A stretch of DNA of 64,000 bases from Flavobacteriales bacterium (GCA_019912395.1 JAIOIH010000010.1:18760-82759), one strand, 5' to 3'; positions 1 to 64,000 are shown, counted from the first letter of the stretch. Program-made: numbers and translations. Notes: generated by a model not told the origin, from the letters alone.

Positions 1-177
1 GGAAGCACTTACGTTGCTCAGGAGCACCCTGAGTTTCTCGGCGTATGGCCGCATGCGGATGATGGCGTCCTGGGCCCGGCGCAACTTGGCAGCGCTCACC
101 ATCTTCATGGCGGCGGTGATCTGCTTGGTGCTATTGACCGAGACGATCCGGTTGCGGACTTCCTTCAGGCTGGCCAT
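1..177 (-). CDS. atpG: ATP synthase F1 gamma subunit, N-terminal part (runs off window)
   Basis: Reverse strand from ATG 177 reads [36 protein letters not shown], the gamma N-terminus; follows atpA. Confidence 0.96.
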
Positions 178-197
178 TTACTGGACGAAAATTTTTG

Positions 198-283
198 TCG
201 CGGAGATACGGAAGCGCTGAGCATTGCAAAGCGCAGGTCGGAAGCACCCTGTTGGGTATTCAACCTCTGCGTCCCTGCGTCTC
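198..283. repeat. Degenerate inverted pair of short-period (gacgcaga-like) repeats in the atpA-atpG spacer
   Basis: gagatacggaagcgctgag (203-221) versus reverse complement of ctctgcgtccctgcgtctc (265-283), about 12/19 matches. Confidence 0.45.
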
Positions 284-285
284 AT

Positions 286-1863
286 TCAGGCGAAGCTTTT
301 CGCGACATCGGCACCCACCTTTTCCAACGTGCCGGTGATCTGGTCATTGAACTCCCCGCGCTTCAGGGCCGCGAGCGTGTCGCTGTGCGAGTTGCGCAGC
401 ATGGTGAGGAAGGCTTCCTCGAACTGGCGCACCTTGACGATGGGAACCTTGCCGAGCAGGCCCTTTGAACCGAGGTAGATGATGGCCACCTGCTCTTCCA
501 CGCGCATGGGGCTGTTCTGTCCCTGCTTGAGGATCTCCACGTTGCGCGCGCCCTTGTCCAGCACGGCCTTGGTGGAGGCATCGAGGTCGGAACCGAACTT
601 CGAGAAGGCTTCCAGTTCGCGGTAGGCCGCCTGGTCCAGCTTCAAGGTGCCGGCCACCTTCTTCATGGACTTGATCTGCGCGTTGCCACCCACGCGGCTC
701 ACGCTGATGCCCACGTTGATGGCGGGGCGCACTCCGCTGAGGAAGAGGTTGCTCTCCAGGAAGATCTGCCCGTCGGTGATGGAGATCACGTTGGTGGGGA
801 TGTAGGCGGAAACGTCCCCGGCCTGCGTTTCAATGATCGGGAGCGCGGTAAGCGAACCGCCACCTTTCACCATGCCCTTCAGCGAGTCGGGCTGGTCGTT
901 CATTTGCGAGGCGATGGTGTCGTCGTCGATGATCTTGGCGGCACGTTCCAGCAGGCGGCTGTGCAGGTAGAACACGTCGCCGGGATAGGCCTCGCGTCCG
1001 GGAGGGCGGCGCAGGAGCAGGGACACCTCGCGGTAGGCAACGGCCTGTTTGGAAAGGTCGTCGAACACGATCAGTGCGGGGCGGCCGGTATCGCGGAAGA
1101 ATTCGCCGATGGCCGCACCGGTGAAGGGTGCGAAGAACTGCATCGGGGCGGGGTCGCTGGCATTGGCCGCCACCACGGTGGTGTAGGCCATGGCACCGTT
1201 CTCCTCCAGCACCTTCACGGTGCCCGCCACGGTGGATCCCTTCTGGCCGATGGCCACATAGATGCAGTACACCGGCTCGCCGGCCTCGTAGAACTCCTTC
1301 TGGTTGATGATGGTATCGATGGCCACGGTGCTCTTTCCGGTCTGGCGGTCGCCGATGATGAGCTCGCGCTGGCCGCGGCCAATGGGGATCATGGCATCGA
1401 TGGCCTTGATGCCCGTCTGCAGCGGCTCCTTCACCGGTTGGCGGTAGATGACGCCCGGTGCCTTGCGCTCGATGGGCATCTCGTAGGTCTTGCCTTCGAT
1501 GGGGCCCTTGCCGTCGATGGGCTCGCCGAGGGTGTCCACCACGCGGCCCACGATGCCCTCGCCCACGTTCACGCTGGCGATGCGCTTGGTGCGCTTCACC
1601 GTGTCGCCTTCCTTGATGCCCACGCTGGGACCGAGGAGCACCACGCCCACGTTGTCCTCCTCGAGGTTGAGCACGATGCCGCGCAATCCGCTGGGGAACT
1701 CCACCAGCTCACCACTCTGTACGCTGTTGAGGCCGTAGATGCGGGCGATACCGTCGCCGATCTGCAGCACGGTACCGACCTCCTCGAGCTCGGCCTCCGT
1801 ACGGAGCCCGGCGAGTTCTTCCTTCAGGATCGCCGACACTTCGGCGGGATTGATCTGTGCCAT
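286..1863 (-). CDS. atpA: ATP synthase F1 alpha subunit
   Basis: GDRQTGKS Walker [23 protein letters not shown]. Confidence 0.99.
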
Positions 1864-1875
1864 GTGGATCTCTTT

Positions 1876-2436
1876 TTAGATCTCGGGGATGTAGGGGTTC
1901 TCTGAAAACTTGCGGCGCAGGTCGCTGAGGCGGCGGCTCACGCTGGCATCGACCTGTTCGTCGCCGATACGGACCACCACGCCTCCAATGAGCGAGGGGT
2001 CCACTGATTCCTTGAGCAGGATCGATTTTCCGGGATGGCGTTCCTCGGCCATCTTCTTCACTTGTGCCCGGGCCTCATCGCCAAGCGGCACCGCACTGCG
2101 CACTTCCGCCATCAGGATGTCGTGCTCCATGCGGTACACGTTCTGGAATCCCTCGGCGATCTGCGGCAGGATCCCTTCGCGGCCCTTGCGCACCAGGATC
2201 GCGATGAAGCGTTCGGTCATGTGGCCGATGTTCCCGCCGAAGACCCGGCCGAGTACCTTGTTCTTCATATCGGCCTTGATCACCGGGCTCCTGAGCATTA
2301 TGCGCAGGTCGATGTTCTCCGCGCAGGTGGAGGCCACCAACAGCATATCCTCCCGCACGGCCTCCATCACGCCCTTTTCCCGGGCAAGCTGCATCAGCGA
2401 GCGGGCATAGCGGTATGCGACGGGGGAAACGTTCAT
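1876..2436 (-). CDS. atpH: ATP synthase F1 delta subunit
   Basis: VAYRYARSL N-terminus, VDPSLIGG...DASV C-terminus, operon position. Confidence 0.96.
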   Translation of the reverse strand: MNVSPVAYRYARSLMQLAREKGVMEAVREDMLLVASTCAENIDLRIMLRSPVIKADMKNKVLGRVFGGNIGHMTERFIAILVRKGREGILPQIAEGFQNVYRMEHDILMAEVRSAVPLGDEARAQVKKMAEERHPGKSILLKESVDPSLIGGVVVRIGDEQVDASVSRRLSDLRRKFSENPYIPEI

Positions 2437-2942
2437 GACAGGTGGACGTCGCTTTCCTTGAGCACCTTCTCCAGTAGCGCCTGCTGCGCGGCCTTGTCGC
2501 CAAGCTTCTCGCGCAGGATACGCTCGGCCACCACGATGCTGAGCTCGCCCACCTGGTTCTTCATCTCGGTGATGGCGGCGTTCTTCTCGTTGCGGATGTC
2601 CTCGCGGGCGCGTGCCAGCATGGCATCGGCCTCGGCCTTTGCGCGGCCCTTGGCCTCGGCGATCTCCTTGTCGCGGATATCACGGGCCTCCCTGAGCATC
2701 AGCTCGCGCTCGGTGCGGGCCTCCTGCAACAGGTCCTCGTTCCCGGCCTTCATGGCGGCCACTTCCTCGCGGGCCTTGCGGGCCTCGCCGATGGCGTCCT
2801 CGATGGACTGCTCACGCTCGTGCAGGGCACCAAGAATGGGCTTCCAGGCGTACTTGGCCAACAGGAAGAATGCGATCCCGAAGGAAAGGGTCATCCAAAA
2901 GATGAGCCCGAATGAAGGTTCGACGAGGCTGACGAGGAACAT
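2433..2942 (-). CDS. atpF: ATP synthase F0 b subunit
   Basis: PSFGLIFW TM helix, KYAWKPIL, long charged helix. Confidence 0.96.
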   Translation of the reverse strand: MFLVSLVEPSFGLIFWMTLSFGIAFFLLAKYAWKPILGALHEREQSIEDAIGEARKAREEVAAMKAGNEDLLQEARTERELMLREARDIRDKEIAEAKGRAKAEADAMLARAREDIRNEKNAAITEMKNQVGELSIVVAERILREKLGDKAAQQALLEKVLKESDVHLS

Positions 2943-3000
2943 GCGGTTGCGTTTGGAACGGGTGAATGAACGCTGCTGCCGACCGGGGCCGGGGTGGCGC

Positions 3001-3243
3001 TTACTTCAGCACCACCAACAGGCCCACCACCATCGCGAAGAACGCGGCACCCTCCACGAGGGCAGCGGTGAGGATCATGCTGGCGCGCAGATCGTTGGTG
3101 GCTTCCGGCTGACGGGCCATGGCTTGAACGGCGTCACCGCCGATGCGACCGATGCCGAGACCGGCACCAAGAGCGGCGATGCCCGCGCCAACGGCTGCGA
3201 TACCGTAACCGGCGCTAACTTCGAGAAGTGCTGAAAGTAACAT
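3001..3243 (-). CDS. atpE: ATP synthase F0 c subunit (80 aa)
   Basis: C-terminal part of the 191-aa track ORF, from ATG 3243: GxGxG motif, ARQPE loop, ALVEG ion-binding Glu. Confidence 0.96.
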   Translation of the reverse strand: MLLSALLEVSAGYGIAAVGAGIAALGAGLGIGRIGGDAVQAMARQPEATNDLRASMILTAALVEGAAFFAMVVGLLVVLK

Positions 3244-3254
3244 GCTTGGGGGGT

Positions 3255-4352
3255 TTAAACGATTGATTCCTTGTGTTCGTGCGATTCTTCCACGGCACCA
3301 CCGATGTAGAGTGCCGCGAGGAAGGTGAATACGTAGGCCTGGATGAAGGCTACGAGAAGTTCCAGGAAGAACATGAAGATGGTGAAGAGCAGGCTCACCA
3401 CCGACACGCCATAGCCGGCCACCGGGCTGGTGGCGCCGAAGACGAAGATCAGGCTGAAGAAGCTCATCACGATGATGTGGCCTGCCGTGATGTTGGCGAA
3501 CAACCGGATCATCAGCACGAAGGGCTTGAGGAACATGCCCATGATCTCCACCGGGGTGAGGATGATCAGCACCCAAACGGGAACGCCGGGCATGGCCAGG
3601 ATATGGCGCCAGTAATGGCGGTTACCGTTGACGGTGACGATCACGAACGTGATCAGGGCCAGGGCGAAGGTCACCGCAATGTTACCCGTGATATTGGCCC
3701 CTCCGGGGAAGAAGGGGACCAGCCCCAGCAGGTTGGCGAAAAGGATCACGAAGAAAGTGGTGAGCAGGTAGGGCATGAAGCGCGCATACTTCGTCTCGCC
3801 GATCGCTCCCTTGGCCACGTCGTCACGCACAAAGAGGATGATGGGCTCCATCAGGGACTGCAGGCCTTTGGGGGCCTTCCCGGCGCGCTTCTTATAGGAC
3901 TTCGCAACAGAGAAGAAGGTGATCAGCACGAGGACCACCACCAGAAAAAGGGAGACCACGTTCTTGGTGAGCGAGATGTCCCAGATGTTTGCCGATGCGG
4001 CCTCGTCGATGTTGCCGCTGGCATCCACCGCCACGATCTTCCCGTCGTGGAGCATGTATCCATCGTAGGCGGCATGGCCATGTTCAAAGCGGGCGCTGCT
4101 GAACACGCTGAATCCGCGCTCGGTGTCGTACAGGATGATCGGCAGAGGCAAGGAATGATCGCCGGCGATGTGCCAGCCATGCTCATCCACAATATGGCCC
4201 ATGATGAGCTGGCCTGCATCGAATTCGCTGGCCTCCACGCCGCTGACCTCAGCGTCATTTGCCGTTGAACCGGTGTCTGCATGCAGCCCATGCTGCGCCA
4301 CCGACCACCCTGCGAGGAGGAAGGAGAAGGAGAGGAAAACCGCACGCAGCAA
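3255..4352 (-). CDS. atpB: ATP synthase F0 a subunit with Bacteroidota N-terminal extension
   Basis: IRLFANITAGH, AFIQAYVF motifs. Start moved to TTG 4352 because a TACATTTG promoter lies at 4398-4405 and a signal-peptide-like stretch follows. Confidence 0.93.
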   Translation of the reverse strand: MLRAVFLSFSFLLAGWSVAQHGLHADTGSTANDAEVSGVEASEFDAGQLIMGHIVDEHGWHIAGDHSLPLPIILYDTERGFSVFSSARFEHGHAAYDGYMLHDGKIVAVDASGNIDEAASANIWDISLTKNVVSLFLVVVLVLITFFSVAKSYKKRAGKAPKGLQSLMEPIILFVRDDVAKGAIGETKYARFMPYLLTTFFVILFANLLGLVPFFPGGANITGNIAVTFALALITFVIVTVNGNRHYWRHILAMPGVPVWVLIILTPVEIMGMFLKPFVLMIRLFANITAGHIIVMSFFSLIFVFGATSPVAGYGVSVVSLLFTIFMFFLELLVAFIQAYVFTFLAALYIGGAVEESHEHKESIV

Positions 4353-4397
4353 CGTTTCGGGGGATTTTTCGAGGAGAGCTCCTCTTCTTAGCGGCCG

Positions 4398-4405
4398 CAA
4401 ATGTA
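4398..4405 (-). promoter_or_regulatory. Bacteroidota primary-sigma -7 element upstream of atpB
   Basis: TACATTTG matches TAnnTTTG exactly. Confidence 0.7.
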
Positions 4406-4479
4406 GCCAAGGTCCGTCAATGGCGCATGCACCCCTTCGAAAATGAAGGAGGACCCAAGCCACAACATTCCGGGATCCC

Positions 4480-4707
4480 TTAGTTCACGCGTGTTTCCTT
4501 GAAGAGGATGTACATGGCGATGGCCACGCCCCCCAGGGAACCCAAGAGCGTGAGGATGGGAAAATCCCATCCGGTGCGCTGATCGCCCCACCAGCCTCCG
4601 TAGGCGCCCAGGCCGATGATGGCGGCCATTTGGAAACCGATCCCGCTGAACCGCAGATAGCTGTTTGTGGCCTTCTTCAGCTTGCGTCGTTCCTCCTCGT
4701 CGATCAT
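4480..4707 (-). CDS. AtpZ/AtpI family membrane protein
   Basis: YLRFSGIGFQMAAII..GGWWGD, two TM helices, upstream of atpB. Confidence 0.85.
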   Translation of the reverse strand: MIDEEERRKLKKATNSYLRFSGIGFQMAAIIGLGAYGGWWGDQRTGWDFPILTLLGSLGGVAIAMYILFKETRVN

Positions 4708-5105
4708 GGACGCGGGGCATTGCGCGAACGGCTGCTGAGCCGGACGGTGGAGAAGGCCAGGAAGGCCAAGTACAGACCGGTGAGCAGAAGTGCCAATGGA
4801 ACGGCCCGGTCACGGGGCAGGAGTACCAGAATGGCCGCAACGGCCGCCAGGGCCACCATCAATTTGGCCACCAGGCCCACCATGAAGCGGAACATGAATC
4901 CCTTGGGGTCGCTGATCAAGCCTCCTTCCTGCCAGATCTGCAAGGCTGCGGAGAGGATCGTCCAGAAAGCCAGAACGGCCAACTGGGGAAGGCCGAAGGA
5001 CAGGTGGGCGAGCCGGAACAACGCATAGGTGGCTGCACCGATGGCAATACCGAATAGCACCACCGCCGCCAATGCCCGCCGGGGTTGGAAGCTATCCGTG
5101 GTCAT
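4704..5105 (-). CDS. 4-TM membrane protein (ATP synthase I-like accessory)
   Basis: Four hydrophobic segments, 4-nt overlap with atpZ. Confidence 0.7.
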   Translation of the reverse strand: MTTDSFQPRRALAAVVLFGIAIGAATYALFRLAHLSFGLPQLAVLAFWTILSAALQIWQEGGLISDPKGFMFRFMVGLVAKLMVALAAVAAILVLLPRDRAVPLALLLTGLYLAFLAFSTVRLSSRSRNAPRP

Positions 5106-5138
5106 GGCTGATCCAGCGGGTATGGCAAGTAGGAGAGG

Positions 5139-5645
5139 TCAACGACCGGTCTTCAGGGGCTCGGGCCGCGAGGTGCCCGCAGTAGAGGAGCCACTTGCAG
5201 GATTCCCGGATGCGGGTGAATGGTCCGGGGTTGTGCTCAACCGCACCGTGCCGGGTTCCTTGACCGGGTTGCCACCGCCCATGTTGCAGTTGCCCGTGAA
5301 TGTGGCTCCCGGCTCAATGGAGAGCTTTTTGGTGAGAATGTCACCGGTAAGTTTGGCGGTGGCTTTCAGCGAAAGCAGGTCCTGGCATGCGATCTTGCCG
5401 TTCACCGTTCCCTCGATATCACTGCTCTGGCAGTTCACGTCCCCCTCCACCAGTCCACTCGCACCCACGATCAGGCGTCCGCGCACATGGATGGTCCCCT
5501 TCACCTTGCCGTCGATGCGGATGTTGCTGTCCGAACGCACCTCACCCTCGATGGAGGTACCTTCCATGATGCTGTTGATCTTTCCCGGACTGACGGGTTC
5601 GCTGGGCTTGGTCATGGTCTCGTGGGCTTTGTCGTTCCGGAACAT
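5139..5645 (-). CDS. Bactofilin / polymer-forming cytoskeletal protein
   Basis: IRIDGKVKGTI...VEGDV...IEGTVNGKI...LSIEPGATFTG beta-helix repeats. Confidence 0.92.
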   Translation of the reverse strand: MFRNDKAHETMTKPSEPVSPGKINSIMEGTSIEGEVRSDSNIRIDGKVKGTIHVRGRLIVGASGLVEGDVNCQSSDIEGTVNGKIACQDLLSLKATAKLTGDILTKKLSIEPGATFTGNCNMGGGNPVKEPGTVRLSTTPDHSPASGNPASGSSTAGTSRPEPLKTGR

Positions 5646-5707
5646 GGTAGTGGAGTGGTCGGTTCGCGTTGAAGAAGTGACGAAGGTAATACCCTCATCG
5701 GTTCGCG

Positions 5708-8341
5708 CTATTTCCCGTCCAGATAGTTGCGGCTGAAGAAACCCTCGTAACCATTCGGGTCCTTGGCCACATAAAAGCGCTGGTAATTGTCGCTGCTGAT
5801 GGCGAAAAGGGGAAAGCCCTGATCGTTGATGCCGGCGAGGTCCCCTTTGTTGTTCTTGAAACTATCGTAATAGGACATGGCCAGTTCCTTGGTCTCGAAC
5901 AAGCGGATCAGGATCACTTGGCTGCCAGGGTTCCAGATGCTGGTCTTGACCTCTATGGGCTGGTTGCGGAAGAAGCGCTGGTTGAAATCGCTGATCTGGG
6001 CGGTAATTCCGCTCATGGGTCCTGCGCTGTCCGGTACGATGATGATCACGTAATGTGCTCCCTTGGCTGGTGAATAGGAGGGACCTTCCGATGCTGTATC
6101 CGTGCTGTCCCCTTCTCCGGCACCGACCATCTTGTCGAGGTTGGCGAGCAATGCAATGGCGGCCTTGGCCTCATCGCTACCGGGGTAATTGTCCCGCACC
6201 AGGCCCAAGGCATCGCGGAAGGGCCCCAGCATGTGCAGGCCGCCGATGGCCATGGCCTTCAATAGCCCGTACTTGGCCAGGAGGTGGTTGCGGGGTTCGT
6301 TGGCCACCACGCCATCGCATGTCGCGATCACGCCGCGGTACGATCCCTGCTTGAATTGCTGGTACAGGGCATCATAGGCCTGCGCCTCGGCGATCCGTGT
6401 GGCCTCGTCGGCCTGAAGTTGGTCCGGATTGCGTACCAACCGGGCGAACTCCGACCCCGGCCAGCGTTCCAGGATGATGTCCGAATAGTGCTTCGAGCTG
6501 GCTCCGCCGAAATCCATGAAGTTGCCGGCCTTTTCCTTGGCGAGGTAGATCCGATAGAGCTGGTAGTAGGATTCGGGCGTGTACCGGCAGTCGTCAAAGC
6601 GGTCGTTGAGCACTTGGAAGCTTTCGATGGCGTTGTCCACGTCCTTCAGCTTCTCCTTGTAGATCATTCCGGATAGGTACAGCGCTTGGCAGATCTTCGA
6701 ATTGCTGGTGTCGAGCATGGCCTCGTTCACGGGAATATCCTTCAGGTAGTGCTCGGGGTTCTTCCATTCGGGTTCGCCCTCGGCCAACGTCGGGAGCGTG
6801 CCTGCGCTTCCCTCCTCCTCCTCCTCCTCTTCCTCGGCGATGTCCACCAATGCCGTACCGCTCTTGTCCGCCCGTCGCCAATCATCTTCGTTGGGCCTGC
6901 TGCCCCACTTTTTCCTGAAATCCGCCAATCCCCGGGCCACATGGGTGGGGTTGTAGAAGTACCATGCACCTCCGCTTCCTGCTGTGCCGGGCTTGGGGGC
7001 CAACGGGGTGCTGGCGATGATCTCCCGCGAATCATCAGCGGTCTGCTTGTCCTCCACCTCCTGGCGCTCCCGCTCGCGGATCAGTTGCTTGATCCGCTTT
7101 TCGCGTTCCTCCGGTTCGAGCTTGGCAAAGGCTTGCAGGCTGTCCTCGCGGGCGATCACGTTCAGCTGCACCACCAGGTCCCCGAGCACCTCGGCGCGGG
7201 TGGTCACCTCGTCGAAGCGCGGATGCTCTTCGGAGAGCACCGTGCTGGTGCTGTCGTAATACTGCTGGGCGGCCGGGTATTTCTTGTCATCGAAATAGAG
7301 ATCGGCCAGCTTTAGGAAACTCTTGGCCTTTTGCCGCGTGTCCGTTGTGCTGGAGCGTGTGCTCATCATCAGTTGGCCTATCGCGTCGCTTCGCATGTTC
7401 TCCTTGAGGTCCAGCTCGGCCAAGGCATAGTGGATCATATCGTAGTGGTCCAGGTTCTTCTCGTCACGGAGCATGCGGGCAAGCTTTTGCCGCAGGGTTT
7501 TGCTATCCCCGCGGTCGAAGGCCAGTGCTTGGAAGATCTGTGCATGGAAGCCCATCTCATAGGGCGCGCCCATGCGTGCGACCTTGTTGTACATGGCGAT
7601 GGCCTTGTCGTCCAGCCCCTTCAATTGGTAGAGCTGCGCGAGGATGAACGACCAACGGATCCGGTCCTTCTTCTTGTTCGCGATCTGCAGGGCATGTTCC
7701 AGGTTGATGATGGCATTGTCCACTTTTCCGCGATGGAGGTCCAGGTCGGCCTGCACCGCACTGAGCTCGTCGTGCGGGAAGCGCTTCGGCAGTTCCTTCT
7801 GGCCTTTTATCTCGTCCAGTGTGCTCTGGGCCTTGGCATATTGTTCCAGCTCAATGGCAGTGCGTGCCAACCATAGCTTGGCCTCCATCTGCTTGTCCTG
7901 GCCCTTGTAGCGTCGGCCGATGTAATCGAACGTGCGCAAGGCATCCAGGTAGCCGCGCTTGTAGAAATGGCTTTTCCCGATCACGAACCAGGCATCGTCG
8001 ATCCAGTTGTTCTTCTCCTTTCCCCCGAACTCCATGGAGTTGCGGTCGATCACCGTGGCGCATTTTTCAATGCATATCTCCAGCGCGGGTGTCATGGCCC
8101 GGGCCTCATCCTCGGTCCCGTTGACGAAAATGGGCAGCACCTGGTCGTAGTCGTCCACATGGCCCTTTTGCATGGCCGCCACGGTCTCCTTCAGCTTCTC
8201 GTTGGCATTGAACCAGCCATTGTCCCGGGTCACCAGCCGATGGAAGGTGCGGTTGACGAAGGTGTCCTTGTTCGTGGAACAGGCCACCACCATCACAATG
8301 GCCAGTGCAGGCAGCAGATATCGAGTTGGGGAACGGCGCAT
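5708..8341 (-). CDS. sprE: T9SS/gliding TPR lipoprotein PorW/SprE
   Basis: Lipobox VVAC-STNKDTF, TPRs, WYFYNP...FRKKWGSRPNEDDWRR motif, position before bactofilin-atp; start ATG 8341 or TTG 8365. Confidence 0.85.
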   Translation of the reverse strand: MRRSPTRYLLPALAIVMVVACSTNKDTFVNRTFHRLVTRDNGWFNANEKLKETVAAMQKGHVDDYDQVLPIFVNGTEDEARAMTPALEICIEKCATVIDRNSMEFGGKEKNNWIDDAWFVIGKSHFYKRGYLDALRTFDYIGRRYKGQDKQMEAKLWLARTAIELEQYAKAQSTLDEIKGQKELPKRFPHDELSAVQADLDLHRGKVDNAIINLEHALQIANKKKDRIRWSFILAQLYQLKGLDDKAIAMYNKVARMGAPYEMGFHAQIFQALAFDRGDSKTLRQKLARMLRDEKNLDHYDMIHYALAELDLKENMRSDAIGQLMMSTRSSTTDTRQKAKSFLKLADLYFDDKKYPAAQQYYDSTSTVLSEEHPRFDEVTTRAEVLGDLVVQLNVIAREDSLQAFAKLEPEEREKRIKQLIRERERQEVEDKQTADDSREIIASTPLAPKPGTAGSGGAWYFYNPTHVARGLADFRKKWGSRPNEDDWRRADKSGTALVDIAEEEEEEEEGSAGTLPTLAEGEPEWKNPEHYLKDIPVNEAMLDTSNSKICQALYLSGMIYKEKLKDVDNAIESFQVLNDRFDDCRYTPESYYQLYRIYLAKEKAGNFMDFGGASSKHYSDIILERWPGSEFARLVRNPDQLQADEATRIAEAQAYDALYQQFKQGSYRGVIATCDGVVANEPRNHLLAKYGLLKAMAIGGLHMLGPFRDALGLVRDNYPGSDEAKAAIALLANLDKMVGAGEGDSTDTASEGPSYSPAKGAHYVIIIVPDSAGPMSGITAQISDFNQRFFRNQPIEVKTSIWNPGSQVILIRLFETKELAMSYYDSFKNNKGDLAGINDQGFPLFAISSDNYQRFYVAKDPNGYEGFFSRNYLDGK

Positions 8342-8370
8342 TCGGGCGTGCTGTAAGAACAGCAAGGCGG

Positions 8371-8378
8371 CAAAGTTA
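8371..8378 (-). promoter_or_regulatory. -7 promoter element for sprE
   Basis: TAACTTTG. Confidence 0.7.
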
Positions 8379-8403
8379 TTTCATGCGTTCCGCACCGGGG
8401 GGG

Positions 8404-9396
8404 CTATTTCGCCATATAGCGCCCGGCAGGCCGTAGAAGCACCACCTTCAGGTCCTGTTCCTCGAAGGAGTTGAACCCGACCTCGATGTGCCGGTCCGGC
8501 CAGAATACCCGGACCCTTTTGCGCTTGAGGTCGTAGGCGACGCTGTATAGCGTGCCGAAGCCCCTCAGATACTGTTGATGGTAGAGCGGCGGTTTCAGGA
8601 AGCGCTTCAGCAGTTGGGCGCGGTCCACGTTCTCATCGCGCAGCAGTTCCTCCAAGTAGTCGTTCCGCTCCAGGGTTTGGGTGAAGGCGGCATACTCGTC
8701 CCATTCCACCTGCCCCTGGTGATTGGTGCAGACAGGCTGATGCACGATCTTGGCGGGCCGGTCGGGGTTGAGGTAGGCCACGGCATAGTGCCCGTTCTTG
8801 TCCAGGGCGATCACGTTGTAGCTCATGTGAACGGGAATGCGGCCCACTACGGCCATGGCTTCCTCGGTGGTGGAGCAGGTCTCCAGTATGTAGCGCACCA
8901 CCAACGGGATGCCGAAGCCGATGCCGCTCACCTTCCTGCCACCGAAAGCCAAGGCCACGGCCAATCCGTCGGCGTTCATGCCGTCCAACGAGCCCCATGC
9001 GCTGTCCTGGATGCTGATCACCGGCTTCAACCATTCCGTGAAGCACATTTGCCCGTCGAAAAAGCGGGGGTCGTAGTCGTAATTGCGCACCAGCGTGGGG
9101 TTCCCGCGCACCCAAGCAGCTTGGGAGCAGCCGGCCATGTAGGGAGGCGGGCACCACATGCTGAGAAAGCGGGCCTCCAGGTCGCCGCCACCGGCCAGCT
9201 CGCAGAGGCTGTCATAGGTGGGCAACAGCTCCGGCATGTGGACGGCCAGGGCGTCCCGGGATTCCGCGCGCCCAGGTCGTGCGCCATGGCCCTCGCTCAC
9301 GAACCAGTCCAAGTAGAGTGGCCACACGCGGTGGAAGAAGCGCTGCCAACGCTCGGAGGGCTGCGGCTCGTGGATGAGCTTGAGGTGGATGTACAT
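8404..9396 (-). CDS. C45 family autoproteolytic acyltransferase/amidohydrolase (Ntn fold)
   Basis: G-CS self-cleavage site (YMAG/CSQ), RNYDY, DGMNADGLAV, TNH motifs. Confidence 0.88.
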   Translation of the reverse strand: MYIHLKLIHEPQPSERWQRFFHRVWPLYLDWFVSEGHGARPGRAESRDALAVHMPELLPTYDSLCELAGGGDLEARFLSMWCPPPYMAGCSQAAWVRGNPTLVRNYDYDPRFFDGQMCFTEWLKPVISIQDSAWGSLDGMNADGLAVALAFGGRKVSGIGFGIPLVVRYILETCSTTEEAMAVVGRIPVHMSYNVIALDKNGHYAVAYLNPDRPAKIVHQPVCTNHQGQVEWDEYAAFTQTLERNDYLEELLRDENVDRAQLLKRFLKPPLYHQQYLRGFGTLYSVAYDLKRKRVRVFWPDRHIEVGFNSFEEQDLKVVLLRPAGRYMAK

Positions 9397-9409
9397 GGAA
9401 GGAAGGTTC

Positions 9410-9985
9410 TACCGCAAAGGGCGCGAAGGGCACAAAGAATGCAACATCCAGATGATGCGTTGGCGGTTAAACATCGGGATTACCTGGCACCACGTGTTGA
9501 ATGCCGTGCTTCATTCATTCCACATTGAAGTTGAGGAGTAGACCGAGTGAGCAACCGGTGAGTCGCAGATAGGTCATGACCTGGGACAGATGGATGTCAT
9601 CAAAGGCCGTGACCGCCTTGATCTCTACGATCAGCTTTCGCTCTACTAGTAGGTCAAGCCGATAACCGAGCTCCAGATCGTTGCCATTATATACCACAGG
9701 TAGTTCCAACTGGCCCTGAACATCAACGCCAAGGATCCTAAGTTCATAAAGCAAGGCCTTTTCATAGATGCGTTCGTAAAGGCCCGGACCCAACGTGCTG
9801 TGGACCTCGATCGCTCGACCAATGACAATATGGGACAGCTCGTTAGCGGTCATGGGGTATCAAAATCGTTAAGCCGAAGGAAAAACACCACAAAGCACAT
9901 GAGGACTACCGAGAAGCAAATGGGCTAAGGAGGCGTGCTGAATACGGATCTCCCTTGCTTTGTGCCCTTCGTGTTCATTGCGGTA
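9410..9985. mobile_element. Putative GxxExxY cassette bounded by 28-bp imperfect inverted repeats
   Basis: 9410-9437 versus reverse complement of 9958-9985: 24/28 identical; degenerate third copy at 9886-9913; interior visibly more AT-rich than flanks. Confidence 0.65.
9467..9853 (-). pseudogene. GxxExxY protein (PD-(D/E)XK fold) with in-frame TGA near its C-terminus
   Basis: GLYERIY, RLDLLVE..IVEIK, QVMTYL..LLLNF. TGA at 9515-9517 is followed in frame by family-like MKHGIQHVV to TAA 9467. Confidence 0.8.
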
Positions 9986-10009
9986 TGGAAAACATCGCGG
10001 TTCCTTTCC

Positions 10010-11701
10010 TCACATCATCTTGAACCCTCCGATCTCCAGCGCATATGGTTCAGTGCGCTGATCTCCGGGAGCCTTGCTCTTGTACTGGTCCTTCATGGCC
10101 TTGAGCCATTTTTTGGAGCGCTCCAGCAGCTTGAAATCATCGGACATCATTCGACCGCGCATGACCAGGATGCCAATGTCGGCACCTTCGTAGAGCCAAT
10201 CGCCCACGCGGGTAATGCGGAGGAAGAAGGCCTCGTTCTCGTGCTCCACATAGCGGCGGTGGGTGTCCATGCGCCAGAAATAAATGGTACCGTCCGGCCG
10301 CATGCGCCAGATGCCGCTTCGGGGCGCCGCGGTGACGGTGCGGACGTTGTCCTCGGTGTGCTTGATCACCATTTGGCCCCAGCTATCGATGTTCTCCGCG
10401 CGCGCCCAGCGGCGGTTCAGCGCGTTCACGTTCAGCTCGTAGGGCTGGCCCATCCATTCCATGATGTGGAAGAGGTGGAGCGGCGCATCGCTCATGGCGA
10501 ACACGGCGTGGTTGGTGATGCTGCTGGCACCGGTGATGCGCGGGTTCAGTTCCCCGAGATAGACTTCGCCGTTGTCCTGATCGATCAAAAAGTCCAGTTC
10601 GAAATAGCCCTTGTAGCCCTCCTTGCGCAACTGGTCACCGAAGAGCTGCGCATACTTGCGCGTCTTCCTGCGGATGCTTGGGGTGAAGGCGTCGGCGAAG
10701 ATCTCATTGCCGCACCAGCCGCCCTTGTACGGGGTAAGCTCCTTAAAGCCCACCAGCTCGGTCATCAGCGGGGCCACTACGGTACCGTTGCGCGTAACAC
10801 AGGCTTCCATGGCGGCGCCGCGGCAGTTGATGCGTTTCATCACCTTGCACTCCTTCTCCGCCTCGATCTCCTTCGCGTACTTTTTGTAGTCGGCTTCGGT
10901 CTTGATGAAGAAGGTGGTGTGGCCGCTGTCGCCGAAGGGCGTTTGCACCACAAGGTCGCTCCCGAGCTTGGCCGACACTTTGTTCAGGTGCGCATAGCTC
11001 TTCACCGGACTTAGCACATAGGGCACGCAAGGCACGCCGGCCTTTTCGGCGATGCGGTTGGTGTTCACCTTGTTGTCCATGAAGGTGCGCATCCTGGCAC
11101 TGGGGAAGATCACCTCCAGCCCCAGCTTTTTCGCGAGCTTCTCGGTCTTCTCGTCGAACATCAGGAACATGGCCTTGCCCGCTTTGCCCGATCTTCCCTT
11201 CGCTTTGCGCTTGGCTATGAAGTCCTTCACCTCGCTGTGGGTGAGCAGGTAATTGTTGATGTCCTCTATGCTCTGGAACTCAGCATGCGGCTCCTCGGTC
11301 TGAGGGGTCATCGAATTGGGGTGCAGCCCGTCGAAGCAGTCGATGTAGGTGATGAACTTGAACCCCTTGATCCACTCGTCCGCGCCCAGCAGGTTGAAGT
11401 TGGTGGCGCTGATGAAATAGATGGGCGTCTCGTTGCGGTAGAAGAAGCGCCGGATGTCGCTGACACCCTTGATCACCGCTGGTTTCCGGCTCTTCCTTTT
11501 CGCGGTCTTTTTGATCGCCGCCTTCCTTGCCGAGGGCTTTTTCCTCGGCACGGGACTGGCCGGTTTCCCTTTGGCTGCCGACTTTTTCGGTGCGGCCTTT
11601 TTCGGGGCAGCCTTCTTTTTGGCGGTAGCCGCCTTGCGAACGGTCTTCGCGGGCACCGCTGTGGCCTTTCGCGGTGCGGACTTCTTCAGTTTTTTGCTCA
11701 T
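10010..11701 (-). CDS. ATP-grasp ligase ('biotin carboxylase-like') with Lys/Ala/Pro-rich N-terminal tail
   Basis: VVQTPFGDSGHTTF loop, FELDFLID...LGELNPR metal-binding motif; first ~80 aa are PKKAA-type repeats. Confidence 0.85.
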   Translation of the reverse strand: MSKKLKKSAPRKATAVPAKTVRKAATAKKKAAPKKAAPKKSAAKGKPASPVPRKKPSARKAAIKKTAKRKSRKPAVIKGVSDIRRFFYRNETPIYFISATNFNLLGADEWIKGFKFITYIDCFDGLHPNSMTPQTEEPHAEFQSIEDINNYLLTHSEVKDFIAKRKAKGRSGKAGKAMFLMFDEKTEKLAKKLGLEVIFPSARMRTFMDNKVNTNRIAEKAGVPCVPYVLSPVKSYAHLNKVSAKLGSDLVVQTPFGDSGHTTFFIKTEADYKKYAKEIEAEKECKVMKRINCRGAAMEACVTRNGTVVAPLMTELVGFKELTPYKGGWCGNEIFADAFTPSIRRKTRKYAQLFGDQLRKEGYKGYFELDFLIDQDNGEVYLGELNPRITGASSITNHAVFAMSDAPLHLFHIMEWMGQPYELNVNALNRRWARAENIDSWGQMVIKHTEDNVRTVTAAPRSGIWRMRPDGTIYFWRMDTHRRYVEHENEAFFLRITRVGDWLYEGADIGILVMRGRMMSDDFKLLERSKKWLKAMKDQYKSKAPGDQRTEPYALEIGGFKMM

Positions 11702-14451
11702 GCTTTTTTCTTTTTGTTCGTATTTCCGCTGCCCTGTTCTTGTGCTATCGCAGCGGCCCGCATGCCACCCATGGCCGTCCCGGTGCGTTGCCGGCCGAGC
11801 GCATGGTCGTTGAACACGCGCAGGCCAAGCTCTTCACGGTAGCCGTGGATCTCCTTCACGTCGATGGCAATGAGGAAGTCGAGGATGTCCTTGCTGATCA
11901 CCTGACCGGGCACCAGCACGGGGAAGCCGGGTGGATAGGGAATGACGAAACTGGCGGAGACGAGCTCGCGACCGCCCTGCATCAGCCCCTGGCACCCCTT
12001 GATCTTCACGTACTCGCAGTTCTGTTCGTTATAGGCAAGGAAGTAGGCCTTGCGCAGGTCGCCGCCGGGCACGCCGGGCACCGCGCGGAACGAATCGTGA
12101 AAACGGCTGAAGTCGGGCAGTGGCGGGGTTTCCTTCGTCAGCGAGCGGATGCGGGCAATGTGCAGTTCCTTCTCGGCGTGGTTCAGGGCGTTGTTGCGTG
12201 CCTCCAGCTCGTCGGCGATGGTGAGCAGTACCTTGATCAGGTAGGCCACGGAGCCGCGGGTGGTCCCGATGTTCGTCATGAACAGCACGCTGTTGCGCGA
12301 GGTCTTGTTCACCTGGATGTGGTGCTTGTCCATCAAGTAGCGGTTCTTGAAGGTGTCGCCGTCCACTCCGGTCTTGCCGGTGTACAGGTTGATCTTGGTG
12401 GGGTCCACCACGAATTCGTCATGGGCCCACGCGTCCTCGATGCGGTTCCAGCCCTTCTCCTTGCTGTAGTATTCCTTCAGTCCGGAAGGCCGGTACTTGG
12501 CGGGCACGAGGTTCTCCAGCGTTACGATGTCGAAGTAGCGCCGCAGCTTGGGGTGGTCGTTGATCTTGTGGCGCAGGAGCATGCCTTGCTCGATGGCCTT
12601 TTCCACCAGCTCATAGCCTTCGAACTCCACTTGGCGGCGGCCCACGTCCAAGCTGGCGAGGATCTGGTAGTTGGGGCTGGTGCTGGTGTGCGCCATGTAC
12701 GCCTCGTGGAAGCTGTCCTCGCTCTTGCGCTGGAAGTCCTCGTCCCAGATGTGGATCATGCTGCCCTGCCGCATGGAGGTGAGCGTCTTGTGCGTGCTCT
12801 GGGTGGCATACACGCGGATGCGCACCTTGTCGGGGTCCGGCAAGCGAGGTATCTCACCCTTCTTCAACGAGGCGATGTGCGCGGCGTACTCCTCGCGGTA
12901 CGCATCGCTGTGGTACTTGCGGTGCAGGCGGGCGGCGCTGAACATGGCGGTGCGCTGCTTGAAGATGTAGCTGAAGCCCGCGAAGGCGAACCAGGCCTCG
13001 TCCCAGAGGAAGACCATGTCCGGCTTGATGGCCAGCACCTGCTCCATCACGCGCTGCACGTTGTACACCACGCCGTCGAAGGTGCAGTTGGTGAGCAGCA
13101 GCATTTTCACGTGCTGCAAGCGCCCGGCGGCCTTTAGCACCAGCAATTTCTCACGGATGTGTTCCAACGGCACCGCGCCGTACATGCTGAACTCCGGCAA
13201 GGGGTAGCTGTCCAGGTAAACGGGGTAGGCGCCGGTGAGCGTGAGGCCGTAGTGGTGGCTCTTGTGGCAATCCCGGTCGATGAGCACCATGTCATGCGGT
13301 TCCACCAGCGCCTGCAGCACGATCTTGTTGCTGGTACTGGTGCCGTTGGTGGCGAAATAGGTGAACTGCGATCCGAAGGCGCGCGCCGCACGTTCCTGCG
13401 CCTTCTTCAAGGGGCCGGTGGGTTGCAGCAACGAGTCCAGGCCGCCGCTGGTGCTGGAGGTTTCCGCAAGGAAGAGGTTGCGTCCGTAGAAGTCGCCAAA
13501 ATCCTGTATCCAACGGCTCTTGAACACGGAGTTGCCGCGCGAGATGGGCATGGCGTGAAATACGCCCATCGGCCTGCGGCTGTAGTCCATCAGCGCGGTG
13601 AAGAAGGGCGTATTGTACTTGTCCTGGATGCCGCGCAGAATGGTGAGGTGCAGTTCCTGATGATCTTCCTGGCGATAGAAGATCCGGCGAAAGTTCTGGA
13701 CGGTGGTGTCCTTCAGGTCGCTCACGGGCGTGTCGGTCACGTAGTAGCGGTCCACCTCGGGCCGGAACCAGCGCATCAGCTTGCCCAGGAGCGGACCCAT
13801 GTCGGCCTTGTTGCGGTCGCGGAGGTCCACCTCCTTGATGGCGCGGATGTAGTCCTTCAAAAAGCCCTTGGCGCTGGGCGATGCGAAGGGCATGCCGTAG
13901 CGGATCACGCAGGCCTGGATGTTGGAGTTGAAGAGCAGGGCGATCAGCGCGTCCTGCACCGTGGGCACCACGATGGCATCGTAGGTGAAGGGGTCGGCGG
14001 GATCGCGGACCTCGGCCAGGTTCTCCTTGAGCAGTTGCTCCTCCTCCTCGTTCAGGTCGTCCACGAAGAGCACCTCGAAGTACTTGTTGCGCGGGCGTTC
14101 TGCACCATCATCATCGTGGTCCAGCGCATGCTCGGCATGTTCGCCGGTGTTGAGGCGCACTTGGCCGCTCACCAAGGTGCGCACCAGCTTCAGGGTTCGC
14201 GATTCCAGCGCCGCGTATTCCTTGCGCTCCAGCATGGCCCGCAGACCTCGCACGGCACCGCGCCCCGGGAAGGCCCAGTACTGCTCGATCGTATACAGGT
14301 CCTGCAGCAGCCCGTCCACCTCGCGTACGGCTTCCCGCTTCCCCGTGCGTGCAGCGGCGAGGTCGGAAACTGCGGTTTTTAGTCTGTCCCAAGTGTGGGT
14401 GCGTAGGCGGGTGGCATTGAAATGCTCTTGCGTGGGTTCGGATGTGGGCAT
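11698..14451 (-). CDS. Large PLP-dependent Orn/Lys/Arg-type amino-acid decarboxylase (Rv2531c-like)
   Basis: NGTSTSN, DRDCHKSHH, WDEAW, TQSTHK (PLP Lys), HTSTSP, PYPPGFP; N-terminal wing domain; likely start ATG 14451. Confidence 0.92.
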   Translation of the reverse strand: MPTSEPTQEHFNATRLRTHTWDRLKTAVSDLAAARTGKREAVREVDGLLQDLYTIEQYWAFPGRGAVRGLRAMLERKEYAALESRTLKLVRTLVSGQVRLNTGEHAEHALDHDDDGAERPRNKYFEVLFVDDLNEEEEQLLKENLAEVRDPADPFTYDAIVVPTVQDALIALLFNSNIQACVIRYGMPFASPSAKGFLKDYIRAIKEVDLRDRNKADMGPLLGKLMRWFRPEVDRYYVTDTPVSDLKDTTVQNFRRIFYRQEDHQELHLTILRGIQDKYNTPFFTALMDYSRRPMGVFHAMPISRGNSVFKSRWIQDFGDFYGRNLFLAETSSTSGGLDSLLQPTGPLKKAQERAARAFGSQFTYFATNGTSTSNKIVLQALVEPHDMVLIDRDCHKSHHYGLTLTGAYPVYLDSYPLPEFSMYGAVPLEHIREKLLVLKAAGRLQHVKMLLLTNCTFDGVVYNVQRVMEQVLAIKPDMVFLWDEAWFAFAGFSYIFKQRTAMFSAARLHRKYHSDAYREEYAAHIASLKKGEIPRLPDPDKVRIRVYATQSTHKTLTSMRQGSMIHIWDEDFQRKSEDSFHEAYMAHTSTSPNYQILASLDVGRRQVEFEGYELVEKAIEQGMLLRHKINDHPKLRRYFDIVTLENLVPAKYRPSGLKEYYSKEKGWNRIEDAWAHDEFVVDPTKINLYTGKTGVDGDTFKNRYLMDKHHIQVNKTSRNSVLFMTNIGTTRGSVAYLIKVLLTIADELEARNNALNHAEKELHIARIRSLTKETPPLPDFSRFHDSFRAVPGVPGGDLRKAYFLAYNEQNCEYVKIKGCQGLMQGGRELVSASFVIPYPPGFPVLVPGQVISKDILDFLIAIDVKEIHGYREELGLRVFNDHALGRQRTGTAMGGMRAAAIAQEQGSGNTNKKKKA

Positions 14452-14559
14452 GGGGGTCTCGGAATATAGGTATTCCTGAGCGAAAGGTATTTCACCGCAC
14501 GTTTCGCCCTGCAATCGTCCACAAAGACTACCACAATTGTACACCCGGCCGTGAAAGCG

Positions 14560-15870
14560 CTAAGCCAACGTCTTCTTCCGGCTCTTCGCCATCAGCGCCT
14601 CGATCTCCTCCACCTCCCTTGGGATGTTCTTGAACAGATCGTCCTGACCGTCCTTGGTCACCACGATGTTGTTCTCGATGCGGATGCCGAGGTTTTCCTC
14701 CGGGATGTAGATGCCCGGCTCCACGGTGAAGACCATGCCTTCCGTGATCGGCTCGTGCCACAGGCCCACATCATGCACATCGATGCCGAGGAAGTGGCTG
14801 GTGCCGTGCATGAAGTACTTTTTGTACAGCGGCTTTTCGGGATCCTGCGTCGCCACCTCCTTCTTGTCCAACAGGCCGAGGCCGATCAGTTCCTTTTCCA
14901 TCAGCTCGCCCACCTGCTTGTGGTAATCGCCGAGGAAGACGCCCGGAAGCAAGAGCTTCGTGGCTTCCTTCTGCACGTTCAGCACGGCGTTGTACACGTC
15001 GCGTTGGCGCGGGGAGAATTTGCCGTTCACCGGGATGCTGCGGCTGAGGTCACTGGCGTAGCCGCCGTACTCGCAACCGAAGTCCATCAGGATCACATCG
15101 CCGTCCTTGCAGGTATCGTCGTTGGTGATGTAGTGCAGCACGCAGGCGTTGTAGCCGCTGGCGATGATGGGCGTATAGGCATGCCCGCGCGAGCCGTTGC
15201 GCAGGAACTCATGCGTGATCTCCGCTTCGATGGCGTACTCCTTCACGCCGGGCTTCACGAATTGCAACACGCGCTGGAAGGCCTTGGCGGTGATGTTCAC
15301 CGCGTTCTGGATCTGCGCGATCTCCTCGGCCGTCTTCCGGGAGCGGATGCGGTGCATGATCGGTGCGCTGCGCTTCACTTCGTACAAGGGATACTTGGCG
15401 CGTAGTTCCTTGTTCTTGCGCTCCTCGCGGGTTTCCACTTCATTGCCTTGGCGCAGGTGCTCGTTGCTGTTGAGGTAGATGCTTTTCGCCTGCGGAAGCA
15501 AGCGCTGCAAGGTGGCCTCGTAGCTGCTGGTCCACAGCACGGTGGCGATGCCGCTCTGCGCGGTGGCCTGCTGCTGCGTCAGCTTCGCACCTTCCCAAAT
15601 GGCGATGCTGGGGCTGGTCTCGCGGACGAAGAGGATCTCGCGGTCCTTCGGATCGAACGCATCCGGAAAGAGCAGCAGCACGGTCTCCTCCTGGTCGATG
15701 CCGCTGAGGTGGAAGATGTCCGCCGCCTGGTGGAAGGGCATGGTGCCGTCCGCGCTGGTGGGCATGATGTCGTTGCTGTGGAAGACGGCGAGACCACCCT
15801 TTTCCATGGCCTGGCGGAAGCGGCTACGGTGTTCACGATAGGTGGCGGCGGAGAGGGGTGTGTAGCGCAT
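14560..15870 (-). CDS. pepP: Xaa-Pro aminopeptidase (M24B)
   Basis: DFGCEYGGYASD, HGTSHFLGIDVHD, TVEPGIY, GIRIE. Confidence 0.93.
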   Translation of the reverse strand: MRYTPLSAATYREHRSRFRQAMEKGGLAVFHSNDIMPTSADGTMPFHQAADIFHLSGIDQEETVLLLFPDAFDPKDREILFVRETSPSIAIWEGAKLTQQQATAQSGIATVLWTSSYEATLQRLLPQAKSIYLNSNEHLRQGNEVETREERKNKELRAKYPLYEVKRSAPIMHRIRSRKTAEEIAQIQNAVNITAKAFQRVLQFVKPGVKEYAIEAEITHEFLRNGSRGHAYTPIIASGYNACVLHYITNDDTCKDGDVILMDFGCEYGGYASDLSRSIPVNGKFSPRQRDVYNAVLNVQKEATKLLLPGVFLGDYHKQVGELMEKELIGLGLLDKKEVATQDPEKPLYKKYFMHGTSHFLGIDVHDVGLWHEPITEGMVFTVEPGIYIPEENLGIRIENNIVVTKDGQDDLFKNIPREVEEIEALMAKSRKKTLA

Positions 15871-16141
15871 GGTCGTTCGGGGTAGGAGGTGCGAAGGTAG
15901 AAAGGCGCGGATGGGATGTTCGGAAAAGAGGCAAGTGAACGCCGCATTCCAAACCCTAGGTTACCCGCTTTTGAACTTTAGGTGAAAAGCGCCTTCCAAG
16001 CAATCCCGCTCAGGCACGCAACTTCCTCATCACAAGGAACTTGCCGAAAACTATACATGTTCATCGCGATATGGATAGAAAAAGGCTGTGTTCTATACAT
16101 GTCGAGCCAGATGACCGGAAGCGTCTTCGCAACGTGCTACC

Positions 16142-16888
16142 TCACCCCTTGAACCGCACCATCACCGTGTTCCCCTTCTCCTCGCGGCGGGTCTCCACTT
16201 TGTCCTTCAATGCGCTGATCAGCGAGGACAATGAGCCATGTCCATAGCTGCGCGGGTCGAAGCTGGGGTCCAATCGCCGCAGCGCTTGGCCGATCAGGCT
16301 CAATGAAACCTCATCCTCTTCTCCCTTGGCGATGTCAAAGGCCTTGCGGAGCTTGCGCATCAAGGAGGTGTTGGCCGATAATGCCGTGGTGGTTTTCTTC
16401 TTCGCTGACTTGGATCCGGAGCTCGTGCTGCCCTTCGGTTCGTCATGGATGTCCAAGTTCTCCACGTAGATGAAGCGCTCGCAGGCCTGCACGAACGCAT
16501 CGGGGGTCTTCTTTTCGCCCACGCCCATTACAAAGAGGCCGGCTTCGCGAAGCCGGGTGGCCAAGCGGGTGTAGTCGCTGTCACTGCTCACGATGCAGAA
16601 GGCGTCCACCATGCCGCCGTGGAGAATGTCCATGGCATCGATGATGAGCGCGCTGTCCGTGCTGTTCTTGCCCTTCGTGTAGGCGAATTGCTGCACGGGC
16701 TGGATGGCGTTGGCGTTCAAGAGGTCCTTCCAGCCGCTCATGCCGGTGGTGGTCCAATCGCCATAGATGCGCCGGATGGTGATGGTGCCCTTTTTGGAGA
16801 CTTCCTCCAGGATGGGTGCCAAGCGGCGCGGGGCCGCGTTATCGCCGTCTATCAGGAGGGCGATGGTGGTGTCGTTGATCTTTTTCAC
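16142..16888 (-). CDS. NYN (LabA/DUF88) nuclease with C-terminal OST-HTH/LOTUS domain
   Basis: LIDGDN, RIYGDW, GKNSTDSALIIDAMD, SSDSDY, FDPRSYG. Confidence 0.92.
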   Translation of the reverse strand: MKKINDTTIALLIDGDNAAPRRLAPILEEVSKKGTITIRRIYGDWTTTGMSGWKDLLNANAIQPVQQFAYTKGKNSTDSALIIDAMDILHGGMVDAFCIVSSDSDYTRLATRLREAGLFVMGVGEKKTPDAFVQACERFIYVENLDIHDEPKGSTSSGSKSAKKKTTTALSANTSLMRKLRKAFDIAKGEEDEVSLSLIGQALRRLDPSFDPRSYGHGSLSSLISALKDKVETRREEKGNTVMVRFKG

Positions 16889-16923
16889 GGCGTGAAGGTA
16901 GGGGCCAAGGGTACTGGTGGTTT

Positions 16924-17216
16924 ACCGCCAAGACGCTAAGAGCGCAAAGAGGAAGGAGCGCCGGCAGTCCGGTTCCTTTCTACCACCACGCATGCCTCCG
17001 GCAGCCAGGGACGCAATGCGCGCCAAGAAATTTACCGCAAGCGGCGTTTGTTTTCCAACCGCAACGGACGCAACGAGCGCAACGAAATACAAGCCACGGG
17101 GATCGTTCTCAGAACGTCGCGGTCTCCCGAAAGGATCGGGATCAAGCCGTTGCGCCCGCCGTGGTTCAACCTTTCGGAGCATTGCATTTCCTTGGCGCTC
17201 TTTGCGTCTTGGCGGT
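16924..17216. repeat. Gene-less element with nested inverted repeats of ~9-nt periodicity
   Basis: Outer 16924-16949 versus rc of 17191-17216: 24/26; inner 17057-17075 versus rc of 17148-17166: 15/19. Confidence 0.8.
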
Positions 17217-17233
17217 CAACCTTTTTTCACGGC

Positions 17234-17785
17234 TCAGCCCTGCTTCACCAGCTGCACTTCGCAGGCGATGCGCACCTCGTCGCTCACCAGCACGCCGCCG
17301 GACTCAAGCGCCGTGTTCCAGTTCAGGCCCCAATCCTTGCGGTTGATCTTGCCGTGCACGCTTACACCTGCCTTGGTGTTGCCGTAGGGGTCCTTCATCA
17401 CGCCGCCCCATTCCACGTCCAGCTTCACCTCCTTGGTCTTGCCGTTCATGGCGAGGTCGCCATGGATCGTCCAACTTCCATCCTTGTCCACGGATTCCGC
17501 ACGCTTCATCTTGAAGGTGATCCTCGGGTGATCGGTGGCGCCGAAGAAGTCCGCGCTCTTCAGGTGGCTATCACGCTGCTCATTGTTGGTGGTGATGCTC
17601 GAAGCATCGGCCCAGAATTCCACCTTGGCGGTGCTGAGGTCATCACCCACTACTTCAATGTCGGCATTGAACTTTTGAAAGCTCCCGGTCACGGTGGAGA
17701 TCATCATGTGCTTCACCTTGAACTGGATCTCGCTGTGTGCGGGATCGATGGTCCACTTCACGCGTTGTGCTGTTGCTGTTTCCAT
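17234..17785 (-). CDS. YceI family lipid/polyisoprenoid-binding protein
   Basis: WTIDPAHSEIQFKVKHMMIS, RDSHLKSADFF, INRKDWGL. Confidence 0.95.
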   Translation of the reverse strand: METATAQRVKWTIDPAHSEIQFKVKHMMISTVTGSFQKFNADIEVVGDDLSTAKVEFWADASSITTNNEQRDSHLKSADFFGATDHPRITFKMKRAESVDKDGSWTIHGDLAMNGKTKEVKLDVEWGGVMKDPYGNTKAGVSVHGKINRKDWGLNWNTALESGGVLVSDEVRIACEVQLVKQG

Positions 17786-17819
17786 TTTTCTTGGGGGGGT
17801 TGTTTGTTGTTCGTTCTGT

Positions 17820-18560
17820 TCAGTTGAATTCCATCGGCACGTCGATCAGCAGCAGTTCCGCGCCTTCCGGGCCTGTCTTGATCTCCAGTTCTGCCACGGC
17901 ACTGACGCCAATGGCATCACGTGCGGAGAGCGGTTGTCCGTGTATTTCAGCGCTGCCCGACACCACCATGGCGTAAACACCGTTGCCCGCCCGTTTTATC
18001 GCGTAGCGCTCCGTGCGGCCGTCGTCGAACTTGCCGAGTTGGAACCAGGCATCCTGATGGATCCAAGTTCCGGCATCCTCCGGGTCCGGCGAAACGATCT
18101 GTTGGAACTTGTTGACCCTGTCCTCCGGGGCGAGCGTGATCTGTTCGTACCGAGGGGTCAGTCCGCGCTCGCGCGGGAAAAGCCAAATTTGAAAGAGCTT
18201 GGTGCGGTGTTCGGGGTCCGGATTGAATTCACTGTGCTGGATGCCGGTCCCCGCGCTCATCACCTGTACGTCACCGGCCTTGATCACGCCTTCGTTGCCC
18301 ATGCTGTCCTTGTGCATCAGGGCGCCTTCGGTCACGATGGTGACGATCTCCATGTTGTCGTGCGGGTGCGTGCCGAAGCCCTTGCCCGGCGCGATGGTGT
18401 CGTCGTTCAGCACGCGCAAGGCACCGAAGTGCAAGCGTTCGGGGTTGTGCCAATTGGCAAAGCTGAAGGAGTGCCACGCGTTCAACCAACCGTGGTCGGC
18501 ATGGCCGCGGGTCTCCGCCCTGTGCAGGACGGTCTGGGCTAAGGAGGTTGATCTGCTCAT
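17820..18560 (-). CDS. Pirin family protein (YhhW-like)
   Basis: GFGTHPHDNMEI, MSAGTGIQHSE, FQIW; TATATTTG promoter at 18580-18587. Confidence 0.95.
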   Translation of the reverse strand: MSRSTSLAQTVLHRAETRGHADHGWLNAWHSFSFANWHNPERLHFGALRVLNDDTIAPGKGFGTHPHDNMEIVTIVTEGALMHKDSMGNEGVIKAGDVQVMSAGTGIQHSEFNPDPEHRTKLFQIWLFPRERGLTPRYEQITLAPEDRVNKFQQIVSPDPEDAGTWIHQDAWFQLGKFDDGRTERYAIKRAGNGVYAMVVSGSAEIHGQPLSARDAIGVSAVAELEIKTGPEGAELLLIDVPMEFN

Positions 18561-18790
18561 TTTGGTAGGTGTCTGGGCACAAATATAGTTTACATGGAAA
18601 ATATCGCCAATACAACATTGTGGTCCATATAGTATGGCTGTCCCCGAATACGGCAGCGTGGGGATGGGCCTGCTTGGTCACACGAGCGATGCGTCAATGC
18701 TTGCCTGGGGGAACAAGCGATCGTGACTATCCCGGCGCTTCTGCGGCCGATCACCGGTCACCAACCAACCATCATCCGGGCCTCTAAGGC

Positions 18791-19318
18791 TCAACGGCTT
18801 GGCCCCGAGGGCGTACACGAGAGGGTGGACCAGCAGTGTTGTCCGGTGGTGTCCACTGGGCAGCTGTCCGGATAGCTCCGGTCGCTTAACGGCTGGCCCC
18901 GTTGGTCCCAACGTTGCCACAAGCCCACCTTGCCACCATTGCAGAACCGGCCTTTGCTCTCCTTGTTCCCGTTGGGGTGGTAGAAGGTAAAGTCCCCTTG
19001 CGGAATGCGCAGGTTCCGGTCGATAAAAGTGCCTGTCATCAACAGGCCGCCGTTCGGGCCATATACCCGTGCCGCCCAGCCGTCCGGGGTTTCGCGGGCG
19101 GTACGCAACAGGGTCATGTCGGTCAGGTAGGCATTCGCATATTCAGCCACCACCATGTCATAACGCACCCTTCCCACGGTAAGGCTGGTCTCGCCGCGTG
19201 CGTGCATTACGGCAAGCTTGTTCAGGTCATCGCGTTGGCCGTGAACGGGCAATGCACAGAGCCAGGCCAGCAGCATACAGGCCGGGGCGGATAGTTTCCA
19301 GAGTCGCTGGTGTTTCAT
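18791..19318 (-). CDS. Exported hypothetical protein with MORN-variant repeats
   Basis: Signal peptide; GDFTFYHPNGNKESKGRF..G.KVGLW. Confidence 0.65.
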   Translation of the reverse strand: MKHQRLWKLSAPACMLLAWLCALPVHGQRDDLNKLAVMHARGETSLTVGRVRYDMVVAEYANAYLTDMTLLRTARETPDGWAARVYGPNGGLLMTGTFIDRNLRIPQGDFTFYHPNGNKESKGRFCNGGKVGLWQRWDQRGQPLSDRSYPDSCPVDTTGQHCWSTLSCTPSGPSR

Positions 19319-20184
19319 TTTGTGATCATTGTGTTATAGCGGGATTCACTGCAACTGGTCCCGTTGCAAAACCAATGCACCTCGCCGTAGCGGTGGGTCA
19401 CCTTGCGGTACTCCCGGGTACGGCCCTGCTCCGTTATGCGCACCATCCGGGCCACGTACGCAGGCCGAACCTCGATCTCCTCGGTGCGACCGTCCTGCCG
19501 GGGTTCTTCGGGTGGAGCGACCACCGCAGTTACGGACGGTGACGGCGGTGCAGTTCGATCCGGCTTGATCCCCGATCGTGAACGCGCTATGGACCGCTGG
19601 CCTTGCTCCGGCGTGAAGCCCGGTTCGGTGGCCTCCTTCATCAACTCCGGTCGGGCCGACCCATCGAAAGACCCCGGCGCATCGGGCAGTGCCCGGGGAA
19701 GGGTCCGCTGAACATCGATCGAACCAAGGCGCTTTGTCCTTTCCCGTACCAGTGCGTAGTTCGTGCTGTAGTCGAAATCACCCGTCGCGGTATCGAACAC
19801 TACCACGCCAACGGCCTTGGCATATCCAACCACGGATCCCATGGGTTTGGGTTCCAGCGTGACGAGGAATGGGAAACGGAAGGGTGCCGCTGCCATGGAA
19901 CTCTCCGGCATGTGGGTATCGAAGTGCAGGGTTTTGCTCAAGCACCCTTCGCGGACAAAGTGCAGCACGTAGTCCTGTTGCAGGTCCAAGTTCAACGTGA
20001 AGCGGCTGATATCATCGTGCAGCACTTGGACCTGGACCCCGTTGCGCTCCACGATCACCCGGGCCCCTTTCATGGGCACACCCTTGACGCGGAACTTGCC
20101 ATCAACCAGCAATCCTTGCGGTACGGTTGCTCCGAGGGTGATCGTGGCGATCAACAATACGAAGGGGATCAGCGGGGTTTTCAT
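19315..20184 (-). CDS. Exported hypothetical protein (beta-sandwich N-domain, Pro-rich linker)
   Basis: ATG 20184 MKTPLIPFVLLIA signal peptide; 4-nt overlap with the next gene. Confidence 0.65.
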   Translation of the reverse strand: MKTPLIPFVLLIATITLGATVPQGLLVDGKFRVKGVPMKGARVIVERNGVQVQVLHDDISRFTLNLDLQQDYVLHFVREGCLSKTLHFDTHMPESSMAAAPFRFPFLVTLEPKPMGSVVGYAKAVGVVVFDTATGDFDYSTNYALVRERTKRLGSIDVQRTLPRALPDAPGSFDGSARPELMKEATEPGFTPEQGQRSIARSRSGIKPDRTAPPSPSVTAVVAPPEEPRQDGRTEEIEVRPAYVARMVRITEQGRTREYRKVTHRYGEVHWFCNGTSCSESRYNTMITK

Positions 20185-20523
20185 TGTGGCGGGATTGATG
20201 GTTACCCATGTCACGTAACAAAGGTGAGGCACCCTTCTTCCCGTTCCTATACCCCGAAATAGGGATTTTGAGCGGTGTGTGTGGGGGGGGCGACTCGCCC
20301 AGGCCATGCCCACAGGAGTCGTTGAACTTTTTTCGCGCTGTGGGACTTTCGACCGCGATCGCTTGAACGGTGCCGTTCCTTGCCTGATGTGCGCCGTTTC
20401 CTGCCCGTTCCCGCACCTGCAAGCAAGGATCCCGGGATACCCGCGTTGTTCTGCGGTCCCATGGTCCATGGCCGTGTTCGGGAGGTTTCTGCGGAAGGCG
20501 ATCCAGGAAAACGATGAACTTCC

Positions 20524-20531
20524 TATGTTTG
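20524..20531 (+). promoter_or_regulatory. -7 promoter element for exbB operon
   Basis: TATGTTTG. Confidence 0.7.
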
Positions 20532-20619
20532 CGCCCTCTTCGGCCAGCGCATCGGGTCGCCGTAACGTACACGCAACGAACAAGCCAACGAGCTATTTCA
20601 ACCAAGAAACCCTTCCTAC

Positions 20620-21432
20620 ATGAGCACACGTAAATCCGGAAAGTTGTCCAGCCTGTTCGTGGCCTTGGCCTTTCCCTTGGCCCTCGGCGTCAGCATCCTC
20701 TTCTACATGTTCGTGCTTGGCGATCCGGCCAACTTCGAAGGCGGAGACCCGGTTCATGGGCACCCCGTGGCCGAGAATCCGGCCCATACGTTCGGCTTGA
20801 TCCACAAGGGTGGCTTCATCGTGCCGATCTTGGTAACGGTGTTCCTGTTGATCATCATCTTCTCGATTGAGCGGTTCATCACCTTGAGCCGTGCTTCGGG
20901 TAAGGGCCGCGTGGATGAATTCCTCCACAACGTGCGCCAGCTCCTGGCCACGGACCGCGTGGACGAAGCGATGACCGTTTGTGACGAACAGCAGGGCAGC
21001 GTGGCCAACGTGATGCGCAGCGGACTGGTGAAGTACAAGACCGTGATCAACGATGGCACCCTGGACAAGGAGACCAAGATCAACATCGTGAAGCAGGAGA
21101 TCGAGGAGGCCACGGCCTTGGAACTGCCCATGCTGAGCAAGAACCTCGTGATCCTTTCCACCTGTGCCAGTGTGAGTACGCTGTTGGGTCTGATCGGAAC
21201 CGTTCTGGGGATGATCCGGGCCTTCAGTGCCATGGCCACCGCCGGTACACCGGATGCCACCCAGCTCTCAACAGGTATTTCGGAGGCCCTGATCAACACC
21301 GCACTGGGTGTGGCGGGATCGGCCCTGGGCATCATCATGTTCAACTACTTCAGCACCAAGATCGATGGCATCACCCATGGCATCGATGAGGCGGGGTTCA
21401 GCGTAAGCCAAACACTGGCCAACTACAAGTAA
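20620..21432 (+). CDS. exbB: MotA/TolQ/ExbB proton channel
   Basis: TLLGLIGTVLGMIRAF, GISEALINTALG. Confidence 0.95.
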   Translation: MSTRKSGKLSSLFVALAFPLALGVSILFYMFVLGDPANFEGGDPVHGHPVAENPAHTFGLIHKGGFIVPILVTVFLLIIIFSIERFITLSRASGKGRVDEFLHNVRQLLATDRVDEAMTVCDEQQGSVANVMRSGLVKYKTVINDGTLDKETKINIVKQEIEEATALELPMLSKNLVILSTCASVSTLLGLIGTVLGMIRAFSAMATAGTPDATQLSTGISEALINTALGVAGSALGIIMFNYFSTKIDGITHGIDEAGFSVSQTLANYK

Positions 21433-21493
21433 GGACCATCCGCGCACCGACGTGCAGGATGACATAAACCGATCAAGGAGACCAAAACCAGGC

Positions 21494-22147
21494 ATGGCAA
21501 AGATCAAGATGCCCCGGTCGAGTCCACACATGGACATGACCCCCTTGGTGGACCTCGGCTTCCTGTTGGTCACCTTTTTCATGCTCACCGCACAATTCCG
21601 GCCCGAGGAGGCGGTGGTGGTTGACATTCCCACCAGCCGGAGCCAATCGCCCATCCCCGCCGAGAATTTGATGACGGTGATCGTGGACAGTGCGGGAAGG
21701 GTGTTCTGGGATTTTACCGATAAGAAAGTGCGCAGGGCGGTGCTCAAGGAAATGGGCGAGCGGTACAAGCTCGATTTCGACGCCGAGCAAACGCAGCGCT
21801 TCGTGAACCTGAATTCCATCGGCATACCCATGCAACAGCTCCCGGCCTATCTCGACCTCGATGCCGCTGCTGACCGCACCGAGGTGGACAAGCGATCGCC
21901 CGGTATACCCATTGATAGCACGAACAACCAGCTCCTGGACTGGATCCGCGTCACGCAGCTTATCTTCAGCAGCGGTGCGGAGGGCAGGAACCCGATCGTG
22001 GCCTTGAAGGGTGACGGGAATGTGAATTACTCCGTGATCAACAAAGTGATCAAGATCTTCCAGAGCCCAACGGTGAAGATCAACCGGTTCAAGATGATCA
22101 CGAACCTGGAAGAAAGCCGAATGGTGGTTCCACCCCCAACCAAATGA
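21494..22147 (+). CDS. exbD: ExbD/TolR family protein
   Basis: MDMTPLVDLGFLLVTFFML; start ATG 21494. Confidence 0.93.
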   Translation: MAKIKMPRSSPHMDMTPLVDLGFLLVTFFMLTAQFRPEEAVVVDIPTSRSQSPIPAENLMTVIVDSAGRVFWDFTDKKVRRAVLKEMGERYKLDFDAEQTQRFVNLNSIGIPMQQLPAYLDLDAAADRTEVDKRSPGIPIDSTNNQLLDWIRVTQLIFSSGAEGRNPIVALKGDGNVNYSVINKVIKIFQSPTVKINRFKMITNLEESRMVVPPPTK

Positions 22148-22206
22148 GGACATGGGTGTACAGGATGCTACAAGAGACACTTCAACACGGTAGATAACCA
22201 GCGACC

Positions 22207-22833
22207 ATGGCAGAAGTACCCGGCGGAGATGAAGGTGGCGGCGGCGGACGGCACAAGAAGAAGCGTGCCAAGAAGGGCAGCACCCGGATCGACATGACCC
22301 CATTGGTCGATCTGGCATTCCTCTTGCTCACCTTCTTCATCCTTACCACCACCATGTACCAGCCTTCCTCGCTCCAGCTCACCTTCCCCGTGCCCCAGGA
22401 TGGAGCGGACAAGCGCGAGCTTGAGAAGGTGAACAACGCGCTCACGGTCTTCCTGACCAAGGAGGACCAAATATTCTACTACCGGGACGCCTTCAAGCCC
22501 GGGGAGACCCAACTGACCCGAACGGATTTCAGCAAGATCACCAAGTTCCTGATCGATGAGAACCGGAGTACCTTTGATCAAGTACAGGAATTGGGACGAC
22601 GGTACAACGCGAACGAGATCGATCAACTGGCCTACGATACGTTGAAGAACAATGTGCAAAAGCGGCCCGAAGCCCTTTTTGTCATCATTAAGCCGGACAA
22701 GGATGCCAAGTACCGCAACATGATCGATATGGTGGACGACATGGATATCAGCGGTATAGGCAAGTATGCCGTGCAGGACACCATAAAGCCGGTAGAGCTC
22801 GAATTGTTGAACGCCGAGAAACTCAAATTCTGA
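22207..22833 (+). CDS. exbD: ExbD/TolR family protein (second copy)
   Basis: IDMTPLVDLAFLLLTFFIL. Confidence 0.93.
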   Translation: MAEVPGGDEGGGGGRHKKKRAKKGSTRIDMTPLVDLAFLLLTFFILTTTMYQPSSLQLTFPVPQDGADKRELEKVNNALTVFLTKEDQIFYYRDAFKPGETQLTRTDFSKITKFLIDENRSTFDQVQELGRRYNANEIDQLAYDTLKNNVQKRPEALFVIIKPDKDAKYRNMIDMVDDMDISGIGKYAVQDTIKPVELELLNAEKLKF

Positions 22834-22837
22834 GCAC

Positions 22838-23677
22838 ATGCCCTTCGTAATCATCGTTGCAGTGCTGGTCGTCTTGAGCGTCTTGCTCACGTTCGACACC
22901 TCGTGGATGAACCTCCTTCAGGGCACCCGCAACGAGTTGGTCTTTGCGGGAAGGAACAAGGAGTACGGCGCCTTCGATCTCCGGAAGGCCTATACGACCC
23001 GACTGGGCCTCGCGATGGTGGCCGGTGTGGCATTCTTTGCCGTGATGGTGGGCACGCCCTTTGTCCTCTCCAAGGTTGGGGATAAGGTGCCCGAGCCGGA
23101 GAAAGTGAAGATCGTGGAGGTGAACCTCGACCTCTTTGAGGAAGACCAACCGGAAGAAGCGCCACCTCCACCCGAGATCGTACCGCCCGCCCAACCCCAG
23201 ATCGAGACCGTGCAGTTCGTTGCGGTGGAGGCCAGTGACGAGCCGGTGGAAGCACCCCCGCCCACCCAGGAGGACCTGGGTGAGACCACTGCCAGCACCA
23301 CCACCCAGGAGGGTGAAAAGATCGATGCTCCTCCACCACCCCCGCCCGTGGAGGAGGTCACCTTTGATCTGGCCGCCGTGCAGGAACAGCCTGATTTCCC
23401 GGGTGGCATGGCCAAGATGTACGAGTACCTTCAAAAGACCACCAAGTACCCGGACATGGAGTTCGACGCAGGCATCCAAGGCAAGGTGTTCATTGAGTTC
23501 GTGGTGGACAAGGACGGAAGCGTGGAGGACGTGAAGGTCCGACGAGGCGTAAGCCCCGGATTGGACAAGGAGGCCTTGCGGGCGGTGAGGTCCATGCCCA
23601 AGTGGAGCCCCGGCAAAATGAACGGCAAGCCGGTGAAGGTCCGCTTCACCATCCCGGTGGACTTCAAGCTGAAGTAG
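22838..23677 (+). CDS. tonB: Energy transducer TonB
   Basis: RNKEYGAFDLR, Pro-rich linker, YP..GIQGKV..F.V..DG, TonB C-domain. Confidence 0.95.
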   Translation: MPFVIIVAVLVVLSVLLTFDTSWMNLLQGTRNELVFAGRNKEYGAFDLRKAYTTRLGLAMVAGVAFFAVMVGTPFVLSKVGDKVPEPEKVKIVEVNLDLFEEDQPEEAPPPPEIVPPAQPQIETVQFVAVEASDEPVEAPPPTQEDLGETTASTTTQEGEKIDAPPPPPPVEEVTFDLAAVQEQPDFPGGMAKMYEYLQKTTKYPDMEFDAGIQGKVFIEFVVDKDGSVEDVKVRRGVSPGLDKEALRAVRSMPKWSPGKMNGKPVKVRFTIPVDFKLK

Positions 23678-23699
23678 ACCGTACCATACTGGGGACCAA

Positions 23700-23733
23700 T
23701 AGCCCGCTCCCAACCAATGGTGCGGGTTGTTTT
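23700..23733 (+). terminator. Probable intrinsic terminator after tonB
   Basis: agcccgc...gcgggtt stem followed by gtttt. Confidence 0.55.
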
Positions 23734-23818
23734 CCTGAAGATACCGGATGCTGGGCGCCATGGGTTCCAGATCGGTTCGTCGCCCCGGGTACGGACTTTT
23801 CCAACCGGACCTCCACAA

Positions 23819-23834
23819 GGTGATTTTCCTCACC
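23819..23834 (+). promoter_or_regulatory. CRP/FNR-type operator
   Basis: GGTGA-N6-TCACC palindrome, centred about 42 nt upstream of the start site predicted from TATGTTCA (23857-23864). Confidence 0.6.
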
Positions 23835-23921
23835 CGCTGATTCGATACCAAAGGATTATGTTCACGGACGAACCAAGAGACGGTACGAATCGTTCCCCAT
23901 ACCCACATTGAACCCGGATAA

Positions 23922-25001
23922 ATGAACCAACAGACGAAGGACGTATTGAAAAAGGCGGCGCAGATACATGGCGAAGGTTGCGTGACGGTGACCCTGAACA
24001 CCCACAGAACGGCCCCCGACTGCCTGAAGGACCCGATCCTGCTCAAGGAGCTGCTCAAACAAGCGGAGAGCAGGCTGTCCGCGGATCACGGGGCCAAGAT
24101 TGCGCAAGCCACCATGGCCAAACTGAACACCATGGCCGGCAGCATCGATCATGCACACAACCTGGAAAGCTTGGTGCTGTTCGCCAACACCGAATTTTCC
24201 GCCCATGTGAAGCTGCCGGTGGCCGTGGTGGACCGCGTGACCATCGATGACACCTTTGCCACACGGGACCTGTACCGGGCCCTGCATCGGGAGGCGGAAT
24301 ACTATGTGCTCCTGCTGAACAGGGTCGAAGCCCGGCTGTTCCAGGCGATCAATGGGAAGGTGGAGGCGGAGGTCCGGGGCGATTTCCCTGTCAAGAACTC
24401 CGTGGCGGGCTCGGATGCCGCCAAGATCGTATCCAATAGGGATTTCACGGCCCTGGTGGAGGAGTTCTTCAATCGGGTGGACAAGGCCTTGGTCAAGGTG
24501 ATCAATGAGGAGCCACTCCCGGTGGTCCTGGCCACCGAGAGTCGCAATGTGGACCACTACGGCCGGATCGCGGACAAGAAGGAATTCCTGAAGGCGAACT
24601 TCAACCCCTCGCATGATGACCTCACCCCGCACCATCTGGTCGAGGAGGCATGGAAGGCCTATGCGCCCGTTGTAAAGTCGAAGTATGATCAACGGACGGA
24701 TGCCTTGGAAACGGCCATTTCCGCCGGACGGCTGTTGACCGACCACAACGACATCTGGCGCGCACTGCAGGAGGGTCGAGGGGGAACGATCTTCGTGAAG
24801 CAGGGACTTTTTCAGCCCGCCATGCTCAACAATGGCCAGATCGAACTCCTGCCCGGTCCCGAGCGAAAAAGGAAAGGTGCCGTGGACGATATCATCGATG
24901 AGATGATCGAACGGAACAAGGCCTTTGGAGGCGATGCGGTCTTCGTGCATGGAGATGAACTGGACCGCTTCAACGGACTGGCCTTGGTGACGCGTTATTG
25001 A
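23922..25001 (+). CDS. baeRF3 / Balon-like (aeRF1-related) ribosome hibernation factor
   Basis: CVTVTLNTHRT..D.ILLKELL N-terminus, FFNRVDKAL, DDIIDE..GGDAVFV..ALVTRY aeRF1 domain-3-like end; no GGQ. Confidence 0.85.
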   Translation: MNQQTKDVLKKAAQIHGEGCVTVTLNTHRTAPDCLKDPILLKELLKQAESRLSADHGAKIAQATMAKLNTMAGSIDHAHNLESLVLFANTEFSAHVKLPVAVVDRVTIDDTFATRDLYRALHREAEYYVLLLNRVEARLFQAINGKVEAEVRGDFPVKNSVAGSDAAKIVSNRDFTALVEEFFNRVDKALVKVINEEPLPVVLATESRNVDHYGRIADKKEFLKANFNPSHDDLTPHHLVEEAWKAYAPVVKSKYDQRTDALETAISAGRLLTDHNDIWRALQEGRGGTIFVKQGLFQPAMLNNGQIELLPGPERKRKGAVDDIIDEMIERNKAFGGDAVFVHGDELDRFNGLALVTRY

Positions 25002-25133
25002 GCGGAGGACCGTGTAGTAACTGAAGGGCACGAGCATCGGCGGTGGTGATCCCACCATCGGTGCAATGAACGCGGTCCGGCTTGGGTTGTACAGGGGATA
25101 GGACGTTGGTTCATCCCAAACACCCCGAAAGCC

Positions 25134-26000
25134 ATGATGATCGCTGCCGTACTGATCCCCTTCACCCTGCTCTGCTTGGCCATGGGCCGGAACCTTTCGT
25201 GGAGCAATGAGACGCGGAGAGAACGCAATATGCTCGTGTTCCAGCATCGCAACAGGCACTATGGAGCCTATCGCTTGCGTACCGGATACGAACGTCGCTT
25301 GGGGTTGGCGTTCCTGGCGGCGGTCGGCATCCTGGGGCTGATCGTCTCGGTGGCGAAGGCCGTCGCGCACTTCCAGCCACAAGTTCGGGTCCCGGCGACC
25401 GGGGAAGTCGTGGTGGATGTGGACTTGGGCAGGGCGTTCATTTTCCCGCCCGAGCCGCCCCAGCCCGCGCCGGGGAAAAGGGAAGTGCTGCCTCCGGTGA
25501 AGCGGGACCCGGACGAACTGCGACCGGTGGACGCCACGGACAGCTTGGTGGAGCCGCCCTTGCCCCCTCGGGATACGAGCAGCATGGCCGCGGTACAGGG
25601 AAATCCGTCAACGTCGCGATCGGGTGGCACCGCTGTTCCGGGCGGAGGCACCGGGGGTGATGCGGGGCCGGACATCGAAGCGGGCGCCAGCACGTGGGAG
25701 GGCTTCGAGGTGCAGGAGGTACCACAATTCCCCGGTGGCGAGAAGGCGCTGCACCAGTGGGTTCAACGCAATCTTGAATTTCCGCCGGACGCGTTCGGCA
25801 AGGATGTGGTGTACGTGCAGTTCATCATAGGGCTGAACGGCTCGGTGGAGGATGTGCAGGCGGTGAAGGGCGAGCAGGAAGCGCTTAGGAACGCAGCGGA
25901 ACGCACCCTGCGGCGGATGCCCCGCTGGAAGCCCGCGCGCATGAACGGGCATGAGGTGCGGTGCCGACTTACGTTGCCCATCCGGTTCGAGACGCGCTAA
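25134..26000 (+). CDS. tonB: Second TonB family energy transducer
   Basis: FQHRNRHYGAYRLR, PQFPGG, MPRWKPA..NG..V...LPIRF. Confidence 0.88.
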   Translation: MMIAAVLIPFTLLCLAMGRNLSWSNETRRERNMLVFQHRNRHYGAYRLRTGYERRLGLAFLAAVGILGLIVSVAKAVAHFQPQVRVPATGEVVVDVDLGRAFIFPPEPPQPAPGKREVLPPVKRDPDELRPVDATDSLVEPPLPPRDTSSMAAVQGNPSTSRSGGTAVPGGGTGGDAGPDIEAGASTWEGFEVQEVPQFPGGEKALHQWVQRNLEFPPDAFGKDVVYVQFIIGLNGSVEDVQAVKGEQEALRNAAERTLRRMPRWKPARMNGHEVRCRLTLPIRFETR

Positions 26001-26009
26001 TATTGCACG

Positions 26010-26198
26010 ATGAAGTATTTCGCCCTTGTGATGAGCGTGTTGTACCTGATGGCTGGATGCTTGATCCTCTTTACCAACTTCATGTACCCGCAGATCTCGC
26101 GCTTCCGGGTTCCTTTGGGTGTGGTATTGCTGGGGTACGGTGTGGTCCGGGGCATCATGTGGCAGCGCAAGCAGGCCCAAAGCGAAGAGGGTCCGTGA
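26010..26198 (+). CDS. Small 2-TM membrane protein
   Basis: 62 aa, two hydrophobic helices, YGVVR; overlaps next start. Confidence 0.7.
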   Translation: MKYFALVMSVLYLMAGCLILFTNFMYPQISRFRVPLGVVLLGYGVVRGIMWQRKQAQSEEGP

Positions 26199-27127
26199 GC
26201 AACCGCATCAGCATCATCCCGGGGATCTGCATCCTGCTATTGGCGGGCTGCCGGTCCGCCGCTCCCGATCCCGGGGTCAACGATACCCCCACGCAAGGGA
26301 GGATCCTGGTGTTGGCTGACATGGACTGCCGACCGGTGATCGAAAAGGAACACATGATATTCTCCTCCTTCTACCCCAAAGCGGAGGTGACCGTGCGCTA
26401 CCTGAACGAGGCGGACCTGCTCAAGGCCATGCTCAACGATAGCGTGCGTTGCGTGTTCACCTCCGTGGACCTTGGCGGGGAGCAGCAGGCGTGGTTCCGG
26501 CAACGCAACCTCAGCACGCCCATCATCCCGATCTACAAGGGAGGGATAGCCGTGGTGGTGAACAAGGAAAGCCCGTTGCACCATTTGGACCTGGGGAAAT
26601 TGGCGAAGTTGCTGGGCGGAACGAATGCGCTGGAAGTGACCGCGGATGAGGAAGGAAGCCTCGGCCTGGACTCCATGACAGCCTTGTTCGCCGGCGCGGG
26701 GAGCGGGGTGGCGCGGCTGCTGGTGGATTCCCTCCGTATCGGCAAGTTGCGGGGGCGCGCCTTGGCGGATGTGCCAGCCGTGGTGGCCCAGGTGGCCCGT
26801 GACCCGCGGACCATCGGATTCCTGCCCTTCGAGGCCATCAGCGACCTGGACAACCCGCAAATGCGGGCGCTGCGCGATCAGGTGCGCTTGTTGCCGATCG
26901 CCCGCAGGGCGGATGACCCCCCCGTACTTCCCTCGCAAAGCACCCTTGCCGACGGGGCATACCCCCTTCAGCGCACCGTGCATGCCATACTTACGGAGGG
27001 GAAAAGCGGTCTTGGCACTGGTTTTGTTTCCTTTGTCGCCAACCATAAAGGGCAACGGATCATTCTCAAGCTGGGTGTAGCCCCCATCAACATACCCACA
27101 CGAAACGTGGAGATCGTCCCTTATTAG
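26195..27127 (+). CDS. PstS-like substrate-binding lipoprotein
   Basis: GTG 26195, lipobox LLAGC, DTPTQG, YPLQR, GLGTGFVSFV..KGQRIILK. Confidence 0.85.
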   Translation: MSNRISIIPGICILLLAGCRSAAPDPGVNDTPTQGRILVLADMDCRPVIEKEHMIFSSFYPKAEVTVRYLNEADLLKAMLNDSVRCVFTSVDLGGEQQAWFRQRNLSTPIIPIYKGGIAVVVNKESPLHHLDLGKLAKLLGGTNALEVTADEEGSLGLDSMTALFAGAGSGVARLLVDSLRIGKLRGRALADVPAVVAQVARDPRTIGFLPFEAISDLDNPQMRALRDQVRLLPIARRADDPPVLPSQSTLADGAYPLQRTVHAILTEGKSGLGTGFVSFVANHKGQRIILKLGVAPINIPTRNVEIVPY

Positions 27128-27137
27128 CCGATTTGGA

Positions 27138-28934
27138 ATGAAGACTATCCTGACCTTTGGATTTGCCTGTGTCGCCCTTGGTGCCACCGCTCAATTGCCG
27201 GAAGCCATCAAGCTTACGGACAATGAACAGTTCGAGAAGGCCACTGCCGCCTTCAAACGCATCTTGAGCACTGCGCCCACCAGCGGAGAGGCTTGGTTCC
27301 ATCTGGGTGAAAACTACTTCGCCAATGACCGGTCGGACAGTGCGGAGGCGGCCTACCGTCGGGGGTTGGAGGTGAACCCGAGCTATCCGCTCAATTATGC
27401 CGGCCTGGGCAAGGTGCTCCGGGAGCATGGAAAGGACGCGGAGGCCCAAAGCCAGTTGGACAAGGCCACCGAGGTGGCGCTGCTCAAGTCCAACAAGTTC
27501 AGCAAGGAGCAGATCGCCGCCACGTACCGCGAAGTGGGGGAGGGGCTATTGGCTGGCAAGAGCCCGGACTATGATGCCGCCTTGGCCATGGTGCAGAAGG
27601 CCATCGACCTGTATCCGAAGGACCCCGAAGCTTACATCCTCAAGGGTGATGTCCTGTTTGACCGGAACCCGAGGGACGGTTCAGCCCCATTGGAGAACTA
27701 TAAAAAGGCCATGGAGCTGGAGCCGATGAACGCCAAGCCCGTGGCCCGGAAGGCCTTCATGTACTACCGGGCGAAGAACTTCCCCGGATCCATCGAGGAA
27801 TACACCAACGCCATCACGCTGGACCCCGGATTCGCACCGGCCTATCGGGGCAGGGCGGAAGCCTTCTTCATGGCACGCGACTTCGACAAGGCCAACGCGG
27901 ACATGCAGAAATACCTCCAGTTGAACAGTGGCAGCATCAGCGCACGCGTGCGGAACGCCCAGTTCCTGTTCCTGGTGAAGAAGTACGATGAGAGCCTCAG
28001 CGAGATCCAAGCACTGGAGAACGAAGGGGTGAAGAACATGGTGCTCAAGCGTCTCAAAGCCTTCGACCTGACCGAAAAGGGCGACTTTGCAGCAGCGGAG
28101 AGCACTATGCAGGAATACTTCAAGGAACAACCGGCCGACAAGGTGATCAGCCTCGACTACGAGTACTACGGCAAGATCTACCAAGGGCTGGCCAAGGAGC
28201 TGGAAACGAACCCGGCGATCAAGATCGTGAACGGGACTGCGCAAGTGAACGAAAACGCCGCCAAGTTCACTGGCTCAGTAGAGAACGCCGATGGCACTAC
28301 CACGGTGAACTTCAACTTGACACCCTACGACTCCCTCGCCGCCGAGATGTACCTGAAGGCCGCCCGCATGGACAAGACCAAGGACTACCTCTTTCTGGAG
28401 GCCGCCAAGGCATTCACGGACGCCAAAGCATACGGAAAGGCTGTTTCCACCATGCGGGAGAAAGTACGAGGGGACCGGCCAGAGGTGAACGATTGGTACT
28501 ACCTCGGCGCCATGGCAAACCGCGCCAAAATGTACCAGACCGCCGACAGTGCTTGGGCCGAGTACATCGCCAAGCAACCGAACATCTACCAGGGCTACCT
28601 CTACCGCGCCCGCTCCCAAGCCGGTATGGACACGGCGGAAGTGAAGACCTGGTCCGCCAGGCCGAACTACGAGGAGGTGATCCGCAAAATGAAGCCCGAA
28701 GACCGGGAAAAGCACAAGGACGACCTCGAGGAAGCCTACAACTACATGGGCCTCTACTACCTCTACAACGAGGCCGATATGGACCGTGCGAAGGCCAAAT
28801 GCTGGTTCGAGAAAGTGAGCACATTGGACGCCGGCACCAGTATTACCCAACAGGTGAACAACACCTTCCTGAAGATGAAGGAGCTGAAGGACGTGACCCC
28901 TTCGGAATGCGGCTTGGACCCCATGCCCAAGTGA
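27138..28934 (+). CDS. Exported TPR protein
   Basis: Signal peptide ending A-Q, many TPR motifs. Confidence 0.88.
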   Translation: MKTILTFGFACVALGATAQLPEAIKLTDNEQFEKATAAFKRILSTAPTSGEAWFHLGENYFANDRSDSAEAAYRRGLEVNPSYPLNYAGLGKVLREHGKDAEAQSQLDKATEVALLKSNKFSKEQIAATYREVGEGLLAGKSPDYDAALAMVQKAIDLYPKDPEAYILKGDVLFDRNPRDGSAPLENYKKAMELEPMNAKPVARKAFMYYRAKNFPGSIEEYTNAITLDPGFAPAYRGRAEAFFMARDFDKANADMQKYLQLNSGSISARVRNAQFLFLVKKYDESLSEIQALENEGVKNMVLKRLKAFDLTEKGDFAAAESTMQEYFKEQPADKVISLDYEYYGKIYQGLAKELETNPAIKIVNGTAQVNENAAKFTGSVENADGTTTVNFNLTPYDSLAAEMYLKAARMDKTKDYLFLEAAKAFTDAKAYGKAVSTMREKVRGDRPEVNDWYYLGAMANRAKMYQTADSAWAEYIAKQPNIYQGYLYRARSQAGMDTAEVKTWSARPNYEEVIRKMKPEDREKHKDDLEEAYNYMGLYYLYNEADMDRAKAKCWFEKVSTLDAGTSITQQVNNTFLKMKELKDVTPSECGLDPMPK

Positions 28935-28963
28935 TCGACCAAGACCTGATCAGGGCACCGGAA

Positions 28964-28997
28964 AGGACGGCGACGAGAGAACTCTGGTCGCCGTCCT
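28964..28997 (+). terminator. Stem-loop after the TPR gene
   Basis: aggacggcgac / gtcgccgtcct perfect 11-bp inverted repeat; weak U-tract. Confidence 0.6.
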
Positions 28998-29051
28998 GCG
29001 TACTGGGTGCCTATTTTCGCGCCGTTCACCGCACATTTTCCACTTCGCACC

Positions 29052-30038
29052 ATGTTCGACCTCATTCGTGATTTCCCCGACCACCTGCAAGAAGCCCTTT
29101 CCATTGGCCGGAACGCCAAATTGGGCACACCGAACGGCCCGTACACCAATGTGGTCGTCACCGGGCTTGGTGGCAGCGGCATTGGTGGACTGATCGCGGC
29201 GCAGGCCGTAGCCGGTGAGGCCACCTGCCCGATCGAAGTGTACAGCAATTACTACTTGCCAGCGTACGTGGGCAAGGGCAGCCTGGTGATCGCGTGCAGC
29301 TACAGCGGCAACACGGAAGAGACCCTGGCCGCGATGAAGCAGGCCATGGACAAGGGCGCACGTGTGGTCTGTATCACCAGCGGCGGCACCATGCTGGACA
29401 CCGCCAAAGCCAAGGGCTTGGACCATATCGTGATCCCCGGCGGCAACCCGCCTCGCACCATGCTGGCCTATTCACTTACCCAGCAGTTCTTCGTGCTGAA
29501 GCATTTCGGCATCATCAAGAGCGACTTCGAGAGCTCCGTGTCCCGCTCAGCCGAGCAATTGAAGAGCAACCAAGCCGCGATCCAGGCGGAAGGGAAGGAG
29601 TTGGCGGGGAAGCTGTTCGGCAAGCGCGCCGTCATCTATAGCGAAGCCTCCACCGAGGCGGTGAGCATCCGCTTCCGGCAGCAGCTCAATGAGAACAGCA
29701 AGGAGCTATGCTGGCACCACGCCATCCCGGAGATGAACCACAACGAGCTGGTGGGCTGGGCCGGTGGTGACAAAAGCATTGCCGTGGTGATCTTCCGCCA
29801 CAAGGACGACCACGAGCGCAGCCAGATGCGCATGGAGATCAACAAAGAGGTTTTTGCCAAGTACACACCGAACGTGTACGAGGTGTGGAGCAAAGGCGAT
29901 GATAGGCTCGAACGCCAGCTGTACTTGATCCACCTTGGTGATTGGACGAGCTGGTACCTCGCCGAGAAGAAGGGTGTTGACGCCACCGAGATCGGCGTGA
30001 TCAACATGCTGAAAGGGAAGCTGGCTGAGGTGAAGTAG
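29052..30038 (+). CDS. Bifunctional phosphoglucose/phosphomannose isomerase
   Basis: [33 protein letters not shown]. Confidence 0.93.
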
Positions 30039-30075
30039 GTGGACGAAAGTATCCGCGTTGGGCTACCTTGGGCCG

Positions 30076-31101
30076 ATGCAATTCACAGCCGCCCAGATCG
30101 CCGACCTCCTCCAAGGAACCGTTGAGGGTGATCCCCAATCCACCGTTTCACGCCTGTCGAAGATCGAAGAGGGCGGCGCTGGTTCGCTTTCGTTCCTCGC
30201 CAATCCGGCCTACACGCAACACATCTACGGCACCACGGCTTCGGTGGTGATCATCGGCAAGGACTTTGCGCTAACGGCACCCGTGAAAACAACGCTCGTG
30301 CGCGTGGCTGATGCGCAAGGTGCCTTCGCGAAGGTGCTGGAGATGTACGATCAGGTCAAGCGGAACAAGAAGGGCATATCCCCGCAAGCGGTGATCTCCG
30401 ATGGTGCCACGCACGGCACGGATTGTTACATCGGACCATTGGCCTTCATCGGCGAGAACGCACGCATCGGCCACAACGTGAAGATCTACCCGCAGGTCTA
30501 CGTCGGTGACAACGTCACCATCGGTGACAACACCACCATTCATGCCGGCGTGAAGATCTATTCGGACTGCGTGATCGGCAAGGATTGCATCATCCACAGC
30601 GGCACGGTGATCGGCAGCGACGGCTTCCGCTTTGCTACCGGTCCGGACGGCGGTCAAAAGGTGCCGCAGATCGGCAACGTGGTGCTTGAGGATAACGTGG
30701 AGATCGGTGCGAACTGTGCGATCGACCGCGCGACGCTGGGCAGCACCATCCTGCGCAAAGGCGTCAAGTTCGACAACCTGATCCATATTGCGCACAACGT
30801 GGAAGTGGGGGAGAACACCTACTACGCGGCGGGCGGCGTGGTGGCGGGCAGTACCAAGATCGGCAAGAACTGCATGTTCAGCGGACAGGTGGGCATCATC
30901 GGGCATCTGAAGATCGCCGACGGCACCATCATCGCGGCGCAGAGCGGCATCAGCAAGAACACCGTGACAGGCGAGAGCTACATGGGTTCACCGGCCTGGG
31001 AGGCGGGCAAGTACCGCAAGAACTATATCCACTTCCGGAACTTGGATAAGCTTGTGGAGCGGGTGGAAAAATTGGAGAAGTTGGAGAAGGGGGGGAAGTA
31101 G
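30076..31101 (+). CDS. lpxD: UDP-3-O-acylglucosamine N-acyltransferase
   Basis: LSFLANP, hexapeptide repeats, [25 protein letters not shown]. Confidence 0.96.
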
Positions 31102-31286
31102 TTCGCCACGGAGGTGCATCGTGCCGCAGGAGCATTGCGGGATCGCTCCGATATGTATCGGAGTTCAACGCCTTCTTGGACGGCCACCCACCGGTCCACC
31201 CGGAGATTCATCCTCCATAAGCACGGTCCGCGCCCATTGGGGTTTTCCCCCGACCCACGGCAGGACTCAGTAATTTCGCGGTCGCC

Positions 31287-33089
31287 ATGCCCGAACCCCT
31301 TGACATACGCGAGAAGATCAAGCTGCTGCCGCATCAGCCGGGTGTGTACCAGTTCTTCGACAGCGAGGGGAAGATCCTGTACGTGGGCAAGGCCACCAGC
31401 CTGCGCAGCCGCGTGGGCAGCTATTTCGCCAAGGACCACCCCGATGGCAAGACCCGCGTGCTGGTGCGCAAGATCACCGACCTGCGCACCATCGTAACGG
31501 AGTCCCCGTATGAGGCGCTCTTGCTGGAGAACTCCCTGATCAAGGCCTACCAGCCGCGCTACAACATCCTGCTGCGCGACGACAAGAGCTATCCGTGGAT
31601 CCGGATCCGCAACGAGCACTACCCCCGCATCGAGGGCATGCGGAATCCGGAGGACGACGGCTCCGAGTACATCGGCCCCTTCGCTTCCGTGCGCACCATG
31701 CGGACGCTGCTCAAGCTGGTCCACCAACTCTACAAGCTCCGTACCTGCAACTACGACCTTTCACCCGCGAACATCGCCAAAGGCAAGTACAAGCGCTGCC
31801 TGGAATTCCACCTGGGCAATTGCAGGGCACCGTGCGAGGCCCTGCAAAGCGAGGCGGACTATGATGCCAACGTCGCTCTTGCGCGCCAAGTGCTGAAAGG
31901 CCGGATCAGCGGCGTGCTGCGCTTGCTGAAGGAGCAGATGAGCGACCATGCCGAGAAGCTCGACTTCGAGCTGGCGGAGGAGGTGCGGGAGAAGATCGAG
32001 CGCCTGGAAAAGTACCAGGCCCGCAGCACCGTGGTGAACCCGGACATCGGCGACGTGGACGTGTTCGGCCTGGCCCGCAACACCGACAGCACTTTTGTGA
32101 ACTACATGCGCGTGATCGACGGGGCCGTGGTACATGGCATCACCATCGAGCTGAAGCGCAAACTGGACGAGCCTGACGACGAGGTGCTGCAATATGCCAT
32201 CGCCGAGCTGCGCCAGCGCTATCGCAGCAATGCGCCCGAGGCCATCGTGCCCATGGACCCCGGCATCCCGATACCGGGGCTCTCCTTCACCGTGCCCCAG
32301 CGCGGCGACAAGAAGCACCTGCTGGACATGGGCGAGCGCAATGCGCGTTACTTCATGCTGGAGAAGCAGAAGCAGGAATCCCTTGTGGATCCCGAGGCCG
32401 CCACCAACCGCGTGCTGGAACAACTGAAGCAGGACCTGCGCCTCACGGAACTGCCGCGCCACATCGAGTGCTTCGACAACAGCAACACGCAAGGCACGGA
32501 CCCGGTGAGCGCCTGTGTGGTCTTCAAGGACGCCAAGCCCAGCAAGAAGGACTACCGCCACTTCAACATCCGCACCGTGGAAGGCCCGGATGATTTCGCC
32601 AGCATGGAAGAGGCCGTGGAGCGGCGCTACGCCCGGTTATTGACCGAAGATGCACCACTGCCGCAGCTCGTGGTGATCGATGGCGGAAAAGGCCAACTGC
32701 ACGCCGCGCTCAACGTCTTCGACCGGCTGGGCCTTCGCGGCAAGATCGCGCTCGTGGGCATCGCCAAGAATTTGGAGGAGATCTTCTTCCCGGGCGACCC
32801 CTATCCCTTGCACATCGACAAGCGAAGCACCAGCCTTCGCCTGATCCAGCAGATGCGCAACGAGGCGCACCGCTTCGGCATTGCGCACCACCGCAGCAAA
32901 CGCAGCAAGCGCACCGTGCGCACGGGGCTGGAGGACATCCCCGGCATCGGCCCGAGCACTGCGAAGAAGTTGCTCAACCGCTTCGGCTCCATCAAGGGCA
33001 TCCGCGAAGCCACGAGCGAAGAAGTGGTCGCGGAGATCGGCGCGAAGAAGGCGGAGGTGGTGCTGAAGGGGATCGCTGTGGTGAAGTGA
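31287..33089 (+). CDS. uvrC: Excinuclease ABC subunit C
   Basis: PGVYQF..LYVGKA GIY-YIG, IECFDNS, IDGGKGQ, RNEAHRF, HhH. Confidence 0.98.
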   Translation: MPEPLDIREKIKLLPHQPGVYQFFDSEGKILYVGKATSLRSRVGSYFAKDHPDGKTRVLVRKITDLRTIVTESPYEALLLENSLIKAYQPRYNILLRDDKSYPWIRIRNEHYPRIEGMRNPEDDGSEYIGPFASVRTMRTLLKLVHQLYKLRTCNYDLSPANIAKGKYKRCLEFHLGNCRAPCEALQSEADYDANVALARQVLKGRISGVLRLLKEQMSDHAEKLDFELAEEVREKIERLEKYQARSTVVNPDIGDVDVFGLARNTDSTFVNYMRVIDGAVVHGITIELKRKLDEPDDEVLQYAIAELRQRYRSNAPEAIVPMDPGIPIPGLSFTVPQRGDKKHLLDMGERNARYFMLEKQKQESLVDPEAATNRVLEQLKQDLRLTELPRHIECFDNSNTQGTDPVSACVVFKDAKPSKKDYRHFNIRTVEGPDDFASMEEAVERRYARLLTEDAPLPQLVVIDGGKGQLHAALNVFDRLGLRGKIALVGIAKNLEEIFFPGDPYPLHIDKRSTSLRLIQQMRNEAHRFGIAHHRSKRSKRTVRTGLEDIPGIGPSTAKKLLNRFGSIKGIREATSEEVVAEIGAKKAEVVLKGIAVVK

Positions 33090-33148
33090 CGCTTTTACGA
33101 CCTCCTCGTCCGCGGGGTCATTACCTTGTACGTCCTAAGCTTCCGGAC

Positions 33149-33439
33149 ATGAAAGCGATCACCGCTGTTGCACTGGCCATGGCCCTTTCCGGTTCAGCAC
33201 TCGCGCAAGAGCCTTCGTGGATCTGGGGGAAAGGCTTCTCCGAGGGAGTTTCGAGCAATCCCTTCGCGGACGAAACAGGCCATACATTCTTCCAATACCA
33301 TTTCAACGATACGGCCCTCGTCAATGGGGAGACCTACACGGAGGTGAACGGACTCGGCTTGCTGCTCGCCACCTTGGATGCAAATGGAAGCTATGTGGTC
33401 CGTAGCGGTTCGTCCGTTAGCCATCTGATCATCCAGTGA
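33149..33439 (+). pseudogene. N-terminal remnant of a secreted (probably beta-propeller) protein
   Basis: Signal peptide ending A-Q, W.WGKG and LDANG motifs, then stop after ~96 aa. Confidence 0.45.
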
Positions 33440-33557
33440 CCCGTTCCTTCGCAGAGCGATCAATGGGCGCGTCACTGTCGGCTCACTACCTTACCATCAT
33501 GCAGTGCTCGGCCAATTGCAACATTGGTTCCGGCCAATTCACTCGATCCGTTAGGTG

Positions 33558-34553
33558 ATGCCAGCCGCGATCCTCCTCCCTTTCCGCAACGCGGCCCCAA
33601 CGCTGGATGCCGCCATCGCGAGCATTACCGCGCAAACATTCCAGGACTGGGAACTCCTGCTGATCGACAATGCGTCGACGGATGACAGCTCCAAGATCGC
33701 AAGTCAATGGGCTGCGCGCGATGAGCGGATCCGTGTGATGCAGGAGGAAACGGTCGGCATTGCGCACGCGCTCAACACCGGGCTGCGCTTCGCCAGCACC
33801 CCACTGATCGCCCGCATGGATGCCGATGATCTCAGCCATCCGGAACGCTTGGCGAAGCAGACGGAATACATGGCCACGCATCCGGAGATCGGCGTGCTGG
33901 GAACGCGCACCACCTTCAGCACTTCGGTGGAAAAGAGCAGCGGCATGCGCTGGTTCACGGATTGGCAGAACGCGATCGGCACGCCGCACGAGCACTTCGT
34001 GAAACGCTTTGTGGATGTTCCCTTGGCGCACCCCACGGTGATGTTCCGTCGTGAGCTGGTGGAGCGCTTTGGCAACTACGATATCGGCCCGCTACCGGAG
34101 GACCATGAGCTTTGGTTGCGCTGGATGGATGCCGGCGTGCGCTTCGCGAAGTTGCCCGAGGAGCTGCTTACATGGAACGACCATGCGATGCGCCTCAGCC
34201 GTACGCACCCCAACTACAGCGTGGACGCCTTCTTCAAAACCAAGGCAAAGTGGCTCGCCAAGTGGTTGCACCGAACGCTGCACGGCAGGCCGGTGATCAT
34301 CGCAGGGACGAGCGGGATGTGCCGCGAGCGTGCTCGCCTGCTGGGGGCCGAGGGGGTCGCGATCACGGCCTTCACCGATGTGAAACCGCGCATCGTTCCC
34401 GGCCATGGATTCATTCCTCACGATGAACTGCCTCCATCCGGAAAAGCATTCGTCGTCTCGTTCATTTCGCAACGCGGCACCGGTGATCGGATCGCGGAGT
34501 TCCTGGTCTCACGCGATCTGGAGGAAGGGAAGGACTTTATCCTGGCGGCCTGA
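33558..34553 (+). CDS. GT2 glycosyltransferase with C-terminal Rossmann-like domain
   Basis: IDNASTD, ARMDADD, AHPTV, EDHELWLR. Confidence 0.92.
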   Translation: MPAAILLPFRNAAPTLDAAIASITAQTFQDWELLLIDNASTDDSSKIASQWAARDERIRVMQEETVGIAHALNTGLRFASTPLIARMDADDLSHPERLAKQTEYMATHPEIGVLGTRTTFSTSVEKSSGMRWFTDWQNAIGTPHEHFVKRFVDVPLAHPTVMFRRELVERFGNYDIGPLPEDHELWLRWMDAGVRFAKLPEELLTWNDHAMRLSRTHPNYSVDAFFKTKAKWLAKWLHRTLHGRPVIIAGTSGMCRERARLLGAEGVAITAFTDVKPRIVPGHGFIPHDELPPSGKAFVVSFISQRGTGDRIAEFLVSRDLEEGKDFILAA

Positions 34554-34588
34554 CCGCAGGGAACGAAGTACTTTGGCGGGATATCCGC

Positions 34589-35989
34589 ATGGGCCATATC
34601 CGAACATCATCTTTCGACCCCGCCAAGGACCTCCGCGCATTGCGCGATCATTTCCACGGCGGTGCCACACGACCTTACAGGGTCCGCCGCGATGCCTTGA
34701 AGGCCTTGAAGCGCGCGTTGCGGAACCACGAGGAAGCCTTGCTGGCGGCCATGCATGCCGATATGCAAAAGCCCCGCTTCGAGGGCTACATGGCGGATAT
34801 CGGCCTGGTGCATGCCGAGATCGGCCATGCACTGGCGCACCTGAGCGAATGGATGCAGCGAGAGGATGTGGCCACGCCGATCAGCCTGTGGCCTGCTACC
34901 AGTGCGATCCATCCGCAGCCGTTGGGCGTGGTGCTGATCATCGCGCCGTGGAACTATCCGGTGGTGCTTGCGCTTTCACCGCTGGTGGGTGCCATCGCTG
35001 CGGGAAATTGCGCGGTGGTGAAGCCGAGCAATGAGGCGCCGCGCACTGCCGAGGTGGTGGAGCGCATCATCAATGAAGCGTTCCGGAAGGAACATGTGCA
35101 TGTGGTGCAGGGATCCGGAAGCGCGGTTGTTCCACCCTTGATCGACGGCTTCCACTTCGACCATGTCTTCTTCACGGGCAGCACGAACGTGGGCCGGAAG
35201 ATCCTGGCCCAAGCCGCTCCACGGCTTACGCCGGTCACCTTGGAGCTTGGTGGAAAAAGCCCTGCGATCGTGGACCGGAAAGCGAACATCGATCAAGCGG
35301 CGAAACGCATCGCCTGGAGCAAATTCTTCAACGCGGGACAAACCTGCATCGCCACCGACCACGCGCTGGTCCACACGTCGGTGATGGAACCTTTCCTTGC
35401 GGCCTTCGCGAAGCATACCGAGCGCTTCTACGGGAAGGAGCCGCAGCGATCGCCGCATTTCGCACGGCTGGTGAACGACAGGAACTTCCAACGGGTAAGG
35501 GGTTATCTCGCCGATGGGCGCATCCTGTTCGGTGGGCGGAACGATGCTGCCGAGCGGTACATCGCACCTTCCGTGCTGGTGGATATCCGCACGGATAGCC
35601 CGGTGATGAACGAGGAGATCTTCGGACCCCTTCTGCCGGTGGTCCCGTGGACGGAACCGGAGGAAGTGATCGGCATTGTACAGCGGAATCCCACGCCCCT
35701 GGCGCTCTATGTGTTCAGCAAGAGCCGATCAACACAAGGCTATTTCACGGAGCGCATCGCCTTCGGCGGCGGCTGCATCAATCACTGTTTGCTGCACTTC
35801 GGCAATCCGGAGCTGCCTTTTGGCGGTGTGGGCACCAGCGGCATGGGGCGCTATCACGGCAAGCGGAGCTTCGACCTGTTCAGCCACCACAAGGGCCTTG
35901 TTACCGCAGGCGCGCTTCCGGATCCCGGCATCCAGTACCCCCCCTATGCCCGTTGGAAGGAGAAGGTCCTTCGCTGGGCGATGAAGTAG
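34589..35989 (+). CDS. Aldehyde dehydrogenase (ALDH3/YwdH-like)
   Basis: PWNYP, FTGS, LELGGKSP, NAGQTC, EEIFGP. Confidence 0.95.
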   Translation: MGHIRTSSFDPAKDLRALRDHFHGGATRPYRVRRDALKALKRALRNHEEALLAAMHADMQKPRFEGYMADIGLVHAEIGHALAHLSEWMQREDVATPISLWPATSAIHPQPLGVVLIIAPWNYPVVLALSPLVGAIAAGNCAVVKPSNEAPRTAEVVERIINEAFRKEHVHVVQGSGSAVVPPLIDGFHFDHVFFTGSTNVGRKILAQAAPRLTPVTLELGGKSPAIVDRKANIDQAAKRIAWSKFFNAGQTCIATDHALVHTSVMEPFLAAFAKHTERFYGKEPQRSPHFARLVNDRNFQRVRGYLADGRILFGGRNDAAERYIAPSVLVDIRTDSPVMNEEIFGPLLPVVPWTEPEEVIGIVQRNPTPLALYVFSKSRSTQGYFTERIAFGGGCINHCLLHFGNPELPFGGVGTSGMGRYHGKRSFDLFSHHKGLVTAGALPDPGIQYPPYARWKEKVLRWAMK

Positions 35990-36087
35990 CGGGAGGGGTG
36001 GATCAGCTGATGGGTCAGCGGACGGTCGGACATGACGGTGCCATCAGCTGATCATTGGTGCCCGGGAATAAAAGCAAACAACTGCTG

Positions 36088-36196
36088 CGACCCCTTCAGG
36101 GTCGTTGAGCATTCATGTCCAAGTGCAACATGCTGTGACCCCTCTGGGGTCAAAAGGCTTGTGGCTGTTGGGTTTCGACTCCGAAGGGGTCACAGC
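36088..36196. repeat. Cluster of three REP-like hairpins
   Basis: cgaccc-cttca-gggtcg, tgacccc-tct-ggggtca, gactcc-gaa-ggggtc; units 2 and 3 form an inverted pair (~17/21). Confidence 0.7.
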
Positions 36197-36312
36197 CGGA
36201 GTTGATCCCCAGTTCCAAAAAGCAAGGTCTCATTTCGTTGAGACCCAATTTCAACAGTGTGGACGGTTTGATCCGGCAACACCATTACCATTCCCCGGAC
36301 ACCAGTGGTCAG

Positions 36313-36546
36313 TTATTCAGCCAACCGCTCGGCGCGCCTCGGGCGCAACCTGTCGCGCACCACCAGCATGTGCTTCTCATCGCATTCCAGGGAGGCCACG
36401 CAGCGGCCTTGTACCATGGTGGTGTAGGTGCGGGGGTCCGCGATCGCGTTGGCCTCGCAGAACTCCTCCACGTGATGGCAGAAATGCTCGGCCGTGAGCT
36501 TGGCGTCCGGACCCAGAAAGTCCCAGTGAAAGCGTAGCGTGGGCAT
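36313..36546 (-). CDS. Small conserved Bacteroidota hypothetical protein
   Basis: ATG 36546, WDFLGPDA..TAEH..H and VRDRLRPRR pattern. Confidence 0.7.
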   Translation of the reverse strand: MPTLRFHWDFLGPDAKLTAEHFCHHVEEFCEANAIADPRTYTTMVQGRCVASLECDEKHMLVVRDRLRPRRAERLAE

Positions 36547-36784
36547 CGGTGTTGATCCGTTGGTGAGGATGGAAGTCTGATCGGCTGATGGTCGTTCTTG
36601 GCGATCGCCTCCACCGATCAAGCTCGGCAAAGATCCGTTTTCTTCCTTGGATCGAGCGCACCGGAAGGTCCAATGGGCGACGAACTGCCGTATTCACGTA
36701 TAGTCCGCGGAGCTGCCAAGCTCATCGTAATGGTTCCCCCGGAATTCGAGCGGATGCCCGTCCGCAGAAGATCCGTTACCCCGA

Positions 36785-37138
36785 TCAGCCCGCCGCCGCT
36801 ACCGCCGCTTCCACCACCGCCTTCGCGTTCCCCGTGAACTGCTGCCCATCGATCACGATCACCGGCCGCTTCAGGAAGGTGTATTCCTGCAGGATCAGCT
36901 CTCGGTAGTCCTTTTCGGTCAGTGCTTTCCCGTGCAGGCCCATGGCCCGGTACTTCATCGCCCTCCGGCTGAACAGGGCCTCATAGCTGCCCGCCCGCTC
37001 CCGCATGGCATCGAGTTGTTCCGGGGTGATCGGCTGCGTTTTGATGTCCTTCAGTTCGAAGCGCTCCAAGTGGGGGATCTCCTTGAGGATGCGCTGGCAG
37101 GTGGAGCAGGTGGAGAGGTGGTAGATCTTCAGGGCCAT
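36785..37138 (-). CDS. ArsC/Spx/MgsR family protein
   Basis: IYHLSTCSTC, YTFLKRPV. Confidence 0.92.
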   Translation of the reverse strand: MALKIYHLSTCSTCQRILKEIPHLERFELKDIKTQPITPEQLDAMRERAGSYEALFSRRAMKYRAMGLHGKALTEKDYRELILQEYTFLKRPVIVIDGQQFTGNAKAVVEAAVAAAG

Positions 37139-37286
37139 TGCGCGAAGATCGTCACTCGCTTCCGCTCACGGAATAGCGCGCTCGGTGCTGCTGAGAACAC
37201 GGCTGTGTGATGGCCACGGCCATGTTGACTTCACGAAGCAGACCCTTCCGACCTTCCGGCTATCTTCGGCGCATTCCCATCGCACC

Positions 37287-37715
37287 ATGTACACCGGCCT
37301 TCAACACCTCCACTCCTACTTCGCTTACCTCGTATTGCTGGCCCTTGTGGTGGCAGTGGTGCACGCCATGTTCGGCTTGTCCGGTAAGCGCCCTTTCTCG
37401 TCCACTAGCCGCAAGCTTGTCTTGTTCGGCCTCATTTTCACGCATTTGCAGATCGTCTTCGGGCTGGTCATTTACTTCATTTCACCCATGGGCATGCGGA
37501 ATCTCTCCGGTGAAACGATGAAGGACCCGGTTGCACGGCTCTTCGCGCTGGAGCATCCGCTGATGATGCTCGTGGCGATCATCTTGATCACCATCGGATA
37601 CGCGAAGGCCAAACGCGCCACCATGGATGCGCGGAAGTTCAAGCTCGTCGCTTGGTTCTATGGCATCGGTCTGCTGCTGATCCTCTCGCGCATTCCCTGG
37701 GCCACGTGGCCGTGA
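37287..37715 (+). CDS. 4-TM His-bearing membrane protein (cytochrome b-like)
   Basis: HLHS, HLQ, EHP in TM helices, SRIPW end. Confidence 0.75.
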   Translation: MYTGLQHLHSYFAYLVLLALVVAVVHAMFGLSGKRPFSSTSRKLVLFGLIFTHLQIVFGLVIYFISPMGMRNLSGETMKDPVARLFALEHPLMMLVAIILITIGYAKAKRATMDARKFKLVAWFYGIGLLLILSRIPWATWP

Positions 37716-37770
37716 ACAGCTCTTAGGGTTTCTCCTTCACTGCGAACGGAGGGCGGGGCTGGTACGCGGC

Positions 37771-39222
<1,452 letters not shown>

Positions 39223-39225
39223 TTC

Positions 39226-39273
39226 GATCAGACAATTAGACGATCAGAGGATCAGACGATCAGACGATCGGAA
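39226..39273. repeat. Six tandem 8-mers (GATCAGAC consensus) in the asnS leader
   Basis: gatcagac aattagac gatcagag gatcagac gatcagac gatcggaa. Confidence 0.9.
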
Positions 39274-39495
39274 AAGACCTGACCGCCTGCGCTGGGCGGC
39301 TGCAAAGGAACGATGGCGGCGGGATATGGCACGCACGCCCCTCCAGGCCATTGAAAGCACGGTATGGTCGGCGCTGCGCGCGAGGACCCGTCAAACCGCC
39401 ACTTTTTCACCTGGCCCCGAAAGATCGACAGGACCTGCCGCCTCGTTTTATGAAATTTGATCAACACCGTGTAAAAGTTGTCAGGGCAAATGCAG

Positions 39496-39510
39496 TGGCA
39501 CCTTGTTTGC
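39496..39510 (+). promoter_or_regulatory. Sigma-54 -24/-12 promoter of hsp20
   Basis: TGGCAC-cttgt-TTGC, exact consensus and spacing. Confidence 0.75.
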
Positions 39511-39559
39511 CCACCGGAACGCGCCCCCGACCATGTGGCCGGGGTAAAAAACCAAAACA

Positions 39560-40006
39560 ATGACACTTGTGAAGTATAAGGGTGCACCGGTGAGCACAGC
39601 TTCCCCGGTGGACCGCCTGGCCAGCGAGATCTTCGGCCCCAACATTTCCCGCCTCTTCGGCAGCGACGGCTTCATGGACCACGGCCCGCGCGTGAACATC
39701 GTGGAGGGCAACGATGCCTTCCGGCTGGAGATGCAGGCCCCGGGCTTCGACAAGAAGGACCTGAAGCTGGAGATGGTGGACGATACCCTCACCATCCGGG
39801 GCGAACAGACCGAGGAGCAGCAGAAGGAGGACGACCGCTGGACCCGGCGCGAGTTCAGCCGCACCGCCTTCGAGCGCAGCTTCGTGATGCCCCAGAGCGT
39901 GAAGGCCGATGGCATCAAGGCGGACTACGTGAACGGCGTGCTGCAGGTGACCATTCCGAAATCGGAGGAGGCCAAGCCCAAGACGCGCACCATCAGCATC
40001 CGCTAA
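39560..40006 (+). CDS. Hsp20/alpha-crystallin small heat-shock protein
   Basis: PRVNI.E, APGFDK, RREF...FERSF, YVNGVLQVTIPK. Confidence 0.96.
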   Translation: MTLVKYKGAPVSTASPVDRLASEIFGPNISRLFGSDGFMDHGPRVNIVEGNDAFRLEMQAPGFDKKDLKLEMVDDTLTIRGEQTEEQQKEDDRWTRREFSRTAFERSFVMPQSVKADGIKADYVNGVLQVTIPKSEEAKPKTRTISIR

Positions 40007-40022
40007 GCGGCCCTGCGAAGTG

Positions 40023-40055
40023 AAGGGAGGCCGCCAACACCGGGCGGCCTTCCTT
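40023..40055 (+). terminator. Stem-loop after hsp20
   Basis: gggaggccgcc / ggcggccttcc. Confidence 0.6.
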
Positions 40056-40090
40056 GCTTCCAACGGAACCAATTGAAAAACCCGTCGACC

Positions 40091-40597
40091 ATGAAAACCA
40101 TTGGAACAACCCCGTTGGTGCATGCGTTGGCCCTCGTGACCATGGTCCTGTCCGCCTGCAACGGACAGGCGCAGCAGCACCAGACCGGTCCCGCGAAAGC
40201 GGATACCCTGGCACCACCCCCGGATACCCCGAGGACCGAGGTGCGCGTGAACAAGGAGTACGATGCGAACGGCAACCTGATCGCCTACGACTCCACCTAC
40301 TCCTCCTACTACAACAGCCACAACGCGGACCCCGCGTACATGGACAGCCTGTTCCGCGACTTCCGCCCGCGCTTCAGGGAACGCTTCCCGTTCCTGACTG
40401 ACCCGGGATTCAACGACCTGTTCTTCCGCGACTCGCTCCTCTACCCCGACTTCTTCCACAACGACTTCTTCCGCAAGCGGATGGAGATGAACACGAGGTG
40501 GATGGAGGAGATGATGGCGCGGATGGACTCCCTGAAGAACGAATACTTCCGCGATGGCGCGGTGAAGCCTCCGCGGCAGGAAGGCAAGCCCCAGTGA
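40091..40597 (+). CDS. Hypothetical lipoprotein
   Basis: Lipobox LSAC-NGQ; VNKEYDANGNLIAYDSTY; Phe/Asp/Met-rich C-half. Confidence 0.75.
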   Translation: MKTIGTTPLVHALALVTMVLSACNGQAQQHQTGPAKADTLAPPPDTPRTEVRVNKEYDANGNLIAYDSTYSSYYNSHNADPAYMDSLFRDFRPRFRERFPFLTDPGFNDLFFRDSLLYPDFFHNDFFRKRMEMNTRWMEEMMARMDSLKNEYFRDGAVKPPRQEGKPQ

Positions 40598-40609
40598 TCC
40601 ACCGCTCCC

Positions 40610-40915
40610 ATGGAAGGCATCGAGGAGGCCATCATCAAGGTGTACATGCTGCAACGCGACTCCATGCGCGAACGCGCGGAGGCGATGCTGGAGCAGGCAC
40701 CGGACCGCGACATCCCACCCACCTGGGTGGTGCCGATGGACGTGCCCGCAGTGGACAGGCTCGTGGGGCGCTTGAAGCCCTACCTCTACTACGACCGGCA
40801 GCGGAAACGCTTCACGCACATCGTGCATGCCTTTGCGGTGGTCCCGAACGCTTCGGAGCCTGCCAACGCCTTCCCCGTGCATCGGGTGATCACCATACCC
40901 GAAGCGCTCGGGTGA
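40610..40915 (+). CDS. Hypothetical protein
   Basis: 101-aa ORF with genome-typical GC3 bias, co-oriented 12 nt after the lipoprotein gene. Confidence 0.55.
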   Translation: MEGIEEAIIKVYMLQRDSMRERAEAMLEQAPDRDIPPTWVVPMDVPAVDRLVGRLKPYLYYDRQRKRFTHIVHAFAVVPNASEPANAFPVHRVITIPEALG

Positions 40916-41108
40916 GCGGGGGCGTGGTGAGCACGGGCAGGTGCCCGAAGTGGGAACCTTGGTTTCGCCCATGGCAAAAAGCCCCGCTTTCCGGCGCGAC
41001 CCTACACTTGCACACAACGGATCACTGAAGAGGACCGGGTGGGTCCGAGACGTATCGAACTCACGCGACGGAAAACGGAAATGCCTGATCTCCCGAACGG
41101 TGTTGCGG

Positions 41109-42008
41109 TCAGCGGATATTCTCCAGCTTTCGCTGCAGGGCATCCACGGTGCGCTGCACCTCGTTCCGGGCGGCGGCCTTCGCGTCCTGCTCCTGCTGCA
41201 CGTCGGGCAGGTTGGAGCTGGTCTTGGACAGTTCCCTTTGGGCCTTGGCCTCGTTGGCCATCAACTTGGCCATCCGCGCTTCGTTCTTGGTGATCCCGGA
41301 CCGCGCCTTGGTGAGCTTCTTCAGGTCCTTGGGGTCCTGGCCCAGCATCCACTTCTCGTTGTAGAGGTCGATCTCCCTCTGCATGATGGCGCGCTCATTT
41401 TGCAGCTTGCTCCTTTCCTTGGCGTTCTTCTCCACTTGGCTTTGGGCCTTGTTCAGCTTCTTCCGGGCCTTGTCCCGGCTTTTGGCGGCGCTCTCGGCCT
41501 TGCCGTGGGCCTTGCCCAGCTTCTTGGTCCATGCGTCCACCTGTTGCTGCACCACGGCCTTGTTCAACTGCACGCCCAGGTCGCGCACGGCGGGTGATAG
41601 CGCGGGGTTGCCCACGGGGGTGGAAGTGCCGCTGTTGAGGAAGGCGAGCGAAAGGGTGCTCAGGCGCTGTTTCTTGTTCTGCGTCACTCGGGCGAGCACG
41701 TCCACCGGAGCGCTGCCGGCCGCCGCGAAGGTGACGCCCGTGGCCTTCATCAGCCGGCCTTGCTTCCTGAAGGAGGTACCGGGCAGCACGGTCTTCAGCA
41801 GAGCGCTCACCTGCTTTGCGCTTGCCTCATGCACGGGCACCGAGAAGGCGGGCACGTTGACGCTATCGTTCCGCAGCGAATCCGCGCCCACGGCGATCAC
41901 CTTGTCCCACACCAGCGTGGTACCGTCCTTCAGGGTGTTCTGGGCGGTGCTGCCCATGGCCAGCGCGAGGGCGAAGGGAAGGACCAAAAGGCTGCGGCGC
42001 GTATGCAT
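41109..42008 (-). CDS. Exported coiled-coil hypothetical protein
   Basis: Signal peptide ending A-Q, long K/E/A-rich helix; TACCTTTG promoter at 42032-42039. Confidence 0.75.
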   Translation of the reverse strand: MHTRRSLLVLPFALALAMGSTAQNTLKDGTTLVWDKVIAVGADSLRNDSVNVPAFSVPVHEASAKQVSALLKTVLPGTSFRKQGRLMKATGVTFAAAGSAPVDVLARVTQNKKQRLSTLSLAFLNSGTSTPVGNPALSPAVRDLGVQLNKAVVQQQVDAWTKKLGKAHGKAESAAKSRDKARKKLNKAQSQVEKNAKERSKLQNERAIMQREIDLYNEKWMLGQDPKDLKKLTKARSGITKNEARMAKLMANEAKAQRELSKTSSNLPDVQQEQDAKAAARNEVQRTVDALQRKLENIR

Positions 42009-42052
42009 GGGGGATGGGGGGTTGGGTAGCGCAAAGGTAGGCCCGGTAAAGG

Positions 42053-42446
42053 GTGTGTTTCATCCACCCCGACACTGGTACTGGAGCTACCCGAACGGAT
42101 ACCCCGGGCAGATCGCCGTCCTCCATTCCCGGAATTGGACCGAAGGCGACGATCGCGGGACCCGCGTGGCACGCTCCGGGTGAAGACCACTTCGTCACCG
42201 ATATGCATGGGGATCTCCGCAACCTATTCGATGTGGGTGATGTGAACCTCGTTGAGATCCAAGGTCTTTCCCGGCATTACCGAGACCGGGCGATGGCGGA
42301 TGGACGAGTCGCTCAATGTCAAGTACGACCTGCCCAAAAACCTCCATGGCCGCCTTGGCCTGCCGTCCAATTCTGACCACCGCCCGGTGGAAGGCGCGAC
42401 CGGGACGGACCATCCGTACCGGATCGCCCTTGGCCGGGAGCTTTAG
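42053..42446 (+). pseudogene. Frameshifted C-terminal remnant of a DUF481-like outer-membrane beta-barrel gene
   Basis: NLFDVGDVNL in one frame continues as VFPGITETGRWR..VKYDLP..RPVEGATGTD in another; no 5' part. Confidence 0.55.
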
Positions 42447-42452
42447 CAGCGA

Positions 42453-43733
42453 TCAGAACGAGATATCCCATTGCAAGCGCACACGGCTCCCTTCGGCGCG
42501 CGCGAGGTCCTGCTGCTCGAAGGTGATCAAGCTGTATTCCACGGAGAGCTTGTTCTTATGCCCGGCCGCGAAGAACCAGTTCACCACTGCCGTATACTCA
42601 GTCTGCAGATGGCCGGGCACACTGCTATCCGGCTGATGGAACGCATAGCGGGCGGCCAGTTCCAGGGCCTTGGGGATGCCGGGGAAGGACCCGTGCAGGA
42701 AATAGCCGGCCTGCACGTAGCTGCCCACGAGGTCCCGGGTGCCGCCGCCATGCCGATCGTCGATATGCTTCCAATGCGACTCGTGTTGCCAGCTGAAGCC
42801 CTTGTACTTGAAGGCTGTTTCCACCATGATCTGCTCCACGTCGTAGAGACTGGTATCCGTGTCGGGGAGTCCTTCCAAGGCACCGCCTCCGGCTTGCGAA
42901 AAGCGCGTGTACCGGCTGCGGTTGGTAGCACCGCCCACGGCGAGTAACGCTGCGGGCTTCGGGGTGCGTTCCTGATCACTGCCGTTCAACTTCACCACAC
43001 GGCCCAAGGGGTTCCATTGCAAGCGCGCCTCGTACATCAAGTGCCTATCATCATTGTCCCGCGCGCCACGGCCAGTGCCAGTGAGGGCGCTCAGCCAGTA
43101 GTTCACGTTCGCCATGCCGCTTCCGTCCAGGTGGCCGTACACTTCCACCCCTTGCTGGCGGTCCAGCGTGAAGGGCCGGTTGATCAATGAGCGCTCCACC
43201 ATCTGTTGCTCCCCGCTGGAGATCATGCGTTCGCGGTTGTATTGGGTCTTCCACTGGCCCACCTTCAGGGACAGGCCCTTGTAGCGTTCCACCATCACCC
43301 TGAGATCGAGCAGATTGCCTCGGCCCATCTCATACTCGAAGTAGTACTTGAGCCACGGCTCGTAGGCGTGCCCGCCGATCTTGAGCCGGGCGCGGTTCAC
43401 CTTGAATGCCGTGGTCCCTTGGTCGCTGAAGTCATCATACGTCAGCGGGTCCTGGTCGAAGGGAGTGGTGAAACGGAATTGCAGGCGCGCGGCCAGCTGC
43501 AGTTCGTACTTCCCATCAGGGGTGGCCAGGATGAAGCCCTTGGAGCTGTGCTGGTTCTCCGAGCGCGGCGGGATAGTGTCCGCATTCTCCACATCCTGGG
43601 CAGCACAGTGGGCGGCAACAAGCAGTGCGACCGGGAGGAGGGACCATTTCGCCGAGGAAAGCATAAAAGGCTTGAATGGAAAGTGCATGTGGTTGTCGTT
43701 CGCGGGATCGGTCCCCGTCCCTTGCTTTTGCAT
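42453..43733 (-). CDS. OprO/OprP-like phosphate-selective porin
   Basis: FKVNRARLKIGGH, VGQWK, RLQW..F C-terminal barrel signature; true start may be ATG 43688 or 43664. Confidence 0.85.
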   Translation of the reverse strand: MQKQGTGTDPANDNHMHFPFKPFMLSSAKWSLLPVALLVAAHCAAQDVENADTIPPRSENQHSSKGFILATPDGKYELQLAARLQFRFTTPFDQDPLTYDDFSDQGTTAFKVNRARLKIGGHAYEPWLKYYFEYEMGRGNLLDLRVMVERYKGLSLKVGQWKTQYNRERMISSGEQQMVERSLINRPFTLDRQQGVEVYGHLDGSGMANVNYWLSALTGTGRGARDNDDRHLMYEARLQWNPLGRVVKLNGSDQERTPKPAALLAVGGATNRSRYTRFSQAGGGALEGLPDTDTSLYDVEQIMVETAFKYKGFSWQHESHWKHIDDRHGGGTRDLVGSYVQAGYFLHGSFPGIPKALELAARYAFHQPDSSVPGHLQTEYTAVVNWFFAAGHKNKLSVEYSLITFEQQDLARAEGSRVRLQWDISF

Positions 43734-43736
43734 GGC

Positions 43737-44144
43737 CTAGAGGAACGTACTGGGCCCGATCCGTATGTTGGTGTTGCGCACGCCGCAATGCGGCTCGGTG
43801 ATCCCGTTTGGATAGCGGCCATCACTGCCCGGGAGGAGCAGTTTGATGGCTGCACCCGCGTGTGCCATCGCATTGCTTGGCTGCGCCTTGCCATCGCCGG
43901 GGATGCCCGCGGAGCTTCCATCCGCCAGCCACCGCTCAGTACGCTTGTAGCCCAGGTCCGGTCCGCCGGGTGGATGCTCGCCCTCAGTTGAGGTCCCGTC
44001 GGTATAGCTCTCCGGCTGCGGCTGATAAATGGTGATGGTGCGGCCATCATCGGTATTCAATACCTCGGGCCCTTGGTCCCGGGCCATGAGCGCGGCAGGC
44101 AGGGACAGTAGCGCAGGAATCAGGAGGGCTCGAAACCTGTTCAT
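43737..44144 (-). pseudogene. Truncated N-terminus of a large secreted protein
   Basis: Signal peptide then TITIYQPQPES motif, after which the sequence loses family character. Confidence 0.4.
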
Positions 44145-44344
44145 GGCGAAGGGATGGGGATGAGGCGGCAAAACTACGCGGAGGACATCGGCGCATTGGC
44201 CGCCGACCTCACATTCGTTCCACTTACCTGTGATCAGGACTGATCGCAACCGTACACCCCGTTTCGCCTTCACTCGTTTTCGTTTCCCTGTGCGAAATGG
44301 GGAAGAACACCTCGCCTGGGCGCCAGAGGCGGGTATTCCAACGG

Positions 44345-44384
44345 CACACCGGAAACATTTTTTCTTCAATTCGTTTCCAGTGTG
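44345..44384. promoter_or_regulatory. Probable TetR operator
   Basis: cacaccggaaac-N16-gtttccagtgtg (11/12 inverted), directly upstream of TACATTTG at 44396-44403. Confidence 0.65.
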
Positions 44385-44415
44385 TCGATATTGTCTACAT
44401 TTGCGCCCTCCAAAA

Positions 44416-45096
44416 ATGATGGACTCCGACAAAAGCAAGCCCATGGATGAGCGCGGTGATCGTTTGATCGCCGAGGCTGCCAAGGCCTTTTGGACCTACG
44501 GGATCAAGAGCATGACGATGGACGACCTGTCCACCCGGCTCGGCATCAGCAAGAAGACCCTCTACCAGCACGTGAAGGACAAGAACGACCTGGTGGACAA
44601 GGTGCTCACGCACATCTCGAAGGATTTCAAGTGCATGGTGGACGAGAGCTCGGGTCGCGACAAGAACGCGATCGACGAGCTGTTCAACATCACCACCACG
44701 GTGGCCGACCGGCTCAAGGACATCCACCCGTCCATCCACTTCGACCTGGAGAAATACCATCCGGCCGCTTTCCGCAAGATGCTGGACGACAAGCGGCGGG
44801 AGATCTACACCACCACCACCGGGAACCTGCAACGGGGTATTGATGAAGGCCTGTACCGCACGGACCTGAACATCCCGATGATCGCCACGATCTACATCGC
44901 CCGCTTCGACATGGTCTTCGATGGCGAGCTCTTCCCACCCGACCGTTTCCGCCCGGAGGAGCTGCACTGGGAACTGTTCCGCTATCACATCCGCGGCATC
45001 GCCAGCGCAAAGGGCCTGAAGTATCTGGAGAGGAAGGTCCGCAAGGAAATGAAGACCGCAACGCCGTCGCCCGGCAAAGCACCAAAGAATCCATGA
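44416..45096 (+). CDS. TetR/AcrR family regulator
   Basis: GIKSMTMDDLS..LGISKKTLYQH..DKNDL HTH. Confidence 0.93.
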   Translation: MMDSDKSKPMDERGDRLIAEAAKAFWTYGIKSMTMDDLSTRLGISKKTLYQHVKDKNDLVDKVLTHISKDFKCMVDESSGRDKNAIDELFNITTTVADRLKDIHPSIHFDLEKYHPAAFRKMLDDKRREIYTTTTGNLQRGIDEGLYRTDLNIPMIATIYIARFDMVFDGELFPPDRFRPEELHWELFRYHIRGIASAKGLKYLERKVRKEMKTATPSPGKAPKNP

Positions 45097-46415
45097 GGGA
45101 CCTATTGACATCGGCGCTTTTCATCCTGAGCACCGCACTGGCCGCGCAAGGCCCCGTGAGCCTTTCCCTGCAGCAGGCCGTGGACATGGCGGCCGAGCAG
45201 AGCTACATGGTACAAGGCAGCAAGCTGGAGGCGGAGAAGTCCTTGGCCAAGATCCGGGAGATCACCGCCATCGGACTGCCGCAGGTGAGCGCCACGGGCA
45301 GTTTGAGCAACTACTTGCAGGTGCCCACCCAGGTGATCCCGAACTTCTTCGGCAACGAGCCGAAGACCTTGGAGGTACAGTTCGGCATTCCGTGGAGCAT
45401 CAGCGGTGGCGTGCAGTTGAACCAATTGATCTTCGACGGCAGCTACCTCATCGGGTTGAAGGCCGTGCGCGAGCTGCAGAACCGAAGCGTGAAGGAGCTC
45501 GAACAGACCCGCTTGGAGGCGCGCGTGCAGGCCGCTAAGGCCTACTTGGGGGTATTGGCCGCGGAGGAAGGTGCCCGATTGCTCGGCGAGAGCCTTCCCC
45601 TGGTCCGGAAGTCGGCGAATGAGGCCGCCGCAATGACCGAGCAGGGCCTGATGGAAAGCACCGATGCGGACCGGCTCACCGTGCAGGTGGACGAAACGGA
45701 GAACCAAAGGCGCACCTTGCTGCAACAGGCCGCGGTGGCCCGCGCCTACCTCGCGCTGGTGCTGGGCCTGCCCACGGGCACCCCGATCCAGCTCACTGAT
45801 TCGCTGCAGCCGCTGCTGGACGTACCTACCGATGCCGACCTGGTCAATAGGCCCTTCGACCCTTCGCAACATGTGGACGAGGAAGTGGCCCGCACGTATG
45901 TGACGATGGGCGTGCTCAACGTCCGCAACAAGAAGGCTGCCTACCTGCCGCAACTATCGGGCTTCATCAACTATCAGGAGCAGTTCAGCTCCACCGAATT
46001 CGAGCCGGGCAACGGCTCCTTTTGGTTTCCCGCCAGCATGTGGGGCCTGCAACTGAACGTGCCCATATTCAGCAGTGGCATGCGCAAGAACCAAGTGAAG
46101 CAGGCCAGCATCGCCCTCGACCAGGCCCAAGTGCAATTGAAGGCCACCGAACAACGGTTGTTGACGGACCACCTGTCACAGCAGGCCATATTGATCTCTG
46201 CCCAAGAGAACTACCAGACCGGGAAACGCAGCTTGGCCCTGAGCAAGCGCATTTTCGAGCAGACCTCCGTGAAGTTCAGCGAAGGCATGGCCAGCAGCTT
46301 CGAACTGACGCAGGAGCACGGCAATTACCTCGCTGCCCAACAGACGTACATCCAACGCATCGTGGACCTGCTGAAGGCCCGCGTGGACATGCACAAAGCA
46401 TTGGACCTGTACTGA
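45093..46415 (+). CDS. TolC family outer-membrane efflux protein
   Basis: LSLQQAV, LPQ repeats, LNVPIFSS. Confidence 0.92.
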   Translation: MRDLLTSALFILSTALAAQGPVSLSLQQAVDMAAEQSYMVQGSKLEAEKSLAKIREITAIGLPQVSATGSLSNYLQVPTQVIPNFFGNEPKTLEVQFGIPWSISGGVQLNQLIFDGSYLIGLKAVRELQNRSVKELEQTRLEARVQAAKAYLGVLAAEEGARLLGESLPLVRKSANEAAAMTEQGLMESTDADRLTVQVDETENQRRTLLQQAAVARAYLALVLGLPTGTPIQLTDSLQPLLDVPTDADLVNRPFDPSQHVDEEVARTYVTMGVLNVRNKKAAYLPQLSGFINYQEQFSSTEFEPGNGSFWFPASMWGLQLNVPIFSSGMRKNQVKQASIALDQAQVQLKATEQRLLTDHLSQQAILISAQENYQTGKRSLALSKRIFEQTSVKFSEGMASSFELTQEHGNYLAAQQTYIQRIVDLLKARVDMHKALDLY

Positions 46416-46416
46416 C

Positions 46417-46451
46417 GTGATCGGTGAATGGAGAGGAATGATCGGTGATCT
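46417..46451. repeat. Five degenerate tandem 7-mers (GTGATCG/GTGAATG)
   Basis: gtgatcg gtgaatg gagagga atgatcg gtgatct. Confidence 0.55.
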
Positions 46452-46503
46452 GAGCAACGCATCCGTACCGTCGATCCATTGGGTCGACCAAGAAAACCCC
46501 CCG

Positions 46504-47655
46504 ATGAAAAGAACGATCTACTTGATCACGATGCTGGCCGTGCTGGCTTCCTGCGGCACCAAGCAGACCGGCGAATTGGCCGAAAAGCGCGCCGAGCGCG
46601 ACTCGCTCAAGGTCCTGTACACCGACCTGGGCAAGCAGATCAAGGAGGTGGAGGAGTGGCTGGCCCTCCATGACAGCACGGTGGAACGCAACCTGATGGT
46701 GGTGACCGCCACGCCGCTCTCCTTCGGCCCTTATGCCCACTACATCGACCTGCATGGCGTGGTGAAGGCCGATGAGTCCGCCGCGCTCTACGCCATGGGC
46801 GGCCGGGTGCGCAGCATCAAGGTGAAGGCCGGCGACCGTGTACACCAAGGCCAATTGCTGGTGGCCATGGACAACGACCTGGTGGAGAAGCAGATCGCCC
46901 AAGCCGAGACCGGTGCCGAACTGGCCCGCATCACCTTCGAGAAACAGGAGCGCCTGTGGGAGCAGCACATCGGCAGTGAGATGCAATACCTCCAGGCCAA
47001 GACCAACATGGAACAGGCCGAGGCGACCATTGCCGCATTGAATGAGCAACAACGGCTGTCCAACATCACCGCCCCGTTCACCGGGGTGGTGGATGAGGTG
47101 ATGGTGCGCGTGGGGGACATGGCCGCTCCCAGCCAACCGGTGGTGCGGGTCGTGAATTCCGCCGGAGCACAGATCGAAGCGGACGTGAGCGAGGTGTACC
47201 TGAAACAGGTAAAGGAGGGCGCACCGGTGAAGGTGGCCTTCCCGAGCATCGGGGAGAGCTTCACCGGGAAGATCGCACATGTGGGCAACTACATCGATCC
47301 GGCCAACCGCACCTTCAAGGTCGCGGTGCGTGCCCCCCAGGGCGAGACCTACATGCGGCCGAACCTGCTGAGCGACCTCAGCATCCAGGATGAACAGTCC
47401 GACAGTGCGATGGTGGTGCCGGCCAGTACCGTGCTGCAGGATGTGAACGGCAACAACTACATCTATGTCCTGGACAGCGTGCGCCCCGGCGAGGCCACCG
47501 CCCGCAAAGTGATGGTGGACCGCATCAGCCAGTACGGAACCAACATCCGCATAAAGCCCACGGTGGAGGGTACGCTCACCGGTGGTGAATCCCTCGTGGA
47601 TGCCGGAGCCAAGAATGTAAGCGACGGCCTCACGGTGCGTATCGCCAAGCCCTAA
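46504..47655 (+). CDS. RND efflux periplasmic adaptor (lipoprotein)
   Basis: LASC lipobox, GDRVHQGQLL, ITAPFTGVV, IDPANRTF. Confidence 0.93.
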   Translation: MKRTIYLITMLAVLASCGTKQTGELAEKRAERDSLKVLYTDLGKQIKEVEEWLALHDSTVERNLMVVTATPLSFGPYAHYIDLHGVVKADESAALYAMGGRVRSIKVKAGDRVHQGQLLVAMDNDLVEKQIAQAETGAELARITFEKQERLWEQHIGSEMQYLQAKTNMEQAEATIAALNEQQRLSNITAPFTGVVDEVMVRVGDMAAPSQPVVRVVNSAGAQIEADVSEVYLKQVKEGAPVKVAFPSIGESFTGKIAHVGNYIDPANRTFKVAVRAPQGETYMRPNLLSDLSIQDEQSDSAMVVPASTVLQDVNGNNYIYVLDSVRPGEATARKVMVDRISQYGTNIRIKPTVEGTLTGGESLVDAGAKNVSDGLTVRIAKP

Positions 47656-47660
47656 GCCCC

Positions 47661-50600
47661 ATGGCGCACAACGAAGACATCGAGAAGGACCTCCACGCGG
47701 GGGAGCGTCGATTCGCCATCACCACATGGGCGGTGAACAACCGCACCACGGTGATCGTGCTCACCCTGCTGATCTGCGTGCTGGGGATCTACTCCTACAT
47801 CGTGATGCCCAAGGTGAGCTTCCCCGAGGTGGTGACGCCCGAGGTGTTCGTGGGCACCCCCTACAACAGCAGCTCGGTGGTGGATATCGAGAAGCTGATC
47901 ACCAAGCCGATCGAGAAGGAGATCAACACCATCAGCGGGGTGGACGAGATCACCAGCACCAGCGTGCCCAATTACAGTTCCATCCACGTCAAGTTCTCCT
48001 ACAACATCACGCCCACCGAGGCCTTGCGCAAGGTGAAGGATGCGGTGGACAAGGCCCGGGGCGATGCCAACTTCCCCACGGACCTGCCTTCCGAGCCCAA
48101 CGTGTTCGAGATGAATTTCTCGGAGTTGATCCCCGTGATGAACATCAACCTCAGCGGGGATTACCCCATGGAGCAGCTCCATGAGTACGCCAAGCATCTG
48201 GAAGATCGCATCGAGGACCTGGAGGAGATCAACAAGGTGGAGATCCGTGGCGTGCCCGAGCGCGAGGTGAAGGTGAGCGTGGACCTGAACCAGCTCGAGG
48301 CGCTGCAATTGAATTTCGACGATATCGGCAACGCCCTGCGCAGCGAGAACCTCACCATGAGCGGCGGCGATGTGCTCATCGGCGACCAGCGCCGTTCGGT
48401 GCGCGTGGTCGGCGAGTTCAAGAACATGGCCCAGATCCGTGACATCGTGGTGAAGAACGAGGGCCAGCGCGAAGTGCGTCTGGGCGATATCGCAGCCGTC
48501 ACCTTCGACTTCAAGGAGCCCGAGAGCTTCGCCCGGGAATACGGGAAGAGCGTGGTGATGCTCGACGTGATGAAACGGGCCGGGGAGAACCTGCTCGATG
48601 CCAGTGACAAGATCAACGCCATCATCGCCGAGGACCACGGGACCGTGTTGCCGGCGGACCTCGTCATCACCCTCACCGGCGATCAGAGCGAGCAGACCCG
48701 CGTGAGCGTGGACGAGCTGATGAACCACATCGTGCTGGGCGTGATCCTGGTGGTGGGCGTGCTGATGCTCTTCCTTGGACTGCGCAACGCACTCTTCGTG
48801 GGCCTCGCGATCCCCATGAGCATGTTCATCTCCTTCACCCTGCTCAACCTCTTCGGCATCTCACTCAACATGATGGTGCTCTTCGCCCTGATCCTGGCCT
48901 TGGGCCGCTTGGTGGATGATGGGATCGTGATCGTGGAGAACATCCACCGGCACATGAGCAACGGCGAGCCGGCCATGCGAGCCACCCAGTTGGCGGTGGG
49001 CGAAGTGACCATGCCGATCATCGCCGCCACCACCGCCACGGTGATGGTGTTCGTGCCCCTGCTCTTCTGGCCGGGCATGATGGGCGAGTTCATGAGCCTG
49101 ATGCCCATCACCTTCATGATCGCCCTCGGTTCCTCCCTCTTCGTGGCCTTGGTGGTGAACCCCGCGTTGGCCTCGAAGTTCATGAAGGTGGAGTCCGATC
49201 ACATGCCGACCAGGAAGATGTGGCGCTTGGCCACGATCCTGGTGGTGGTGGGCGTGCTGGTGGCCACCGGGGGAGGGGTCGTCCAAAGCTCCACGCTCTT
49301 CAGCCTGGGAACCCTCTCGGTCTTCTTCGGCATCCTGGGCGTGGTCAACGAGAAGCTGCTCGTGCCCGCTTCCAACTGGTTCCAGAACAGCTGGCTCCCA
49401 CGCTTGGAGGGCAACTATGAGCGATTCCTCCGCTATGCGCTGAACAAGCATCACCCGCGCACCTTCCTCTTCGGCACCTTCGGCCTGATGATCCTGGTGT
49501 TCTTGATGCTGGCCTTGTTCCCGCCCAAGATCCTGTTCCTCCCCACCAACCAGCCGCAGTTCATCAACGCCTTCATCGAGGCCCCCATCGGCACGGACAT
49601 CGTGCATACCGACAGCATCACGCGCATCGTGGAGGCCCAGGTGATGAAGGTGATCGATGTGCCCGAATACAAGGAGGTGAAGGAGATAAAGGACGAAGAA
49701 GGCAACGTGATCGGTACGGACACGGTGAACTTCCTGGTGAAGTCCGTGATCAGCCAAGTGGGCGAGGGCACCAGCGACCCCGGCACCGGTGAAGTGGTGA
49801 TGGGCTCCACCCCGCACAAGGGCCGGATACAAGTGACCTTCGTGGCCTTCGCCGAACGCCACGGCGTGAACACCAACGATGTGTTGGCTGCGCTGCAGAA
49901 AGGCGTTACCGGTTATCCGGGCGTGGTGGTCACCGTGGCCAAGAATGCGGACGGCCCCCCGGTGGGCAAGCCCATCAACATCGAGATCAAGGGCAAGGAG
50001 ATCGAAGGCCTGCTCGATGAGGCGGAAAACGTAAAGGCCTTCATCGAGGCCCGCAACGTGCCGGGCGTGGAGGCGCTGCGCATCGATATCGACCGTGCCA
50101 AGCCCGAGATGCCCATCATCATCGACCGCGAGAAGGCCCGCCGCTTCAACGTGAGCACCTACGCCATCGCCGATGCCATCCGCACCGCGCTCTTCGGCAA
50201 GGAGGTGAGCACCTTCCGCATCGAGGGCGATGACGACGACTACGAGATCAACGTGCGCCTCAAGGACGACTACCGCTATGATCCGCAGCGCCTGTTGGAC
50301 ATGAAGATCACCTTCCGCGACATGTTGTCCGGGCAGATCCGCCAAGTGCCCATCAGCGCCGTGGCCAAGGCCGAGTACAGCACCACCTTCAGCGCCATCA
50401 AGCGCAAGGACATGGACCGCGTGGTAACGGTGAGCTCCAACGTGATCGCCGGGTACAACAACAACGAGGTGGTCCAACAGATCAAGGACGAGATGGCCAA
50501 CGGCTATAAGGTGGACGACCGCTTCAACCTGCGCTTCACCGGCGAGCAGGAGGACCAGGCCAAGGACATGAACTTCCTCTTCACCGCCTTCCTGGTGGCG

Positions 50601-51227
50601 ATCTTCGTGGTGTTCCTGATCATCGTGGCGCAGTTCAACAGCATCAGCTATCCATTGATCGTGATGAGCACCGTGACCTTCAGCACCATCGGCGTGTTCC
50701 TGGGGCTGGTGGTGTTCCGCATGGACTTCATCATCCTGATGACCATGCTCGGCATCATCTCATTGATCGGCGTGGTGGTGAACAATGCCATCGTGCTGAT
50801 GGACTTCGCCCGCCTGCTCTTTGAACGGAGTGCGCGACGGCTGGGCTTGGGCCCGGAGGTCATCATCCCCATCGAGGAGAGCAGGGAAGCCCTGGTGATC
50901 GCCGGGAAGACGCGCTTGCGTCCGGTGCTGCTCACGGCCATCACCGCGGTATTGGGCCTGTTGCCATTGGCCATCGGCCTCAACTTCAACTTCTTCAGCC
51001 TGTTCACTGAATTGAACCCGCACATCCACATGGGCGGCGACAACGTGGTGTTCTGGGGTCCGCTGAGCTGGGCGGTGATCTACGGCCTGATCTTCGCCAC
51101 CTTCCTTACCCTGATCATGGTGCCGGTGATGCTGCTGATCGTGATGAAGATCAAGCACCGCAGGCAGTGGAAGAGGGAGCTTCGCGAAGCGGAGAAAGCG
51201 CATAACCCTCCGCCGGCGGTAGGTTAA
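47661..51227 (+). CDS. RND efflux permease (AcrB family)
   Basis: LVDDGIVIVENI, GVVVNNAIVL, TRLRPVLLTA. Confidence 0.96.
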   Translation: MAHNEDIEKDLHAGERRFAITTWAVNNRTTVIVLTLLICVLGIYSYIVMPKVSFPEVVTPEVFVGTPYNSSSVVDIEKLITKPIEKEINTISGVDEITSTSVPNYSSIHVKFSYNITPTEALRKVKDAVDKARGDANFPTDLPSEPNVFEMNFSELIPVMNINLSGDYPMEQLHEYAKHLEDRIEDLEEINKVEIRGVPEREVKVSVDLNQLEALQLNFDDIGNALRSENLTMSGGDVLIGDQRRSVRVVGEFKNMAQIRDIVVKNEGQREVRLGDIAAVTFDFKEPESFAREYGKSVVMLDVMKRAGENLLDASDKINAIIAEDHGTVLPADLVITLTGDQSEQTRVSVDELMNHIVLGVILVVGVLMLFLGLRNALFVGLAIPMSMFISFTLLNLFGISLNMMVLFALILALGRLVDDGIVIVENIHRHMSNGEPAMRATQLAVGEVTMPIIAATTATVMVFVPLLFWPGMMGEFMSLMPITFMIALGSSLFVALVVNPALASKFMKVESDHMPTRKMWRLATILVVVGVLVATGGGVVQSSTLFSLGTLSVFFGILGVVNEKLLVPASNWFQNSWLPRLEGNYERFLRYALNKHHPRTFLFGTFGLMILVFLMLALFPPKILFLPTNQPQFINAFIEAPIGTDIVHTDSITRIVEAQVMKVIDVPEYKEVKEIKDEEGNVIGTDTVNFLVKSVISQVGEGTSDPGTGEVVMGSTPHKGRIQVTFVAFAERHGVNTNDVLAALQKGVTGYPGVVVTVAKNADGPPVGKPINIEIKGKEIEGLLDEAENVKAFIEARNVPGVEALRIDIDRAKPEMPIIIDREKARRFNVSTYAIADAIRTALFGKEVSTFRIEGDDDDYEINVRLKDDYRYDPQRLLDMKITFRDMLSGQIRQVPISAVAKAEYSTTFSAIKRKDMDRVVTVSSNVIAGYNNNEVVQQIKDEMANGYKVDDRFNLRFTGEQEDQAKDMNFLFTAFLVAIFVVFLIIVAQFNSISYPLIVMSTVTFSTIGVFLGLVVFRMDFIILMTMLGIISLIGVVVNNAIVLMDFARLLFERSARRLGLGPEVIIPIEESREALVIAGKTRLRPVLLTAITAVLGLLPLAIGLNFNFFSLFTELNPHIHMGGDNVVFWGPLSWAVIYGLIFATFLTLIMVPVMLLIVMKIKHRRQWKRELREAEKAHNPPPAVG

Positions 51228-51250
51228 GCGGACAACGACTGGGATGAAGG

Positions 51251-51272
51251 GCGCGGCGGAGGCTGCGCCTTT
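51251..51272 (+). terminator. Terminator hairpin, left copy of a 22-bp direct repeat
   Basis: gcgcggcggaggctgcgccttt. Confidence 0.75.
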
Positions 51273-51473
51273 CTTCGTTTGCATCGTTGGCGCTCGGCTC
51301 GGTGCCTGAGGCTTTTGCCCCTGTGATATTCGAAGAGTCAAAGGCCCGAGTGACCGTATTTTGGAACCTCCGCTGACAGGAAGTCTTGCGCCCAGCGAGC
51401 TCGGATCGCGCACTTTGTTGAATTTCCTGACCATCCCTATCTTGACCAAACCCGGATCGACAGAAAAACGATC

Positions 51474-52325
51474 ATGAAGAAAGAACAGATCAACGAGTTG
51501 TTCGTGCGCTTTGAAGCCGCAGGCGGCACAATGGAAGGAATTGAGTGTTGGAGCGCACGGGAGCTTCAATCGGTTCTCGGATATTCGGAATGGCGCAACT
51601 TCAATACGGTGATCGATCGGGCGAGAGAAGCCTGCAAGGCCGCTGGGGAAGAGATGTCCGATCATTTTGTTGGGATCAACAAAATGATAAGCCTTGCTAA
51701 AGGAGCACAACGTGCAATTGAGGATATCGCACTAACACGATACGCCTGCTACCTCATTGCGCAGAACGGTGATCCATCCAAGCCCGCGATCGCTTTCGCG
51801 CAAACCTACTTCGCGGTTCAAACACGGAAACTGGAAGTCATTGAACAACGGCTGATCGATGTGGCGAGGGTTATCGCACGCGATAAGTTGATGAGGTCCG
51901 AGAAGAAGCTCAGCGGAATCATTTATGAACGCGGAGTGGACCAAGGTGGTTTTGCCGTGATCCGATCAAAAGGAGATCAAGCGCTCTTCGGCGGTTTTGG
52001 CACGAACGAAATGAAACGGAAGCTTCGTGCACCCGAAAAACGTCCGTTGGCTGATTTCCTTTCCACGCTCGCGATCAAAGCCAAGGACTTCGCGACCGAA
52101 ATGACAAGTCACAACGTGATCGAAAAGGACCTCAAGGGTATTACCCCGATCGCAGATGAACATGTTGCGAGCAACAAGGCGGTCAGGCAAAGCATGCTAC
52201 AGCGAGGGATAAAGCCGGAACAGTTGCCTGCCGGTGAAGATGTGAAGAAGGTGGAACGTCGATCGAACAGTGAACAGAAAAGCTTGACCAAGGGGCCAAG
52301 GCGCGGCGGGAGAAAAAAGGATTGA
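51474..52325 (+). CDS. dinD: DNA damage-inducible protein D (BRO-N domain)
   Basis: ECWSARELQ..LGYSEWRNF, LTRYACYLIAQNGDP.K..IAFAQTYFAVQTR, RPLADFL. Confidence 0.9.
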   Translation: MKKEQINELFVRFEAAGGTMEGIECWSARELQSVLGYSEWRNFNTVIDRAREACKAAGEEMSDHFVGINKMISLAKGAQRAIEDIALTRYACYLIAQNGDPSKPAIAFAQTYFAVQTRKLEVIEQRLIDVARVIARDKLMRSEKKLSGIIYERGVDQGGFAVIRSKGDQALFGGFGTNEMKRKLRAPEKRPLADFLSTLAIKAKDFATEMTSHNVIEKDLKGITPIADEHVASNKAVRQSMLQRGIKPEQLPAGEDVKKVERRSNSEQKSLTKGPRRGGRKKD

Positions 52326-52492
52326 GAAGGTGCCGCTCACTCCACGATCAACGACGGTGAACCCGTGCGACCATCAGCTTCGCTGAACCGGATGAAATAG
52401 CAACCTTGCATACGCAAACGCGGGAACAGGAGGGACCGCGACCATCGCCACCAGCAAGTAGGTTGATCGACTGAACGAACACTTCAGGAAAA

Positions 52493-52514
52493 GCGCGGCG
52501 GAGGCTGCGCCTTT
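52493..52514 (+). terminator. Terminator hairpin, right copy of the 22-bp direct repeat
   Basis: Identical to 51251-51272. Confidence 0.75.
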
Positions 52515-52635
52515 TGTTGTACTGTCTGCAGCTTCAAGACGACCTCTAGCGCGGGAGGCCGACCGAACGGAACTTGTGGCAAGTAACCGTACTTGCGATG
52601 TCCCGCCTGACAAGCGAGAATCAACAACCGCCCCC

Positions 52636-54381
52636 TTAGATCACCAATCGCACCCCGCCCAGGTCCGCCACGCGGTACGGGAACCTGTCGCTCGGCGAGC
52701 CGATGAACATGAAGTTGGTGGGGATGTTCCACTCCTCGCTGAGGCGGTGTACCAGCTCCGGCCCGAAGACGCCGTGCAGCTCGGTGAACTCGATCTTGAT
52801 CTCCGGGTAGGCGCGGTCCAGCACCTCCATGTCGCGGAGGTAATCCTCGTGCATCCTCTCCCCTTCCTTCAGCACGGTGACGATCCTGAGCTTCTTGGTG
52901 ATCTCGTTGGCCTGCACGTACATCATCACGCGGTTCAGGATGGAGAGGTCGTCCCCCTTGGTGAAGTAGACGAACTCCTGACTGCTGAGCTTGCGGATCA
53001 TGCGCGAGAGCGTAAAGCGGCCCACCACCGCCAGGCCGGGCACGCTTTCCACGAAGCGGCTCACCCAGGCCATCATCACCTCCAGGATGGACTTGCGGTT
53101 CAGCATCACCGCGATGACGAGCATGGTGGGGATGAAGTACTGGAGGAAGACCACGAGGTATTGCGGATTCAGGCGTACGTTGCCATAGAGCGCGAGCACC
53201 ACCCCCAATAAGGCGACCGAGACCGCTGCGACCGATGCCGTTTCCGGCCGGGGCAGCTTGGAGCGCTTCATCTTCAGCAGGAAATTGCCGACGGCGAAGA
53301 AGGCCATCACCGTGAGGAAGGAGATGGTGTAGACCCCTGCAAGCGCCTCGGTCTCCGCGTTGGTAAGGAAGAGCACCGAGAGGCAGAGCAGGAAAAAGAG
53401 GATGATGATGCGCGGCGAGCTGCCCTTCTTGGTCTCCCTCAGCAGGAATTGCGGCATGATCCGGTCCAGCGTCATCCGCTTCACCAGGCCGGAAACGCCC
53501 ACATAGCTGGTGAGCACCGCACCGCAGAGCACCACCACCGCGTCCACGGTGATGATGCTGGCGAGCCAGTTACCGCCGATCGTCAGGCCCATGAAGGAGA
53601 GCATCGTCTCCTGATGATCGCCCACTGCGGCGAGGGGCAGCACCATGATGGCGCACAGCACGATCAACGGGTTGAGGACGGTAACGGCCACCCACATGTT
53701 CTTGAGCGTCCTGGGGAACACGCCGTGCTTCTGCTCCTCCACGTAGTTCGCGGAGCTCTCAAAGCCGGTGACCCCGAGCATGGCCGTACTGAATCCGAAG
53801 AACAATGCCGCCGCGATCCCCCTGCCGTGCGGGAGCGGCGCGGAGAGGTTCATCTTGACCAAGGAAAACCCGTGCTGGGTAACGAACCAGAAGCTGGCAA
53901 CGATGAGCAGCGCCATGGTGGCGAGGTGCGCGATGAAGATGATGATGGCCACCACGGAGGATTCACCAATGCCCGCAATGCTGAGCATCATGAAGATGCC
54001 GAGCACGACGACCGTGGCCAACAGTACCGGCAGGAAGGGCACCAATGCGTGCAGGTAGTACATGGCCGTGCTGGCACTGAGCACGGCGGTGGCCATGTAG
54101 CTGAGGATCGTAAGGCAGGCCGCGATGCTGGCGTTGTACTTGTTGGTGGTGTTCAGCAGCACGTTGTAGGCGCCGCCGTTGAGCGGAAGCGCTCCCACCA
54201 CTTCGCCGTAGATCTTGCGGAACAGGTACAGTACGCCGGCCACGATCAGCAAGGCGACCACCGCCCAAGGCCCGGCGTAGCCCATGGCGATGGCGCCCAC
54301 GTAGAGGCAGCTGCTGGTGATGTCGTTGCCGGCGATCGCCGTGGCCGCGAGGGTGCCCAGCTTCTTCGGTGCATGTGCCAT
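52636..54381 (-). CDS. APC family amino-acid permease with C-terminal soluble domain
   Basis: GNDITSSCLY, LPLNGGAY, GFESSAN, about 12 TM helices. Confidence 0.9.
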   Translation of the reverse strand: MAHAPKKLGTLAATAIAGNDITSSCLYVGAIAMGYAGPWAVVALLIVAGVLYLFRKIYGEVVGALPLNGGAYNVLLNTTNKYNASIAACLTILSYMATAVLSASTAMYYLHALVPFLPVLLATVVVLGIFMMLSIAGIGESSVVAIIIFIAHLATMALLIVASFWFVTQHGFSLVKMNLSAPLPHGRGIAAALFFGFSTAMLGVTGFESSANYVEEQKHGVFPRTLKNMWVAVTVLNPLIVLCAIMVLPLAAVGDHQETMLSFMGLTIGGNWLASIITVDAVVVLCGAVLTSYVGVSGLVKRMTLDRIMPQFLLRETKKGSSPRIIILFFLLCLSVLFLTNAETEALAGVYTISFLTVMAFFAVGNFLLKMKRSKLPRPETASVAAVSVALLGVVLALYGNVRLNPQYLVVFLQYFIPTMLVIAVMLNRKSILEVMMAWVSRFVESVPGLAVVGRFTLSRMIRKLSSQEFVYFTKGDDLSILNRVMMYVQANEITKKLRIVTVLKEGERMHEDYLRDMEVLDRAYPEIKIEFTELHGVFGPELVHRLSEEWNIPTNFMFIGSPSDRFPYRVADLGGVRLVI

Positions 54382-54499
54382 GGAAGGGGCGAAGTTGGAC
54401 AAGTACACGGAAACGGCGGAATATTTTTTTCAGCACGTATTGGTCGCGCTTTCGAGGCGTTTACGGGGGCGGTCGATCCAAGGGCAGTACTATTGTGCC

Positions 54500-55897
54500 A
54501 TGGAACGCTCGCACCCGTTGACCACCGTGGGCCATGTGCGCCAGCGGTACTTCGGTCCGCAGACGTCCCTGATCGTGGCGAGCGTGGTGATCGGCTGCTT
54601 GGCCTCCTTGGGCGCGGTGGCGTTGAAACAAGGGGTGCATTACATCAGCGAGGCGGTTCATGATGTCACCTTTTCGCCGGGTCGGCGGTACCTGGTGTTC
54701 CTGGTGCCCATGATCGGCCTGTTGATCACGGTGGGCTTCACCAAGCTGTTCCTGAAGGATAATCTTGGGGCCGGTTTGCCCAGCTTGATCCGGGACGTAC
54801 GCATGCGCGACGGCCGCGTGGCGTCGCACAAGATGTGGTCGCAGATCGTGACCAGCGCCATCACCATGGGCATGGGCGGCTCGGCCGGTCTGGAACCTCC
54901 CATTGCGGCCACGGGAGGTGCCATCGGCAGCAAGGTGGCACAATGGCTGCGCTTTGGCCGCAGTGAACGCATCCTGCTACTGGCCAGCGGTGCCGGAGCG
55001 GGCGTGGGCGCCATCTTCAACGCGCCGATCGCGGGCACCATTTTCGCCCTGGAGATCCTGCTGGCCAACAATGCGCTTTCGCTGGTGGTGCCCATGCTCA
55101 TCGCCTCGGCCAGCGCCACCATGGTCTCCTCGCTCATCTACAGCGGCCAGCCCTTCGTGCTCATCACCAATGCGTGGGACGCTTCCGCCATGCCGTGGTA
55201 CATCCTGCTGGCCTTTGTTGCCGCGTTCCTCTCCGTGTACGTGGTCCGCATGTACCGCTGGACCGCCCGGTTCGCCTCCACGCAATTCCACAACCCGTTC
55301 GCACGGGCCGCCGCCGGTGGCTTGCTGCTGGGCGCGCTCATTTTCTTTTTCCCACCGCTGTTCGGTGAAGGCTACGACAGCGTGGAGCTGCTGCTGAAAG
55401 GACAAGCCGCCGCCCTGGCCACGCACCAGCCCGTGACCCTGGACCTCGGGCCGTGGAACATCGTGCTGCTCACCCTGGGCCTTACCCTACTGAAGGTGGT
55501 GGCCACCTCGTTCACCGTGCATTCCGGCGGAAACGGCGGCATGTTCGGCCCTTCGCTCTTCATCGGCGCGATGCTGGGCTTCACCTTCGCGCACGCTTTG
55601 AACCTCTCCGGCATCGCGCATGTGGACGAGGTGAACTTCACCGTGGTGGGCATGGCCGCCGTGCTCAGTGGTTCGATCCATGTTCCGCTCACGGCGATCT
55701 TCCTCATCGCGGAGATCACCGGCGGATATGCCTTGTTCGTGCCGCTGATGGTGGTGACCTCCATTGCCTACCTCGTTTCCCGCTACATGGAGCCGATCTC
55801 GGTGTACGGCACGCCGCCGCCGGTGGTGGTGAACGCTGAACCCGGAGGGGCCAAAACGAAGAACGGCACCCCCGAAGGAGTGCCGCCCCGTCCGTGA
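54500..55897 (+). CDS. ClC chloride channel/antiporter family protein lacking CBS domains
   Basis: GGSAGLEPP, FNAPIAG, GGNGGMFGP, PLTAIFLIAEITG. Confidence 0.9.
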   Translation: MERSHPLTTVGHVRQRYFGPQTSLIVASVVIGCLASLGAVALKQGVHYISEAVHDVTFSPGRRYLVFLVPMIGLLITVGFTKLFLKDNLGAGLPSLIRDVRMRDGRVASHKMWSQIVTSAITMGMGGSAGLEPPIAATGGAIGSKVAQWLRFGRSERILLLASGAGAGVGAIFNAPIAGTIFALEILLANNALSLVVPMLIASASATMVSSLIYSGQPFVLITNAWDASAMPWYILLAFVAAFLSVYVVRMYRWTARFASTQFHNPFARAAAGGLLLGALIFFFPPLFGEGYDSVELLLKGQAAALATHQPVTLDLGPWNIVLLTLGLTLLKVVATSFTVHSGGNGGMFGPSLFIGAMLGFTFAHALNLSGIAHVDEVNFTVVGMAAVLSGSIHVPLTAIFLIAEITGGYALFVPLMVVTSIAYLVSRYMEPISVYGTPPPVVVNAEPGGAKTKNGTPEGVPPRP

Positions 55898-56385
55898 CGC
55901 TTCCACCAAAGCGCCGCGGACAAACGGTCATTGACCGTCCTTGTCGTTATCAGCGTCCGTTTCCTGATCCACGTTGCCCTTCCGTTTTCCCTGCCAGCTC
56001 CTCACATCGTTCCACGCAGCGGAGGTGACGTTCTGCCCGTTTTCCAATTCATCGGGGACGTTGGCCCTTGAATAGGAAAAGGCTTCCGCGAAGTGCAGCG
56101 GGGGAGATGACCTATTGGGCGTAGCAGTTCAGGTTTTGTGAGGGATGGCGAATGACGTTCCAATTGCCCTCTGGTCTTCGCAATCAGGCCGGGAACGCCA
56201 CAGGGCAAGGCTTTCCTGCGGTCACGTTCGTCCCTGGCGGTTGATCCCGGCGGGGAAAGCCCGCCCCGATCCATCCTCCGTTCGGGGAAGCAATTCATGG
56301 CCGGGGGGGGATCGCGGTTGAACGAAAGGCTCGTCAGCGTTGTTGGGCATGCGGGCATCAGCGGGTAAATTCGCCACCCAAGGCC

Positions 56386-57282
56386 ATGGACTATTACAAA
56401 ACGCTGGGTGTGGAGCGCACCGCCACCGCGGAGCAGATCAAGAAGGCGTACCGCAAGCTGGCGCGCAAGCACCACCCGGACCTCAACCCGAACGACAAGG
56501 AGGCGCATAAGCGCTTCCAGCAGATCAACGAGGCGAACGAGGTGCTCAGCGACCCGGAAAGCCGGAAGAAGTACGATAAGTACGGTGATCAATGGAAGCA
56601 CGCCGACCAGATCGAGGCTGCGCAACGCGAACGTGCATCGGCCGGTGGAGGCCCGTTCCGGGGCGGAGAGCCCTTCGGCGGCGGCTCGTTCCAAGGTTTC
56701 GGCGGTGGCGGTCAGGAACAGGACATCAACGATATCTTCGGCTCCATGTTCGGCAGTGCCCGCGGCCAAGCGCGTTTTCGGGGACACGACTATCAGGCCG
56801 AGCTTCATCTGGACCTGATGGATGCGGCCAAAACGATGCCGCGCACGCTCACGGTGAACGGGAAGCAGATCCGCCTCACCATCCCGGCCGGCGTGGAGAA
56901 CGGACAGACCATCCGGATCAAGGGCCACGGGGGACCGGGCATGAACGGGGGACCGGCAGGCGACCTGCTGATCACCTTTTCCATCGCGGACCATCCGGTA
57001 TTCAAGCGCGTGGGGAAGAACCTGTACGCAACCGTGGAAGTGCCCCTCTACACCGCCGTGCTGGGCGGGGACATCACCGTGCCGACCCTGGACGGCCAGG
57101 TGAAGGTGCCGGTGAAACCTGAAACGCAGAACGGCATCGTGGTGCGGTTGAAGGGCAAGGGTTTTCCGGTCTACAAGAAGGAGGGCAGCTTCGGTGATCT
57201 CTTCGTGACCTATTCCGTGAAGCTGCCGACGAACCTCACGGAAAAGCAGAAGGAACTCTTCACCCAACTGAAGAACGGATGA
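56386..57282 (+). CDS. cbpA: DnaJ-class chaperone CbpA
   Basis: J-domain HPD, G/F region, no Zn finger, followed by cbpM. Confidence 0.88.
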
Positions 57283-57285
57283 GCC

Positions 57286-57585
57286 ATGGCAAATGAGGAA
57301 CTGGTACCGGTCGAGGTTTTTTGCACCACCTACCATGTGGAGACCACATTGATCGACACACTGGCGGCAAGCGGACTGGTGCAGCTCACGGTGTTGGAGC
57401 ATCGCCGCTACATCGCCGTGGAGCACTTGGGCCGGGTGGAAAAGATGGTGCGCCTGCACGAGGACCTCGGCATCAACGTGGAAGGCATCGAGGCCATCGA
57501 ACACCTATTGGAAAAACTGGAGACCCTTCAGGAGGAAATGACGGACCTGCGGAATCGCTTACGCCGTTATGGAGAAACTGATTGA
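57286..57585 (+). CDS. cbpM: Chaperone modulator CbpM (MerR-like)
   Basis: RLHEDLGINVEGI..I..LL plus coiled coil. Confidence 0.88.
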   Translation: MANEELVPVEVFCTTYHVETTLIDTLAASGLVQLTVLEHRRYIAVEHLGRVEKMVRLHEDLGINVEGIEAIEHLLEKLETLQEEMTDLRNRLRRYGETD

Positions 57586-57959
57586 GCCGCACTGGACACG
57601 ATCAGCCTCCGGGAGATGTTCAAGCCGCTGGGTTGCTCCACCCGTACGAGATAGACACCGTTCGCAAGGTTGTTCAGGTCGATCACCGATCGCGTCCCGT
57701 TGGTCTGTCCGATATGCATGCTGCGCATGATCCGACCATCCTCGGCCACAATAGTGAGCGTGGCTTCGCCCATTAGCCCGGGGTAGACGACATTCACTTG
57801 TTGGCTCGCAGGATTCGGGAATATGTTCACCGGTCCCGATAGCTGCTGGGCATACTGCCCATTGGTCCAGTGGTTGCTCGTATAGGGCCCGTCGCTACCG
57901 GGCATGGCTGCCGTTGACAATGCTACTGCCACGGCTGCTATGAAGGTCATAGTTCTCAT
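57567..57959 (-). CDS. Minimal T9SS type-A sorting-domain protein
   Basis: Signal peptide, ~25-aa spacer, IFPNPA...LANGVYLV...RRLIV CTD. Confidence 0.85.
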   Translation of the reverse strand: MRTMTFIAAVAVALSTAAMPGSDGPYTSNHWTNGQYAQQLSGPVNIFPNPASQQVNVVYPGLMGEATLTIVAEDGRIMRSMHIGQTNGTRSVIDLNNLANGVYLVRVEQPSGLNISRRLIVSSAAQSVSP

Positions 57960-58029
57960 GGCTTTTAATGGTTTGGTTCAGCAGTGACCGTGCAAGATCC
58001 GTTCCGGGAGCGAACAAACCGGCAATACG

Positions 58030-58596
58030 TCAGTACACGAACGGCACCAGCCGCTTGGTGCGTGCCATATAGTCCGTGTAGGCTGCGCCCGGCGCGGCGG
58101 ACAGCGCCTGCTCCTCCACCTTCATCCGCCAGAGGAACATTGCGGTGATGGGCATAAGGAGAAGAATGGCCGCCAGCCAATTGTGGACCAATATCCCCAA
58201 ACCGAGAAAAGCGAGCAGGGCACCGCTGTAGCTGGGATGGCGCACCAAGCGGTACGGGCCGTCGCTCACCACGGTATGGTCATTCGCGATCGCCACGTCC
58301 ACCGTGAAGAAGCGACCGAGGTGGATGATGGACCACCAACGCAGCCCGATACCGAGTGCGAAGAGCAACGTACCGGACCCATAGGACAGGAGGGAAAACC
58401 CGTGGCCGAATTGCGGCCAAGCGATGGAGATATGGATCGCGAGGAAAATGGAAACGCCGATCACCGCCCACAACATGCCGAACGATCCCTTGTCCTTGCG
58501 CTGTGCGGATCCGCCGCTGCGCTTGAACAGGGCCAAGCCCAGTTCCGAAATGCCGAGCACGATGAAAAAGTACAGCGGGGAGGGCAAGCTGATCAT
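58030..58596 (-). CDS. Isoprenylcysteine carboxyl methyltransferase (ICMT/Ste14) family membrane protein
   Basis: LGRFF, GPYRLVRHPSYSG, RMKVEE, Y..Y..RTKRLVP. Confidence 0.92.
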   Translation of the reverse strand: MISLPSPLYFFIVLGISELGLALFKRSGGSAQRKDKGSFGMLWAVIGVSIFLAIHISIAWPQFGHGFSLLSYGSGTLLFALGIGLRWWSIIHLGRFFTVDVAIANDHTVVSDGPYRLVRHPSYSGALLAFLGLGILVHNWLAAILLLMPITAMFLWRMKVEEQALSAAPGAAYTDYMARTKRLVPFVY

Positions 58597-58657
58597 GTTC
58601 GGTTGCTTGTCCCAAAGATGCGCTTAACCTTCCCGGCCATCACGTATCCCCGAACGA

Positions 58658-59230
58658 TCAGCCGATCACGCCATCGCTCCGGGTTGGAACACCCATGGCG
58701 AAGTTCTCCACCATCCTCGCATTGAAGGCGGGAAGGTCCGCGGGGCTTCGGCTGGTCACGAGCCCATGGTCCACCACCACTTCGGCATCCTGCCACATTG
58801 CACCGGCGTTCATCAGGTCGGTCTTGATGCTGGAAAAGGAAGTGAGCTTGCGGTCGCGCACGGCATCGGCCTCGATCAATAGCTGCGGACCGTGGCAGAT
58901 GGCGGCAACGGGCTTTTTATCGCGGAAGAACCCCCGCACGAATTCCACGGCCTCCGCGCTGCGTCGCAGCCGGTCGGGGCTGATGACACCACCGGGGATC
59001 ACCAGGGCATCATAGTCATCGGCCATGGCCTTTTCCACGGTTGTGTCCACGTTCACCCCGCTGCTCCAGTTGCCGTCCTTCCAGCCCTTGATCTTTCCGG
59101 TGGCCAAGGAGACCACATGCACGGTGGCACCAGCTTTCTCCAATGCCTCCTTCGGGGAGGAAAGCTCACTCTCCTCGAATCCGTCCGTGGCCAGGATCGC
59201 CACGGTCCTGTTCTTCAGTGTATCCTTCAT
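58658..59230 (-). CDS. PfpI/DJ-1 family (type 1 GATase-like) deglycase/protease
   Basis: DGFEESE, IPGG..PDRLR, AICHGP. Confidence 0.94.
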   Translation of the reverse strand: MKDTLKNRTVAILATDGFEESELSSPKEALEKAGATVHVVSLATGKIKGWKDGNWSSGVNVDTTVEKAMADDYDALVIPGGVISPDRLRRSAEAVEFVRGFFRDKKPVAAICHGPQLLIEADAVRDRKLTSFSSIKTDLMNAGAMWQDAEVVVDHGLVTSRSPADLPAFNARMVENFAMGVPTRSDGVIG

Positions 59231-59330
59231 TGCCGTACTTTTATTGATCCTTGGAGTGAACATGCAACGTGCCGAGGATGTTCGCACCGAGCTGGCCTGG
59301 ACGGGAAATGAGCACCGCAACGAAAAGCCC

Positions 59331-60224
59331 ATGATGGACCCTGCCGAAGCAGCCGATCTGATCCAAAACAAGTTGAGCACTTGGCTGCACGAGTTCATCG
59401 GACTCCTGCCGAACCTGGTGATAGCGGCCTTGATCGTGGTGGGTGCGTGGCTCTTGGCGCGGCTGGTGCGCAGGGGCACGCTCAAACTGGTCTCCGGGGT
59501 CACCGACAGCAGGAACCTGCGGCGGTTGATCGCCAATACGACCTACCTCACCGTAGTGCTCATCGGCGTGTTCGGTGCCTTGAGCGTACTGCATTTGGAC
59601 AAGACCGTCACCTCCATGCTGGCGGGTGCCGGGATCATCGGCCTGGCCTTGGGCTTCGCCTTCCAGGACATCGCGGCGAACTTCCTTTCCGGCGTGGTGA
59701 TGGCGGTGCAGCGCCCCATCCGCACCGGCGAACTGGTGGAGACCGGCGGGCACAAGGGCGTGGTGGAGAACATCGACCTGCGCACCACCGAGCTGCGCAA
59801 CTTGCAAGGCGTGCAGGTGATCATCCCCAACAAGGACATCTTCCAATCCCCGCTGGTGAACTATACCCGCAACGGCATCCGCCGCGTGGACCTCACCATC
59901 GGCGTCAGTTATGGCGACGACATGGAGAAGGTGGAACAGGTGACGATAGAAGCCGTGAAGGGCATTCGCGACCTGGTGCCGGACAAGGAGGTGGAGCTGT
60001 TCTTCAACGCCTTCGGCGACAGCAGCATCAACTTCGAGGTGCGCTTTTGGATCAAGGCCCTCAGCAACAAGCATTACAACGCCATGCGCAGCCGTGCGCT
60101 CAAGGCCATCAAGGCGGCCTACGACAAGGAGGGCATCATGATCCCCTTCCCCATACGCACCTTGGACTTCGGCATCAAGGGTGGCGAGAAGCTGGATGCG
60201 ATGCTGGGGGGAAGGCGGCCTTGA
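59331..60224 (+). CDS. MscS family mechanosensitive channel
   Basis: GLALGFAFQDIAANFLSG, IPN, RRVDLTIGVSY, IPFP. Confidence 0.94.
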   Translation: MMDPAEAADLIQNKLSTWLHEFIGLLPNLVIAALIVVGAWLLARLVRRGTLKLVSGVTDSRNLRRLIANTTYLTVVLIGVFGALSVLHLDKTVTSMLAGAGIIGLALGFAFQDIAANFLSGVVMAVQRPIRTGELVETGGHKGVVENIDLRTTELRNLQGVQVIIPNKDIFQSPLVNYTRNGIRRVDLTIGVSYGDDMEKVEQVTIEAVKGIRDLVPDKEVELFFNAFGDSSINFEVRFWIKALSNKHYNAMRSRALKAIKAAYDKEGIMIPFPIRTLDFGIKGGEKLDAMLGGRRP

Positions 60225-60562
60225 ATTTGATCCCAGACCAGGACAAGCGCGTTTACCCCGTCATGGATCAAGCGCTTGGTCCGCTCAATTTCCTTGCGGA
60301 GATAAGGGTTCTTGAGCGAATTCTCCGTGAGCAGGTCCACGGGCCGACCGAAAAGTTTCTCAAGCCCGTTCCACACATTGATCAACGCTCCGCCGTGTTC
60401 CAGGTCGTCGGCCACATCCACCGTTACCAGCACATCCACATCGCTTTCCGGTCCAAAGTCCCCATGCACGCTGCTACCGAACGCGAACAGTGAACTCACC
60501 CTGTTGCGTTTGCACAAGTCGATAAAGGCCTGCCTGTCCTGATTAATGAGTTCGGCGACCAT
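60119..60562 (-). CDS. Minimal nucleotidyltransferase (MNT antitoxin-type); C-terminus runs into antisense mscS
   Basis: FGSS..GDF..ESDVD, LFGRPVDL, LKNPYL; domain ends near 60260. Confidence 0.8.
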   Translation of the reverse strand: MVAELINQDRQAFIDLCKRNRVSSLFAFGSSVHGDFGPESDVDVLVTVDVADDLEHGGALINVWNGLEKLFGRPVDLLTENSLKNPYLRKEIERTKRLIHDGVNALVLVWDQIQGRLPPSIASSFSPPLMPKSKVRMGKGIMMPSLS

Positions 60563-60578
60563 ACTTCAAAGATACGCC

Positions 60579-60989
60579 CTACACCGTCGCCACCACCTTC
60601 AGCTCGATCGCGATCGGCGTGGGCAGGCAGTTGATCTCCAGCGTGGTGCGGCACGGCGGGTCGTGCTCGAAGTACTCCTTCCACAGTCGGTTGTAGATGG
60701 GGAAATCCTCCTTCATGTTGGTGAGGTACACCGTGACATCCACGATCTTCTCCCAGCTGCTCCCGGCATCCTCCAGGATCCACTTCACGTTCTGGAACAC
60801 GCTTCGCACCTGCGTTTCGATGTTGTAGCTGATGATCCGGCCATCTGTTTCCAGTTCCACGCCGGGGATCTTGCTGGTGCCGCGTTCGCGCGGGCCCACG
60901 CCGCTGAGGAACAACAGGTCGCCCACGCGGCGGGCATGCGGGTAGTGCCCGACGGGCTCTGGTGCTTTGTTGCTGGAAATGGAGGACAT
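60579..60989 (-). CDS. RidA family protein (2-aminomuconate deaminase-like)
   Basis: APEPVGHYPHARR, LFLSG, PCRTT, IELK. Confidence 0.9.
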   Translation of the reverse strand: MSSISSNKAPEPVGHYPHARRVGDLLFLSGVGPRERGTSKIPGVELETDGRIISYNIETQVRSVFQNVKWILEDAGSSWEKIVDVTVYLTNMKEDFPIYNRLWKEYFEHDPPCRTTLEINCLPTPIAIELKVVATV

Positions 60990-61092
60990 GTGCGTATCGA
61001 TCTGTGCAGGATGTGCGACGAAGGTCGGACGTATATGCCGACCAATTGACAAAGCGCAGTGGAGGAACACGGTCCATCGCGACCTTTGTGCC

Positions 61093-62178
61093 ATGGGCAC
61101 ACGCATTTGGACCGTACTCGGCTTCTTGTTCCTCGGCACGGCGTGCGGGCAAAAGGGAAACCCCATTACGCCCGCAACCGGGCCGATCACCGAGAGCGTA
61201 TACGCCAACGGACTGGTGAAGGCCGAAGGGCAGTACCAGGTATTCCCCACGGTGAGCGGTACGGTGCTGGCCCTGCTGGTGAAGGAGGGCGATACGGTGA
61301 GGGCGGGGCAACCCTTGCTGCGCATTGATGACCGCACCAGCAGCCTCTCCACCAGCAGTGCCGAAGCCCAATTGCGCCTGCTGGAACAGAATGTGCGCGA
61401 GGAGGGTCCCGTGCTCACCCGCCTTCGCGCCGCAGTGGACCAGGCCCGCGACAGGCTGAACCTGGACAGCACCAACTTCAAGCGGCAGGAGGCGCTCTGG
61501 GCGCAAGGCATCGGGAGCAGGAACGAACTGGACCAGCGCCAACTGGCCTATACCACCAGCAAGGCGGCATACGCCATGGCGACAAAGGCCTTGACGGAGA
61601 ACCGCGAACAGCTGCGCACCCAGTTGGAGGTGGCGCGCAACACCGCGGCCATCAGCGCAGTGGGTGATGCGGACCGGGCGCCCGGCAGCCTGATCGATGG
61701 CATCGTGTACGACCTGATGATCGAACCGGGCGAGCTGGCCACGCCGCAAAGGCCCGTGGCCGTGATCGGCAGCGCGAGCGACCTGTACCTGGAGCTGGAG
61801 GTCGATGAGTTCGACATCCGCTTGATCAAGCCCGGCCTGCAGGTGTTCGTATCCTTGGACAGCTATGGCGACCAGGCGTTCGAAGCGCAGGTCTCGCGCA
61901 TCATCCCGTTGATGAACGAACGTTCGCGCACCTTCAAGGTGGAGGCCCGCTTCACCAAGCGGCCGCCGCAACTCTACCCCAACCTCACCGTGGAGGCCAG
62001 CATCGTGTTGCGCACCAAGGAGAACGCCCTGCTGGTACCGGCCTCCTACATCGTGGACGGCACCTACGTGCTCACCGGCACGGATGAGAAAACCCTGGTG
62101 AAGCTCGGCGCGCGCGACATGGAAAAGGTGGAAGTGCTCGACGGTATCACCGCCAACACCACCCTCTACAAGCCGTGA
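61093..62178 (+). CDS. Efflux membrane-fusion (HlyD-type) lipoprotein
   Basis: TAC lipobox, VKEGDTV..GQPL, VDEFDI, RSRTF. Confidence 0.9.
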   Translation: MGTRIWTVLGFLFLGTACGQKGNPITPATGPITESVYANGLVKAEGQYQVFPTVSGTVLALLVKEGDTVRAGQPLLRIDDRTSSLSTSSAEAQLRLLEQNVREEGPVLTRLRAAVDQARDRLNLDSTNFKRQEALWAQGIGSRNELDQRQLAYTTSKAAYAMATKALTENREQLRTQLEVARNTAAISAVGDADRAPGSLIDGIVYDLMIEPGELATPQRPVAVIGSASDLYLELEVDEFDIRLIKPGLQVFVSLDSYGDQAFEAQVSRIIPLMNERSRTFKVEARFTKRPPQLYPNLTVEASIVLRTKENALLVPASYIVDGTYVLTGTDEKTLVKLGARDMEKVEVLDGITANTTLYKP

Positions 62179-63458
62179 TCCGGCCCATGCAGTTGCTGGT
62201 CACCATCGCCCTCACCCTGCTGCGTGCCAAGATGCGGCAGAGCGTAGTGGCGGCCGTGGGCGTGATGTTCAGCATTGCCATGTTCGTTACGCTCCTCGGT
62301 TTCATGAACGGGCTGAACCAATTGCTGGACGGCCTGACCCTTAACCGCACGCCCCACATCCGCCTCTACAACGAACTGCACGCCTCGCCGGAGCAGCCCG
62401 TGCAACTGGCCCATGATGACAGTTCAAGGAGCGACGGCGCGGCCATCCACCATTTCATCCGCTCCATCAAGCCCAAGGACGACCTGCCCCGGCTTCGCAA
62501 CGCCACCGCCATCATGTCGGCGATGGAGAAGGACCCTCGCGTTCTTGCCGTGTCGCCGCGGCTGGTGGCGCAAGTGCTCTTCAATGTGGGCACTACCGAC
62601 CTCACGGGCCAGGTCAACGGCATCGATGTGATGCAGGAGGTGCGCTACTACATGTTCCAGGACTACCTCGTGGCGGGTGATCCGTATGATCTTTCCGACG
62701 GCAACAACACCATTGTGCTGGGCAAGGGGCTCGCCGATATGATGGAGGCCAAGATCGGCGACCTGGTGCAGGTGACCACCGCCACCGGCGACCGCACCAT
62801 GTTGCGGGTAACGGGCTACTTCCAAAGCGGCATCGCGGACTATGACAAGGTGCAGTGCTACGCCAACATCAAGACCGTACAGAAATTGCTTCAACGACCG
62901 GCCAGCTACTATACCGACATCAACTTCAAGCTGCACGACCTGGAGGAAGCGCCCGCGATGGCCAAGGAACTGGCCGCGCGCTTCGGGGTGCAGGCCACGG
63001 ACATTCAGACGGCCAACGCGCAGTTCGAGACCGGCACCGACGTGCGCAACATCATCAGCTATGCGGTGGGCATCGTGCTGCTCATCGTGGCGGGCTTCGG
63101 CATCTACAACATCCTCAACATGATGATCTACGAGAAGCTCGATGCCATCGCCATCCTCAAGGCCACCGGCTTCAACGGCAGCGATGTGCGCCGGATCTTC
63201 CTGCTGCTCAGCGTCATCATCGGCATCTTCGGCGCCATCGGCGGCCTCATCTCGGGCATCCTGCTGCAACGCATCATCGACAACATCCCGTTCAACACCG
63301 CAGCGCTGCCCACCATCACCACATTCCCGGTGGATTACTCCATCCGCTACTACATTATCGCCGTCACCTTCGCGCTGGCCACCACCTGGGTGGCGGGCTG
63401 GTTCCCCGCCCGCAAGGCCAGCCAAGTGGACCCGGTGGAGATCATCCGAGGAAAATGA
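62175..63458 (+). CDS. ABC transporter permease (MacB/LolCE/FtsX-like)
   Basis: IVAGFGIYNIL, IAILKATG, PARKASQVDPVEIIRG. Confidence 0.92.
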   Translation: MIRPMQLLVTIALTLLRAKMRQSVVAAVGVMFSIAMFVTLLGFMNGLNQLLDGLTLNRTPHIRLYNELHASPEQPVQLAHDDSSRSDGAAIHHFIRSIKPKDDLPRLRNATAIMSAMEKDPRVLAVSPRLVAQVLFNVGTTDLTGQVNGIDVMQEVRYYMFQDYLVAGDPYDLSDGNNTIVLGKGLADMMEAKIGDLVQVTTATGDRTMLRVTGYFQSGIADYDKVQCYANIKTVQKLLQRPASYYTDINFKLHDLEEAPAMAKELAARFGVQATDIQTANAQFETGTDVRNIISYAVGIVLLIVAGFGIYNILNMMIYEKLDAIAILKATGFNGSDVRRIFLLLSVIIGIFGAIGGLISGILLQRIIDNIPFNTAALPTITTFPVDYSIRYYIIAVTFALATTWVAGWFPARKASQVDPVEIIRGK

Positions 63459-64000
63459 ACAAGAGCGCTCTGGTACTGGAAGTGGAGAAGGTGAACAAGT
63501 ACTTCCACGACCCCGTGACCATCCAAGTGCTGAAGGAGGTGAGCATGCAGGTGGCCCGCGGTGAGTTCGTGAGCATCACCGGCAAGAGCGGATGCGGCAA
63601 GAGCACGCTGCTGTACATCCTCAGCACCATGGACACGGACTACGAGGGCGAGCTGAAGATCGACGGTGAACCCACGCGCAAGGCAGGCCATACCCGCTTG
63701 GCCCGGATCCGCAACGAGAAGATCGGCTTCGTGTTCCAGTTCCACTACCTGCTCACGGAATTCAGCGTGCTGCACAACGTGATGCTGCCCGGCCTGAAGT
63801 TGGCCCTGAAAAGCCGCGAGGAAGTGGAGCACCGCGCCATGGAACTGCTGGACGATCTCGGCATCGCCGACCAGGCCCGCAAGGCCGCGAACCAGATCAG
63901 CGGCGGCCAAAAGCAGCGCGTGGCCATCGCCCGGGCCATGATCAACGACCCGCTCATCATTATGGGCGACGAACCCACCGGCAACCTCGACAGCCGCAAC
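63455..64000 (+). CDS. ABC transporter ATP-binding protein (LolD-like), runs off window
   Basis: ATG 63455; [40 protein letters not shown]. Confidence 0.94.

Follow-up and report, generated by a model that had tools for sequence, protein, structure and literature searches.

The three minus-strand genes of this locus are best read as the core of a GABA module, in which GABA would be made by a decarboxylase, ligated to an acceptor by an ATP-grasp enzyme and released again by a C45-family hydrolase. We give this reading slightly better than even odds (a probability of roughly 0.55). The make, ligate and remove logic of the original prediction thus remains the best account of the locus, with a different amine and probably a different bond from those first proposed. 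That the three genes are a real module, inherited together, is observed directly in their distribution over genomes.

Layout, co-inheritance and gene neighbourhoods

The window is the whole 64-kb stretch of DNA. Open reading frame listing, profile searches and translation of the locus confirmed the three minus-strand genes, the ATGA overlap, the ELNPR motif in the ATP-grasp enzyme and the GxxExxY insertion, all of which had been described before (Table 1). Starting the decarboxylase at the inner ATG gives a protein of the same length as the ORF in the closest relative (L014). The ATGA overlap suggests translational coupling of the decarboxylase and the ATP-grasp enzyme. The ORF of the cassette belongs to GxxExxY/PDDEXK_3 (TIGR04256, 3.3e-38) and the inverted arms are 78% complementary. 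In relatives without the cassette, the gap between the ATP-grasp and C45 genes is 10-130 bp. The cassette is an insertion and stands outside the pathway. The nearest neighbours of the trio encode PorW/SprE, an Xaa-Pro aminopeptidase, an NYN protein, YceI, a pirin and a bactofilin. As stated in the original prediction, no biotin carrier, carboxyltransferase or antiporter was found by profile search among these nearest neighbours.

Table 1. Features of the locus, with positions counted from the first letter of the window
Feature	Position	Strand	Details
Long-form four-domain PLP decarboxylase, probable L-glutamate decarboxylase	11698..14451	-	917 aa from ATG 14451; open frame extends to GTG 14544 (11698-14544, 948 aa; ORF listing)
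ATP-grasp enzyme, family NF005096/PRK06524, auto-named 'biotin carboxylase', probable GABA ligase	10010..11701	-	563 aa, ATG start (ORF listing)
N-terminal tail of the ATP-grasp enzyme, Lys/Ala-rich, polybasic	11477..11701	-	residues 1-75; translation
ATGA overlap, decarboxylase stop / ATP-grasp start	11698..11701	-	stop 11698-11700, start 11701-11699; ORF coordinates
GxxExxY cassette between ligase and C45	9410..9985	-	ORF 9515-9853 and 40-nt inverted arms 9410-9449, 9946-9985
C45-family autoproteolytic Ntn (Cys) hydrolase/acyltransferase, probable GABA-conjugate hydrolase	8404..9396	-	330 aa (ORF listing); Pfam AAT, NF040521

Of the 61 genus genomes, 37 have both the decarboxylase and the ATP-grasp gene, and the other 24 have neither. 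Within the phylum, the same five of 301 genomes harbour both genes, and neither was found in the remaining 296. They share one locus in all nine loci from other taxa and in all four further phylum genomes, an arrangement that is far from chance. The two genes are also often unlinked, for instance on separate contigs in G003, G005 and G007 and 18 kb apart in G009. Among the 37 genomes with the module, orthologues of C45 (35 genomes), a CN-hydrolase (34), gabT (34) and a VOC-fold protein (33) were found, and each of these is absent from all 24 genus genomes without it. In the window genome, gabT and the genes for the CN-hydrolase and the VOC-fold protein lie together on another contig. Although the CN-hydrolase and the VOC protein follow the module no less closely than C45, the proposed scheme gives them no role, which counts against it.

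The ATP-grasp gene adjoins C45 in 11 of 12 genus loci and in seven of nine loci from other taxa. C45 was not found by profile search in G138 and G155 (both 100% complete) or in G375. All three genomes retain the other genes of the operon, which rules out C45 as an obligatory partner. The original prediction had been made dependent on the three genes being neighbours elsewhere. This was borne out by their co-inheritance and co-location across the genus, the phylum and other taxa, and because they form a conserved, co-inherited module, the prediction does not fail on this point.

An extended operon of gabT, CN-hydrolase, VOC, decarboxylase, ATP-grasp, (C45) and aldehyde dehydrogenase genes was found in loci of Cytophagales, Chitinophagales, Saprospiraceae and Balneolaceae. 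On one plasmid of Roseobacter and one of Chondrinema, genes for the CN-hydrolase, the decarboxylase, the ATP-grasp enzyme and C45 occur with gabT beside them or near and with no VOC gene annotated. Plasmids of Shinella and Roseateles harbour the CN-hydrolase, ATP-grasp and C45 genes without a long decarboxylase within 8 kb. The annotated neighbours of this trio are an agmatinase-family enzyme, a 5-guanidino-2-oxopentanoate decarboxylase, an aldehyde dehydrogenase and a D-amino-acid dehydrogenase, which we take to be steps of the route from arginine via 4-guanidinobutyrate to GABA. As this presumed route ends in GABA, GABA would be the common denominator of the different neighbourhoods. An ATP-spending ligase within catabolic-looking operons is odd and counts against the GABA-conjugate scheme.

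The same neighbourhoods allow for a catabolic or salvage function, in which the CN-hydrolase, the ATP-grasp enzyme and C45 would channel an amide of the GABA/glutamate family, either imported or formed as a side product, into the GABA shunt, and not into storage. Candidate amides are a gamma-aminobutyryl or gamma-glutamyl peptide, N-carbamoyl-GABA or a side product of the transaminase. We regard this as unlikely, though it is the likeliest of the alternatives. It would explain why the trio is found in otherwise catabolic-looking operons with gabT and aldehyde dehydrogenase genes, and peptide-type ABC transporters or amino-acid permeases adjoin the trio on some plasmids and at some loci. In addition, the best matches of the CN-hydrolase, all of them weak, are N-carbamoylputrescine amidase, Nit2 and aliphatic amidases, and two hydrolases per ligase suit breakdown better than storage. 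However, it is hard to see what an ATP-spending ligase would do in hydrolytic breakdown. The partner in the strict coupling is a GABA-producing decarboxylase, not a transporter, and no transporter adjoins the trio in the window. Moreover, the sole published reaction for an enzyme of such description, that of Rv1722 of M. tuberculosis, is synthetic (bioRxiv 10.64898/2026.04.15.718621).

The decarboxylase and its product

The decarboxylase had been assigned to the LAO type and was thought to make a basic amine. This assignment was not supported, as the protein is a full-length relative of Rv2531c of M. tuberculosis, a glutamate decarboxylase. In a 2026 study, Rv2531c was shown to convert L-glutamate to GABA and not to be active on lysine, ornithine or arginine (PMC13506015). 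It is described there as a long-form four-domain L-glutamate decarboxylase with a Lys/Orn/Arg-decarboxylase fold (PDB 9N0N/9N0O/9N0P; PMC13506015, PMC12329521). The window decarboxylase aligned to PDB 9n0o/9n0n in one alignment stretch (E 8.1e-239; residues 14-891 on 9-893). By the span of this alignment it shares the four-domain architecture with the extra N-terminal domain before the receiver-like domain, and the two proteins are similar in length (917 and 947 aa). It also matched Pfam OKR_DC_1 (8.9e-79), with the Pfam major domain beginning at residue 312 of the GTG-started frame.

Six residues, H405, K406, R576, T606, R718 and N731, are named for glutamate recognition by Rv2531c (PMC13506015). 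By hand count along the alignment, the counterparts of H405, K406, the PLP lysine, R576, T606 and N731 are identical in the window decarboxylase, whereas R718 is replaced by lysine, so that five of the six recognition residues are identical. The same hand count shows identity at CHKSHH, STHK and HTSTSPN, at the R of MRQ and at the N of VNKT. The genetic setting differs, since the Rv2531c gene stands alone in M. tuberculosis, whereas the window gene overlaps the ATP-grasp gene. By term search, PMC13506015 makes no mention of an ATP-grasp enzyme, C45, biotin carboxylase or gene neighbourhood, and 'operon' occurs in its reference list only. In relatives, gabT-like and SSADH-like genes share the operon with the decarboxylase. 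The likeliest product of the decarboxylase is GABA, formed from glutamate, and not a polyamine.

In the scheme first proposed for the locus, a basic amine (putrescine, cadaverine or agmatine) would be ligated to a carboxylate by the ATP-grasp enzyme, in the manner of glutathionylspermidine, and C45 would be the amidase. The catalytic domain is classed with the Orn/Lys/Arg decarboxylases in both Pfam and NCBIfam, and ATP-grasp ligases usually join amines to carboxylates. On the other hand, the curated Lys/Arg/Orn decarboxylase models gave only 160-210 bits against cut-offs of 794-1310, and the operon partners are gabT-like and succinate-semialdehyde-dehydrogenase-like genes. Where the ligase and C45 neighbour genes annotated for arginine breakdown, that route presumably ends in GABA as well. 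The full-length relative of solved structure is inactive on the basic amino acids in the published account, and its glutamate-recognising arginine is kept here. We therefore hold a basic-amine product to be improbable.

The C45 hydrolase and the ATP-grasp enzyme

C45 matched Pfam AAT (1.6e-32, 113 bits) and NF040521 (166 bits, cut-off 85), and had no sequence match to any PDB structure. Cys90, preceded by Gly or Ala, and the stretch R104-N105-Y106-D107 are invariant in 11 of 11 orthologues. The Gly/Ala-Cys90 junction is the predicted self-cleavage site, which would give an N-terminal nucleophile cysteine. With both profile matches above cut-off and the conserved Gly/Ala-Cys site, the protein resembles the isopenicillin-N acyltransferase/Tan family. 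Characterised C45 enzymes (isopenicillin-N acyltransferase and Drosophila Tan) cleave omega-linked aminoacyl amides, Tan being a beta-alanyl-amine hydrolase. Action on omega-linked aminoacyl groups would suit the gamma-aminobutyryl group of the proposed conjugate, and C45 probably hydrolyses such a GABA conjugate. If the conjugate were an ester, as GABA-trehalose is, this would be new chemistry for the C45 family.

As an N-terminal-Cys Ntn hydrolase like the class-II glutamine amidotransferases, C45 might also be the source of ammonia or of an acyl group for the ATP-grasp enzyme, so that both proteins would form one synthetase amidating a carboxylate. The frequent adjacency of the two genes and the conserved nucleophile cysteine would fit this, and an Ntn glutaminase combined with a synthetase is a known design. 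However, the profile search gave no C45 for three of the genomes with the ligase, the cassette separates the two genes in the window with no sign of loss, and the Pfam match is to an acyltransferase/hydrolase family and not to a glutaminase. Such a synthetase has little chance of being correct.

The ATP-grasp enzyme falls in NF005096/PRK06524, a curated NCBIfam equivalog named 'biotin carboxylase' (757.9 bits, cut-off 684; profile positions 4-479 of 493). Two mycobacterial proteins, P0396 and P0490, also exceed this cut-off, P0396 sharing 43% identity with the window enzyme. Like AccC, the window enzyme has an ATP-grasp core with the ELNPR motif (Mg/ATP). In biotin carboxylase, the Glu of the NPRIQVEH motif is the catalytic base. 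In the profile alignment, ELNPRITGAS of the window enzyme aligned to EVNPRIQVEH with this Glu replaced by Ala, and the family consensus (ELNPRIsGAs) has Ala at this position as well. In contrast to AccC, the enzyme has a C-terminal domain that is unrelated by sequence and no biotin-carrier or carboxyltransferase partner, and it scored far below the cut-offs of the accC models (26-35 bits against cut-offs near 600-770; TIGR00514, 31.3 against 626.5 bits). Searches of the PDB with the sequence and the profile gave no match for the last ~160 residues. Judged by its sequence, the protein is not a biotin carboxylase, and the Ala in place of the catalytic Glu supports the original prediction in this respect. 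A true carboxylase, using bicarbonate and ATP on the biotin of a distant carrier or on an amine as PurK does, would agree with the family name and with the best PDB matches of the family profile, which are biotin-carboxylase domains (E 7.6e-12), but these weak matches extend over profile positions 116-329 only, the generic ATP-grasp core, and a carrier or carboxyltransferase gene is absent from every locus examined, which together with the family-wide Ala and the low accC scores makes this the least credible reading. The ATP-grasp enzyme would most likely attach GABA to a partner molecule.

The acceptor and the proposed scheme

In pairs of the glutathionylspermidine synthetase/amidase type, the product of an ATP-dependent ligase is taken apart again by a cysteine hydrolase, which results in a reversible conjugate pool. 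The window pair would be similar in that a putative ligase is matched with its own cysteine hydrolase. It differs in the fold of the hydrolase (C45 Ntn as opposed to CHAP) and in the substrates, and ligase and hydrolase are separate proteins, of which the hydrolase is missing in some lineages.

Another precedent is Rv1722 (GabtS), an ATP-grasp enzyme of M. tuberculosis that was once annotated as a (biotin) carboxylase. According to a 2026 preprint, it converts GABA, trehalose and ATP to GABA-trehalose, activating the carboxylate of GABA itself, with a sugar hydroxyl as acceptor and an ester as product (10.64898/2026.04.15.718621). The idea that an amine is joined to a foreign carboxylate was thus not borne out for this type of ligase. 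The claim that no product had been described is outdated for the ligase type but remains valid with regard to the C45 partner and to this phylum. The breakdown route of GABA-trehalose is termed unknown in the preprint, and term searches found no C45, CN-hydrolase or VOC protein in it.

Rv1722 and the window enzyme are alike by description: both are ATP-grasp enzymes with a carboxylase annotation, which for Rv1722 is a former one. Mycobacterial proteins fall in NF005096 as the window enzyme does, Rv1722 itself being compared by description. Rv1722 uses GABA from the cell's own decarboxylase, and throughout the genomes examined the window ATP-grasp goes together with genes for GABA formation. 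Unlike Rv1722, it travels with C45, the CN-hydrolase and the VOC protein. Moreover, Rv1722 makes GABA-trehalose, whereas the window genome shows none of the trehalose synthesis genes searched for. The search covered OtsA, OtsB, TreS and TreY, none of which had a match in this 99%-complete genome. Of five other module genomes, one has OtsA and none has TreS (over cut-off) or TreY. Because these genes are missing here and rare in module genomes, the published acceptor trehalose probably does not apply to this bacterium.

In the GABA module as we propose it, the 917-aa Rv2531c-type enzyme would very probably make GABA from L-glutamate in the cytoplasm. The strict co-inheritance and the Rv1722 reaction suggest that the ATP-grasp enzyme would then activate the GABA carboxylate with ATP, presumably as an acyl-phosphate, and load the gamma-aminobutyryl group onto an acceptor X, at either a hydroxyl or an amine, so that the conjugate would store surplus GABA intracellularly. 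From the chemistry of its family, the C45 Cys-Ntn hydrolase may free GABA or transfer the gamma-aminobutyryl group. Released GABA would be converted by the gabT aminotransferase and an aldehyde dehydrogenase to succinate.

The polybasic tail of the ATP-grasp enzyme is of a kind present in 246 of the 428 NF005096 members examined, and in only eight of 3134 crude ORFs of the genome. Four of six other proteins of the genome with such tails are nucleic-acid-associated (DksA-like, H1-like, L21 and topoisomerase I). Together with the sugar hydroxyl that is esterified by Rv1722 and the lack of trehalose synthesis genes among those searched for, this leads to a speculative variant, to which we assign a low probability. 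The ligase might reversibly attach GABA to an acceptor other than trehalose, perhaps at a hydroxyl on RNA, DNA, polyphosphate, an envelope polymer or a similar polyanionic macromolecule, with the tail tethering the enzyme and with C45 and the CN-hydrolase removing GABA. If true, this would be a reversible 'GABA-ylation', loosely like the D-alanylation of teichoic acids.

Gene order of the module in the window

The original prediction of three minus-strand genes, with a 917-aa decarboxylase overlapping the ATP-grasp gene, was confirmed by ORF coordinates and family matches. According to the ORF coordinates, the stop of the decarboxylase and the start of the ATP-grasp gene have the ATGA at 11698-11701 in common. 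The decarboxylase ORF of the closest relative (locus L014) is likewise 917 aa long, in agreement with the chosen ATG start.

Features of the module and associated genes in the window and its genome (G000)
Feature	Position	Strand or location	Evidence and remarks
PorW/SprE type IX secretion lipoprotein, 885 aa	5708-8365	same strand as C45, 38 bp downstream of it	NF052312, 633 bits
C45 Ntn-hydrolase, 330 aa	8404-9396	minus	AAT 1.6e-32; NF040521 166 bits (cut-off 85)
Inserted cassette with GxxExxY/PDDEXK_3 ORF	9410-9985	between ATP-grasp and C45	40-nt inverted arms, 9410-9449 and 9946-9985, 78% complementary
GxxExxY/PDDEXK_3 ORF	9515-9853	between C45 and ligase	family match
ATP-grasp ligase, 563 aa	10010-11701	minus	NF005096/PRK06524 757.9 bits (cut-off 684)
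Polybasic N-terminus of ATP-grasp	11477-11701		Lys/Ala-rich
Decarboxylase, Orn/Lys/Arg-decarboxylase fold	11698-14544 (open frame)	minus	ATG at 14451 gives 917 aa; OKR_DC_1 8.9e-79
gabT, CN-hydrolase and VOC genes	G000:C18:30648-33604	separate contig	
VOC protein with polybasic C-terminus	G000:C18:33026-33604 (L022 7027-7605)	beside gabT	

The neighbours of the module in the window are genes for PorW/SprE, Xaa-Pro aminopeptidase, a NYN protein, YceI, pirin and bactofilin. The synteny of C45 and PorW/SprE is common to the window and L014 only. A role of the decarboxylase in acid resistance was considered; no antiporter is among the nearest neighbours in the window. The same small GxxExxY gene is located between ATP-grasp and C45 in L003 and L014 and behind C45 in L006 and L007; in other relatives the interval between ATP-grasp and C45 measures just 10-130 bp.

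Within 8200-16200, a scan without coverage of Bacteroidota promoters returned no promoter-like sites, and the seven terminator-like sites (7.6 expected), every one on the plus strand, were uninformative. Run X19, on record as RNA, contained one contig of 358 nt with exactly the sequence of 11792-12149, within the decarboxylase gene, as well as fragments from relatives. Since these are only contigs and DNA carry-over is possible, they are no evidence for transcription or for an operon.

Distribution and co-inheritance

When the 61 genomes of the genus were searched, the decarboxylase was found in 37 and the ATP-grasp gene in the identical 37, a pattern and not a statistic because kin genomes are not independent. 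C45 was present in 35 of these 37; in the two misses (G059 and G062) the ligase lies at a contig end or the module is decaying. The CN-hydrolase and the gabT orthologue were each found in 34/37, the misses being G006, G019 and G023 (completeness 73%, 94% and 79%), and the VOC orthologue in 33/37. None of the six module genes was found in the other 24 genomes, and a VOC paralogue (about 45% identical) occurs in both groups. Physical linkage is often absent: in G003, G005 and G007 the decarboxylase and the ligase sit on separate contigs, and the CN-hydrolase is 180-520 kb distant in G070 and G072, both complete genomes. In G000 the gabT, CN-hydrolase and VOC genes are followed, 25 kb further along, by the orthologue of the aldehyde dehydrogenase gene that stands behind C45 in L013.

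In a sample of the phylum (301 evenly drawn genomes, at least 90% complete), NF005096 scored over its cut-off in five genomes, and the long decarboxylase was found in those same five. In the other four of these five, the genes for gabT, CN-hydrolase, VOC, decarboxylase and ATP-grasp form one uninterrupted block. The module is thus rare, has a patchy distribution and is passed on as a unit.

G019 (94% complete, locus L003) has the decarboxylase, ATP-grasp, GxxExxY and C45 genes, and orthologues of gabT, CN-hydrolase and VOC were not found in it. Should this absence be genuine, an end product there would be GABA or its conjugate. Two genus genomes seem to have a module in decay: G062 (C2:9-7232), with stop codons in the decarboxylase and the CN-hydrolase in two pieces, and G001 (C5, C13), where the decarboxylase is in two pieces and a C45 copy on another contig has two TGA codons.

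We also compared nine loci from other taxa (Flavobacteriales, Owenweeksia, Algoriphagus, Ginsengibacter, Bacteroidia, Saprospiraceae, Balneolaceae and Saprospirales). The decarboxylase is upstream of ATP-grasp in all nine, and C45 follows next in seven, L019 being without C45 and the contig of L021 stopping. In two Flavobacteriales loci, L013 (3400-7900) and L015 (3700-8000), a restriction-modification island separates decarboxylase and ATP-grasp; that of L015 encodes an Eco47II-type endonuclease and a C5 cytosine methyltransferase, that of L013 a methyltransferase fragment. Five of the nine (L016, L018, L019, L020 and L021) harbour a longer operon of a GABA-type aminotransferase, CN-hydrolase, long decarboxylase and ATP-grasp, continued, contig permitting, by C45 (not in L019) and an SSADH-like aldehyde dehydrogenase. 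L016 and L019 also encode, between CN-hydrolase and decarboxylase, a protein of about 133 aa from the VOC/glyoxalase superfamily (PF00903 in 6/7 members at E<=1, best 4.3e-6; PDB 2r6u, 3.8e-7). An amino-acid permease closes the L016 operon, and permeases also lie within the operon in Chondrinema and Algoriphagus.

A predicted route through GABA and its alternatives

The best PDB match of the decarboxylase was 9n0o/9n0n ('probable amino acid decarboxylase', Rv2531c of M. tuberculosis; E 8.1e-239), aligned in a single stretch (14-891 against 9-893). This 'cloaked' glutamate decarboxylase and a GABA-trehalose synthetase of M. tuberculosis, Rv1722 (UniProt P71980), were each characterised in 2026, in separate work (PMC13506015; bioRxiv preprint 10.64898/2026.04.15.718621). 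Rv2531c is described as an L-glutamate decarboxylase feeding the GABA shunt, with H405, K406, T606, R576, R718 and N731 as named residues (PMC13506015). By hand count on the PDB alignment, all of these are identical in the window enzyme except R718, which is Lys. On the strength of the reported activity and the retained residues, we therefore read the window enzyme as a predicted GABA-forming glutamate decarboxylase.

Rv1722 is an ATP-grasp enzyme formerly annotated as a (biotin) carboxylase; when purified, it formed 6'-GABA-trehalose from GABA, trehalose and ATP, a carboxylate-hydroxyl ligation (10.64898/2026.04.15.718621). Two mycobacterial proteins, P0396 (M. barrassiae) and P0490, scored 737.6 and 744.8 bits on NF005096, and P0396 shares 43% identity with the window ATP-grasp across some 530 residues. 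No M. tuberculosis protein was among the results of a ten-representative cluster look-up and two homologue searches with actinobacterial seeds, in which mycobacterial family members were found.

We favour, with a probability of roughly 0.55, a cycle in which the decarboxylase would convert glutamate to GABA, the ATP-grasp enzyme would join GABA to a putative acceptor as a gamma-aminobutyryl conjugate, and C45, perhaps with the CN-hydrolase, would set GABA free again for use by gabT and the aldehyde dehydrogenase. The conjugate might then buffer surplus GABA, as proposed for GABA-trehalose in the preprint, which calls the breakdown route of that compound open (10.64898/2026.04.15.718621).

Plasmids bear on the link to GABA. 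Six of the 33 plasmid records with the ligase were inspected. The long decarboxylase adjoins the ligase on plasmids of Roseobacter ponti, Chondrinema litorale and Rhizobium leguminosarum (two), and CN-hydrolase, C45 and gabT are present too on the Roseobacter and Chondrinema plasmids. The Shinella zoogloeoides and Roseateles plasmids, whose nearly identical operons we counted as one lineage, carry CN-hydrolase, ATP-grasp and C45 with no long decarboxylase within 8 kb. Their trio is embedded among genes annotated as an agmatinase-family enzyme, 5-guanidino-2-oxopentanoate decarboxylase, aldehyde dehydrogenase, D-amino-acid dehydrogenase and racemase, which we take to be steps from arginine via 2-ketoarginine and 4-guanidinobutyrate to GABA. 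If this route holds, the pairing of one trio with two different GABA sources argues that the trio acts on GABA. A catabolic or salvage role for the trio is an alternative that we hold to be unlikely.

Polyamine conjugation, the original prediction, now seems improbable. The PDB matches after Rv2531c were classical arginine and lysine decarboxylases (1e-59 or weaker, spanning only about 230 residues), and the NCBI curated Lys/Arg/Orn decarboxylase models gave 160-210 bits against cut-offs of 794-1310. A polyamine-type amine is disfavoured by the full-length relationship to Rv2531c, which is reported to be inactive on Lys, Orn and Arg (PMC13506015).

We give just as little credence to an Ntn-amidotransferase complex.

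Cys90 of C45 is invariant (11/11) and preceded by Gly or Ala, and no signal peptide was seen by eye. A profile search found no C45 in G138, G155 (both 100% complete) and G375 despite the presence of the rest of the operon in all three, which makes C45 a dispensable member. Of the two hydrolases, the CN-hydrolase may be the more constant; its closest kin (PH0642, N-carbamoylputrescine amidohydrolase and Nit2) are unspecific.

That the ATP-grasp protein is a true carboxylase is very improbable. Single-sequence and profile searches of the PDB reached biotin-carboxylase domains only, weakly (best E 7.6e-12) and within the ATP-grasp core alone, at profile positions 116-329, with no match for the final ~160 residues. 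The family consensus ELNPRIsGAs aligns to EVNPRIQVEH with Ala in place of Glu, the Glu that is the catalytic base of biotin carboxylase, and no biotin carrier or carboxyltransferase gene was found in any locus examined. At E<=1e-3 a 50%-clustered library yields 2382 representatives of the family, of which 291 reach E<=1e-30, and the family is 70-90% identical across Bacteroidota orders; for the homologue P0005, the protein Atlas gives only clusters named 'biotin carboxylase' or ATP-grasp.

Acceptor, relation to published work and polybasic tails

In model searches OtsA, OtsB, TreS and TreY were not found in G000 (99% complete), and of five other module genomes one had OtsA and none TreS (over cut-off) or TreY. 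Trehalose is thus unlikely to be the general acceptor here, as judged by these four synthesis genes. With the TreS and TreY models, which pick up alpha-amylase-family proteins in 13/14 control genomes, G000 yielded no first-look candidate; that glycoside hydrolase family may be missing from it entirely.

The module is not a new kind of system, because the work on both anchor enzymes is already in print. Term searches of the Rv2531c paper (PMC13506015) found in it no gene neighbours, no C45 and no ATP-grasp or biotin carboxylase, and those of the Rv1722 preprint (10.64898/2026.04.15.718621) no Rv2531c. In the papers searched, we found nothing on decarboxylase and ligase as one transferable module, on its C45, CN-hydrolase and VOC partners, or on the module in bacteria without trehalose synthesis. 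Searches for PRK06524, for ATP-grasp, decarboxylase and C45 together, and for NF005096 among amidoligases also found nothing; those for GABA-trehalose found only the preprint, and those for C45/Ntn acyltransferases with GABA nothing relevant but reported bile-acid-GABA conjugation by gut bacteria. The genomic pattern suggests that the two enzymes are halves of one widely transferred module, with C45, CN-hydrolase and VOC as candidate partners for conjugate breakdown. On this pattern, bacteria that lack trehalose would be expected to form GABA conjugates of other kinds. It would also correct the mass mis-annotation of thousands of proteins named 'biotin carboxylase' or 'ornithine decarboxylase'.

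Polybasic Lys/Ala-rich tails are present at the N-terminus of the window ATP-grasp and the C-terminus of the VOC protein. Such tails occur in 8 of 3134 crude ORFs of G000, the others being a DksA-type zinc-finger protein, histone-H1-like HC2, ribosomal L21, topoisomerase I, HemD and a DUF5606 protein. Among 428 ligase family members examined, 246 have the tail, and a few carry a hydrophobic N-terminal helix in its place.
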